A DNA stretch of 64,000 bases from Octopus sinensis. Lineage: Eukaryota. The stretch is taken from NCBI RefSeq assembly GCF_006345805.1, contig NC_043017.1, forward strand, positions 16,182,001 to 16,246,000, in the 5' to 3' direction. The notes below the pieces were generated by a model, which saw nothing but the letters and a program-made list of their open reading frames with translations, was not told the DNA's origin and did not search any database. Position numbers and translations under genes: made by a program. Positions 1 to 64,000 of this stretch are shown in pieces (position 1 is the stretch's first letter; each line of letters opens with the position of its first letter).

Positions 1-112
1 TACTGAAAGATTCACTATAAAATTATTTTAGCATTTTCTATTTTTGACTTGTTTTTTCATATATATCAACTCGTGTGTTCCTTTCCACCCTTATACATAT
101 ATATATATATAT

Positions 113-2300
113 AACGGGAAGCTTTATGAAAATAAACAAAAGACGAAGGCAGGTGGAAAACAAACGAACAATTGTATTAGTATGGCGCTCAGGAAATATA
201 AATAAAACAAGTCTTTAACGTTTCGAGCCTACACTCTTCAACAGAAAGATACACAGAGAGAGAAAAACACAGAAAGAAGGAGAGAAAAAAAATGCGTGCA
301 GTAGCTAACGAATCAAACATGGCGATCTGATTTCGGCCAGAGGTCAAAGATCAAACATGAGACGCGAGAGCGAAATAAGGGATAGAGAAAATAGGTTGAT
401 AAAAGGGTTGAGGGACCAGCTAAAAGTGCGTGGGAGGGGTCTGGATGTGTGTATGTATAGGGTTGGTGTATGTATTAGTATGTATAAGGGTGTGGTGTGT
501 GTGTGTGTGTGTGTGTATGAGAGAGTATTAGTGCGTAAGATTGGTCTGGACGTGCGTATGTATGGGGTTGGTGTATGTATTAGTATGTATTAGTATGTAT
601 TAGTACGTATTGGTATGTATAGGTGTGTGTGTGTGTGTGTGAGTGAGAGAGTATAAGTGCGTATGCGGGGTCTGGACGTGTGTATGTATAGGGTTGGTGT
701 AAGTATTAGTATGTACTAGTATGTATTAGTACGTATTAGTATGTATTAGTTGGTGTGTGTATTAGTATGGCACATCATATGTGATGTGATGTGTAAAGTC
801 ATGTGGTGTAGTGAGGAGAAGGGGGGAGGGGAGAAGAGGGGGGGAGGAGGGGAGGGGAAGAAGAGGGGGAGGAGAAGGGGGAAGAGGAGACGATGGGGGA
901 GAAGGAAGGTGAGGAGGGGGATGAAGGAGGAAAGAGGGGAGGGGGAGAGAGGAGAGAGGGGAGAGAGAGAAGGGAGGAGGAGTGAGGGGGACAGAGGGAA
1001 AGGGGAAGAGGGAGGGAGAAAGAGGGAAGAAGGGAAGGGGAGTAGGGGTGAAAGGATGAAGGACTGAAGAAGTAGGGGTCGGGGGGAGAAAGAGGAGAAA
1101 GGATAGGTGAGGAGGGGGGAGAGGGGGGGTTAGATGAGGAGGGGGGGGAGAGTTGAGACCAAATGGCGTATAAGAGCGAAGAGAGAAGATTAATTCCTGT
1201 TCACGGCGCGCAAACGGGAATCCGGATGGCCTCTGTGTAAGGACAAACCGAACACAGATAGGTGTTGCAAGGAGTGACCGGTGGAGCGGAAATGGCGTGA
1301 GACCGCGTGTGTCGTTCGCAAGGTGGATGTCACGAAGGTGTTCCGCGAACCGGTCAGCCAAGCGGCGTCCCGTTTGTCCGATGTACAAGGAATTGCAGAG
1401 AGAGCAAGAGATGCAATAGATAATATTGCTGGAGGTGCAGGTGAAGGAGTGGATGATGGGATAGGGTCGATGGTGGGTGCTAGTGAGGCGGGTGGTGTGT
1501 TGGAGAGGTAAGGGCAAGTGCGGCAACGTGGGCGGGAGCAGGGGAACGAGCCGGTTGGAGGTAGGGTCAGGGAAGGAGCTATGGACCAAAAGGTCTCGAA
1601 GGTTGTGGGCTCGTTTGAAAGAGGGGAGGGGTCGGTTAGGGAAGAGGTGTGAAGTGGACGGGTCGGACTGGAGATGACGGAAAGCTCGAAGAATGGTGCG
1701 TTGGAGACGTAGGGTCGTGGGGAAAAGGGAGGCGGGAGACTACAGGGCGGGTTCGGGGAGAGAGAGCAGATACACGGTCCACGGACCGTGCTCTGGCAAG
1801 GGCGGTGTGGATAGTGGTGAGGGGGTATCCACGTAGGGTGAAGTGGTGAGCCATACGTTGAGACTGTGTCTCAAAGTCATGGTCGTCACTACAGAGCCTA
1901 CGTAGACGGAGGAATTGGGAATAGGGGATGGAAAGCTTGGTGTGTTCTGGGTGGGAGGAAGAGAGTTGAGGTATGAGTGTGAGTCTGTGTGTTTGTAGTG
2001 AATGGAGGTGGTAAGAGTGGAGTGAAGAATGCTAACCGAATGTCGAGGAGGAAGGAGACAGAGGTGTTGGAGATAGTGGAAGTGAAGTGGAGGGCTGGAT
2101 GGAAAAGATTGGACGAAAGAGAGAGGAAGGAATCTAGATGTTCGCGGGAGAGTGAGGTGGCACCGATAAGTCGTCAATATAACGACCATATAGTTCAGGA
2201 GTGGGACCAGTGAAATAGAGAATATTTGGGCCTCAACATAGCAACGAAACAGGTTGCATAGTTGGGGCCCATTCGCGTTCCCATGGCCACTCCCGAGATC

Positions 2301-2303
<3 letters not shown>
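113..2303 (-). mobile_element. Penelope-like retroelement, 5'-truncated copy 1 (RT C-terminal half + GIY-YIG endonuclease + 3' tail)
   Basis: Minus ORFs give NIIYCISCSLCNSLYIGQTGRRLADRFAEHL (GIY-YIG) and REQELIFSLRSYTPFGLN, and are frameshifted. The element is the reverse complement of 60366-62497 and is flanked by (TA)n on both sides. Confidence 0.93.
212..249 (-). ncRNA. Minimal hammerhead-ribozyme-like motif in PLE tail
   Basis: Reverse complement reads UCUUU-CUGUUGA-A-GAGU-GUAG-GCUC-GAA-ACGU-U-AAAGA: 5-bp stem I, 4-bp stem II, palindromic ACGU stem III. Confidence 0.65.
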
Positions 2304-2332
<29 letters not shown>

Positions 2333-3049
2333 CGTAATTCAAAATATAAACAATAATAAACCATGAAATATTATTTTTCAAAACGAAACAAAACACTAAA
2401 ACGGAAAATGAAGTTTATTATATTTGAAAAGCTTTCTCTTTGTTTTTAATCGCAAAGTCTTATGAGATCCAGAAAATTAATCTTACGGAACACATCCGCT
2501 TCTATGCTTGGAAGAGATAAAACATCCCAAATAATATTTTAGCAAGTTTAAGATATTTTGTTTTGTGCCGTCAACCATTTACCATTTTTGTTGTGCCGCA
2601 CTTTTTTTTTTTTTTGTTTAATGGTTGACCCATCACTGAGTCTAACTGAGTGTCACTCATGTTTGGAGGGCGAGTGGTGGCTTCCACTTGATATGAGTAG
2701 TCGTGGAGTTCTTTTGTTGTTAAAATACGCAAGACAAAATGGTGATGTTCAAACAGAAATAGAAAATAGGAAAATGTTGCATAGACCTTGAGCGTGTGCT
2801 GGTTGGATGGGTTCGCATCGAAGATCTAAGCATACACCATTCATTTGACTGATGCTCCTAAAACAAGCTCGAAATCATAATGAAGAACTGGACATTAACA
2901 GAGAAATTTTCGAAGCGATATGGTTACTAGAGACTTGAAAAAAGTTTGTTTGTACAAGAGCTGGGAATCGGAACCCCGTCCCACCATATATCAGATACTG
3001 GTAGATTTTGGGGGTTATCAGGAAAGAATTTCGAGGCCCTTCTCTCGAC

Positions 3050-3360
3050 CGATTTACAACACACTGGTCCCGTTCTGAAAGCTGCAACACAGAACACAAA
3101 ACGAACAGCTTTGTCACGTAGCAAGAACCATTGCTTGCGCAGGTAAAAAAAAAAAGAAGGCAAAAGCTTGCCTGGTTTGGTCACGTGCCCTGCCACAACT
3201 CTCTGCCCAAAACCATTCTTCAGTGTGTAATTGAGGGAAGGCGAAAGAAAAACAAACAGAGAAAATCCAGATTTGACAACATCGAGGATTGGACAGGAAG
3301 CAACACGGAATCTGCTGCGCATGACAGAGAACAGAGAACAGTTGTGACAACTGTTTATGG
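3050..3360 (+). mobile_element. RTE-clade LINE 3' fragment
   Basis: Translation KLAWFGHVPCHNSLPKTILQCVIEGRRKKNKQRKSRFDNIEDWTG matches the RTE ORF C-terminal WFGHV..L.KTILQG..EG.R..GRQRK.W.DNI pattern. Confidence 0.75.
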
Positions 3361-3384
3361 AAGCGTCAAGGCTGCAGAGGCGGA

Positions 3385-3545
3385 CACAAGGTTGGCAGTG
3401 GTTGGGAAAAGTAAGGATCCAAATTGTTTTAAAGGTAAACACCATTTATCTGTGCATTATTATGAAGACATGAAATCATGGATGACCAAAGAATTGTTTA
3501 CTGATTGCTTCATTAACAAGCTACATGCGTTCATTCAGAAAAACA
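3385..3545 (+). mobile_element. Tigger/pogo transposase (DDE_1) fragment
   Basis: LAVVGKSKDPNCFKGKHHLSVHYYEDMKSWMTKELFTDCF matches the GKS.KPRCFK..LPV.Y..N.KAWMT..LF..WF motif. Confidence 0.75.
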
Positions 3546-3672
3546 ACTCCGAATTCCGAAACATATTTGGTCCTGGAGGTTTCGGATGAAAGGTTGCACG
3601 TCTGTATACGTCTGGTAAGAAGAAACCGGAATTTTGCAATATTATTTTATGCACTTAATTTTACATTCTTTT

Positions 3673-3812
3673 ATTTGTTTCAGTCATCTGACTGCGGCCA
3701 TGATGCAGCACCATATTTTTAGTCGAACAAGTCGTCCCCCAGTTTAGTAGTTATTCTATCGGTCGCCAACATCGGTTGTCAAGTGATGGTGGAGGGACAA
3801 ACACTGAAACAA

Positions 3813-3868
<56 letters not shown>

Positions 3869-4028
3869 GACGGGCTTCTTTCAGTTTCCGTCTACCAAAT
3901 CCATTCACAAGGCTTTGGTCAGCCTGAGGCTATAGTAGAAGACACTTGCCCAAGGTGCCGTGTAGTGGGACTGAACCCGGAACCATGTGGTAGGTAAACA
4001 AGCTACTTACCACACAGCCTCTCCTGCG
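3673..4028 (-). mobile_element. tRNA-derived SINE family A (internal microsatellite)
   Basis: Shared head GGCTGTGTGGTAAG..GGTTCAGTCCCAC..CCTTGGGCAAGTGTCTTC and tail ..GCCGCAGTCA.ATGACTGAAAC. At least 8 copies occur in the window. Confidence 0.85.
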
Positions 4029-4039
4029 CTTTACATTTT

Positions 4040-4817
4040 TATCACCTTCAAAGCAATGCATCGGTCCGGGCGCGTTTTCCACTGTTCAAACTCTTGCTAA
4101 GTGATGCCTTTTAACGCTTCTGTCGTTTTTTCTTCACCTCTTTTACACCGGCAAATTCCGTAACACCTGCTTACGTCACCAGCGATGACCTTCGGAAAAC
4201 TGTTTTTTCAGTTCACGACACGCATTCAGCCGTGACTGCTTTTGATCTTCGGTGAGCAAACGAGGCACAAGTTTTGCAGTGACTCTTTTCATTCACAATT
4301 CCTCGCTCAAAATTCGTTGGTAGGGGCTCCAGGACAGACCAATCATATCAACATGTTCTTTAATTGTTCGGTGATGGTCCTCCAAGATCAATTCATGAAT
4401 TTTCATGATGTTTTTACTCTTTCGGGAGGTCGACGGTCGCCCTGAACGAGGATGGTCTCCAAGCGAAAAGGGACCATTCCTAAATCATGGAAACCACTCG
4501 TAAATTCGTGTTTTGCTCATGGCAGCGTCCTTGTAAGCTGTCTGAAGCATGGCAACTGTTTAGGCTGCCGTTTTCCCAGCAGAAAACAAAATTTCATGGG
4601 AGCAAGCTGTTCCTTCGTTTCAGCAATCGCAAAAATCGACGAACAGGAGAGATACATTGCAAAACAAAGACGCACCACGCCGCAGTACGACACTAGTCGA
4701 CGACGCCGCGCGGCAGACTGAGGGTCGCATCAAGTGATTCCTAGAGGCGAAAGCCTGAACTATAACGGGCTTCTCCGATAGAGGACGTTTCTGGTGACTT
4801 TTGGATACCTCCTCGTA
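4040..4817 (-). mobile_element. Mariner transposon relic, internally deleted
   Basis: TIR TACGAGGAGGTATCCAAAAGT ends at 4817. Minus translation gives MKFCF..GK, RSGRPSTS and TAKLVPRLLTEDQK (WVPREL-type), then jumps to the C-terminal EQWKTRPDRCI. The catalytic core is missing. Confidence 0.85.
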
Positions 4818-4881
4818 TATACATATATGTATGTATGTATGTATGTGTGTGTGTATCTGTGTATGTATGTATGTATGCATG

Positions 4882-4914
<33 letters not shown>

Positions 4915-5431
4915 GTGTATGCATGCATGTATTCAAGCATGTATGTATGAAAGTATGTATGTTTGTTTGTATGAGTGTATGCATGCATGTATGTTTGTAT
5001 AAAAGTATGAATGTATGAATATGTCTATATGCATGTATATATATGCATTTATGCACAAATGTATGCATGTTGGCATGCATACATGTATGTTTGTATATAT
5101 GTATGCATGTATGTAAATATGTATGTATGGGTGTGGGGGTTAGGGTTTATATATATATCCATCTATCAATATGTATATATATATATATATATTATATATA
5201 TATATACATGAGTGTGTGTGCGTGCGTGCGTGTATGATAAAACAAAACGCATAAACTTTATGTTTAATTGAAAGCGTTGAGACACGAGAAAAAAAACCTT
5301 TCCCAAAAATGGTTGGTGACACCAAGATAAAAGATTTCATAACATTTTTTAAAGTATGTTTTTATTTTAAAAATCTCCTTTACACTTCAAATCTGTGTTA
5401 AGTAATTTTCAGAGACTTTCAAATACATAAA

Positions 5432-5584
5432 TGGGGCTGTGTTAAGAAGCCTGCTTCCCGGTCACATGGTTCCGGGTTCAGTCCCACTTCCTTGCACCTT
5501 GGACAAGTGTCTTCTACTACAGCTCTGGACCGACCAAGGCTTTCTGAGAGGATTTGGTAGACGGAAACTGGAAGAAGCCCGTCG

Positions 5585-5628
<44 letters not shown>

Positions 5629-5860
5629 GTGTGTGTGTGTGTGTGTGTGTGCCTTTGTGTCTGTGTTTGTCCCCCCACCATCACCTGATAACCGATGTTG
5701 GTGTGTTTATGTTCCCGAAATTTAACGGTTCGGCAAAAAAAACTGATAGAATAAGTACTAGCCTTACAAAGAATATGTCCTGGGGTCCATTTCTTCGACT
5801 AAAGGCGGTGCTCCAGTATGGCCGCAGTCAAATGACTGAAACGTGTAAAAGAGTAAAAGA
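5432..5860 (+). mobile_element. SINE family A, near full length
   Basis: Head, (TA)n(TG)n core and tail are all present. Confidence 0.85.
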
Positions 5861-5963
5861 GATACACACGCAGAAATTGATTGGCAGATGGATGGATGGA
5901 GAGAGAGAGAGAGAGAAAGAGAGGAAGAAGAATGAGAGAAAGGCAGACGTTCAAACTAAAGAG

Positions 5964-8948
<2,985 letters not shown>

Positions 8949-9854
8949 TCAAGGAAGAAGAATATACGAAGGGATCCTGTATTTATATCGATTTCTATTG
9001 ACAAGTCAACCCCAAACATCTGTGTTTGTGGGCCAGTGAGGGGGAATCTTGTAGCACAGTGTACTTTAAACGGCTTATATACACTCCCACTTTATTAATG
9101 TATTAAGTTTAAATAAAGATGTTTTCTTTTAACATTTCCTTCCTGTCGTCTGCTTCAGTGAATTCTTTCAAAACTGAACTGAAGACAGCCGCCATTAATT
9201 TGGAGAAAACATCTTGCTGAAAGCAATGTTCGTTTTTTGTCCTTTCGAAATCTCATTGAATGTTTAACAATGGTAACCTAGGACACAGTATTTTGGTGAC
9301 CCAAACTCCATTTACTTGGTGTAAATAAATAGTCTTGACATCTTGTTGGTTAATAGTGGTTTTATATCGTTCAAATATACATGCATAATCATAGATATAT
9401 ACACATATAAACAGTTACACATACGTACATACACATATAAGTATATACATACATTATACACACATATATAAATATTTACACATACGTATACATACTTAAA
9501 CATATATATACATACATACTCATGTAAGTATGTGCATACATTATACATACATATATAAATAACTACACACACGTATACATACGTACATACATCATATATA
9601 ATTGCATACATTATACATAAATATACACATACACATATATATATGCATACTTACAACACACACACACCACACACGTATATATATATATATATATTATATA
9701 TATTATATTATATATATATATATACACATAAATATACATACATACATGCATATATACAGAAACTCCATTTACTTGGTGTAATTTAGTAGACTTCACTGAC
9801 ATTGTTGATTAAAAGTTCTGTATCGTTCGAATATACATACGTACGTGCAATATG

Positions 9855-10066
9855 TGGCCCCTCTGTCCGGCATTCGCCATGATAGATCGCTAGCCATTAC
9901 ATATTCTTTATTTTCTCTCCTTGTTTCTTTCTTTGTTCCTTTCTGTGGAAGAGCGTAGGCTTGAAACGTTAAAGACTTTTTCACTTCTCGAGCGTCAAAC
10001 TAATACATCTGTTTGTTGTACTACACCACCTGTCTTCGTCTTTTGTTTTTTTTAATTCTCCCCCTA
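9855..10066 (+). mobile_element. Solo PLE 3' tail with hammerhead-like motif (9938-9975)
   Basis: CTTTCTGTGGAAGAGCGTAGGCTTGAAACGTTAAAG plus downstream CCACCTGTCTTCGTCTTTTG, homologous to 62290-62497. Followed by (TA)n. Confidence 0.8.
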
Positions 10067-10115
10067 TATTATATATAATATATATATATAAATATATAAT
10101 ATATATATATATGAT

Positions 10116-10221
<106 letters not shown>

Positions 10222-11151
10222 TAGTTAATGTTTACTTCTTGACTCGAAAACCAATATCCCAAAAATATACTGGAATGGGTGTAAAACAATGTTTAGGAAA
10301 CGAATATGAAGAAAAAAACGCGCGCGGGAGGGTGCGGAGAGGACTTCGGAAAATTCACAAGGTCCGAGCATTTCCCTCGTAACTTTTAGGAAAATGGGGT
10401 TCTTTTTCAAAGAAGTTTTATAGAAATACCTTTTCAAACGGCAAACATTCAACTTTCTACAGATTCCCTAGCGTAGAAGGACTACACTACGTAGTGTTTT
10501 TTTTTCTACTCACTTTTAATATTTCTTAATGTTTTAGCTTCATTTTCGTTTCATTTTATCTTCAATTATTTTTACGCTTTTTTAATCCTTCTGTCGTTAT
10601 TCTGCATTCACCCGTTATTACTTTATCTCTCTATCTATCTATATGTATAAATAGAGAGAGACAGACACACTCACATATACAGGCACCTTTCCGAAGACAT
10701 CTTTTTTAAAAAATGCACTTTTGAAGGTGAGGTGCGAAATTGCATCAGCCCCCTTTCTTTACACACAATTTTAAGATGACATTTTGCAGAAATACGATTT
10801 CTAGAGTGTGGTTTACATTAGACTGAAAAATCAAAGTTTTAAAAGAATAATAAACGAAGCTGAAATTATAAGATATTGTTGGTAACGATGTCTGGACAAA
10901 AAACTATGATAGTGTTTGTGTGAAACAAGTCAAAGAGTATCAAAACAATATCTTTTACATACCTGCTAAAATTACTGGATATATAGATCCCGGGTTGTAA
11001 AAGACCTAAGCTACAAAACAGTTTTGAAATGGCATCAAGTGTTACCTTTAGTAATTTTGGCGCCGACATTTTAGACGGGGACCAAAAGCACAACTCGGTT
11101 TCGTGTGCAGAGGGAGAGGGAGAGAGAGTGAAGCTGTGTTTTGTCGTTTGA

Positions 11152-11390
11152 AGGCGGCGAGCTGGGAGAAACGTTAGCACGCCGGGCGAAATGCGTAGCC
11201 ATATTTCCGTCTACCGTTACGTTCTGAGTTCAAATTCCGTCGAGGTCGACTTTGCCTTTCATCCTTTCAGGGTCGATTAAATAAGTACCAGTTACGCACT
11301 GGGGTCGATGTAATCGACTTAATCCGTTTGTCTGTCCTTGTTTGTCCTCTCTGTGTTTAGCCCCTTGTGGGTAGTAAAGAAATAGGTACG
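11152..11390 (+). mobile_element. tRNA-derived SINE family B
   Basis: GGCGGCGAGCTGG..GAGTTCAAATTCC..GACTTTGCCTTTCATCCTTTC.GGGTCGAT.AAATAAGTACCAG, seen in more than 10 copies in the window. Confidence 0.85.
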
Positions 11391-11494
11391 TTTCGTCATT
11401 TGTTTTGTTTCTTTTGTTTGTTTTTTTTTGGGGGGGGCGTACAATATAAAATTTGAAATACAGATTTTTTTGCAGATTTAGAATCGCCGCCCTC

Positions 11495-11830
11495 ATTATA
11501 GTGTATTCTTTGTAAGCCCAGTACTTATTCTATTGGTCTCTTTTGCCAAACCGCTAAGTTACGGGGACATAAACACACCAACATTGATTGTCAAGCGATG
11601 ATGGGGGAAGAAACACAGACACACAAACATATACATATACATGCACACACACACACACGCACACACATATATATATATATATATACGACGGGCTTCTTTC
11701 AGTTTCCGTCTACCAAATCCACTCACAAGGCTTTGGTCAGCCCGAGGCTATAGCAGAAGACACCTGCCCAAGGTGAACCCAGAGCCATGTGGTTGGTAAG
11801 CAAGCTATTTACCACACAGCCACTCATGTG
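11495..11830 (-). mobile_element. SINE family A
   Basis: Same head, core and tail in reverse orientation. Confidence 0.8.
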
Positions 11831-11840
11831 CCTGTATAAG

Positions 11841-12060
11841 TACTAGGGGTTTTGAAAAGTTCCTTGTTTTAAGGGTTTCGCAAACAGCTTGGCTGAAGGC
11901 CCAACCTTCCAAGTTCTTTTATAGGGCTTAGAAAAACTGAAGGACCCCTGCAATAAGTGTGTGAATCTGAGAGGGGAATATCTTGAATATAATCACGATT
12001 AACTGATCCTCTTGTATTTTCTTTTACCCAAAGCCTGGATCTTTTCATCACTCCCTCAGG
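11841..12060 (-). mobile_element. Mariner-derived MITE (~220 bp)
   Basis: Reverse-oriented homologue of 20704-20922. Retains AATAAGTGTGTGAATCTGAGAGGGGAATATCTTGAA (NKCVNLRGEYLE). Confidence 0.75.
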
Positions 12061-12589
12061 CATGCAAAACGTCTTGAGTATTTTTCATATTTTCATGGTA
12101 TTTAGTTGCTGATTCAGTGCCATTCTTAAGTCAGGGAGACTCTGGGCTATTATTGGCGGACTTCCGTGGATTTAGGAAGTTATTGCTAATCTGAATACAC
12201 TGTGGCATGATGTCAATGCAAAATAAAGGACTTCAATGCATTGCCCCTTGTTCTATAATACTGTTCCGATGGTCCTACAATGGTGGGGCTTATCACAGTC
12301 ATTCTGAGTGTTCCTAACAATCTTAACCATGCCTGAGCTCCTGCTAATAATGAGGCACCTGTTCATAGGATGACGTGTTGGGGTAGAGTTGTGCAACTTG
12401 TCTGAGAGTGTACCCCTGGTCTATCGCTCAAGAAATACCATCCCTGAAGCTCCATTCACTCTCTCATTATGTGATCCACCTCATGTTAAGAGGATTTAAC
12501 CCTAGGATTCACTCTGATTGGTAAGGGTTGTTAAAGAGATATGCTACCACATTCAAACTCTGTTTTGATCAATATTAAATTGCCACCTA

Positions 12590-12790
12590 AGATGGCGAGC
12601 TGGACAAAATGCTTAGCGGTATTTCGTCAGTCTTTACGTTCTGAGTTCAAATTTCACCGACGTTGACTTTGCCTTTCATCCTTCTGGGGTCGATAAAATA
12701 AGTACAAGTTGAGCACTGGGGTCGAAGTAATCGACTCATCCCCCTCTCCTCCGAAATTGCTGGCCTTGTGCCTAAATTTGAAACCAGTAT
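12590..12790 (+). mobile_element. SINE family B
   Basis: Family B head and core motif. Confidence 0.8.
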
Positions 12791-13599
12791 TAAATTCTTG
12801 CCTCCGTCTTTTCGATCCACACTATTGCTGATGCATTTTTGGAATGGATCAAAAATGTTAAGGGTTTTAACACTAATAGCTCCAATCTTAAATGGCGACT
12901 CACCGAGTGACCCAAATGTTGGCATGGGGCACAGACAACCTAAAGATATTGAGAACTGGCACAATAAACTCATTCTTTTATTGAATGTGGTAAGTTCCAA
13001 GGAAGATATTCGACCTTTTATTCTGCCGTTATTACATTCCATGATTACACACACCTGGTCACCAATTCCATCGTGGGAAATACTTTCACCTTTTCCCCAA
13101 GAGATTACCCAGAGCATTCTTCGATAGAAATGGCAGAAATTGTCAGTTGATGTTCAAAGATGTTGACAGTAGTGGTGGTGATGGTGGTGGTGATGTTGAT
13201 GTTGTCATTAAGCTGGTGTTGATGATGACGATGATGATAATGATGATGGTGGTGGTGATGTGTTGATGATTGTTCTTTATGGGGCATCCACCACCGTCAA
13301 CATCTCTTACAGATATATTAATAGACAGGCACACACACACAGATAGACAGAGAGAAAGAGAGACGGATAGACAGACAGACAGTCACAGAGAGATAAATAG
13401 AGAGAGAGAGAGAGAGAGAGTTCGACAGAGAGGTAGGGAGATGGCTAAGATAGGTAAAGCGGTTTGAGTGAACGAGTGTGAGTCAGAGAAAGGGAAGAAA
13501 GAAAGGAGAGAAGGCGACGGGAGAGGGTGAAGGGGGGGCTGTGATTGATCGTCCCATTGTGATCTACGTATATACGGCTGACTGTGTGTGGGTGCAATA

Positions 13600-13673
13600 C
13601 ACATATGCACACACTCATATATGTTGTACCCACATACAAAACATACATACATATATGTATATATATGTATGTT

Positions 13674-13705
<32 letters not shown>

Positions 13706-13778
13706 ATATATGTATATACGTATATATGTATATATATATATCTTGTATGTATATATATATATATAGATAGTATGTATG

Positions 13779-13811
<33 letters not shown>

Positions 13812-13857
13812 ATATGTATGTATGTATGTAATAATATATATATATATATATATCTTA

Positions 13858-13899
<42 letters not shown>

Positions 13900-13996
13900 A
13901 TATGTATTATGTATATTATTATATATATTATATATATGATATATATATAATATATATGTATGTATATATAATTATATGTATGTATATATATATAAT

Positions 13997-14032
<36 letters not shown>

Positions 14033-14072
14033 CATATATATATATATATATATATAATATATATATAATTAC

Positions 14073-14105
<33 letters not shown>

Positions 14106-14110
14106 TTTCA
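13600..14110. repeat. Long interrupted (TA)n/(TATG)n microsatellite
   Basis: Read directly from the sequence. Confidence 0.95.
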
Positions 14111-14598
14111 TCATTCAGCTAAAGACAGCAATACAGAGGAACAGAGAGAGAGAGAGAAAAGAGGGGAGAGAGAGAAACTAGCCATCTTTGGAACATGGGA
14201 GGAAATCTCTAAGCCACTTTAGCGACACCAGATATATTTAATTTCGGCTTGAAAAGAAAGGGAATCTATGTTTTTAATAAAGAGGGCGCTGCTATGTATG
14301 CTGCTGCCGCCATTCGGAGAAAGAGAGGAAGGTGTGAGGGATGGCAGTGATCATGTAACTACTACGCCGGAGAAAGGCTTTCCCACTCTCTCTCTCGCTC
14401 TCTCTCTCACTTTGTCTTTCTCTTTCCCTCTCTCTCCCCCTCTCTGGAATCTGATTTCAGTCCTTACCTTGTAAAAAAAAGGTCATTTTTACTTCCTGTT
14501 CTGTTAACATGAATGAAGATCTCCCTCACACACACATGCACAGACTCATATATCTTACATACATACATACATACACACACGCGCACACACACACACAC

Positions 14599-14715
<117 letters not shown>

Positions 14716-14737
14716 ATATTATATATATATATATATT

Positions 14738-14775
<38 letters not shown>

Positions 14776-14824
14776 GTATGTATGATATATACATATAGAT
14801 AGATAGATAAATAGATAGATAATC

Positions 14825-15460
14825 TTTTACTTGTTTCAGTCATTGGGACTACGGCCATGTTGGGGCAACACTTTGAAGGGTTTTATTTGAACAAATGAAC
14901 CCTAGTACTTATTTTTTTAAGCTTGACACTTATTATATCTGTTTCTTTACTACCCACAAGGGGCTAAACATAGAGGGGACAAACAAGGACAGACAAAGCG
15001 ATTAAGTCGATTACATCGATCCCAGTGCGTAACTGGTACTTAATTTATCGACCCCGAAAGGATGAAAGGCAAAGTCGACCTCGGCGGAATTTGAACTCAG
15101 AACGTAACGGCAGACGAAATACCGCTAAGCATTTCGCCCGGCGTGCTAACAATTCTCCCAGCTCACCGCCCGACATTTATTCTATCGGTCTCTTTTGCCG
15201 AACGGCAAAACTACTGAGATGTAAACCGACCAGCACCGGTTGTCAAGCCGTGGTGGATTAGGAATATATCACAAATATAAAAACACAAAGGCGTGGATAT
15301 ACGAGTTCCTTTCACTTTCCATGTACAGGATCAACTCACATGGCTTTGGTCGGCCCAGGGCTATAAGTAGAAGACATTTGGCCAAGGTGCCATGCAGTGG
15401 GACTGAACCTGAATCCTTATGGTTGGAAGAGAAACTTCTTACCATATAGCCCCGACTGCA
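14825..15460 (-). mobile_element. Nested SINEs: family B (14940-15170) amid family A pieces
   Basis: Family A tail at 14825-14940, B copy in the middle, A core and head at 15175-15460. Confidence 0.7.
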
Positions 15461-16090
15461 CTTCTCGTGTTTTTCCCAATATATATAAACAACAGATGGA
15501 AAGTAGTTCATTCACTACAGCTGTTTCAAACGAGTTTTTTTTAAATGAATAATGTTATTGCATCATGCCAAAAAAAACCAGTTTTCTTCAGGTGAATATA
15601 CATGAACTAAACCTTTTAAGAATCAGCTTTATGTGCCACTTCATGATTCAGGGTTAGCTTCAGTCAAAGAATAATTTGCTGACCCCAGTTAGTAGTTTAT
15701 ACATGAAAATCATTAGGGTGACGGGAACGGGGAGGAAGATAGGGAAGAAGTAGTAGTGGGAGTAAGAAAACAGAGTAGGGGACGAGAATCAGATATTCTG
15801 CTCTAACTTGAAAAGGTCATTTTATCTTACTTTCCGTCAACCAAACCCATTCAGAAGGGTTTGGTCGGATCGCGGCTGTAGTAGAAGGCACTGGCCCTAG
15901 GTGCCATGCAATGGGACTGAACCTGGAACCATGCGGTTGGGAAGAAAGCATTTTGCCATACAGTCACACTCACGTGCGCGCAGAGAGAAAGAGAGAGTGG
16001 GGGAGAAAGATAGAGAGAACAAACAAGGTATGCTTGGTCTTCTTTTTTTTTAATACAGGTGTTTCACCTTGAAACATTATCTAAACTTAT

Positions 16091-16127
<37 letters not shown>

Positions 16128-16139
16128 ATATATTCTTTT

Positions 16140-16515
16140 ATGTGTTTACTTGTTTCAGTCATTTGACTTTGGCCATGCTGGAGCACCGCCTTTAATCAAG
16201 CAAATCCACCCCAGGACTTATACTTTGTAAGCCAAGTACTTATTCTATTGGTTACCTTTGCCAAACTGCTAAGTTTGAGGGACGTAAACACACCAGCACC
16301 AGCTGGGGATAAACACACAAACATACACACACATTTATTTATTTATATATATTCATTTATTTATTTAAATATATACGACGCGCTTCTTTCAGTTTCCATC
16401 AACCAAACCCACTCACAAGGCTTTGGTCAGCCTGAGACTATAGCAGAAAACACTTTCCAAAGGTGCCACACAGTGGGACTGAACCCGGAACCATGTGGTT
16501 GGTAAGCAAGCTACT
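16140..16515 (-). mobile_element. SINE family A
   Basis: Tail, core and head in reverse orientation. Confidence 0.8.
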
Positions 16516-16811
16516 TTTTTCTGGATTAAGAAGGCACCAAATGGTATCATGGAGAAAAGACCCCTACAATTTTCAAGCGATCCACTTCGGAATGTTGGAA
16601 ACTGTCCCCTTTTCGAATGAGAATACATGTGGTTACGCGAGACTATGAAGACTTCAAAATAGTACATAGACAAGGGGAGGTAAGACTTTCTTAATTATTA
16701 TCTTCCTTGCATTGACCCTAGATTTTGGTTTAGTATTGGTTGTCTTATCAACCAAATGCGGTGTTGAACACTCATTCTCACTCTTCGGTACTGTCGTGTG
16801 TGTGTGTGTGT

Positions 16812-16876
<65 letters not shown>

Positions 16877-17710
16877 TGTATAGAGAGGGGAGGGATGAAG
16901 TGAGTAAACACAATCAGGCTTGACTCGTATATCCATACATACAACACACACACACACACACACACGTATCTCTACATATATTCACAAAGATGAATGCAAA
17001 TATATACTCAACAGCTGTTTCAAGAAGCTCAGAGTTACGTAACAATCATAATATTTATAATTTGCAGATGGAAGGTGTGCAACGGAGATAGGAAATGACA
17101 GAAATAACGCAAACACAAATATAACACAATTTCTTTCTACATATATAATATATATATATATATATTATAAATATATACTATATATATATATATGTGTTTA
17201 TTTATATAGACTTTTTATATTACTGTATGTATAAATATCTATGTACACTGCTTTATAGATCGTATATAATAAATATGTATGTAGTAATGCTGTTCACTCT
17301 TATCTAATTGAAAAACCATCTCTCTTTCGACTAATAAATAAACTCCTACTCTTCTTCTTCTTCTTCTTCTTCTTCTGCCTCCTCCTCTTCTTACTCCTAC
17401 TCCCTTTTAGGAGCAAACTGCCCTTTCCCAAACACGATTTCGTGTCAGGTTTGTTATGAGACGTGTTGTTGTTCTTGCTGCTATTGTTATTGTGGTTGTT
17501 GTTGCTGTCGTTGTTATAATTATCCTCCTTTCATTATATTTTCTTCTCGTTCTTCGTGTCTGTTTGTCTCTTCCTCTGATGTGTTGATGGCTTCAGATGT
17601 TGTCTGGAAATGTAGAAAAAATGTTGATTAGAAAATGTCGAATTAAAGACAAAAACGTGTGTTGGCAGAGAAAATATGAATATATTGTTGCTCTTGATGT
17701 AAATAATACT

Positions 17711-17909
17711 GTGCCACCAGATGCCCAATAGGACATCTGGCGGCACAACAGATCTACAAATAACGACACTGTCGTCTATTGTACATTGGGTGGCACAACA
17801 GATACACGACATACAAACAACTAAATCATTCTGTATTCCATATATAGCGAGAGGCACAACAGATGGACAAGTAGCTAGTTTGTACTGAACATCTGTTGGC
17901 ACAAAAGAT
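17711..17909. repeat. Array of GGCACAACAGAT 12-mers with unique spacers, plus a hairpin
   Basis: Exact copies at 17742, 17792 and 17853, and a 1-mismatch copy at 17898. A 13-bp inverted repeat lies at 17711-17723/17734-17746. Confidence 0.7.
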
Positions 17910-18619
17910 GTTCCAGATTACCACATTTGGCGTCTGTTTTACAGTCAACACTGACACATGTGCATGCACACACTTATACACACACACACACACACATAAA
18001 CATACACATGCACACACTCACACATGCAGATGCATACACATACATACACAAGCGTACAAACCTACACATACACACATACACACAGACAGCGTCGTCTTTA
18101 AAAGTAAATATACATTGGGTAACGTAATCCTAGATACACTGTGTCAATAAAGGACGAGGTGATCACAGATGGAACGCTTTTGATTGGTCTGCAGGACAAA
18201 ACGACAACAATAACAACAACGACCTCTAAACCAATCCTGCCCCCTCTAACTTACCCCTCCTACGGTCCCCTCCCCCTACATACTGCTATTGAACGGAAAA
18301 AACGTGTCTGATCTGAAGCCTATGAGTATCTAACTGGTTACTCTACCTGCTGGAAATAACAGCCAAATCACCATCAAATCAAAGCTTGCAATCAAAGAAA
18401 AGGACACATGTGGTACTCGGTTCACTTCAAATAAGACAACGATGGGATGGTCACGGATGGACCGACTTTGATCAGGAAGCTAAGTAACAGATTTTTCGTT
18501 TTACACACTCGTAATTGGCAACTAGGTTTAACATTACTTTCCCATCCATTCTCTCTCTCTCTCTCTCTCTCTCTGCCACACACATTCCCTCTCATTTTTA
18601 GTCTATGCTATAAATAAAT

Positions 18620-18900
18620 CAACTGAGATGGTTCGAACACGTAGTGCGCATGTGTGACTCGCGTTTCCTTCGTAGAATCCTCGGCAGCCAATGGCCCACA
18701 CCTAACTTCAAGACTTGAGAAACGGTTCAAAGACCAACTGAAGACTCCAGAAGAACAACATCAACTGTTCAAGAATGAAAGATATTGTTCTCAAACATTT
18801 GTTTTGGCGTTGTCACTGCTAGAGAGTAAATGAAAATATGAAGAGGAGACGTTGTCAGCGCCACCTGGAGGAGTGATAAAAGATATAGGATTTTGTAGCC
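18620..18900 (+). mobile_element. RTE LINE 3' fragment
   Basis: QLRWFEHVVRMCDSRFLRRIL and RFKDQLK. Homologous to 40880-41200. Confidence 0.75.
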
Positions 18901-19929
18901 AAAACTGTTCCTTAATGATTGGGATCTAGGGCTGAGCTAAGGCTAATAAAGGCGCAAAACCTGAAGTCTGAGGGGAGTCGGAATCGATTACATCGATTCC
19001 CATTATTCAACTGGTACTTACTTTATCGACCCTGAAAAGGTGAAATGCAAAACCTTGACGGTGGTTTGAATGGTGAGGAAGGAAGTGACAAGAGATCGAG
19101 ATCTCTCTTTGGTGTCGGACAAATAGGTCAATCTTGACCGGTGGCTGAACGTTTCAAAAGTTCAAGACCGATATTGAAGCACTTTTCCAGCAAGTAAGAT
19201 GATACACAGCCATGAAGACGGTGCTCCAGTATGGTCATGTTGTGCTTGAATAAAACATCCGACACTGACATTCCAGCCTATTATTAAAAAAAAAAAGCCA
19301 TCCAGCAGATTGTCAAATATTCCTCTACTGACACACTATGGCTTTTAGTTCACTGATGCAAAGTCTCCCCTCTCTCTCTGTATCATCCATCACCACCACC
19401 ACCACCACCACTACCATAGATTCTACTCCCCTTATGTAATAAGCCACATAACCCCACCAACTGTAGTACCACCATGAACATCAACAGAATAATCAGACCT
19501 GTGGACTATCTAGGAGGGCACCAGTTCTTCTCACTTTAGTTTTGCGCTCGAATAAAGATTTATTCTGCTACCAAAAACCCCGCGGGATTCCTTTAATCAT
19601 TTCTATACGATTTATTTAAACTAAACAGAATCAACGGCTGCTGTTTATCGTTGCCCCAAAATGACTGTCGATGGGAACGATTGAGATTCGAACTCTTGTG
19701 GTGTCACTTGATTTCCTGAAGACACTTCCAAAACGAACCGACATCCTCCTTACAAAACAGCCGAAAACATATAATGAAGCCACAAAGGTGATCCAACAGG
19801 ACGTGTGCGTGTGTGTGTCTTTGTGTCTTGGCAACCAGTGTTGGTGTGTTTACATCCCCTTAACTCAGCGGTTCCGCAAAAGATTCCAATAGAATAAGTA
19901 CCAGGCTTAAAAAAAATTGGTACGACTAC

Positions 19930-20150
19930 ATCATCATCATCATCGTTTAACGTCCGCTTTCCATGCTAGCATGGGTTGGACGATTGGACTGAGGGCTGGC
20001 GAACTAGATGGCTGCACCAGAAGAGTTTGATCTGGCAGAATTTCTACAGCTGGATGCCCTTCCTAACACTAACCACTCCGTGAGTGTATTGGGTGCTTTT
20101 ACATGCCACCCACCGGCACGGGGGCCAGTTAGGTGGTACTGGCAACGGCC
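19930..20150 (-). mobile_element. SINE family C with (ATG)n tail
   Basis: Conserved block GGTTAGTGTTAGGAAGGGCATCCAGCTGTAGAAA and a (GAT)n tail on the minus strand. Confidence 0.6.
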
Positions 20151-20209
20151 ACTCTCAAATGGTGCATCGACTAAAATTTCACAAGGCGGTGCCCCAGCAT
20201 GGCTGCATG

Positions 20210-20260
<51 letters not shown>

Positions 20261-20314
20261 TGTGTGTGTGTGTGTGTCTATGCTTGTATATACTGTATAT
20301 ATATTCATATGTAC

Positions 20315-20345
<31 letters not shown>

Positions 20346-20703
20346 CAATGCATATACACACATATACAGAGAGAAGAGAGAGATAAAAAGCAATGTAAGA
20401 TTGCAGTTTGAGGATTACACCACTGTGCCTCTTAGCTGTTCTTTTTCCTTTTTTGTCTCAAGACGAGAATAAAAGAAAGAAGCAAAGATCTCCCACCTGC
20501 GCGCACACCCCTAGATAAAAGTCACTGACGATAGTATTGGTAACTTATATTAATCAGAAATCAATATCAGTAACTATATTTAAATATGCGATAACATTTT
20601 TCTTCAATAATCAATATCTGTCCGTATGCAGCTATCGTATATCTATCTATCTGTCTGTCTGTCTATAATAATCACACACACACACACACACACCACACAC
20701 ACG

Positions 20704-20922
20704 TACGAGGGGGTGCTGAAAAGTTCCTGGCTTTGGGTAAAAGAAAACACAGGCGGATCAGTTAATTGTGATCTCACTCACGATATTCCCCTCTCAGATT
20801 CACACACTTATTGCGTTGGTCCTTCAGTTTTTCTAAGCCCTGTAAAAGAACTTGGGATGTTGGGCCTCCAGCCAGGCCTTTTGTGACATCCTTAAAGCCA
20901 TGAATTTTTCAGCACCCCTTCG
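20704..20922 (+). mobile_element. Mariner-derived MITE (~220 bp)
   Basis: TIRs TACGAGGGGGTGCTGAAAAGTTCCTGGCTTT / AAAGCCATGAATTTTTCAGCACCCCTTCG. Confidence 0.85.
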
Positions 20923-20931
20923 CGCGCGCGC

Positions 20932-20962
<31 letters not shown>

Positions 20963-21101
20963 TTACGAGAGTGGGGAATATTTAAATAGCCATCACCGAG
21001 TGAAAAGGTGAATGGTAAGTTCACAGCAGAGAAGCTCGTTCTTATGGAAAATAAACGACCAGAGACTCAGAAGGGAAGGTTTATAATTCCCAAACAACAG
21101 A

Positions 21102-21177
<76 letters not shown>

Positions 21178-21447
21178 GTCTCTCTCTTCCTCTCTATATA
21201 TCTATATATAAAGAGAGAGAGAGAGAAACAATGGTGTAAGATACGATTTTTTTGAGTGAAGGGAAGGAGTTTAGGCACTGCTACCGACCCCAGTCCTTGA
21301 CTGGAAATTTATTTTTATCAACCACATAAGGGTGAAAGACAGTTGACCCCAGCGGGATTTGAACTCTACGTAAAGAGGTGGAAGAAATATCGCAAAGCAT
21401 TTTCACCGACGCTCTGACGATCCCGCTATTCCACCAATATACTTACT

Positions 21448-21483
<36 letters not shown>

Positions 21484-21499
21484 ATACACATATATATCG

Positions 21500-21865
21500 C
21501 AGCGTTTGCTTCCCAACAGCATGGTCCCAGGTTCAGTTCCATTGCATGACACCCTGGACAAGTGCCTACTACTATAGCCTCGGGACGACCAAAGCCTTGT
21601 GACTGGGTTTGGTAGACGGAAACTGAAAGAAGCCCATTCTACATATGTGTATATGTATATATCTTTGTGTCTGTGTTTGTCCCATACCATCACTTGACAC
21701 CCGGTGTTGGTTAGTTTACATCCCATAACCTAGTGGTTCGACAAAAGATACCGACAGTATCAAGTTTAAGAAAAATAAGTATGAAGCTTGATTTATTCGA
21801 CAAAAATTTCTTCAAGGTGATGCCCCAGCATGGCCGCAGTCTAATGACTGAAACAAATTTATAAG
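21500..21865 (+). mobile_element. SINE family A
   Basis: Head, core and tail motifs. Confidence 0.8.
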
Positions 21866-22449
21866 TAGTAGTAGTAGTATATATTAGACGTATGCATGGC
21901 CAAGTGGTTAAGGGTTTCGCTCTCCAATCACGAGGTCCTGGATTCGATCCTACTGCATGCCATTTGGGGCAAATAACTTTACTTTAGCTTCGAGTCATAT
22001 TTGGGGACACGGAAACTGTATGGAAGCCCGTCAGATTGACGTCACCAACACACAAGTCAAATCATTTTGTGTCTTTGTTGTTTCTCATTATTTTAATGTC
22101 TTTAAAACTGCCTTTAGGCTGTCATCATATCTCATAAAGCCCTTCTCCTTCTGGGGTGGGCGGAAGGCCCAAGAAAGAAGAAAGGATAACGGCAGCAACA
22201 GGGTGTATACCCAAGGGTGATATGAAGTATAAGGGCACAATACAACAATACTCTATGTGCTGCAATCATGGATGGGCGCCTGATAGAATGGGCCCTCACC
22301 GGCTCCATCTCCATTTCGCATCCCAAATCAGAGATTAGATATACTACAGGGTGACACCATTAAGCAGTGATGTGTACAAATACAAACTTGTTACCTCTTC
22401 AAATATACTTGAAACCCTAAGAAAGCTATTCACTGTATTTTGTCATGAA

Positions 22450-22900
22450 GAAAATATCTCCCAGTAGACAGGCAGATAGGTGTAAATACATTGAGTCAAC
22501 CCACAACATCAGAGTATCCAGACTGTGGAATGCCTGCATTTCGGAGTGGTTATCTCATGTTCAGCAGCAGATACTGAAAAAGCAGGCACTGTGAACTGAC
22601 TCAAGAGACAGATCCCTCTTATGATATTGATGTCATCGTTCAATGACTGGTTTCGCTATAAATAAAATAAATAAAATACAGCGTGGCAGCAGTAAGCAGT
22701 GAAGTGATTAAATACCAACTCGTTACCAGTTCAAATGTGCTTGAAGCATATTTGAACCCGTAAGAAAGTCAGTCTCTGTATTTAGTCACGGAGAAAATTT
22801 CTCGCAGTAGAGAAATAGGTGTAAATGGACTGAATCAGCCGACAGCATCCCCTTCCCAGACTGTGGAATGCCTGCATTTCAGAGTGGTTATTTCCTCTTC
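22450..22900 (+). repeat. Pair of ~110-bp diverged direct repeats
   Basis: 22450-22560 and 22792-22900 share CCAGACTGTGGAATGCCTGCATTTC(G/A)GAGTGGTTAT. Confidence 0.8.
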
Positions 22901-23084
22901 TCCTAGATACACTGGCCGACACAACCCTAACATCCACGGACATTTTAGAAATATTCATTAAAGAGAAAAACCAAATTCAAAGACGGTGTGTAGACAGAAA
23001 TGGTCTTAAGTGGGGGGGGGGTCCTCTGATTTAGCAAAATGCTGATTCCACTGGACTGTTGGGAAGTAGAATATATTTTGCTTA

Positions 23085-23395
23085 TTTCAGTCATTGGACT
23101 GTGGCCATGCTGGGGCACCACCTTGAAGGGTTTAGTTGAACAGATTGACCCCAGTAGCATTTTTTAAAACCTGGTACTTATTCTATCGGTCCCTTTTGCC
23201 GAGTGTGTGTGTGTGTGTGGTGTGTGTGTGTGTGTGCGCGCGCACAACGGGTTTCCGTCTACCAAATCCACTCACAAGGCATTGCTTGACACGGGGCCAT
23301 ACTAGAAGACACTTGTCCAATGAGCTGCACAATGGGATTGAACCCAGAACCATGTGGTTGGGAAGCAAACTTCTTACCACACAACCATACAGTGT
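23085..23395 (-). mobile_element. SINE family A
   Basis: Reverse tail, core and head. Confidence 0.75.
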
Positions 23396-23569
23396 TTGCT
23401 TTTTCAGCTCTATGGAACCAAATAATTTCAAAGATATGGAAAGACAGGTCAAACCAACATCTACAACGTTTGAAAGTGTAAGAGATGCAATCTGAATTGG
23501 TTGAGCTTTCAACCCGCAAACCCATCACATGAGACTGGAACAACGCCCATGTTTCTTTGAAATCAGAAC

Positions 23570-23690
23570 CTACGACTTGGAAATCTGGAGTTTGAAATCT
23601 GATGATAGTCGCAGGCTGGAAGCTAATGAAAGGCAGTGTTTGAGATCTATATTAAAGGTACCTTTATGAGACAAGGGTACAGATGCGCTG
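23570..23690 (+). mobile_element. LINE ORF2 post-RT fragment (RTE-like)
   Basis: TYDLEIWSLKSDDSRRLEANERQCLRSILKVP resembles the Y..E.W.L...RRL..FE..CLR.IL motif. Confidence 0.6.
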
Positions 23691-24195
23691 TCAAGCACCT
23701 ATATTGAGTGTGCCATTATGAGTGAAAGATAAAACTTCCAGTTAAAAAAAAGCTCCACATATTGACAAATGTCCAATCGGTGAGGGTGACATTGTTCTGA
23801 CTGGCAGGAGATAGAGAGGGGACAGGAAGAGAGATGGGGGTTGCTGGAGAGAACTGAGCGATTAAAGAATTTGAATCGAATACCAAACCAATTGTATAAA
23901 ATCTAAGACGAGAATTCCTTCGAAGTCCCAGCAACAATACATCACACACCACACACAAACTGAATATGCCAACTGTGTCGAACTTTCTAGATATAACAAT
24001 CGTAGTAATACTACAAACAGAACCGAATCTGCGACCTTTATAGAACTCCTCCACTTGAGTCTTTGGGATCCTGATATTGGACAAAGGATCTGTTCCTCGC
24101 TTCCAATTCATCAAACCACCACCCGGTTTAAAAACCTTATCATTAAAACCTAGGATGGGTTTACTAGGGTCCACTCTACTGTAAGTAATTCGTTC

Positions 24196-24285
<90 letters not shown>

Positions 24286-25849
24286 AATCCGAGAAAATAC
24301 CATTCTGCCCTTTCTGCTGCCAGGGTGGAAGGCCCTAATCAGAAAAAGTGAAGAACGCTGTCCTTTAACTAATCAAACCAGTAAAAGACAAAGCAGCCCC
24401 CGCTCCTCAGATATTTCTTTTAACAACAATCAATAAGTTGTTGCCAGGAACGTAACTTAATACCATAATGAATATGATTGGTGCGACTGTGACATCGACA
24501 CGACGACGACGACGATGATGATGATGATGATGACGACGACGACAAACTTGACAAAAAGCAGGTAAAAGATAAAAAGAATTGAGAAGCAATTCCGTTAAAA
24601 TAAACCAAAAGAACTGCCTCACTCGGCTCTACAAGAACTGCATGAACGTCACAACATCACAGAAACAAGTGCATTAAACATCTCACCACTCACCTTCGTC
24701 TTGATACAATCCCACGATGATATATCCAGGGGATACTTCACCCCAAATGGAGAAGGGTTGCCTCGATGTAAGTTATCCAATGGCTTCTCTCAAACTTCCG
24801 GCCTCTTCATCGCTTCCGCTTATCGATTTTCTTCATATTGTAATATCCATGGTAACGTCAAACACGTGATTGTCATAACAGGAGTATAAAACAGTTGTGT
24901 GTGTATATATGTACATATCCCTATGTATACATAGGTGCCTGTTTGATTATGTGTGTCGGGGTGAATTGTGTTTGTGCGCAGCTAACTTTACAACGATACA
25001 TGTGTTTATGAGCATTTCTGTGTCTGATATTGGGCTTATGATTGCATTTCTGTGCGTAGAATTGATTTAAATAGGTGTGCGAACGCAACATGCCCGCGTA
25101 TAATTCATTATAGCATATACAGCGTGTTTAATATGTGTATAAATATATACACACATAAGCACATACACTATATATATATATACATATATATACACATATA
25201 TATATATATACATATATATATAAATATATATGTTAGCAAGTGACAATCGCCTGCGGTTCTTCCTCCTAACGTTCTCTAACCCACGTTTTACTGGGATAGG
25301 TAAGGGGCGGGGTACTAATTTTAAGAGCATCGATCTATCTATCGTTTTCTTTAAACTCTAGATATCCCTCTTTCCATATACTCACACACTCCATACACAC
25401 ACCCCTCTATCTATCCCTTATACACCTATATATATATACATATATATATATAGGTCTCGTCCTTGCTATCCTGTCTACACCACTCTGTATTTGTCTTACT
25501 AGTGATATAAACTTGTCACGTTTATCTAGAATCACGAAACGGAGGATGAAACAAACGATTTCCTTACGACGAAAATAAACAATTTTCTTTTGTTTAGAAT
25601 TTAGAAACATCTCTAAAGATTATTTTAAAAAATACGAAAAAAAAATTGAGATTAAAGCACAACCCTAACCATGTTTGGTGCGTTTCTTGTTGTTCTAATT
25701 TGTGTTGTTGATGTTAATGTTGTTGTGGTGGTGATGCCGTAATGCAAGTTTTTTTTCTTTACTTTTTGTGTACCTTGATTGTTTATTTTAAATAAATTCC
25801 TTGAAGAGGTTCATTTCGAGAAGTATCTTGGTTATATAAAGTGTGTGTG

Positions 25850-26540
<691 letters not shown>

Positions 26541-27459
26541 TCGTGTGTGTATTTGTGCTTAATGTTTGTGATTTTTTCCTTTTTCTTTTGAAACATATTT
26601 CTAAAAGATATGACCGAATACGTCTCACGTATATTTACTTCGTGTAGAGGAATGAGAATCGGTGGGCTTCATGCCCCTCCCGAACTTATTGGTCACAAGA
26701 GTATTGAAATTATTAATATGGTGAGTATCGAGTAGTTTCGACGGCTGAGGAGTTGCAGCTTCGTCGTGCCTTCAGATACTCAATGTATGTTGAGAAGGGA
26801 GAAGTGGACGATCCGTAAATTGAAAAGAACAACAACAATAGCAACCGCAACAACAATAACAACAACAGCAAATCATTAACGAATAATTTGTTGCCTTGTT
26901 TTAGTTTTACAACGTCCCACAGAAATATTTGGCACAATAATATGAAATGTAGAGGTTGGCACGGATGGCTGACTGTCTGGTGAAGATTTATGTGGAAGTA
27001 CTGAACACTCAGCAAGCAGAAAAAGAGGAGGAGGGGTAGGGGAGAAGAAAGAGTGTCGGAGAGGGAGAGCTGTGGATCGTACCCTGTGTTATGTCCATGG
27101 TAAAGACACTCCACTAAAATACCGCAGGCCATTGGGTAGAATAGCAGGGTAGAATACCACCTGGATGGAATCGCGTACTCCATTCTTCGTTTCATGAAGT
27201 GGGATGCACAAATCGAGATCGATACCTTCTCAGTCCTCCCTCATTTAACCCAGCTGAACTCCCAGAATGTGAGTGCTGGAGCGAGAGACAGGCTGACACT
27301 CAGTTATGAATCTGTCCTTTTTTTTTGGACCCCGAGAGGATAAAAAACAAAATTGACTGCAGCGGGTTTCGAACTCGAAACGCAGAAAGTCGGAACAAAT
27401 AAAGCATTTTGTTCGACGTTCTGGCGATTCTGCCAATCGACCGCCATGTTGCAGCAGAA

Positions 27460-27770
27460 TATTCCAACATAGAATTCCACATGGTACGGTATCCCGTAAT
27501 ACAGTACTACATGGTGCTATTATACATGTTATCACACCGCATGGTACAATACAGCACATGGTACAACACAATATTTTTATAGTACCACACGGTACTATGG
27601 TATATGGTCCGTTTCCACACGGTATACTACTACATGTTATAATACCGTATAGTAGAAGGCCACATGGAATAATACCGCAAGTTATCATACCACATGGTAC
27701 CACATGTTAAAATACCACAATACAAAATTCCATGGTGCACATTCCCACATGGTTGAACACCACATGGATG
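27460..27770. repeat. Degenerate 15-bp minisatellite, core ACCACATGGTA
   Basis: Core recurs at 27478, 27508, 27523, 27538, 27586, 27616, 27631, 27646, 27661, 27676, 27691, 27746 and 27761 (mostly 15/30-bp steps). Confidence 0.85.
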
Positions 27771-28376
27771 AGTGTCGCATGATATATCCCTATTCAGTGG
27801 GAGACTGAGTGCAATTGCCCTGGATAGAGTACTGATGTCGATGGTATGGTGGCGACGATAATGTCGCTACACTGTAATATTTCAATATCTCACAGTGCCG
27901 GGTTCAAGTCTTGCTAGGGGTGGTCATAGTAACATTTAGAAATGATCTATTCCACCATGACCGACACGTCTTACCGGCTTCTCTGTCTCAATATCTCCTT
28001 CTTCTCCCTCTCTCCCTTCAACTCTTCCTCTCCCTTCTCCTCCCCCTCTTCCTTCTTCCAGGTTTTCAGTTAGATATGCTAACGAAGTCCCCCACCCCAC
28101 CCCGCACTGACTGCCGTATGACACTTCACCTTGTAACGTCGTCTGTGTGAAAATGGAGTCAGAGGAAGCAGACACGGAACTATTCCTTTGGTATCTCTCT
28201 TCGTGTAACCATCATCATCATCATCATCATCAATATAAATATTGTTACTACAACTTTTATCGTCCTTTATCATCACTATTTTCATTTTATATACATACAT
28301 ACATATATATATATATATTATATGTTGTATGCATGCATGCATCTATGTGTATATGCATCTATAAATGTATAAGTTC

Positions 28377-31300
28377 TCAGCACACATCAGCAAATGATTG
28401 CCCTTCCACCGTCAACAAATTCGCTTCTCCGTTCGTTTTGATCAGACCCTGACCATTTTTACCGTTTCCTTCACATCGATCTCTTCTCAGACCAGGACTG
28501 CTGCTACTGTTGCTACCGTCAGTTGCACTCGAACCTGTTTTTTTCTTTTCCGTCTTCTTCTCAGTTTTCTTCTGACGTTCCAACGCTCGTGCCCTCCTCT
28601 CCGGACTGTCTTCGTTATCGTGTTGGATCGAAAATATTCTCTGTCGCATGTAGACAAACGGACGGCTTTTCTTCGATTTGGCCGTTTTATCGTCCGCTGC
28701 TTGCGCAGAGGAAGCCGGAGACGCGGAGTTCGTCATATTAATGGCACTTGTAGGTCTGTTGGTATTGGCGTTGGTGCTTGACGTCTTTGAAGACGATGTT
28801 GGCGATGGTGACATGGCTTTCTTGCCCACTCTCAGACCGCTTTTTGGTGGCGACTTCGGAGAAGGTGTAGCACTTTTGGAATCATTGATAGACAGAGCTG
28901 AAGAACTGGACGATGTCGATACGGAGGCAGGTGAGGAATCTGGTCGCTGGTGGTGACGTTGTTGCCTTTTGCTGGAATCATTTGAAGTGTCTTTCTTTGG
29001 TTTTCGAGTGAGAAGTCGCTGCATGAAGCCAGTTTTCCGGGTCTGAGGGGAACATTCTCTACTACTGCCGCTTATACATGGACTATCTGGTGTCGCTAAC
29101 GTGTTCCTTTTGCCGGTAGCTGGAGAGGCTGGCTCGACAGAAGTGTCGTCAGCGGTCAGAGATGTACAGGTAGGAGACAAAGTGGAGAAGGTTTGTGCTG
29201 GGCATGAATCTGACATGGAGTTCGAATAACAGTTTGACATGGTAGTCAAGTCAGAAGGGTCTGAACAGCCGGGCGGGGTCCGAGTCTCAGTGATTGCCGG
29301 TAGCGATGGTAGCTGGTTTGTTGGTTTTGCATTAGTTATTGTGTAGTAATCTTTTATAGTGTCTTTCTGGGATTCGTTAAGTTTCCTGGTCGTTGGTATT
29401 TTACTTGTGGACTTTGGCGAGGTTTGTGGGGAGACACTAAGATCTTTAGGGGGGGCGTGTTTGGGAACTGTGACAATTTTTCCGGGTGCCGAGTTGTACC
29501 GCAACAAAGGCAGACGACTTGGAGAAGAATTTAATAAACCAGCTTGTTGTTGTTGCAGTTGTTGTTGTTGTAGTTGCTGTTGTTGTTGTTGTAACTGCAA
29601 ATCATTAGTTGGTGCACTAAACTGACGCGGAAGAGTCTGGCTTTTATCGAGGCCATTGGCAGCGGCGTTGACGTCTTTGTATCTACATTTTAATGTGGTG
29701 ATTGGCTGCGCTTTTCGAGTTGTGGTTCTCTCGCTGATTCGTTGATTATCGCTCAATGGCGAAGCAGACGACAGTGACGTGGACATTGTGTTGTTTGACG
29801 AAGCCATCGTTGTTAATAAAGTCGTTGAACAGCCGACACTGCAACTCATTGTTATCGCCGTTGCTGACGCCGTCGTTGCTGCTGCGGGACAGCTCGAATG
29901 TTTATTGTCGCCATGTCCTGATGACGTCACCGAAGTTGATGTTGAAGAAAACGCTAACAACGGAGACGAAAATAAAGAACTCTTTGGTCTTGTTGTTGTT
30001 GTTGGGGTCGTCAGAGAACAGGGTTCGGAACCTGATGTCGTCGCAGAAACAGTTCCAACCGAGTCAACGCTGCTTGACTCGGTGGTGCTGGTAGACCCCA
30101 GTAAGTCTTTCAACTCGGGCTTGCTTTTTCTGGCCAACGATTTCGGCGACAGTTCCCCAATCTCAGGGGCCTGTTTCGAAGTAGGGCTCTGTAGTTTATC
30201 GCGAACATTTTTCAACTTGTTGATACAAGCCGCTACCTGTTCATTGAGCTGTGATGAGTCAGTGGAAACTCCCTTCTCACTTGTACCACCACTGCATGTC
30301 ATTGTGTCCTTGTCCACACGATCGATCAGTAAGCTGTTCCTGGAAGCGATCGAAGACCTGTTGGAACCGGTTGATTTATCTGATTTATTCAAATAGAAAG
30401 TCATGGTTCCTTTGGAAAAGAGATATCGTGACTGTGTGCTAGTCTCCTTTTCATAGGTTACCTTACGCATGGTATTTACCCCTATACTCACTAGATGTTT
30501 CGAATCATCATCGTTTATCATCTGCAACAACGTCTGTGGGTCCGGTTCCTGACCCAGTGATTGCCCTTCACTCTCAGTGATCATCGGAGTTTGAGTGCCA
30601 GCCTCAACACTCTGACTATTCTCCATAGAAGTCTCGCTGTCCACCATCTCGATCTGTGTGTCCGAATCGTACTCGGAGTTGGCCGTATCTGTATCCGAGT
30701 GCAAATCGAACGCCGAGTCGGGCAAGAGATAGAGGTCGTTGATGTCGACCTCACTCATCAGACCCATGTAGGCGAGCGACTCGGTCGAAGTTGCAACGTC
30801 GTTGCATTCGGCAGCGACCAGGTTCGAGTTTCCCGGAGGGTCGCTGAAAGCTGCTTCGATCGACTTGTCCGCCACGGCGGTCTGAATGGTTTGGACATTG
30901 CGGTCAGTGAACTCTGTTAGTGCCGTGTTGAAGGATAGAACCATAGTCCCTTGATCGTGAGTCAGGGTGGGCGACGACATCGTGGCCCTATGCGCCACTT
31001 CAACGGGTTTCTGGAGACAGCACTTGTTACAAAGGGACGTGTTGTGGTTCTCCATTGATTCCAGCAAAGTCATCGTATTATTCCAGCCTCGAACACACTG
31101 GTGCATCATTCGATCGTCATCGTCTTCTGTAAGTTCGAAGAAAATATCGTCCTCGCTGGCCCCTTGGTCGGAATCAATAACCTCCGATATGTTAGCTATA
31201 TCTCCGCTCGGTTCCCCTTCGGCTAAAAGTAAAAAATCTTCAATGGTGCTGGTCCCTGCATCTGTCTCCGTCATGGTTCCCGTCTCCGATTGCGTGCTGC

Positions 31301-33887
31301 AATCGATCCACGTTTGACTGTCCTCACTGTGGATGTGGATGTTGGTCTGTGCATCAGTAGAGATCACTCTGTCAGTCAACGTCTCACTGTCCTGTGTGAA
31401 TATACTGGTTTCAGTTTGGCAGTCGGCATGCTCCACCGCCTCCGTCGACATTCCTTGACTGACGAGCACCGGATTCAACGTTGAAACTCCGACTTCACAC
31501 ATCGGTATTAAGATGGGTGATGTGGCGGTGTTGATGAATTCTGTGCGGTCCGTCAGTGTCCAGTTATCGACCGTCTTTAACACTGACGTCAGAGTCTGCG
31601 AATCCCTCATCTTTAGCGATTCTGTTTCGGTGCAAACGTCACTAAAACAGCTGGATGACCGTTTCGATGCCGATGTGGCCGACAAGCAACGATTTGTGGA
31701 TCCTTCAATGTCTTCGAATAGAATTCCAGGCAAATCATTTATTGGAGACGTCTCACCGTCAACAAATACTTTCTCTTCTAAGGTGAGTATTTGGTCACCG
31801 GTTCCAGTGTCTTTATAGTTCGGTCTGACACTGACCCCCACCGAAATAGTGGTCGGTTTGACCTCGCTCGAGGCACTGGCCGTTTTCACTGCATCCGTAG
31901 ATGTTCCCTGGGTGGTAATCTGTGACGAGAGTAAAGATGAAGTATCGGTTTCCATATTTCTCGTCTCCTTCTGACCGTTGCGAGAGTGGGTGCTCTCTGG
32001 ACTTCCACGCCCAGATGACCGTGTCGGGGTTGGGGGCGTGCTGGGAGATGGAGGGGAAGATTTGCCACTATCTTGGTAGCGAGGCACGTGAGGTTCAGAA
32101 AACTTCTGCTGCAAAGCAAGGATATCGGCGCTGAGTCTGCGAGATTTTCTGTCGACGACAGGACTGCAAGACCCGGAGTCATGCGAAAGATGCGAACTAA
32201 CCCTACGGTCACAAATCAATACCTTGTCCGTATTGATCGACGCACAGCTTGTGAGAACTGAACCCTCTCCAATACCTTTTTCTTCAGTTCTGGCCGGCTG
32301 TTTGTCTGCTGGACCTCGTGAAGGAGATAAAAGACTTTGTATTTCCAAACCAGATTTTTTGGCTCGTTGCAGCAGCAGCAGATCTTCAGTACTGACGTCA
32401 TCGAGAGACGATATACTCACTTCCGTTTCCATGGATTTTGATTCAGTGGTGACATTCTTCTTCAAAGTCTCGCAGATCGATGTAATATTTGCATCGTCAT
32501 TCAAATACGTCTGACTCCTCCTTGACCGACTCTGTGGTGGGTCAGTCATTGTTCCACGTGACTTTGGATCAATCCAATAGACTTCCGTCGATTTATCTCT
32601 TGTGTGGTTGGTATCGGTGCCAGCCAACCGATTCACCGTTTCTATTTTCGCCGTCTGCGAGGCTGCAGTTCCCCGGTTAACATCGGTCGACATTGTGGTG
32701 GAACTTGTCATCGATGTCACACAATCGGTCTGCATATCGATATGTTTCATCTCAGACCTCATCGACCGATTAAACGCTGAACAATTCGCTTCTTTTTCGC
32801 TGGTGATGTTCATATCTTCTTCTTCTCGGCCCGGAACACTGATGTGGCCCAACTTAACGAAGCCAGGTACAAACTTTATATTAGTTGCCAAATGTTGTGG
32901 AACTTCCGGTAAATCCGGTTGCAGTAAGACATCCAGTTTCTTTTGAAGTTCTTTTTTGAGAAGAAGAATTTCAATTCCTTTATCTTTGACGATGATCTCA
33001 GCCAGGCTGCAAGTGTTCTGTAAATTATCGAAGTTTTCCTGAAGCCAGGATTTATTTTCGAGAAAATCAAGAATCTCATCTCCAAACATGGCGTCTACTT
33101 TCTGCAGAAGTTGTTTCTCTGTTTGGCGCACTTGCGATATATAACTGATGGCTAAGTCTCGTATGCGTTCCCTGGTATCCTTTAAGGCCCCTTCACACTT
33201 ATTGATCATCCCCAATTTCATTCGTAAATCAATCAAGCGGTCTTTACCATGACTAAGTAAGTTTTCGATGGTCGATTTATATTTGGCTGAACCCTCGTTG
33301 AACGAGCATATTTCGTGGTCACGGTGTTCTTGGAATGTGCAAACCACACAAATACATTCATCACAAGGTTCGCAATAGAAGCGCACAATCTCCCCGGAAT
33401 GAGCTTTACATTCAATGTCCTTCTCCCCTTCTAAATCAAACAAACTATGGTTCTGCGTTACTTTCGTTGTCATATGAAGCTTCACGCATGACTTACACAT
33501 CAGTTTGGAACATTCCAAGCACTTCGAACACGCCTCATTGCTTCTGCTACGCACGGTGTGACAAATCTCACAGGGCTGCACTTTTGTAGTCTTCAACCGA
33601 TTGAGAACGTCTGTGAGGTTGGAAACCAGAAAGTTATCCGGTAACCTCCGGATTCCTCCGGTCGGTATCTCCGTCTTCTTACGGCATATTGGACAATAAA
33701 CGTGGCGTGAGTAGAGCGTGTAACGAGAGGTTCTCTCCTGCTCGGAGTCGACATGTTTCTGTAAGCAGTTGCTGCAAAAGGTGTGCAGACACGTCAACGT
33801 TTTGGGGTTCTTGTACGCCTCGAAGCAGATCTTGCACACCAGAAACTGCTCGTTAATCTCCTTCATAAGTTTCAGGTTCGTTGCCAT
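28377..33887 (-). CDS. TRIM/RBCC E3-ligase-like protein with a very long disordered C-terminus (1836 aa, single uninterrupted ORF)
   Basis: C3HC4 RING (CKIC..CLHTFCSNC..CPIC), B-box1 (CEIC..CLEC..CKSC..H..H), B-box2 (CKAH..CEPC..CVVC..H..H), then a coiled coil. 5.5 kb without a stop in AT-rich DNA. No NHL, filamin or SPRY domain recognisable. Confidence 0.95.
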   Translation of the reverse strand: MATNLKLMKEINEQFLVCKICFEAYKNPKTLTCLHTFCSNCLQKHVDSEQERTSRYTLYSRHVYCPICRKKTEIPTGGIRRLPDNFLVSNLTDVLNRLKTTKVQPCEICHTVRSRSNEACSKCLECSKLMCKSCVKLHMTTKVTQNHSLFDLEGEKDIECKAHSGEIVRFYCEPCDECICVVCTFQEHRDHEICSFNEGSAKYKSTIENLLSHGKDRLIDLRMKLGMINKCEGALKDTRERIRDLAISYISQVRQTEKQLLQKVDAMFGDEILDFLENKSWLQENFDNLQNTCSLAEIIVKDKGIEILLLKKELQKKLDVLLQPDLPEVPQHLATNIKFVPGFVKLGHISVPGREEEDMNITSEKEANCSAFNRSMRSEMKHIDMQTDCVTSMTSSTTMSTDVNRGTAASQTAKIETVNRLAGTDTNHTRDKSTEVYWIDPKSRGTMTDPPQSRSRRSQTYLNDDANITSICETLKKNVTTESKSMETEVSISSLDDVSTEDLLLLQRAKKSGLEIQSLLSPSRGPADKQPARTEEKGIGEGSVLTSCASINTDKVLICDRRVSSHLSHDSGSCSPVVDRKSRRLSADILALQQKFSEPHVPRYQDSGKSSPPSPSTPPTPTRSSGRGSPESTHSRNGQKETRNMETDTSSLLSSQITTQGTSTDAVKTASASSEVKPTTISVGVSVRPNYKDTGTGDQILTLEEKVFVDGETSPINDLPGILFEDIEGSTNRCLSATSASKRSSSCFSDVCTETESLKMRDSQTLTSVLKTVDNWTLTDRTEFINTATSPILIPMCEVGVSTLNPVLVSQGMSTEAVEHADCQTETSIFTQDSETLTDRVISTDAQTNIHIHSEDSQTWIDCSTQSETGTMTETDAGTSTIEDFLLLAEGEPSGDIANISEVIDSDQGASEDDIFFELTEDDDDRMMHQCVRGWNNTMTLLESMENHNTSLCNKCCLQKPVEVAHRATMSSPTLTHDQGTMVLSFNTALTEFTDRNVQTIQTAVADKSIEAAFSDPPGNSNLVAAECNDVATSTESLAYMGLMSEVDINDLYLLPDSAFDLHSDTDTANSEYDSDTQIEMVDSETSMENSQSVEAGTQTPMITESEGQSLGQEPDPQTLLQMINDDDSKHLVSIGVNTMRKVTYEKETSTQSRYLFSKGTMTFYLNKSDKSTGSNRSSIASRNSLLIDRVDKDTMTCSGGTSEKGVSTDSSQLNEQVAACINKLKNVRDKLQSPTSKQAPEIGELSPKSLARKSKPELKDLLGSTSTTESSSVDSVGTVSATTSGSEPCSLTTPTTTTRPKSSLFSSPLLAFSSTSTSVTSSGHGDNKHSSCPAAATTASATAITMSCSVGCSTTLLTTMASSNNTMSTSLSSASPLSDNQRISERTTTRKAQPITTLKCRYKDVNAAANGLDKSQTLPRQFSAPTNDLQLQQQQQQLQQQQLQQQQAGLLNSSPSRLPLLRYNSAPGKIVTVPKHAPPKDLSVSPQTSPKSTSKIPTTRKLNESQKDTIKDYYTITNAKPTNQLPSLPAITETRTPPGCSDPSDLTTMSNCYSNSMSDSCPAQTFSTLSPTCTSLTADDTSVEPASPATGKRNTLATPDSPCISGSSRECSPQTRKTGFMQRLLTRKPKKDTSNDSSKRQQRHHQRPDSSPASVSTSSSSSALSINDSKSATPSPKSPPKSGLRVGKKAMSPSPTSSSKTSSTNANTNRPTSAINMTNSASPASSAQAADDKTAKSKKSRPFVYMRQRIFSIQHDNEDSPERRARALERQKKTEKKTEKKKTGSSATDGSNSSSSPGLRRDRCEGNGKNGQGLIKTNGEANLLTVEGQSFADVC

Positions 33888-34562
33888 AGTTACTCACACT
33901 TTCTGAAATGCTCGTGGTTTCTATTTATTTATATATTTCCTGGCGGTGGAGGGGTGAGTGGGTCGGAGTTGTTGCTGTTATTATTGTTGTTGCTGATTTT
34001 GTTCGTGTCAGCCTGTGGAATTTGAGGCAAACTGACGCGAAAATTGATGCGATGTGGTGTTGGTGTTGGTGTCGATGTTGGCTGGGAAGTTAAAAATGAC
34101 GTCTGTGCTGGATGCAACGATTTCTTCAACAGTTTCGCTTCACACTCTACAATCACACACACAAACAAAATAAAAAAAACCTTTCTACCGCTTCAGAGCT
34201 TCTCTTACCTTTCACCGACGCCCCCACCACTAAACGCACCTCAACCCCTTTCTCTCTCTCTCTCTCTCTATCTCTATTTCTCTCTACTCCCTCTCGTTCG
34301 ACACCTCCGCCTCACACTCCTACTCTCTCCCTCTCTATCTTATTTTTATCTCAACTCCTCACGTCTTTCCTCTCCTCCCACCGTAAAAAACGTCCCTCCC
34401 TCCCTCCCACCTATTTAAATTATTTTATATATTCCCTCCTCCTCTCGCTCTCACTCCACCTCTCTCACTGCTTCTCCCTCCCTCACACTCTTTCTTATAC
34501 TCTGCCTACTCCTCTCTAACCAACCCTCTTCCCTCCTACCCACTCTCTTTATTACTCAATCC

Positions 34563-34598
<36 letters not shown>

Positions 34599-34991
34599 CC
34601 TCTCTTTCTATCTTACTCGTAGCTCTTGAAATCAACGTCAGTGCGCGCAAGCGAGTGAATGCACGCGCGCGCGCGCGTGTGTGTGTGTATAAGAGTAAGG
34701 ACACGTGCTTTCTCCCCTTTTTATGCCTGAATCTGTGTGTGTGTGTATGTGTGTGTGTAGCCAGATAGATAGATTGGTGCGATTATCACTTGATAAAATT
34801 ATACGATGTTAGTTGTATACAGATGTATATAAAAGAACTGCGGATTCTGTTGCTTGTGTATATATATATATATATACAGCGCGTGCGTTCACTTAACTCT
34901 TTCAATAAGTATATGACTATATGAATGTATAAAATAAATACACGCGTGCTTATGTTTGTTTATATATCAAAGTCCGTGCGAGCAGGCGTGC

Positions 34992-35039
<48 letters not shown>

Positions 35040-35050
35040 GTGTGTGTGTG

Positions 35051-35082
<32 letters not shown>

Positions 35083-35227
35083 GTGTGTGCGTGTGTGTGT
35101 GCGTGTGTGTTTGTGTGTTCGAGTTGCAGCCGAAGGAAGAAGAAGTTAAGAAGGCGTGAATGTAAGGAACTAAGTTTGGGTATCTGAAGAGAATCTTCTG
35201 TGGAAGAAAGTCTTCTACTTAAGTTAC

Positions 35228-35362
35228 CTGAGTAATGAAATGACAGGCACAGTGTTCGGTGTTGGAGAAGAACTCGGTATCTGCTGCTGCCTCTAGTTTT
35301 GCTGAGGAGGGAAACACACCTGTTTTTGGCAAAACAGAGCAACGCAGCCGATAAACAAACAT
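35228..35362 (-). other. Candidate upstream exon/uORF of the TRIM locus
   Basis: CCACCATG, 45 open codons (MFVYRLRCSVLPKTG..HFITQ), ending at CAG|GTAACT. Confidence 0.3.
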
Positions 35363-36269
35363 GGTGGATGCTGTTGCAACCGTTCGGCGCGTGTTGGCGG
35401 TGTTGGTGTTGAAATATTTCGGGGTAGGTAGATAGGTAGGGTGTTGAAATAGTTGGTAATTTGGTAGAGAGATTAGGAGCTTCGTTGCTAAGCTATATAT
35501 AGAGAGACAGAGGTTAATGTCGAGGGTGTATATATATTTATATATAAGTAGATGGCAGTGTGTGTAGACAGAAAGACGAGTGATTAGATAGATAGATAGA
35601 TAGATAGATAGAAGGGTGTGAGTCTTAATTTCTTCTTTCTTTTTTACTTTGTGTATTCCTTTTTTTTAAGTAATTATTTTAGTTTTCAAAACTTTAGACA
35701 AGTCTCTTTTTTTTAAGATTTCTTGTTATAATTTGTTGTTCTTCTGTTTCGTTTTTCACTTCTCTGTATTTTCGACAGGAAGTATAATTCTTCGGATTGA
35801 TAATTAGCGATGATTAATAATAATAATAATAATAACAGATTATTATTATTATTATTATTGCTTTTGTTGTTGTTGTTGTTTATATTCGAAAAGAAAAGCT
35901 GTTATAAAAGAAAAGAAAACGTTTAAACAAAAATACTTGATACAAAAATAGCAAAAAAATCAAAATAATTAAGAATAATAAATTAATTACTGAAATACAT
36001 TTAATTAAATGATATTCGTATTAAAATATCAACTGAAGCATAATAATTATCTGGTGGTTTCGTTTATATATTTATCTTTTACTTGTTTCAGTCATTAGAC
36101 TACGGCCATGCTGGGGCATCGCTTTCAATGGGTGCAGTCAAAAGAATTAATATCAGATATTTATGTCATTCTCCTATGCCGAACTGTAAACAAACCAACA
36201 CCGGTTGTCAAGCAGTCATGGGGAAGAAACACAAAGACACCACACACACACACACACCACACACACACA

Positions 36270-36600
36270 CAGAGGCGTGGCTGTGTAATAATAAGTTTGC
36301 TTCCCAGCCACATGGTTCCGGGTTCAAGCCCCACTGCATGGCACCTTGGCCAAGTGTCTTCTAATGTAGCCTCAAGTCGATCAAAGCCTTGTGAGAGGAA
36401 TTTTGTGACGGAAACTGAAAGAAGCCCGTCGTATATATATATGTGTGTGTGTGTGTGTGTCCTACAACTGCTTGCAACCGGTGTTGGTGTGTTTACGTCC
36501 CCGTAACTTAGCGGCTCGGCAAAAAAGACCGATTGAATAAATACCAGGCTAACTTCTGGGGTCGATTCAAAGAAGTGCACCAGCATGGCCGCAGCCAGGT
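36270..36600 (+). mobile_element. SINE family A
   Basis: Head, core and tail. A second, inverted tail fragment lies at 36070-36250. Confidence 0.8.
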
Positions 36601-36695
36601 GATTGATGACCGGCTTCTTTTAGTTTCCAATTCACTCACCAGACTGCTGCTGGATCAGATCTAAATAATTATTTATAATTTTTTTTTATTTAACA

Positions 36696-36921
36696 CAGTA
36701 AACTCTCGCCATTTCACGGTTCACTTGTCGCCTTTTCTTATTTAAGCTGACCTCCATCCCTCCGTGGGCGTATTTTGCATTTATAATAAAATAAATATAT
36801 ATCAATTATAAAAATGATTTTAAAATATATAGAGCACAGTACTGTTTCTACTTCGCAGATTTCCACCTATCGCGGTGGTGGGGGTGGAAACGTAACACCC
36901 GCGATAGTCGAGGGATTTCTG
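36696..36921. mobile_element. Tigger/pogo-type MITE
   Basis: Imperfect TIRs CAGTAAACTCTCGCCATTTCACGG / CCGCGATAGTCGAGGGATTTCTG. Confidence 0.65.
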
Positions 36922-37559
36922 TTAATATAATAAAGGAAAACCCAGCAACTGACAGCTGTTACCATGGCACAGAAACAATTGCTGTGGTTTGTAATTAAAG
37001 CCTGTCCATTCCGTCTTCTTGTATAAATGTTTACATACATTCACGGCTTGGGTCGACTTGGGGCCATAGAAGAAGACACTTGCCCAAGGTGGCACCCAGT
37101 GGGACTGAACCTGGAACCATGTGCTAAGCATATGATTCAGAATTTGCGAAGGATGGGCGCGTTGGCAGCGAGGAAGGGATGGGATGTAGTCGTTTGCGTC
37201 TGCACCCACCACCACTACCAAGCCCTTTGCTCCCCCAATGTATGACTGGTGCTATTAGTTAATCTGTCCATCCGCGGGTGGATGAAATTTGTGAGTTTTA
37301 GCTAAAGCGAGGTTTGAAACGTGAACTTGATGGTGGCGGTGGTGGCGACTGTGGTGATGGTAAGAGTTGTAGAAATGGTAATGACGATGATGATGATGAG
37401 AATGTGGTGGTGGTGGTGGTAGTGATGATAATGATGATGATTAAGCTGATGGCACTCAAAGCTCAAGTGTAGAATTACGTAGCAACGAAATTAACAACCG
37501 CCGCCTCCATTACGAGTTTTACTACTACTACAACTACTACTACTACTACTACTTACAAT

Positions 37560-37785
37560 TTCAACGGTTTCTGATTTAGGCACGTGGCCCTCGATTTTGA
37601 AAAGAGAGGATTGGTTGATACCATTGGCATCAGTACTTAACTGGTACTTTATTTTAATCAACCCAAAAGGATGATAAATTAAGTCGACTTCGGTGGGATT
37701 TGAACGCAAAACATAGCCGAAAGAAATACCGCTAAGCAGTTTATCCGACGCTCTAACGATTCGGCCAGCACACCACCGTTGGTGA
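37560..37785 (-). mobile_element. SINE family B
   Basis: Reverse family B core and head. Confidence 0.75.
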
Positions 37786-37859
37786 GGATATAGAAACCAA
37801 TGTTCAACTTTACACACTCATAGTCTGACGTCACAGTAAAGAAACAACAACAGGAGTGG

Positions 37860-38040
37860 AGGTGCAATGGCCCAGTGGTTAGTGCAGTGGACTAGCGGTC
37901 GTAAGAACGCGGTTTCGATTCCCAGACCGGGCATTGTGAGTGTTTATTGAGCAAAAACACCTAAGCTCCACGAGGCTCCAGCGGGGGTGGGAGTGAACCC
38001 CGCTGTACTCTTTCACCACAACTTTCTCTTTCTTCCTACT
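37860..38040 (+). mobile_element. tRNA-headed SINE (family D)
   Basis: A box TGGCCCAGTGG and B box GGTTTCGATTCC followed by a non-tRNA body. Confidence 0.65.
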
Positions 38041-38315
38041 TCTGCCACAAAACAGAGGCACCATGGTGTAACCCACTATGGTGTGGTAAATTTTCAGACC
38101 CTAGTCTAGATTGCGAATCCTCTGCACCCCAGGATGGTTCGGGTCTCCACCCGTTAAAAGCCACCGTTTACGTTCGGAGCTTTCGCGCCCGTGCAACCGC
38201 CAGTCTATCACGTGCGGTGGGGGGGATCTTCAAGTTTCCACACGCATTCTTAGTAGCTTAGAGTAGGCTCGAATTAGAGATTATTCTTTGTGGCTAATGG
38301 CGTGAGTCCTGATTG

Positions 38316-38400
38316 GAAGAAAGAAGAAGAAGAAGAAGAAGAAGAAGAAGAAGAAGAAGAAGAAGAAGAAGAAGAAGAAGAAGAAGAAGAAGAAGAAGAA
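38316..38400. repeat. (GAA)n microsatellite
   Basis: Perfect tract, read directly. Confidence 0.95.
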
Positions 38401-38799
38401 GATCCTTTTTTTGCTTGGCTACAGCTGTGGAAATTTTAAACTTTAGTGGAAATCTTAAAATTTGGTGTATTGATGTATCAGGAGATAATTCACTTTTTGC
38501 AGAAAAACTTTTTTTTTAAAGAGTTATAGAGGTTTAAAGTTTGATCGTTTTTATCCAATCCGAAAACAGGATTTGGAAGCCGTCATTTTGTGCGTGACAG
38601 TACTAGTTGTCAACATTGCGACGATGGCACATGCTTTGATATCAGACTGTAAAATGAAATATTGGCGGGATTCCGCTTTATGCACGCCATATACCCTCCC
38701 ACAACTTTTTTTTATTTTTTGAAATTTTCAGAAAATTCTTGCGAATTTGTATTCTACACACGATTCATATGGTTATGTAAATAATAATAATAATAATAA

Positions 38800-38836
<37 letters not shown>

Positions 38837-39150
38837 TTTGGTACGTGATTTAAGGCCTTTTTAGCTATTTTTAGCACATCTCACGACCCCACCTCATACC
38901 TCATGTGTCTTAAGAATTTAATAAGCGAAAAATGATAAGCAACTTGGTAACAGCTTAGCTTACTGTGGCTTTTGATTTGCTAAAATTACCCAAAATTTAC
39001 AAATTTAAAAACTATTAACTTTATTTAATGATTTATGGTAAAAATGAATTTCATGTCAATTATTATCATACAAAACTACGCCAATACACCAAATATGAAA
39101 CAAATATAATTTGTAGAACTTGAAAAGTGGCAGCCAAACAGAAAAGATCC
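38400..39150. mobile_element. Old MITE-like element with ~140-bp imperfect inverted ends
   Basis: GATCCTTTTTTGCTTGGCTAC..ATTTGGTGTATTGATGTA vs the reverse complement of TACGCCAATACACCAAAT..GCAGCCAAACAGAAAAGATCC. Confidence 0.55.
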
Positions 39151-39904
39151 CCAACAACAACAATAAATATCCCTAATTACGTAAATTAATTTTGAGATTA
39201 ATTCTTAATCTTTTTCGAAATTATCTCCCTCTGTTTATGAGAGTCATTTAACAATCATCTCCCGCCCCCTTTTAATTGACAGTCTTCAACAATTACCGCT
39301 GGATTTTCGTTTCCTTTCTTCAGCAACGTAATTTTCTGTCGTAATTAGACAGTGGTTTCGGCCCACACTAATTCTCAGTTGACTATTTAACACCGTTTGG
39401 ACGTCTATTTTGGATCATACTTCAGCAACAAGGTAACAAATAACTGCTATCCACCGATCCGCCAGCAGGAACCGAAACCGTGTCGCTCCATATTGGCTTA
39501 GATGTAAAATTGTATTGTTTGCGTCCACTACAGCCTGTAAGCCCTAAATCGAGGCTCTTTTCAATCAACGGCTACCGACCTAGGCTCAACCGCATAACAT
39601 CCAGATCGATAGCGTCACTACTCAACATTCGAACGAGTGCCACCGAGAATGGGTTATATCAGGGCGACCACCAGACAACCGAAAGCACTGCATGACACAC
39701 TTTGAAGAGCAACACGTCTCTCAGTGCCCTTTCTGTAGAAGGCTCGGCGTCCTTAACTAAAAACCAGCATCCTTAACTAAAAACGGTGCAACAAGTCATC
39801 GCTACAACAAGGAACAAACTTTCGGATGCTAAGCCCAACACCAACGCCACAGTGCCGCACCGTTTTAGCCCTTCGAACATGTTCCTTCAATAATTGCGCC
39901 GTGA

Positions 39905-40120
39905 TAGGGAGGCGAGCTGGCACAGTCATTACCGCGCCGGGCAAATTGCTTGGCGGAATTTAGTTCGTCTTTATATTCAGAGTTCAAATTCCGCCGAAGT
40001 CGATTTTGCCTTTCATCCTTTACGGGATCGATAAAACAAGTACCAGTTAAACACTGGGGTCGACGTATCGACTTACCCCACTCCACCAAAATTGCTGGCC
40101 TTGTGTCAAAATTTGAAATC
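39905..40120 (+). mobile_element. SINE family B
   Basis: Family B head and core. Confidence 0.8.
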
Positions 40121-40699
40121 ATTTCTACAGGGGAAAATGAGGACGAGACGGAAATGTTTATAACACGAGGGGATTCTGTTAAACGCACGCCATGATGTCT
40201 GCATATATGTTACTAAGTACGTGTGTATGTGCATATATGTATATATGGATGAATGACTCTATGTATGTGTGGATGCCTATATGCTTGTGTGTGTGTATGT
40301 ATGTATATATGTATGTATATATGTAATAATGTATGTATGCATGTGCATATATGTGCGAGCGTATGAATGTATATGTGTATTCATGTATGTGTGTGTGTGT
40401 GTGAAAATATAAATATTTCTATATGTGTATATGAACATGCATGTACGTATGTGTATTGTGTGTGTGTGTGCATATGTATGCTTTTAGGTTGGTGTGTATG
40501 CATGTATGTAAGTGTATGTATGTATATATGTACGTATTTTTGTATATATGTTTATATACATATGTGTATGTGTGTATGTGTGTATATAAAATATGCAGCG
40601 TACATTTGGAAGACTCAAAAAGAGACCCTTTTTAACTCCCCTCCTCTTCGTCGTCGTCCTCCTCCTCCTCTTCTTCTTCTCCTTACCAAGCTCCTTGTC

Positions 40700-41200
40700 C
40701 ATCGGACAGTCCGTGTTTCCTCTTGTATACTGCAAAATATGGATCACATACAGTGGAAACACCGAAGTCCTCAAAAGGCCCCTATCACCTTGGGGCTACA
40801 GAAAATTCATTCAATCTCCCGGGGAGGTAGGATTAAACATAGAACAGCAACATCGAGTCCACGCTATACATACATCAACGGAAATGACTGGGACACGTTG
40901 TGCGCATGTCTGACTTATATTTCCTTCGTAGAATCGTCCATGACCGTCTATATGCAATGGTCCACACCTCAGTTCAAGGCTAAACAAAAGGTTCAAAGAC
41001 CAGCTGGAGATTATTTTGAAGACCAACAACACCAACCTTTCAAGAATGGAAGATATTGTTCTCGAACATTCGATGTCAATGCTGGGGGCGAACTGAAGAT
41101 GTATGAAGGGGACACGTTGACAGCGCCACTTCGAGGAGTGATGAAAGATATTGGATCGGAGAGGAAGAGCTATTCCCTCCAGCCATTCACACGTCTGGTC
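40700..41200 (+). mobile_element. RTE LINE 3' relic
   Basis: LVYCKIWITY.. region plus sequence homologous to 18620-18900 (TTTCCTTCGTAGAATC, GGTTCAAAGACCA, AGATATTGTTCTC). Confidence 0.65.
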
Positions 41201-41369
41201 CGTAACCAAAACTGTTCCTTGGGATCCAGGACTGACCAAAGGATCCAGAAATGGATGAGGAGACGATTATCAAGAGATCTGATGGACAACTATTAGTAAG
41301 ATGTTAATAACACTTAAACGAAAGCGCTTCTCTTTTCCACGCACCAAAGTGAATGGAAATTGGGTCAGG

Positions 41370-41880
41370 AGAGACTGATGTCATCAGACGATATCTAACG
41401 ATCATCGGGAGTTTCGACCTTGAACCATAACACCCTTCGGTGGGTCAGCAGAGGTGACCAAATCACTGCCCATTGTCTCCTCCTGGCTTGCAGCTTAACC
41501 CCTCTCTCTTGATCCATAACCAGCAAGAGTCCCTTTCAGCTGTCTCCCCCATCCCGCGCGCAGCCATCCTTTACTTTTTCTCTCTTATTCCAATGGCTGT
41601 AAGCACCTTCCATACCGACTGGTCAGGAAATCCCTTCCAGCTAATCTCGATTGGGAAAATCCTGACTGCCATCGCTTGTCCCTGCAATCCTGCTCCAGGC
41701 TCTCATATTTGACACGCCTCACTCCATTTGCCTGACCCCACCATTCTTCCCACGGGACTGTAAGTTCAATCCAGATTATTTTCTTCGCCTTTTCAGACCA
41801 AAACTATATCTGGTCTCAGGATTGTATGAACAGCCTGGGGAAACCGCAGTCTTTCCTCCAGATCCGCTTTCATCTTTTAT
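41370..41880 (-). mobile_element. Hero/NeSL-like LINE relic (restriction-like endonuclease domain + 3' UTR)
   Basis: Frameshifted minus translation KADLEERLRFP..LRPDIVL-WSEKAKKIIWIELTVPWEE..KYESL..IFPIEISWKGF (PD..E..KY RLE motif). Confidence 0.8.
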
Positions 41881-42323
41881 AATTGGGTCCCGTAAACTAT
41901 TTGTTAAGTGTGTGTGTGTATGTGTGTGTGTGTGTGTTGTGTGTGTGGTGTGTGTGTGTGTGTGTGTGTGTGTAAATAGAGCCAACAAAGAACCTCTACA
42001 AGGTTATTATACTTGCTAGAAATGACAGCCAGATATCCCTCAAGTCACACCTCACTGTCTAAAACAAAGGAAGTACCTACTGGTTAAGGTAGTCCCTTAT
42101 ACATTGAGTCCGATTAAATATTATAGCCACGGCAGCAACGTCTTTGATGATTAGGGCGTTGGATTTGCAATGGCCTGTGGTTAAACAACAACAACAATGC
42201 AGTCGCTGTAATCAACAGTCATCAATTGTGTCTGAGAATGTTAGCCAAGATAGACTTGTGCTCAATTTAGAAGTGTGTGTGTGCGTGTATGTGTGTGTGT
42301 GTGCGTGTATGTGTGTGTGTGTG

Positions 42324-42362
<39 letters not shown>

Positions 42363-42543
42363 ATTTTCAAACTTGTTGATTCACTTTGTGTAGGCCAGTG
42401 CAATGTGTGACAGGGTTTATGTTACAGACGATACACACACACAATATATATATAAGTGGAGACGTGTTTGTGTGCTTCTAATCACATTGTTCTAGGTTCA
42501 GTCCCACTGCATGACGCTCTGGATATCCTTGTCGTTTATTTTG

Positions 42544-42579
<36 letters not shown>

Positions 42580-42591
42580 TCTAATATATAT

Positions 42592-42632
<41 letters not shown>

Positions 42633-42749
42633 GTTACATGTAGTGACTGTATGCATGTTTGTGTGAGCACTCTAATGTGAATATAAGTATGAGCAAACCC
42701 CATAACTAATTAAGTACCCTGCTAATTAGAGCATTTATTATGACGTCCT

Positions 42750-42801
<52 letters not shown>

Positions 42802-43084
42802 TCCTCTCACTTCAGCCATCTCTCAAGGATAGTCGGTGGAGCATGAAACGAAAAACTAGTGATATTTGTATACAATTTAAGAACAATATATACACACACA
42901 CACACATACATATACATTAGGTGGGTGTGCGTGTCTGTGTGTATGTGTATGTATATCTATAAGTATGTGTGACGTCATAATTAACTCTTTCCTCAGCTCG
43001 GAGAATAAAACCATTTTGAAGCTCAACTCAAACCCGGCTCGTTACGACCTTTTTTGTTTAGCCTTTGGTGTCAGTTTTACTTTC

Positions 43085-43096
43085 TGCTCTCTCTCT

Positions 43097-43163
<67 letters not shown>

Positions 43164-43275
43164 TCTCTCTCTCTCTCTATTTCTCTCTCTCTCTCTTTCT
43201 CTCCTCTCTCTCTTTCTCTCCTCTCGCTCTCTCCTCTCTTCTCTCTCTCTCCCTCTCTTCTCTCTCTCTCCTTTC

Positions 43276-43330
<55 letters not shown>

Positions 43331-43450
43331 CTCTCTCTCCTCCCCCTTCTCTTTCTCTTTCTACCTTCTCTCTCTTTCTCTCTCTCTTTCTCCTCTCTCT
43401 TCCTTCTCCCTCCCCTCCTTCCTCTCTCTCTCCCTCTCTCTCTCTCTGTA
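43085..43450. repeat. (CT)n-rich tract
   Basis: Read directly. It explains several spurious SL/ER ORFs. Confidence 0.95.
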
Positions 43451-43741
43451 TATATGTGTGTGTTTATATATATGTGTGTGTGTGTGTGTGTTTCCACTGT
43501 TCTTACATTGCACCGCCGCCCCCACCACCACCTCCACGATTACCTCACTTCATGACTAGACAAGGGTGGGCTTGTTTACGAAGTAGTATTGGTGGTGGTG
43601 TTAGTGGTGGCGGCGGCAGCGGTGATGGTAGTGATGGTGAAGGTGGCGGTAATTAAACTGGTAGTGTGGCACCGGTTGAACTATGGTGGTGTTGTGTCGT
43701 GGTTGAGGCGTTGTTGATAGCAGCAGCAGCAACAGCAGCAG

Positions 43742-43804
<63 letters not shown>

Positions 43805-44159
43805 ATGTTTGAGCTAATTCTGTTGTGAAAACCGTTGAGTTACTCAAAAAGATATTTGAACCAAAACCAAAAACAATAATTCTTTCTGGGTTTAGCCCAA
43901 GGCCACAGACGAGACTACTTCGACCATTCGACTCCAGTTCATAACTGGTACTTTATTTAATTGATTCCAGAGGGATAAAAGTCAAAATTTGACCTCGATG
44001 GCATTTGAACCCAGCGCATGAACGGCTGGAGCGAATACCGCGAGACGGTTTGTCCGACGCACTAATGACTTTGTCAGCTCATTATCCTGATGATGAAGAT
44101 GATGATGGTGATGATAATCATGATGATGGTAAGGAGGAGGAAGAAGAGGATGTTTCAAA

Positions 44160-44330
44160 TTTGGACACAAGGCCAGCACTTTTAGGGTGGGGTGTTAGTC
44201 GATTAAATAGACCCCAGTTCATAACTGGTACTTAATTTATCGATCCCGAGAGAATGAACGACAAAATCAACCTCGGCGGTATTTGAACCCAGAACGCAAA
44301 GAGCCGGAAGAAATGCCAGCTCGCCACCAC
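44160..44330 (-). mobile_element. SINE family B (second partial copy at 43900-44080)
   Basis: Reverse core motif. Confidence 0.7.
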
Positions 44331-45169
44331 CCTGAAGATAATGATGATGACGGTGATGATGACACTAATAATATTAATTAGTTTATTAATTATCTAATTA
44401 ATTTTATTGATTATTTTTAAACGATAATTTCTGTATTAGTTCGGTTCCCAAAGGGCCCCGCACACTTTGGGGGACATTACAAAAACATCACGAAGGAAGG
44501 GGGAGGTATTATACAAAAATAATTTAAGAGACAAAAAAAAAAAACAACAACAACAACCACAATAACAACAACTATAACTGCTAACAAAAAGCACAATGGG
44601 GAGGTTCCTCGCCCTCAGCAGAGGGATGGGTACAACCAGCTCGGGATTTAAACAAGGAAGCCGAATAGATCCAGTGTTACCGTGACCACCAAGGGCCAGT
44701 GACCTCTCCCTTACAAGACGCTGGGTCCATTCTCTGGGGTCACACTCATTACTCGTACTCACTTTTCGACAAAGGGTCACCGAGAGTTCTCCTTCGTGGA
44801 TGCTCTTTCTGCTAGAAATAACAGCCAAATCTCCCTCCCTAATCCAGCACCGAACTATCTTTAAAAAGGGGGATATAGGACATCGTGGCTCCGGGTTACC
44901 TGTAAATACCTACAGGGAAAAGATGGGATAGTCATGGATGGAATGTCTTTGCTCATAAATCTACTCAATCAGGTTGACCCAACGTTAAGCTATAACTGTA
45001 GACCATCGACAGAGCCACTATCTGATCATTCTTCCTGCTAGAAATAACACTTAAATTCCTCTAAAATCACACTATTGAAAAAACGAGACGGACACGTGGG
45101 ATAGTCCTTTTAAGATAAGAGGTCCTGGTTGAAATGCTTTTGTTTTTAGGAGTAAAAAAAAAAAGATAA

Positions 45170-45420
45170 AAGGTCCTTCCCAAGCCATAGTCTCATAAGG
45201 GCCGGTTTTCCGGATTCTGTGGTGTATATATTCCCTACCTCTTGGACGAGACGCTAATCCATCGCAGGATTATTCGTTTTGGCCAGCTGAGTGTGGGCTG
45301 GAGCAACGTGAAATGAAGTGCTTTGCTCACGAACACAAAGCATTGCATGGCCCAGGAATCGAAACCACAGTCTTACGATCATGAGTCCAACACCCCTAAC
45401 CACTAATCCACGCGCCATCA
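45170..45420 (-). mobile_element. tRNA-headed SINE
   Basis: Minus head GGCGCGTGGATTAGTGGTTAGG..GGTTTCGATTCCTGGG, then GAGCAAAGCACTTCATTTCAC. Related to 47020-47290. Confidence 0.7.
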
Positions 45421-45989
45421 CGTACTGGATCAGAATCGACCTGCCTAGTACTATAACTCATCGAACCCCCGGAAGGCTAAAAACGTCCATGTCACCCTCA
45501 GTGAGATTTGAACTTCGAACATAAGGGTAAATAACTGAGTGCATACCGCAATACATTTCGTCCGATGCTCTTTCGATTCTGCCAGTTCATAAGGCCGCAA
45601 ATTTTATGATAGAGATGTATTCGATTAAATCGCAACCCCCGTCTTCCTGTACGTAACAGGTCACCCACTTCCACGCTCAGTAGAATAAAGAACAAAAAAA
45701 ATCTAAATTGGCCCCTTGGTGGGATCAGAACCCACAACATTCAACGATTCAACCGAATACTAGCAAATAATTTGTCCTTCTTTCAAGATCCAGGATTCTT
45801 AACCCCGGGTGGCGTATGGGGGGGGGGGTGATGCAGAGGATGGAAAATAATTACTTAGGGTCGGAAAGTGTTTAAGTGACCCTGTTTTTGTTAGAATTGT
45901 TTAGGGTTAGTATTTATTTTAAAGGGTTAAGAGTTAGTGTGGGAGAATGTTATCATAGTTGACAACGTGTGTTGTGGAAGGCCACGTTG

Positions 45990-46545
45990 CGTTTTGGGAA
46001 GCAGCGTTGGTAGGGGCTGACCACGGATGTAGGGATAGCATCGTAGTGGGAGACCAACGATAAAGTCACCCAGGGATTCCATCAAGGAATCCCCACATAT
46101 TCAGTGCTAACCAATGTTGCCCTAACCATCAAAGGCAAGTGCCCTCTTTCATCTTTCATTCAGAGCCTTACTAAATGAGATTAATGCATAGGAGTAGATC
46201 TCTTCAGTGAGAGAAGACCACGTCTGTAGGGACAAACCGCATCAGTAGGGGTTGACCTTATCGGAAATGATAAACCATACCGGGTTGACCACTGATGTAG
46301 GTTCCCAGGAATTCAACCAAAGAATCTCCAAATAACCAGGGTTAAGTAGGGTACGTGCCCTCCCTCAAACAGGAACATTTTGAGTGAAATTACTGTGTAG
46401 GGGCAGACCATGTACATAGTTGGAAGCCACGTCTGTAGGGCCTAACCACATCCGGAATGGGAGACCAACTCTGTGGAGGCAGACCATGTCCGTAGTGGGA
46501 GACCAGGTTCATTGTGGGATGCTACATCAGCAGGAGAAGAGAGCC
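45990..46545. repeat. Degenerate 19-bp minisatellite in three blocks
   Basis: Seven in-phase units at 46397-46529 (consensus ~GTAGGGGNAGACCACGTCT), with further units at ~46010-46060 and ~46210-46300. Confidence 0.8.
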
Positions 46546-47019
46546 ACTGAGTAGCCATAATATATTTTATGGCACTGATGTATAGACAACACAATCTTAA
46601 TTTATAATAAAAACATAAACATAAAAATAAATATACAGAAGAATAGCAAAGAGCAGAATCGTGTGGGCAGTCACCCCTGGTGTACAGATCTTCAAGGCTA
46701 CAAAATTTCCTGTATTTAAAGGGTAACTAATACATAGACCACTTGATGAAAACACCCACATCCATCACCAAATCTAATTACAATAAAGTGACCCCGGCTG
46801 ACCTTCTTGACCCAGAAGTCACCCGAGGTTTTTTTGTGATTAAAAGTTAAGCAAGTCAGCTGGGGTCGCCCTCGTCGCCGAAAGGTTTCGAAACCCCTGT
46901 AAATATTATTATTGTTTATTATTTACGGAACAGCATGGACTTTGAGAGATCCGCGATGCGAAATTATACGACCCCTACCAGAAGACCCTGGAAAATACTG
47001 CCCATACACCTATAATGTT

Positions 47020-47290
47020 GTTAGGCTTCATTACTCCTGCCCGTAAGATCGTGGTTTCAATTCCTTGACCGGGTAGTACGTTGTGGCCTTGAGCAAAACA
47101 CTTGATTTCACATTGCCGCAGTCCATTCAGCTGTAAATAGGGAACCCTGCAGCGATAGTTGGGAAGTTAACCTTGCGACGGACCGGCGTCCCGTTCAGGG
47201 AGGGAATACCTCAATTTCAGTCCAGGGAAACCGGGTCAAGCTCCGGCCCCGTGAGCTCTGAGGCTTCACATGACAGACCTCAAACCTCAT
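47020..47290 (+). mobile_element. tRNA-headed SINE with V-SINE-like block
   Basis: GGTTTCAATTCC B box, CCTTGAGCAAAACACTT, and AACCTTGCGACGGACCGGCGTCCCGTTCAGGG. Confidence 0.6.
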
Positions 47291-47605
47291 TAATATAATT
47301 TCGTGTTTCACACTAATTAATTTATAATGAAGGAGGAGTGGCTGTGTGAGAGGAAGTGTGCTTCCCATCCACATGGTTCCCGGTTCAGTCCTTCTGTGTG
47401 GCTCGTTGAGTGAGCCTTGCAAGTGATTTTAGTCGACGGAAACTAAGAGAAGCTTATCGTAGATGTGTGTGTGTGTGTGTGTATACATACATATGTGTAT
47501 GTATACAAACACACACGCACAATATATAACAAAAGGTAAAAGAGATTAATAAATCCAGTTCGATATCTAGAAGGCACTCAGGGGTTAAGACGAAGTTGTT
47601 AACTT

Positions 47606-47808
47606 GGTGGAAATGCTGAAAAGTTCCTGGTTTTGAGTAAAAGAAAATACTGGAGGAACAATAAATTGCGATTTTATTGAACATATTCCCCTCTCGGGTT
47701 CACACACTTATTGCAACGATCCTGTAAAAAAACTCGGAAGGTTGGGCCCCCAAATAGGCCTTTCGCGGGACCCTTAAAACCAGGATCTTTTCTCCCCCTC
47801 CCCTCGTA
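47606..47808 (+). mobile_element. Mariner-derived MITE, third copy
   Basis: Homologous to 20704-20922; ends ..CCCCTCGTA. Confidence 0.75.
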
Positions 47809-48204
47809 TATCCATCAGATGTCATAAAATTCAAATAGAATTAACACCCAAGGTAATTCCTCGTGTATGACAAGTGGATCCAAATGTGTGTGTGTCCCCT
47901 ATCACTACTTGACAACTGGTGTTGGTGTGTTTATGGCCTCGTAAACTTAGCGGTTTGACGAAAGAGCCTGATAGAAAGAATACCAAGCTTTAAAAAAGTA
48001 AGTCCCGGGACCGATTCGTTCGACTAAAATTCCTGAAGGCGGTGTCCCAGCATGGCCACAATCTAATGACTGAAACAAATAAAGAGTAAGTTGTAATTAG
48101 GCAATTAATAGTGGATCCATCCTATTAATTAAGAAACCCCTCACTTGAAATCCTGGCTACACCCATGGGGGTGGGGCGCATTTGCCGACCTGAGGGCCCA
48201 GGAA

Positions 48205-48505
48205 GGGAGGAATGTTCGCCGAAGTCGAGTTTGCCTTTCATCCTTTCGGGGTCGATGAAATAAGTACCAGTTACACACTGGGGTCGATGTAATCGACAAA
48301 CCTCCTCCCCGCCAAATTTCAGGTCTTGTGCCTACGGTAGAAAGGATTATTAGGGGTCATTAAAGCTCAAATTCGGCCGAGGTCTACTTTCCCTTTCATC
48401 CTTTCTAGGTCGATAAAATAAGTACCAGTTGAGCACTGGGGACGATGCAATCGACTCACCACCCCCCTCCTTTGAAAACCTGCTGGCCCCGTGCATAAAT
48501 TTGGA
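48205..48505 (+). mobile_element. Two tandem SINE family B cores
   Basis: Core motif at ~48225 and ~48380. Confidence 0.75.
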
Positions 48506-49219
48506 ACCATGATTAGGAGCATTAAATGGAGCGACACGTTAAAGCAGTGGTCCTCAATCGACGTCCATATGGCTCTTGGGGCCCAAATGAGATTTTGTTC
48601 TTAACATTTGCCTGCAATAAATTGCTTATATTTCTCCAAAACACAAAATACTTTAAAAATTTCTTTTTATGCAATTTCTAATAATATTTATTTATATAAA
48701 AATATTTTTCAAACATTGAATAGAATAGCTGTGAATAAAATAGGGATCAAATGGGTCCATGGGTGCCAAATTGACCCTTTATAGGGTCTGACAAAACGAT
48801 TTGTGGTACTATTTCTGGTTCCGATTTCATATCCCACTGCAATCAACTTCACATTTTATCATTTCGGGGCCCGACGATATAAAATACCGATCAAAATACC
48901 GAAGGTCGATATCGTCCATTATTCCGTCCCCCAATTTCCCGATCTTATATCTAAGTTATCAGTCGACTTAACAAAGTTTTCCAGCTTCCGAGAAAGAAGG
49001 GGGTAAGACGAATGGGGTAAGACCACCACCACCACCACCACAACCACCACAACCAGCTTAACAGAAATTGTAGAACAGAGGAAATTTCGTGCCCTTTCGT
49101 ATCAGTGCACCAGGGTCAGGGGTGTGACTATCCCTGCCCCTCTACCTCTTTCTTACTCCTCTCTATTAATTTTTGTAGGGGTATTCTACCAAAGTAAGCC
49201 TTTAATATAGGGCTACTAA

Positions 49220-49435
49220 GAGGGTGAGCTGGCAGAATCGTTACCCCGTCGGGAAGAATGCTTAGCGGCATTTCGTCCGTCTTTATGTTCTGAGTTCAAA
49301 CTCTCGTCGAGGGCTTTACCTTTCATCCCTTTCGGGGTCAATAAGTTTCAGTTGAACACAGGGGTGCAGGGGTCGATGTAATCGGCTTCACCCCACCCTT
49401 GAACTTGCTGACCTTGTGCCAACATTTGAAACCAA
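49220..49435 (+). mobile_element. SINE family B
   Basis: Head and core motif. Confidence 0.75.
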
Positions 49436-50104
49436 TATAAGGGAGTCTACTAATGTCATCTGTGACGGACTGGTGACCCCCTTCAGTAGGGATCGTGGAG
49501 ATCTCAGTCCCTTATTCGCCATGGAAACTGAGCAACTCTTCCTTCGAGTCCTAAGATTCGAACACAGTAATGCCCAACCTCTGATGGTAAGGATGATGAC
49601 TAATGTTATACCAATGCCGTAAATCGTCTTAGGTATACTCAGGCGTTATCAGATTGTCGAATTCCATTGTTCACCCTCATAAAAAATACAAACGAGAAGC
49701 AATTCCCCCCCCCCTCTTTGTAAATGAGAAGAGCCAAAAGTGTTTCCGTCTCTAAAATAATTCTTCATTCTTCGCCAGTCAGGGTTGGATAGGTTTTGAA
49801 AGTTTTAAAACTATCTTAATTATAATAAGAGATGGCCATTTGGTCGCCCCCCCCCCCGCCTGTTTTCAGTCTTCTCAGAATCCTCCTCCAAAATGAGAAA
49901 CAGAAGGGGTTTTTTTTTTTGCTTTTATGGGTGGGGTGAGGGGGAATACAGAATAAGTTTTAAAAAGGCTAAAAACACTGCTTTAGAGAGGGGGAGACAG
50001 ACAGAAAAGAGAGAGAGAGATAGAAGGGAACAGAGAGAGAAGGGGCCAGAGAGATGAAGGAAGAGAGAGAAGGATAGAAAGAAAGAAACGAACGAACGAA
50101 GCAA

Positions 50105-50170
<66 letters not shown>

Positions 50171-50368
50171 AAGAAAGACAAGGAGAAAAGAGAGCAGAGG
50201 GAAAGAAAGAAATATTTAAAGGTAAATAATGAATAAAAACACAACAAAGCGAACGAAAACAAAAAGGGCGTCTCTCACCTGTTTGAACAGGTTTTTGTGG
50301 GATTTTTTTTTTCCTTTCTGTTTTAAGGGTCTCTCTTGAGAAAATAGTCCTTTTGTAAAACACACCAC

Positions 50369-50445
50369 ATGTACTCCAGCCCTGTCTTCATATATATACG
50401 GGTGGCGATGCTTTCGCTAATCGGGTCGTTGATGTTCAGCCACAG
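50369..50445 (+). CDS. Candidate first coding exon (signal-peptide-like) of an unidentified gene
   Basis: ATG..MYSSPVFIYIRVAMLSLIGSLMFSH, then the perfect donor CAG|GTGAGT, in non-repetitive CpG-containing sequence. Confidence 0.35.
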
Positions 50446-51284
50446 GTGAGTTTGGTATCCAAGGTAGACGGTTCCAGCCAGCCGCAACCGTCCTTTTGCG
50501 TCCGTCTTTCTTTTTTTTTCTTTCCGAGATTCAGGCACAGTGTACCTAGGACTCCGTTACCAAACGTGTCCTTGTTTCTCTTATGGTTTTCCTCTTTTCT
50601 TTTTGCGTGTGTGTTTTACAAAGACATTAAGGTGTGTCGGGGTACGTGTTTATATATATGTGTGTGTGTGTGCGTGTGTGTTATTCTGAGTGTGTGAAAG
50701 AGCATGTGTATATATATATTTGTGTGTTTGAGTGAGTCTTTTTTACTTTTTCTAGCAAAGACCAGCGACCACGTCGAGGTTTCCTCGCCACCTTTTTGTT
50801 GTCGGTATTGTTGATATTAAAAGTTCGTCGAACTTTCAACTTTTCAGTTTGACAAACCAGAATTCGATCTTCTCTTCCTCAAATCACTGGCGTATGAGCA
50901 CGCGAACATATATATCTATCTATATATATATATATATATACACACGCGCGCCTAGCAAGTGACCACCACTACTAACACACGTTTCACGCTTCACCTCCGT
51001 AGTTCGAAGTTCGTTCTTGTTCCGTGTTTAAAGTTAGAGCTGATCCTCGTTCTCGTTGTTATTGTTGTCTGTACGACTGTTTACTTTATATAAATATATA
51101 CACCTATTGTGTGTGTATATAATATATATATATATATAAGAGACGTCGTTTTACAAGTTCAATATATTATATATATATTTATATGTATATATATATATAT
51201 ATATTCTTTTATATTTATATATCGTGAGAAATAGAAAATAAGGAATTATTATGATTATTATTGTTATTAACCGCTGTGAAGTAG

Positions 51285-51420
51285 TTGCGGTGGTGGTGGT
51301 GGTGGTGGTGGTGGTGGTGGTAGTTGCGGTGGTGGTGGTGGTGGTGGTGGTGGTGGTGGTGGTGGTGGTGGTGGTGGTGGTAGTTGCGGTGGTGGTGGTG
51401 GTGGTGGTGGTAGTAGTTGT
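51285..51420. repeat. (GGT)n microsatellite
   Basis: Read directly from the sequence. Confidence 0.95.
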
Positions 51421-52182
51421 TGTTAATGATGGGAAGTTTGCCTTCTTCTTTTCTCTCTTTTCTCTTCTACACACCTTTTTATTCTTTTCTTTTATTCTAC
51501 GATGATGTTGTGGCGCTTATTCTTGCCGCAACCGTTGCTACTACCGCCACTTCTGCTTTTTCTTTTTGTTTCGCTGCTGCTGCAGATGTTGTTGTTGTTG
51601 ATGTTGCTGAGGCTGCAATGTGTTGCTTCCACTCCAAACTGCTGCAGTTCTTCTTCTTCCTGCTGTTGCTTCAGTTCTTGCAATTCCTGTTGTTGTTGTT
51701 GTTATCGCAATTACAAGGTCAACGTGGTCTACATACAGTGTGTGTGTGTGTGTGTGTGTGTGTTAGAAAGGTGAAAAGTATATCTGCGTGTGTGTATTTG
51801 TGTGTGTGTTTATATCTAACTGTATGCGCACGTGTGTGTGTATGCGTGTGTGTTTCTATCTATCTGTCTATCTATATGCGTGTATGGCTATCTATCTATA
51901 TCTATGTATGTGTATCTATATATATGTGTGTGTATGAGTGAAAAGGCCAGCCTTTGTCACTCTGTGTTCAGATGATTCTATCTGAGGGCTACGATAAGGT
52001 TATTAATGTCTGCGAAATACTCAACCACTCACACAATAACAGAAATTGGTAATCAACTTGATCGAACAACTGGATTTACTCAGCGTCGAAAGCGACTGAG
52101 ATCCATTTAAATTACTTTTTTTACGTATGTCTATGTATACATATATGTATAAAGCATATATGTAATTATAGATAGACAAATG

Positions 52183-52291
<109 letters not shown>

Positions 52292-53672
52292 GTAGAACTT
52301 AGCAAAAGTATATTTACAAGAGTATATATAAGAATATCTGCATATACCAAGTTGCGTGTGTGTTGTTTCTGCGTGTATAACGTGTGCACGTGCGTGTGTA
52401 TTTCAAACGTACCTGTATTACAAAGTCAAAGATCTTTTTGCAAACATAGAAGTCTGTTTTGTGCGTCAATATGTGGCCCCAATTATATATAAATGTATTA
52501 TATTTGTGTGTGGTTGTTTGTGGCTCCAGGTAAAAGTGTGTATATACGTTGTGTGGTGTGTGTTGTGTGTTGTGTATACATAAAAAGGAGGAGGGGGCTG
52601 GAGAGACGAGATGAACAGAAGGGGATTCGAACGAATGTTATGGTTCCCTTCTGCTGTCCTCCACCTTCGAACACCGACTGACGAGGCTCACGTAAACCGG
52701 CTGCCACGACGACGACGACGATGGTAGCAGCAGGAGCCACAGCAGCAGCAGCAGCAGCAGGAGCAGCACTTCGCTCACTACCACCACCACCACCAGCAGT
52801 AAGCACCATCATCATCATCATCATCCCCAGCACCAACAGCCTCAACAGAAGCAACACCACCGCCAGCAGCGGCGCAGACTACATCATCGCCACCACCACC
52901 ACCACCACCACTACAACCATCAGCGGCGTGTGCCGACGGAGGTGCCTGTAAGTGACCTCTCGATATGCTAGAAATAGTAACTAAATCTCCCCCACACACA
53001 CGCGCGCGGCCGACTTGCAAAAGGAAGCGTTGTGTTATATGATCGTATGTTTCAATCAACAAAGCGGGATGGTCACGGCTGGAAATATTTTTGATGTTAG
53101 GTCATACTGGATCGAGGCCACCCTGGGGCTAAACAACAATAACAACAACAAATAATAACAATAAATGGCGGTGCCCCAGCATGGCCACAGCTCGTGAGCT
53201 GAAAGTAGATGAAATAAAATAAAAAAATAACAACACGCCGCCCACACTACCACCGCCACCACCACCGCCACCACCAGCATTAGTGTCGGTGGTGGGGGGT
53301 GGAGGTTGGCTGCTGATGTTGACGGTGGTGGAGGGTGGCGGCCTGGGGTGGGGGCAACCCAACTGCTGCTGCTGCTGCTGTTGCAGTAGGTTGCTGGCGG
53401 ACTCTGTTGCTTCTGCTGCCGATAAATGGTGAGCGGGGGGAGGGGGGAGGGAGTGGCGGTGCTGATAATAGTGGTGGGAGGGATCCGGCGGGGGGGGGGG
53501 GGGGGGTAGGGAAATGGATGCAGCGGTGATTGTAGTTGTGTTGGTGGTGGTGGTGGTGGTGTCGGTAGTGGAAGTTGTGACTAAGGTGGTGGTGGCGGCG
53601 GTGGTGGCGGTGTTAAATTGAGATCTGCAAATTGTGGGGGTGCACTTAACTGTTAAACTTACAGCCACCATA

Positions 53673-53711
<39 letters not shown>

Positions 53712-53789
53712 GCACACACACACACGCACATAGTAAAACTGGTATACATAATGCTATTATATATATATATATATTATATATACAGATTA

Positions 53790-53831
<42 letters not shown>

Positions 53832-54559
53832 GCACACTCACATATGTGTATATGTGTGTATGTAAACATATATATATATAAAATTTCTCCTGTTAACCTA
53901 TTGCCTTTAATTCTAAATATATACACACATATATATATACATACATATATGCATGCATACATACTACATACAAACATATGCATATATATATATGTGTGTG
54001 TGTATAATATATATATGCATGTGTATGTATATATATATTATATATATATGTGTGTGTGTGTGTAATATATATGTGTATAATATATATGTGTGTATGTGTA
54101 TGGATATATTATGGAGATATGTTTCTGCTAATCAAATGTTTTTCTCCCAAAGATTAAAAAAATGTAATCTAATCATATTTATGGGCTGAAATATTAATTC
54201 TTGAAACATCCATAAATACAACAGCTATTTAATTACCTATTTGCTTATTTATTTAATAGAAAAATCCCAGTCTATATATAAGTGTATATTAACATCATAC
54301 TGGCTTACGTAATCACATCCCCAAAACGTTAACTATTGTTGGCAGGTGGTTCCAAGGTAGTCACTGGAAGAGGCACTAGGTTCTGTCTTGCCGATTATCA
54401 TCATCATCTTCAATATCTGCCGCAAGAACTTATCGATATCTGTTTGACACACAGCTCAGTGTAAGAACACAACTCATAATAAATTCTACTTTATAATTTT
54501 TTTATATTAGATTCATGATTAGGATGATTATCAACAAACCCTTGTAGAGCTTTCTCCAA

Positions 54560-55250
54560 TAAGGGCCAAACCCTTTAGTGGTAGGGGGCGCTTCCATATC
54601 GTGGTTCTTGTAATATCATTATCAACTCCTCGTCAACCATCTTCACTCGACGGGGCCCAAGAAACTCAACGACACCATCTACGACTTGTTCAAACCCTTC
54701 GTCATTTTCCAGTGTCACCATTTCTTGCTTGATGCACACTTTCTGCTGTTAGGAAACGTGTAAAATCGCTGACACAGTTTCGCCGTCCGTTTCTCCAAAC
54801 TCTGTTCATACCTGAAGGTTTCCACAGTTATCCAAAGGATCTGTAAACGTTGAACTTTTTCCAGAGTCTCTAACTACAGATGTATCGAAATGCTTCAAAG
54901 TTGAATTGCTTCAAAGTCTTTCTCAGTGCATATACCTTGAAGTTATCTATCACATCTTAATCCATTGGTTGTAGTAAAGAAGTTGCACTCTTTTGGGACA
55001 TATTTCACACTCCACAAGATCAAAAAGACCAATGAAGCACAAAAGGGATTTGTTGCCTCGTCTGAAAGGAGGAATGTCATGCTGGAAATATTACCCTTGA
55101 CACCGTCCGTTTCTACAGCGAAGCAAAACGAAACCTGTAAAGCAAGCATGGAACAGCTTTAGAACCAGCCAAGACTTCTTATTTGAATAAGCTCACAGAT
55201 AGGTTTAACCCAGCATAACGCTTAAAATCTCAAGGGTTTTAGGAGTCGTT
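54560..55250 (-). mobile_element. Tigger/pogo transposase relic
   Basis: Minus frames give AYSNKKSWLVLKLFHACF and ATSLLQPMD*DVIDNFKVYALRK (the DDE_1 motifs NKKAWMT and TSLLQPMDQGVI). Confidence 0.7.
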
Positions 55251-55739
55251 TACAAATGGGTGGCGGGTATTTTCCTCTCACAAGAACCTTGAAGTTTGCT
55301 GCGTATTTTTCTTCTCTAAACTAGAGGTTCTAGGAACCCCTATTTCTTCAAAAATTGCACTTTTGTCCAAGTGTTGAATTTCCTTAAAACGACAATGATT
55401 CTTCAGTTCCTTAATCAAGTTAATCTTTTCTACTAATGGCACACGGTCTGAAATTGTTTGGGAAGCGGGTGGGTAAGTCGACTTCGTCAAAGCCAGCGAT
55501 CAAATGGAACTTATTTTATCGGCCCTGAAAGGATGAAAGCAGAGTCGACCTCAGCCGAATTTGAATTCAGAACACAAAGGCAGAATAAAGGCTGCTGAGC
55601 ATTTCGCCCCTACTTACCCTTCTACCAACTCATCGCTCATTTAAAAGTTTGGATAAACCAAAGCGATTATTTAATTTTTCCGATTCACTCTTTATGTTAA
55701 AAAGATAAATGTTTGCACATCCAAAGACGCAACTTTCCG

Positions 55740-55823
<84 letters not shown>

Positions 55824-55859
55824 CACATATGTAAGTATGTATTATGCAGAGAAAAAACT

Positions 55860-57510
55860 TTTCTGAGGATGGCAAGAAAATATTTCCAGGCTCTGATAGA
55901 TTCCCCGCCAGTCTCCTGAAGGAATGTCGACACTATAGATTCCCCGCCAGTCTCCTGAAGGAATGTCGACACTAACTTGCAGTCTCTCGAACCAACATCT
56001 GGAGAAATTCCCTCGACCCAGGTTGTATACCGAAACAATTCTTATCCCAGTCTGTCATCCCGGTTTTCAAACAGGGAAACAGATCCCTCGCAATCAACTA
56101 TCATCTAATCTGCCATATCATTAAAGTGTTTGAAAGGGTGGTGAGATCAAGGATAGCTGGCTTCCTGGAGAGTCACAATCTCCTAAATTCAAACCAGCAT
56201 GGCTTTCGCTGCGGCAGGGACTGTCTAACACAGCTCTTACACCACATCGATGATATCAGGTTCGAACTCTCATGTCATATGTCTTGATTTCAGTAAAGCG
56301 TTCGACAGAGTCAACCATAATATCCTAGTCCAAATTGTCAAATGTTGGAATCCGTGGAAATCTACTACACTGGATTGAGTATTTCCTGGAGAACAGAACA
56401 CAACATGTTGTGATCGATGGAATCCACTTCAGCCCAGCAAAAGTCACCAGTAGTGTCCCTCAGGTCCCGTCTCTTTATAGTCAACATAAACGACCTTTCC
56501 AGCGTGATAAAACACAGCAAAGTGAAAATACTCGCTGATGACTCTTAAACTCCAGAAAATTATCAATGAAGAAGAAGACCGAACTGACCTCCAGTCTGAT
56601 CTCTATGCTGTGAAACAATGGGTAGACAAAAACAAAATGCAACTGAACGAGGGAAAATTTGAGCTGAAGCAATTTGGAAAAAAAAAACTATGCTAAATCA
56701 GTGATACTCTTTTCCTTCAGGGGAACCTCTCACAGCATCTAACAATACAGGAAACCTAGGAGTAACTGTTGATAACAATCTCAGTTGGAGTGCCCTAATC
56801 AACATTGAGGTCGATATAGCTCGTAGGATGGTCTCCTGGATCCTAAGAACCTTCTGGTCCAGAGAACAAGGTGTCATCATTCCTCTTTTCTCATCCTTTG
56901 TACGGCCACACCTCGAATACTGCTGCCCCCTGTGGTCTCCTAATACAAAACAAAACATTTAGAAAATTGAATCACTCCAGAGGTCATTCACTAAAAGAAT
57001 TAATGGCATGACTGATCTCGATTATTGGGACCACCTTAAAGCATTGAAACCTTATTTTCTCCAGCGCCGCCGTGAGCGAGACATCATTTGCGCGATGTGG
57101 AGAATATACCACCAGCATTGCTCAAACGACTTCAACATTAGCTTCAAAATTCATCCAAGGCTAGGACCACGGGCCATGCGTCCCCTACCCAATTCAGGAT
57201 CACACACATAAATACACTGTAACACAATTTCTTTTCCTCAACAGGCCCTGCCCTATTTAACATTGTCCCAAAACTGATCAAAGAGGAAAAGGATCCCATC
57301 ACCTTTAAACGGAATCTGGACTAATTTCTTCAAGGAATACTAGATAAGCCACCCATACCTGCATACAACCCACTCAACAAGAACTCCCTACTCGAATGGA
57401 CCATGATGCCACAAAACTTGACTTAAAAAGAATTTAGCCAATCCTATCAGGTGATGCTATTAAGTTAGACATGGCCTGGACCAATCTTTGGTCGAAACAT
57501 ATCTAAGTTA
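55860..57510 (+). mobile_element. CR1/L2-group LINE relic (RT + 3' end), 5'-truncated
   Basis: PGSDRFPASLLKEC, NQHGFRCGRDCLTQL, CLDFSKAFDRVNH, VPQ, ILADD and FVRPHLEYCCPLWSP, with many stops and frameshifts. Confidence 0.9.
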
Positions 57511-57629
57511 TTATATAAAGCGTATCAAATAGGAACTCAACGAACGAAGCAAAACATTATCAACCTCAGGGTATTATTAAAGAAATATCTCTAGCTTCAA
57601 ACTAATTAAACACACACACACACCACACA

Positions 57630-57792
57630 CGGTAGCCACTACACACATTTTTTGTCTCCTTGTTTCTTTCTGTGGAAGAGCGTAGGCTCGAAATGTAAAA
57701 TACTTTTTCAATTGCCGAGCGTTATACTAATACATCTATTTGTTTTCTACACCACCTGTCTTCGTCTTTTGTTTTTTCGTGAATTCTCCCCT
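57630..57792 (+). mobile_element. Solo PLE 3' tail with hammerhead-like motif (57665-57702)
   Basis: TCTTTCTGTGGAAGAGCGTAGGCTCGAAATGTAAAA plus CCACCTGTCTTCGTCTTTTG; same subfamily as 9855-10066. Confidence 0.75.
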
Positions 57793-57866
57793 GCCACCTC
57801 TTCTCTCTCTCTCTTCTCTCTATCTCTCTCTCTCCTCTATATATATATATATAGATATATATATAT

Positions 57867-57901
<35 letters not shown>

Positions 57902-58164
57902 GATCACGTATAATAACAGAAGATGGATAATTATCAGCTCCTTACAGCTGTTTCTTACGCATTTTTAAATAGATGAATGAGAACATTACTTCATTACAAA
58001 AAACTGTACCCTTATCAGTCATGATGCGTATATTGGGCTTCGTATATTCTACCCCCGTCTCACTTTGATAGCATCCACTGCTCTCTCAACAACAACAAAA
58101 ACAATAATAGTAATAATATAATAATAATAATAATAATAATAACAATAATCTTTCCTACTGTAAG

Positions 58165-58400
58165 CACAAGGTCTGAAATTTGGTGGGGAGGGGGATAGTC
58201 CATTACATCGACCCCAGTGCTCAACAGGTACTTAATTTATCGACCCCGAAAGGATGAAAGGCGAATTCAACCTCGACCAAATTTGAACTTTGCTTTCATC
58301 CTTTCGAGGTCGATAAAATAAGAACCAGGCGAGCAGCGGGATTGATGTAATCGATTTACCCCTCCCGCAAAATTGCTGGCCTTGTGCCAAAATTTAAAAA
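58165..58400. mobile_element. Two SINE family B cores in opposite orientation
   Basis: Minus core at 58165-58275 and plus core at 58285-58400. Confidence 0.7.
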
Positions 58401-59542
58401 CTATTAGTATGTGTGTATGCACATACCCATATACACTTATATATACGTACGTACGTACATACATACATACATACATACATACATACATACATACATACAT
58501 ACATACATACATACATACATGCATACATAATCATATGTACGATGGGATCTGCTTATTGTTATCAGTCCGTGATAAGAAACTTCAGATAACAATAACTATT
58601 TATATTTTAATAGGAATTTCTATTCACCTTTACGTATTTACCAATATAGTCATCCTTTATTCCTCCATCTACCCCTATCCTATGTTCCACCCCAGTCATG
58701 TACATCACCCAATCATACAAACAACCCTTAATTTTCCTTATATTTTTCGAAACCCTTTATTGCCTCTTCTTCTTCTTCTTCTTCTTCTTCTTCTTCTTCT
58801 TCTTCTTCTTCTTCTTCTTCTTCTTCTTCTTCTTCTTCTTCTTCTTCTTCTCCTCCTCCTCTGCCTCCTCCTTTTTCTTCTTCTTCTTGTTAAATTCTTA
58901 AGTACTTAATCATAAATTCTTATTATCCAATGTTAATTATAAACTTTGAGATTAATCACCAAAAGTTTAGACTCATCTCCCATTTCTCGAAAATCCAGTC
59001 TATAGAAACAGATATAGATTGATAAATATATATATGGGGATATATATAGATTGATGCATATACATACATACTCACACACATATCGAGAGAAAAAGACAGA
59101 GACTGATATGTATGTATGTTTGTATGTATGTATGTAGGTAGGTATGTATGTATGTAGGTAGGTAGGTAGGTAGGTAGGTAAGTAGGTAGGTAGGTAGGTA
59201 TGGAGGGAGGGAGGGAGGGCATCAGGCAGGCAAACAGGCAAGTATGAACATATGTATTCAGTTATGGGTGGGTGATAGAGGGAGGTATGAATATATTTTA
59301 TAATCTTTAATCCATTGTACGGAATCTGTAAATATGTATACATTGATGATATCTGCGCATGGAAATTATGCAAAGACAGTAAAATGGACAATATAAGACG
59401 AAGAAGGTTTGGCAAAATAGTTATTAACTTTAGTGGTAAAAGAAAATGACTCAACGTTTCGGACGTCAGTCTCTCATCAAAAGAAAGCAGAGGAGGTGAG
59501 AAAAAGAAATAGTCAGTGAGAAATAATGGACATATATATATG

Positions 59543-59577
<35 letters not shown>

Positions 59578-59750
59578 TGTGGTGATGGTGATGGTGAAGG
59601 GGGTTTTTGTGATATTTTTGCAGTTTTAATAATAAAGTAAATATGTATGTATGTATGTATCTATCTATCTATATATATATATTATATATATATATATACA
59701 TACATAAATATAATATAATACGTACATACATACATAATAACATACATACA

Positions 59751-59786
<36 letters not shown>

Positions 59787-59793
59787 TATATAT

Positions 59794-62497
59794 GTGGCGC
59801 GCGGACCTCTATAGGGCCGAGGCTTTCCGCCAACTCAATGACACCTCCTTCTATTCCCTCTGCCCTCTAACCCCACACGTAGCTACAACAGACGGCATCC
59901 TCTACTGTCAAGACCTCATCTCGTCCTCCCGTCTCCCCCGCACCGCATCCAACCTAATTGTGCGAACCCTACGTACCCCCACCATTTACTTCCTCCCCAA
60001 AATCCACAAACCAAACAACCCTGGCCGCCCCATCGTCTCCGCCTGTAACTGCCCCACGGAGCTCATCTCTAAATACCTCGACCGTGTCCTTCCCCCCTAG
60101 TGGCATCTCTTCCCTCCACATCCACGATACCAACCATGCTCTCCGGCTTTCAACTCTTTCTCCTTTCCTCCCGGCTCCTCCAAAATCCTTTTTACTATGG
60201 ACATCCAAAGCCTCTATACTGTTATCCCTCACCACGAAGGACTGCAGGCCTTCGACACTTTCTTGACCTCCGCTCTAACCCTGTACCTGACACCTCCACA
60301 CTCATTCGTCTGGCCGAACTTGTCCTTACTCTGAACTGCTTCTCGTTCGCGGGCGAGTTCTACCATCAGGTCTCGGGAGTGGCCATGGGAACGCGAATGG
60401 GGCCCCAACTATGCGAACCTGTTCGTTGGCTATGTTGAGGCCCAAATATTCTCTAATTTCACTGGTCCCACTCCTGAACTATATGGTCGTTTATATTGAC
60501 GACATTATCGGTGCCACCTCACTCTCCCGCGAACATCTAGATTCCTTCCTCTCTTTCGTCCAATCTTTCCATCCAGCCCTCACTTCACTTCCACTATCTC
60601 CAACACCTCTGTCTCCTTCCTCGACATTTCGGTTAGCATTCTTCACTCCACTCTACCACCTCCATTCACTACAAACACACAGACTCACACTCATACCTCA
60701 ACTTCTTCTCTTCCCCCACCCAGAACACACCAAGCTTTCCATCCCCTATTCCAATTCCTCCGTGTACGTAGGCTCTGTAGTGACGACCATGACTTTGAGA
60801 CTCAGTCTCAACGTATGGCTCACCACTTCACCCTACGTGGATACCCCCTCACCACTATCCACACCGCCCTTGCCAGAGCACGGTCCGTGGACCGTGTATC
60901 TGCTCTCTCTCCCCGAACCCGCCCTGTAGTCTCCCGCCTCCCTTTTCCCCTCACTTACCACCCCACGACCCTACGTCTCCAACGCACCATTCTTCGAGCT
61001 TTCCGTCATCTCCAGTCCGACCCGTCCACTTCACACCTCTTCCCTAACCGACCCCTCCCCTCTTTCAAACGAGCCCACAACCTTCGAGACCTTTTGGTCC
61101 ATAGCTCCTTCCCTGACCCTACCTCCCAACCCGGCTCGTTCCCCTGCTCCCGCCCACGTTGCCCGCACTTGCCCTTACCTCTCCAACACCACCCGCCTCA
61201 CTAGCACCCACCATCGACCCTATCCATCATCCACTCCTCACACTGCACCTCCAGCAATATTATCTATTGCATCTCTTGCTCTCTCTGCAATTCCTTGTAC
61301 ATCGGACAAACGGGACGCCGCTTGGCTGACCGGTTCGCGGAACACCTTCGTGACATCCACCTTGCGAACGACACACCGGTCTCACGCCATTTCCGCTCCA
61401 CCGGTCACTCCTTGCAACACCTATCTGTGTTCGGTTTGTCCTTACACAGAGGCCATCCGGATTCCCGTTTGCGCCGTGAACAGGAATTAATCTTCTCTCT
61501 TCGCTCTTATACGCCATTTGGTCTCAACTCTCCCCCCCTCTCCCCCCACACCTCTAACCACCCTCTCCCCCCTCCTCACCTACTTTCTCCCCCCGACCCC
61601 TACTTCTTCAGTCCTTCATCCTTTCACCCCTAACTCCCCTTCCCTACTTCCCTCTTTCTCCCTCCCTCTTCCCCTTCCCTCTGCTCCCTCACTCCCTCTC
61701 TCCCCTTCTCTTCCCCCTCTCCTCTTTTCCTCCTTCATTCCCCCTCCCCTTCCTTCTCCCTCCTCTCCTCTTCCCCTTTCTCTCCCCCTCTTCTCCCCCC
61801 TCCCCTCTTCTCCTCACTACACCACATGACTTTACACATAACATCACATATGATGTGCCATACTATACACACACCAACTAATACATATAATACGTACTAA
61901 TACATACTAGTACATACTAATACTTACACCAACCCTATACATACACACGTCCAGACCCCGCATACGCACTTATACTCTCTCTCACACACACACACACACC
62001 TATACATACCAATACGTACTAATACATACTAATACATACTAATACATACACCAACCCCATACATACGCACGTCCAGACCAATCCACGCACTAATACTCTC
62101 TCATACACACACACACACACACACACCCTTATACATACTAATACATACACCAACCCTATACATACACACATCCAGACCCCTCCCACGCACTATTAGCTGG
62201 TCCTCAACCCCTTTATCAACCCTATTATCTCCCCTTATTTCGCTCTCGCGTCTCATGTTTGATCTTTGACCTCTGGCCGAATCAGATCGCCATGTTGATT
62301 CGTTAGCTACTGCACGCATTTTTTTCTCTCCTTCTTTCTGTGTTTTTCTCTCTCTGTGTATCTTTCTGTTGAAGAGCGTAGGCTCGAAACGTTAAAGACT
62401 TGTTTTATTTATATTTCCTGAGCGCCATACTAACACAATTGTTCGTTTGTTTTCCACCTGCCTTCGTCTTTTGTTTATTTTCATAAAGCTTCCCGTT
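59794..62497 (+). mobile_element. Penelope-like retroelement, copy 2 (RT + zinc-knuckle linker + GIY-YIG + tail), 5'-truncated and frameshifted
   Basis: YFLPKIHK..PGRPIVS, MDIQSLYT.IP, GVAMGTRMGP, YIDDI, FLDI, YKxTD, CSRPRC, IIYCISCSLCNSLYIGQT, REQELIF..GLN. Flanked by (TA)n. Confidence 0.95.
62361..62398 (+). ncRNA. Minimal hammerhead-ribozyme-like motif in PLE tail
   Basis: UCUUU-CUGUUGA-A-GAGC-GUAG-GCUC-GAA-ACGU-U-AAAGA. Confidence 0.7.
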
Positions 62498-62781
62498 ATA
62501 TATATATATATATAATGTTTTCACTCATCCTTTTTACACCTCTGTCTACAGACCCCGTCTTTTTGTACTTTTCTCATTCTGGTCCCCATCTTCAATTATT
62601 TATATCCAAGCAGCGTTTTACTGTTGACGCCACCAAATTGAACGGTATTATCGATAAGGCGTCGAAATTGTGATGATATTTGGTGGACAACTGATGATGT
62701 ACGTCGTTTGCATGTTTTACTGTTTTCTGTACGTTCCTCGTCGTCTTCCCGTGCCACATTTTACTGTATATATATATATTG

Positions 62782-62854
<73 letters not shown>

Positions 62855-64000
62855 TATATACATGTACGGTGTGTGTGTGGTGTGTATCATTTACTTTATT
62901 TATTAAGTAATTCAACAGACCCAATTTCCATCCACTGACTGTTCTCAAATAAATTTCTACTTTTCCTCTTTCTCCTTAGTTTAAACGAATACACACACAA
63001 ACACACGCACATACACACGCACATATACACACCCGTACATGCATACACATGCACACACACACATACACACACATTCGAATATGTATATACATGCATTCGC
63101 GCCCCCACACGTGTGTGCGTGCGTGTTTGTGTACAGACACACTCATATATATCTGTGTGCGTGCGCGCGTTTGGCCTGTGTGTATACAGAAAGATACACA
63201 TAATCATGTGTGTGTGTATGTTTGTGTGTGTGTGTGTGTGTGTGATTGCTGTTTATATACACGTGTGTGTTGTTTGTATAGATTATATATTATATGTTTT
63301 GGTATTTTATAACTTCAATGACTTGTTCCTTTCCTGAGTAAAATTAGTAAGAAACGGTTAAAGAAAAGTCTACGATGTGAGACAATTCTACCCCTATACC
63401 CCTCCGTCTCGACACGGATATTCCTCAATTTTTCCGCCGTTTTATCATCAAAATACCCGGAATTGAGCAGAACCCAACCCCAACGAGTTCTTCATTTAAA
63501 CTCCAAAATATATTTACCCTGAAAGAATCGGTTGAAAGGAAACCTCACAACCAAGGGTGGGACCGACTCTGATTCTATCCCACGCACACTTGAATACCAA
63601 CTTTCTTCGGAGACTCAAGATGCTGAAATACGCAGAACGGATGCACATCCGATACCCACACTAGAAGTAAATTACATCAGCTTCCCATCTGACTCGATCA
63701 GAAACTAAATATTACAGCAAAATATTTAACGATTTAACATCTTTGCAGGGATGAGTTACTGAAACTGTGAAACTACACTTGCCGTTCAATGGGCATAAAC
63801 AGTGATTCTCAACTGAAACCCATAAGGCCCTTCAGGGTCCTTATACGATTTTGTTGCATGCAATGCACTGGCTGTAGTTCTACAATACACAAAATATTCT
63901 ACCGACGTTTTTATACAATTCCTAATAATATTTAATCCTAAATGGTGGTGGAGGTGGTGGTGGTGTGTTCAGAGATTCATAACACAATAAGGTGTGGTAA

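What the first reader, a model, noticed from the sequence alone, without database searches (positions are those of the whole stretch)
30255..32745. TRIM protein with a giant multivalent LC8-type motif array
Seen: after the RBCC head, the disordered middle carries about 25 regularly spaced hexapeptides ending in (Q/E/S/M/N)T, e.g. HIDMQT, MRDSQT, HADCQT, STDAQT, SEDSQT, DRNVQT, EAGTQT, KETSTQ, HDQGTM, EKGVST. Known: such TQT-like anchors bind the dimer hub LC8/DYNLL in ASCIZ, Nup159, Chica and KANK. Inference: this is an E3 ligase that uses LC8 to zip a long tail into a ladder-like scaffold or to sense LC8 levels. I do not recognise this architecture from characterised TRIMs, where NHL, filamin or SPRY domains usually follow.
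Basis: partly seen in the sequence, partly recalled or inferred. Interest (0 to 1): 0.72.

Follow-up and report, generated by a model that had tools for sequence, protein, structure and literature searches.

The report
TRIM ligase with LC8-motif array
An octopus gene encodes a ubiquitin-ligase head followed by a long floppy tail with about two dozen conserved, tightly spaced docking sites of the type bound by the dimer hub LC8, so the tail may be zipped into a long beaded rod; no ligase is known to be built this way.

Summary
One intronless ORF (window 28377-33887, minus strand, 1836 aa) encodes RING, two B-boxes and a coiled coil, then a tail with no detectable domain. Between aa 386 and 1208 (window 30249-32750) I count 23-27 short motifs, against 1-3 in shuffled sequence.

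- **Motif grammar:** the motif is [D/S]-[K/R]-x-[T/V/I]-[Q/N/M/S/G]-T-[D/E/P], which is the published LC8/DYNLL consensus. Only one site is a strict TQT.
- **Spacing:** sites sit 12, 24 or 36 residues apart. Twelve equals an 8-residue motif plus a 4-residue linker, as in the LC8 rods of KANK1 and Nup159.
- **Conservation:** orthologues in molluscs, an annelid and a brachiopod carry 22-42 such sites each. Motif positions are far better conserved than the flanks (identity 0.45 versus 0.17).
- **Structure:** AlphaFold2 predicts both the array and the C-terminal tail as disordered. This argues against a beta-solenoid or a hidden NHL, filamin or SPRY domain.
- **Range and literature:** a profile search of 1.84 billion proteins found only this family, and I found no paper describing it.

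Best reading: a TRIM ligase whose paired tails are laddered by LC8 dimers. LC8 binding itself is untested. I rate it a new variant of a known kind, interest about 0.7.

The parts
28377..33887 (-). Single-exon CDS of 1836 aa, the whole TRIM-like protein
   Evidence: ORF. It is 94% identical over 100% of its length to an annotated 1836-aa Octopus bimaculoides protein.
33684..33836 (-). RING finger (aa 18-68)
   Evidence: Pfam zf-C3HC4, E 1.2e-9. Closest solved structures are TRIM3 and TRIM2 (E 2.5e-30 and 1e-26) and the TRIM56 RING.
33438..33572 (-). B-box-1-like zinc finger (aa 106-150)
   Evidence: The Midline-1 B1B2 structure 2jun aligns to aa 106-198. The Cys/His pattern is visible in the translation. 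There is no Pfam hit of its own.
33303..33419 (-). B-box-2 (aa 157-195)
   Evidence: Pfam zf-B_box, E 3.8e-8.
32868..33290 (-). Coiled-coil region (aa ~200-340)
   Evidence: The TRIM28 RBCC structures 6h3a and 6qaj align over aa 12-313, and TRIM25 over 15-319. The boundaries are approximate.
30249..32750 (-). Array of 23-27 LC8-type 12-residue units (aa 380-1213)
   Evidence: Site list. Enrichment. Conservation. Predicted disordered.
32496..32567 (-). Close-packed pair PKSRGTMTDPPQ / SRSRRSQTYLND (position 0 at aa 447 and 459)
   Evidence: 12-residue gap. Conserved in 13 and 11 of 21 orthologues.
31539..31646 (-). Run of three units at 12-residue pitch (position 0 at aa 754, 766, 778)
   Evidence: The family consensus here is STET...DKET.T...D.WT.T.
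31362..31502 (-). Run of four units (position 0 at aa 802, 814, 826, 837), ending in the near-invariant DNETLTE-type site QDSETLTD
   Evidence: The site at 837 is present in 21 of 21 orthologues. E, T, L and T are invariant in alignment A2.
30576..30647 (-). Pair MVDSETSMENSQ / SVEAGTQTPMIT; the second is the only strict TQT site (LC8 matrix score 14.0)
30387..30494 (-). Run of three units, LVSIGVNTMRKV / TYEKETSTQSRY / LFSKGTMTFYLN; the best-conserved stretch of the array
   Evidence: 21 of 21 orthologues for each unit. Family consensus GVNT.PKLTFEKET.TP.RHLFSKGTMTFY.
30249..30320 (-). Last pair RVDKDTMTCSGG / TSEKGVSTDSSQ (position 0 at aa 1196 and 1208)
30189..30257 (-). Conserved amphipathic helix directly after the array (aa 1211-1233, CINKLKNVRDKL)
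   Evidence: It is the only confident AlphaFold2 element, with pLDDT 81-92 and again. C, I, L, V and L are invariant. The motif occurs in 61 of 66 family members.
28380..30188 (-). Disordered C-terminal tail carrying conserved short motifs (RKAQPITTLK, RYNSAP, SKIP, GFMQRLL, PFVYMRQRIFSIQHDNED)
   Evidence: AlphaFold2 mean pLDDT 47 with no fold. No Pfam hit. Motif conservation.

Best explanation
The gene encodes a cytosolic TRIM-type (RING, B-box 1, B-box 2, coiled-coil) ubiquitin ligase. In place of the usual C-terminal folded domain it has an intrinsically disordered stretch of about 830 residues, built from 12-residue units.

Each unit carries an 8-residue beta-strand docking motif of the LC8/DYNLL type, [D/S]-[K/R]-x-[T/V/I]-[Q/N/M/S/G]-T-[D/E/P], followed by a linker of about 4 residues.

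Inferred mechanism: the coiled coil pairs two chains. LC8 dimers, each with two identical grooves, then bind the same motif on both tails in register. Where units sit at the minimal 12-residue pitch, in runs of 2-4 in octopus and up to 7 in other species, neighbouring LC8 dimers would stack into stiff beaded rod segments joined by hinges. Most sites are non-TQT and would be individually weak, so assembly should be cooperative and sensitive to LC8 availability, as in KANK1.

The ladder would hold the ligase head tens of nanometres from the duplexed C-terminal tail. At about 3.5 nm per LC8, 23 sites would give up to about 80 nm. The conserved tail motifs (SxIP-like, 14-3-3-like) would then be presented as pairs.

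Shown here: the domain content, the motif grammar, enrichment, periodicity, conservation, predicted disorder and family range. Inferred: LC8 binding, rod formation, and everything downstream.
For: - **Architecture:** RING and B-box are found by Pfam. The RBCC head matches the TRIM3, TRIM2, TRIM28 and TRIM56 structures.
- **Flanks:** at 515 T-x-T sites from 14 species, D at -4 is 4.5-fold enriched, K at -3 is 2.9-fold enriched, G/E/A at -2 and D/E/P at +2 are about 2-fold enriched. This matches the published LC8 rules (PMC6607443; PMC3078936).
- **Literature-only matrix:** a matrix built from the 79 published binders gives 15 hits in octopus and 13-27 in orthologues. Shuffles give 1-2.6 and reversed sequences give 2-8.
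- **Blind test at position 0:** 62% Q/N/M/S/G against 27% background, with K/R/D/P excluded. This matches the anchor residues listed in PMC12057147.
- **Spacing:** a gap of 12 occurs 46 times against 5.7 expected, 24 occurs 21 times and 36 occurs 16 times, while gaps below 11 are almost absent. Thr and Asp autocorrelation peaks at 12, 24, 36 and 48, including in octopus alone. Twelve equals an 8-residue motif plus 4 residues, the 3-5 residue linkers of the KANK1 and Nup159 rods (PMC12803091).
- **Conservation:** identity inside motifs is 0.45 against 0.17 outside, p 1.7e-23. The +1 Thr column is 0.87 conserved. Anchor Thr residues are 83% identical against 31% for other Thr. The result is the same when sites are chosen only by the literature matrix.
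- **Independent arrays:** the same grammar appears in annelid and brachiopod arrays that do not align to the mollusc ones.
- **Disorder:** AlphaFold2 with a 49-sequence alignment gives mean pLDDT 40, with 819 of 900 residues below 50.
- **Not a recent repeat:** there is no DNA-level tandem repeat in the array.
- **Not secreted:** there is no signal peptide or transmembrane segment.
Against: - No binding experiment or complex model could be run here.
- Only about 12% of family sites have Gln at position 0, and octopus has a single TQT. Anchors such as TET, TCT, TWT and TAT are unvalidated for LC8.
- My matrix threshold (5.7) lies below the median score of published TQT-containing non-binders (6.7). 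Individual site calls are therefore unreliable, and only the ensemble statistics carry weight.
- One conserved island, DAQT, resembles a published non-binder (IRS1 VDTAAQTN).
- TRIM coiled coils are generally antiparallel (my own knowledge). The two tails must therefore first be brought together before they can zip in parallel.
- The family matrix is partly circular for the species it was trained on. Octopus, the other cephalopods and seven of the nine distant members scored were not in the training set (the annelid and the brachiopod were).
Confidence: 0.65

Rival explanations
1. The 12-residue T-x-T units bind a different partner by beta-strand addition, for example the structurally related Tctex/DYNLT light chain. 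Alternatively they pair with each other, zipping the two tails directly into a cross-beta ladder or driving condensates without LC8.
For: Alternating strand-like pattern, with conserved positions -5, -3, -1 and +1 and hydrophobic V/I/L at +4. Many anchors (TST, TET, TLT, TCT, TWT) are not validated LC8 anchors. The AlphaFold2 model shows two isolated 3-residue strands.
Against: The flank grammar and the position-0 spectrum match LC8 specifically. The units are rich in charged and polar residues (D, K, E, T), which makes an unassisted cross-beta core unlikely. AlphaFold2 gives no confident intramolecular sheet. No defined DYNLT consensus matches the motif (my own knowledge).
Confidence: 0.15
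2. The motifs are mainly regulatory phosphorylation clusters. T(-1)-x-T-[D/E] fits the acidophilic kinase pattern S/T-x-x-D/E (CK2-like) and the phospho-Thr-x-x-D pattern read by FHA domains. The array would then be a phospho-switch or a phospho-dependent docking platform.
For: D/E is enriched at +2, which is +3 from the -1 Thr. The Thr residues are highly conserved. The kinase and FHA patterns are from my own knowledge.
Against: This does not explain the conserved D at -4 and K/R at -3, the exclusion of K/R/D/P at position 0, the acceptance of V/I at -1 (26% of sites), or the strict 12-residue quantisation with no gaps below 11. It is compatible with LC8 binding as an added regulatory layer rather than an alternative.
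Confidence: 0.1
3. The region folds on its own into a T-x-T beta-solenoid, like the 12-residue-repeat insect antifreeze proteins, or into another unrecognised domain.
For: 12-residue periodicity with T-x-T. This recalls the Tenebrio antifreeze repeat (my own knowledge).
Against: AlphaFold2 with 49 sequences gives mean pLDDT 40 and no sheet. There is no PDB sequence match at E up to 1. Periodic runs are only 2-7 units long, interrupted by variable linkers and lineage-specific inserts. There is no Cys ladder.
Confidence: 0.04
4. The region is a mucin-like or adhesin-like Ser/Thr-rich low-complexity sequence, as the database names suggest ('serine-rich adhesin for platelets', 'mucin-17-like'). 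On this reading the motifs are compositional noise.
For: Names given by NCBI to the orthologues. The array is 12.5% Thr and 14.4% Ser.
Against: There is no signal peptide or transmembrane segment, and the head is a cytosolic RBCC. Shuffled and reversed controls, and the equally Thr-rich C-tail, lack the motifs. Conservation is position-specific. There is no DNA tandem repeat.
Confidence: 0.03

Closest known systems
KANK1 L2 linker - LC8 rod (Walker et al., bioRxiv 2025/2026, PMC12803091)
   Same: A long disordered region next to a coiled coil. It has 15 or more mostly non-canonical, individually weak LC8 sites (anchors TST, TNT, VNT and others) separated by 3-4 residue linkers, and LC8 converts it into hinged rods. 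The family here uses the same anchors (TST, TNT, VNT, TMT), has a 12-residue pitch, and has runs separated by longer hinges.
   Different: No sequence homology was found: the profile search returned only this family. The head here is an RBCC E3 ligase rather than a cortical adaptor with ankyrin repeats. There are more predicted sites (23 in octopus, up to 42 elsewhere). Binding is experimentally shown for KANK1 and untested here.
ASCIZ/ATMIN (LC8 transcription factor and concentration sensor)
   Same: A multivalent LC8 client with 7-11 motifs in a disordered domain, including a TMT anchor in Drosophila (PMC10046861).
   Different: ASCIZ motifs are mostly strong TQT sites with heterogeneous linkers of 3-41 residues. 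Q positions are 20-36 residues apart in Table S4. This gives partly occupied, heterogeneous complexes suited to sensing. Here the anchors are mostly weak and the pitch is quantised at 12 residues, which points to cooperative rods. ASCIZ has a zinc-finger DNA-binding head, not an E3.
Nup159 DID - Dyn2 'pearl string'
   Same: Tandem LC8-type motifs with short 4-5 residue linkers that form a stacked rod with a structural role (PMC12803091; PMC10046861).
   Different: Nup159 has only five, strong, easily predicted motifs, sits in a nucleoporin, and is fungal.
TRIM2/TRIM3 (class VII) and TRIM56
   Same: These are the closest RBCC sequences among solved structures (E 2.5e-30, 1e-26 and 3.4e-13). The order RING, B-box, coiled coil is the same.
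   Different: TRIM2 and TRIM3 continue with filamin and NHL repeats, and TRIM56 with an NHL-like domain (my own knowledge). Here no folded domain follows.

Membership tests
TRIM / RBCC E3 ligases | N-terminal RING finger | tested here: met
   Pfam PF00097, E 1.2e-9, aa 18-68. TRIM2, TRIM3 and TRIM56 RING structures match.
TRIM / RBCC E3 ligases | One or two B-box zinc fingers after the RING | tested here: met
   Pfam PF00643, E 3.8e-8, aa 157-195. The MID1 B1B2 structure aligns to aa 106-198.
TRIM / RBCC E3 ligases | Coiled coil following the B-box, mediating dimerisation | tested here: inconclusive
   Sequence alignment to the TRIM28 and TRIM25 RBCC structures runs through aa ~313-319. I ran no coiled-coil predictor or structure model of this part, and dimerisation cannot be tested here.
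TRIM / RBCC E3 ligases | E3 ubiquitin-ligase activity | not testable with these tools
   Needs an in vitro ubiquitination assay.
TRIM class VII (TRIM2/3/32/71-like) | C-terminal filamin and/or NHL repeats | tested here: not met
   No Pfam hit after aa ~200 at E up to 0.1. AlphaFold2 finds no fold in aa 361-1260 or aa 1216-1836.
Multivalent LC8/DYNLL clients (ASCIZ, Nup159, KANK1 type) | 8-residue motifs matching the LC8 consensus ([D/S]-4, K-3, x-2, [T/V/I]-1, Q0, [T/V]+1, [D/E]+2) | tested here: met
   Flank enrichments. Literature-matrix hits of 15 against 2.2 in shuffles. Blind position-0 test. Only one strict TQT; most anchors are variants.
Multivalent LC8/DYNLL clients (ASCIZ, Nup159, KANK1 type) | Motifs lie in intrinsically disordered sequence | tested here: met
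   AlphaFold2 mean pLDDT 40, with 819 of 900 residues below 50. No Pfam or PDB match.
Multivalent LC8/DYNLL clients (ASCIZ, Nup159, KANK1 type) | Several motifs in tandem, with linkers that allow adjacent LC8 dimers | tested here: met
   23-27 sites in octopus and 22-42 in orthologues. The modal gap is 12 residues, and gaps below 11 are absent.
Multivalent LC8/DYNLL clients (ASCIZ, Nup159, KANK1 type) | Motifs evolutionarily conserved relative to flanks | tested here: met
   Identity 0.45 versus 0.17, p 1.7e-23. The same grammar appears in non-alignable annelid and brachiopod arrays.
Multivalent LC8/DYNLL clients (ASCIZ, Nup159, KANK1 type) | Direct binding of LC8 dimers, two client chains per dimer | not testable with these tools
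T-x-T beta-solenoid (insect antifreeze-type) repeats | Long uninterrupted regular repeats that fold into a confident beta-helix | tested here: not met
   AlphaFold2 gives no sheet and pLDDT about 40. Runs are only 2-7 units long.
Mucins / serine-rich adhesins (names given by databases) | Signal peptide and tandem Pro/Thr/Ser repeats | tested here: not met
   The N-terminus is the RING region and the maximum 19-residue hydropathy is 1.51. There is no tandem repeat at DNA level.

The most novel reading that the evidence does not exclude
This spiralian TRIM family builds the longest LC8-templated assemblies yet proposed, with 20-40 LC8 dimers per pair of tails (roughly 80-150 nm of hinged rod). 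It would act as a 'ruler' ubiquitin ligase. LC8 availability would switch the tail from a floppy coil to a rod, setting the distance between the catalytic RBCC head and a duplexed C-terminal module. That module may dock on microtubule plus ends (the conserved SxIP-like motif) and on 14-3-3 (the conserved RxxSxP motif).
Probability: 0.25. Interest if true: 0.85.

Novelty: new variant of a known kind. Interest (0 to 1): 0.7.

Why it matters
Multivalent LC8 clients are few: ASCIZ, Nup159, KANK1, Chica, RSP3 and Bassoon. Only recently was it shown that many weak, non-canonical sites at short pitch can cooperatively turn a disordered chain into a rod.

This family would be an independent natural example, conserved at least since the common ancestor of molluscs, annelids and brachiopods. 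It has two to three times more sites than any known client and a visibly quantised 12-residue pitch.

- It supplies hundreds of evolutionarily filtered non-TQT motifs (TST, TNT, TMT, TGT, VNT and others) that could be used to retrain LC8 predictors.
- It allows a natural test of how linker length encodes rigidity.
- It links the LC8 hub directly to a ubiquitin ligase, an architecture not described for TRIMs.
- It shows that database names such as 'serine-rich adhesin' and 'mucin-like' for these proteins are compositional misnomers.

Tried and rejected
- **Strict TQT or QT counting:** only 1 TQT and 16 QT (about 10 expected), so it is not informative on its own. I replaced it with flank analysis and matrices.
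- **First shuffle script:** it timed out and was rerun.
- **Folded-domain hypotheses:** Pfam, a PDB sequence search of the array, and AlphaFold2 of the array and the C-tail all found nothing.
- **Recent satellite-like expansion:** Tandem Repeats Finder found no DNA repeat in the array.
- **Secreted mucin or adhesin:** there is no signal peptide or transmembrane segment.
- **Homologous arrays on other protein types or in other phyla:** a profile of aa 740 to the end, searched against 1.84 billion representatives, gave 51 hits, all this family or fragments of it. Cluster look-up named only one further taxon, the cuttlefish Acanthosepion pharaonis.
- **Literature:** searches for a TRIM or E3 with LC8 or TQT motifs found nothing relevant.
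- **Exact LC8Pred scoring:** it could not be reproduced because the published weights and thresholds were not in the text held. I used a plain log-odds matrix built from Table S4 instead.
Full report
**What is there**

It is 94% identical over its full length to an annotated 1836-aa Octopus bimaculoides protein. The window is therefore from an Octopus species and the coding sequence is intronless.

Pfam finds a RING finger (aa 18-68) and a B-box (aa 157-195), and nothing after about aa 200, even at E up to 0.1. The first 360 residues match solved TRIM heads. TRIM3 scores 2.5e-30 and TRIM2 scores 1e-26. The whole TRIM28 RBCC aligns over aa 12-313, the TRIM56 RING matches, and the MID1 B1B2 pair aligns over aa 106-198. 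The head is therefore RING, B-box 1, B-box 2 and coiled coil. The finding's interval 30255-32745 corresponds to aa 381-1211.

**Checking the observation**

All ten quoted peptides are present. Simple counts are unimpressive, with one TQT and 16 QT in the whole protein. The signal lies elsewhere.

- **T-x-T enrichment.** T-x-T is about two-fold enriched in the tails of octopus and nearly all of the 65 orthologues (z 2.6-6.7; one exception at z 0.6). TT and T-x-x-T are neutral or depleted.
- **Flanks.** I aligned 515 T-x-T sites from 14 diverse species on the anchor. D is 31% at -4 (4.5-fold), K is 21% at -3 (2.9-fold), G/E/A/S dominate at -2, D/E/P at +2, and V/I/L at +4. This is the published LC8/DYNLL consensus, [D/S]-4 K-3 x-2 [T/V/I]-1 Q0 [T/V]+1 [D/E]+2 (PMC3078936), and fits the positional rules of Jespersen et al. 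2019 (PMC6607443).
- **Literature-only matrix.** I built a log-odds matrix from the 79 validated binders in their Table S4, with the threshold at the 10th percentile of leave-one-out scores. It gives 15 hits in the octopus tail, against 2.2 in shuffles (maximum 6) and 6 in the reversed sequence. Orthologues give 13-27 hits, against 1-2.6 and 2-8.
- **Family matrix.** A 12-mer matrix trained only on non-cephalopod family members finds 24 sites in octopus aa 361-1260, against 1.3 in shuffles and 2 reversed.
- **Internal control.** The C-tail (aa 1216-1836) has the same Thr fraction but only 1 and 0 hits.
- **Register.** The observation itself stands.

**Periodicity**

Gaps between consecutive hits are quantised. 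A gap of 12 residues occurs 46 times against 5.7 expected. A gap of 24 occurs 21 times and 36 occurs 16 times. Gaps shorter than 11 are almost absent, with 5 seen against about 65 expected.

Thr and Asp autocorrelations peak at 12, 24, 36, 48 and 60, and this holds in octopus alone (2.3-fold at 12). In octopus, 8 of 26 gaps are exactly 12.

The building block is therefore a 12-residue unit, made of an 8-residue motif plus about 4 linker residues. This is the geometry reported for LC8 rods. KANK1 has 3-4 residue linkers, 15 or more weak non-canonical sites, and 53 nm for 15 dimers. Nup159 has 4-5 residue linkers (PMC12803091). Drosophila ASCIZ QT2-3 has a 3-residue linker (PMC10046861).

There is no tandem repeat at the DNA level in the array. 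The period is therefore maintained at the protein level and is not a recent expansion.

**Family and conservation**

Orthologues of 1500-2250 aa occur in cephalopods, gastropods, bivalves and a chiton, in the annelid Paralvinella, and in the brachiopod Lingula. A further cluster is the cuttlefish Acanthosepion. Each has 22-42 sites against 1-3 expected, with close-packed runs of up to 7.

In a 22-sequence alignment, the conserved islands of the tail are the motifs themselves.

- Column conservation is 0.87 at the +1 Thr, 0.73 at -1, 0.66 at 0 and 0.64 at -4. Linker positions are at about 0.45.
- Identity to octopus is 0.45 inside motifs and 0.17 outside (Mann-Whitney p 1.7e-23).
- Anchor Thr residues are 83% identical, against 31% for other Thr.
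- The result holds when sites are chosen only with the literature matrix (0.45 versus 0.20).

The annelid and brachiopod arrays do not align to the mollusc ones (about 16% identity), yet they obey the same grammar. This is the behaviour expected of a functional short-motif array with site turnover.

A blind test gave further support. When sites are selected without using position 0, that position is S, N, Q, M or G in 62% of 544 sites, against 27% in the background, and K/R/D/P are nearly excluded. The Barbar laboratory lists exactly Q, N, M, S and G as residues seen at the LC8 anchor (PMC12057147). The commonest anchors are TST, TMT, TNT, TQT, TET, TLT, TGT, TCT and VNT. Of these, TMT (MYO5A, dASCIZ), TNT (KIBRA/WWC), TLT (MAG) and TST/TNT/VNT (KANK1) have precedents.

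**Rival structures**

AlphaFold2 on aa 361-1260 with a 49-sequence alignment gives mean pLDDT 40, with 819 of 900 residues below 50 and no sheet. The only confident element is a helix at aa 1211-1233, immediately after the last motif.

The C-tail aa 1216-1836 gives mean pLDDT 47 and only short helices. The array has no PDB sequence match at E up to 1.

This argues against a beta-solenoid and against a hidden NHL, filamin or SPRY domain. There is no signal peptide or transmembrane segment, so the database names ('serine-rich adhesin', 'mucin-17-like') are compositional artefacts.

**Range and literature**

A profile of aa 740 to the end, searched against 1.84 billion representative proteins, returned 51 hits, all family members or fragments. 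Full-text searches found no TRIM or E3 with an LC8 or TQT array.

**Mechanism (inferred)**

The coiled coil pairs two chains. LC8 dimers bridge identical motifs on the two tails in register. Runs at 12-residue pitch become stiff stacks, and longer linkers and lineage-specific inserts act as hinges. Because most sites are weak variants, assembly should be cooperative and dependent on LC8 level.

At about 3.5 nm per LC8 dimer (from 53 nm per 15 dimers), 23 occupied sites would add up to about 80 nm. The pattern of short uniform linkers favours a structural rod, as in KANK1 and Nup159, over an ASCIZ-type sensor, whose linkers are heterogeneous.

Duplexing would also present the conserved C-terminal motifs as pairs.

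**Weaknesses**

- Individual site calls are unreliable, because the threshold lies below the median score of published non-binders.
- Several conserved anchors are unvalidated.
- TRIM coiled coils are typically antiparallel (my own knowledge), so the tails must first converge.

**Verdict**

The LC8-array interpretation is supported as far as sequence analysis can take it. This is a new variant of a known kind: a multivalent LC8 client on a TRIM ligase chassis, with the largest array yet predicted. My confidence that LC8 binding is the function is about 0.65.

Noticed in passing
window 29394-29405 (aa 1495-1498, SKIP within PKSTSKIPTTRK): A conserved S-x-I-P-type motif in a basic, Ser/Pro-rich context, present in 35 of 66 family members. 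From my own knowledge this resembles the EB1-binding motif used for microtubule plus-end tracking. Not tested.
   Followed up: partly
window 29463-29519 (aa 1457-1475, SRLPLLRYNSAPGKIVTVP): A strongly conserved block. Its RYNSAP core fits the 14-3-3 mode-1 pattern R-x-x-S-x-P (my own knowledge) and is present in 31 of 66 members. R, S, P and I are invariant in the alignments.
   Followed up: partly
window 30189-30257 (aa 1211-1233): An amphipathic helix, CINKLKNVRDKL, directly after the last motif. It is the only confident AlphaFold2 element (pLDDT 81-92) and occurs in 61 of 66 members. Function unknown; it may be a partner-binding or pairing helix that caps the array.
   Followed up: partly
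window 30702-30794 (aa 1032-1062): The block ATSTESLAYMGLMSEVDINDLYLLPDSAFDL (family consensus ATSTESLPYIGLLSE.D.DEL...PE.AF) is the best-conserved non-periodic island inside the array. AlphaFold2 does not predict it as folded. Function unknown.
   Followed up: no
window 31113-31235 (aa 885-925): An acidic insert found only in cephalopods (octopuses and cuttlefish), containing DDIFFELTEDDDD. From my own knowledge this resembles an FFAT (VAP-binding) motif. Alignment conservation here is zero outside cephalopods.
   Followed up: partly
window 32244-32273 (aa 539-548): Octopus has degraded the most canonical, strongly conserved site of the family. IRSR(K/R)VQT(D/E)IS in other molluscs and in cuttlefish has become IGEGSVLTSC.
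   Followed up: partly
window 28608-28661, 29010-29027, 29688-29717: Further conserved C-tail motifs of unknown function: PFVYMRQRIFSIQHDNED (46 of 66 members), GFMQRLL followed by a Lys run (44 of 66), and RKAQPITTLK (49 of 66).
   Followed up: no
window 29544-29592 (aa ~1431-1448): A poly-Gln tract (TTG repeat on the plus strand). It is longer here than in O. bimaculoides and is predicted helical at low confidence.
   Followed up: no
window 762-1589 (-) and window 1-2000 / 60001-62000: A 275-aa ORF has a weak GIY-YIG nuclease hit below the Pfam cut-off (E 1e-3), possibly a remnant of a mobile element. Both window ends have extreme GC skew (+0.58 and -0.56). Many AT/TA, CT and GT microsatellites lie elsewhere in the window.
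   Followed up: no
orthologues P0001, P0006, P0014, P0016, P0029 and others: Public names for family members ('serine-rich adhesin for platelets', 'mucin-17-like', 'mucin-4-like', 'mucin-5AC') are driven by composition and are misleading for a cytosolic RBCC protein.
   Followed up: yes
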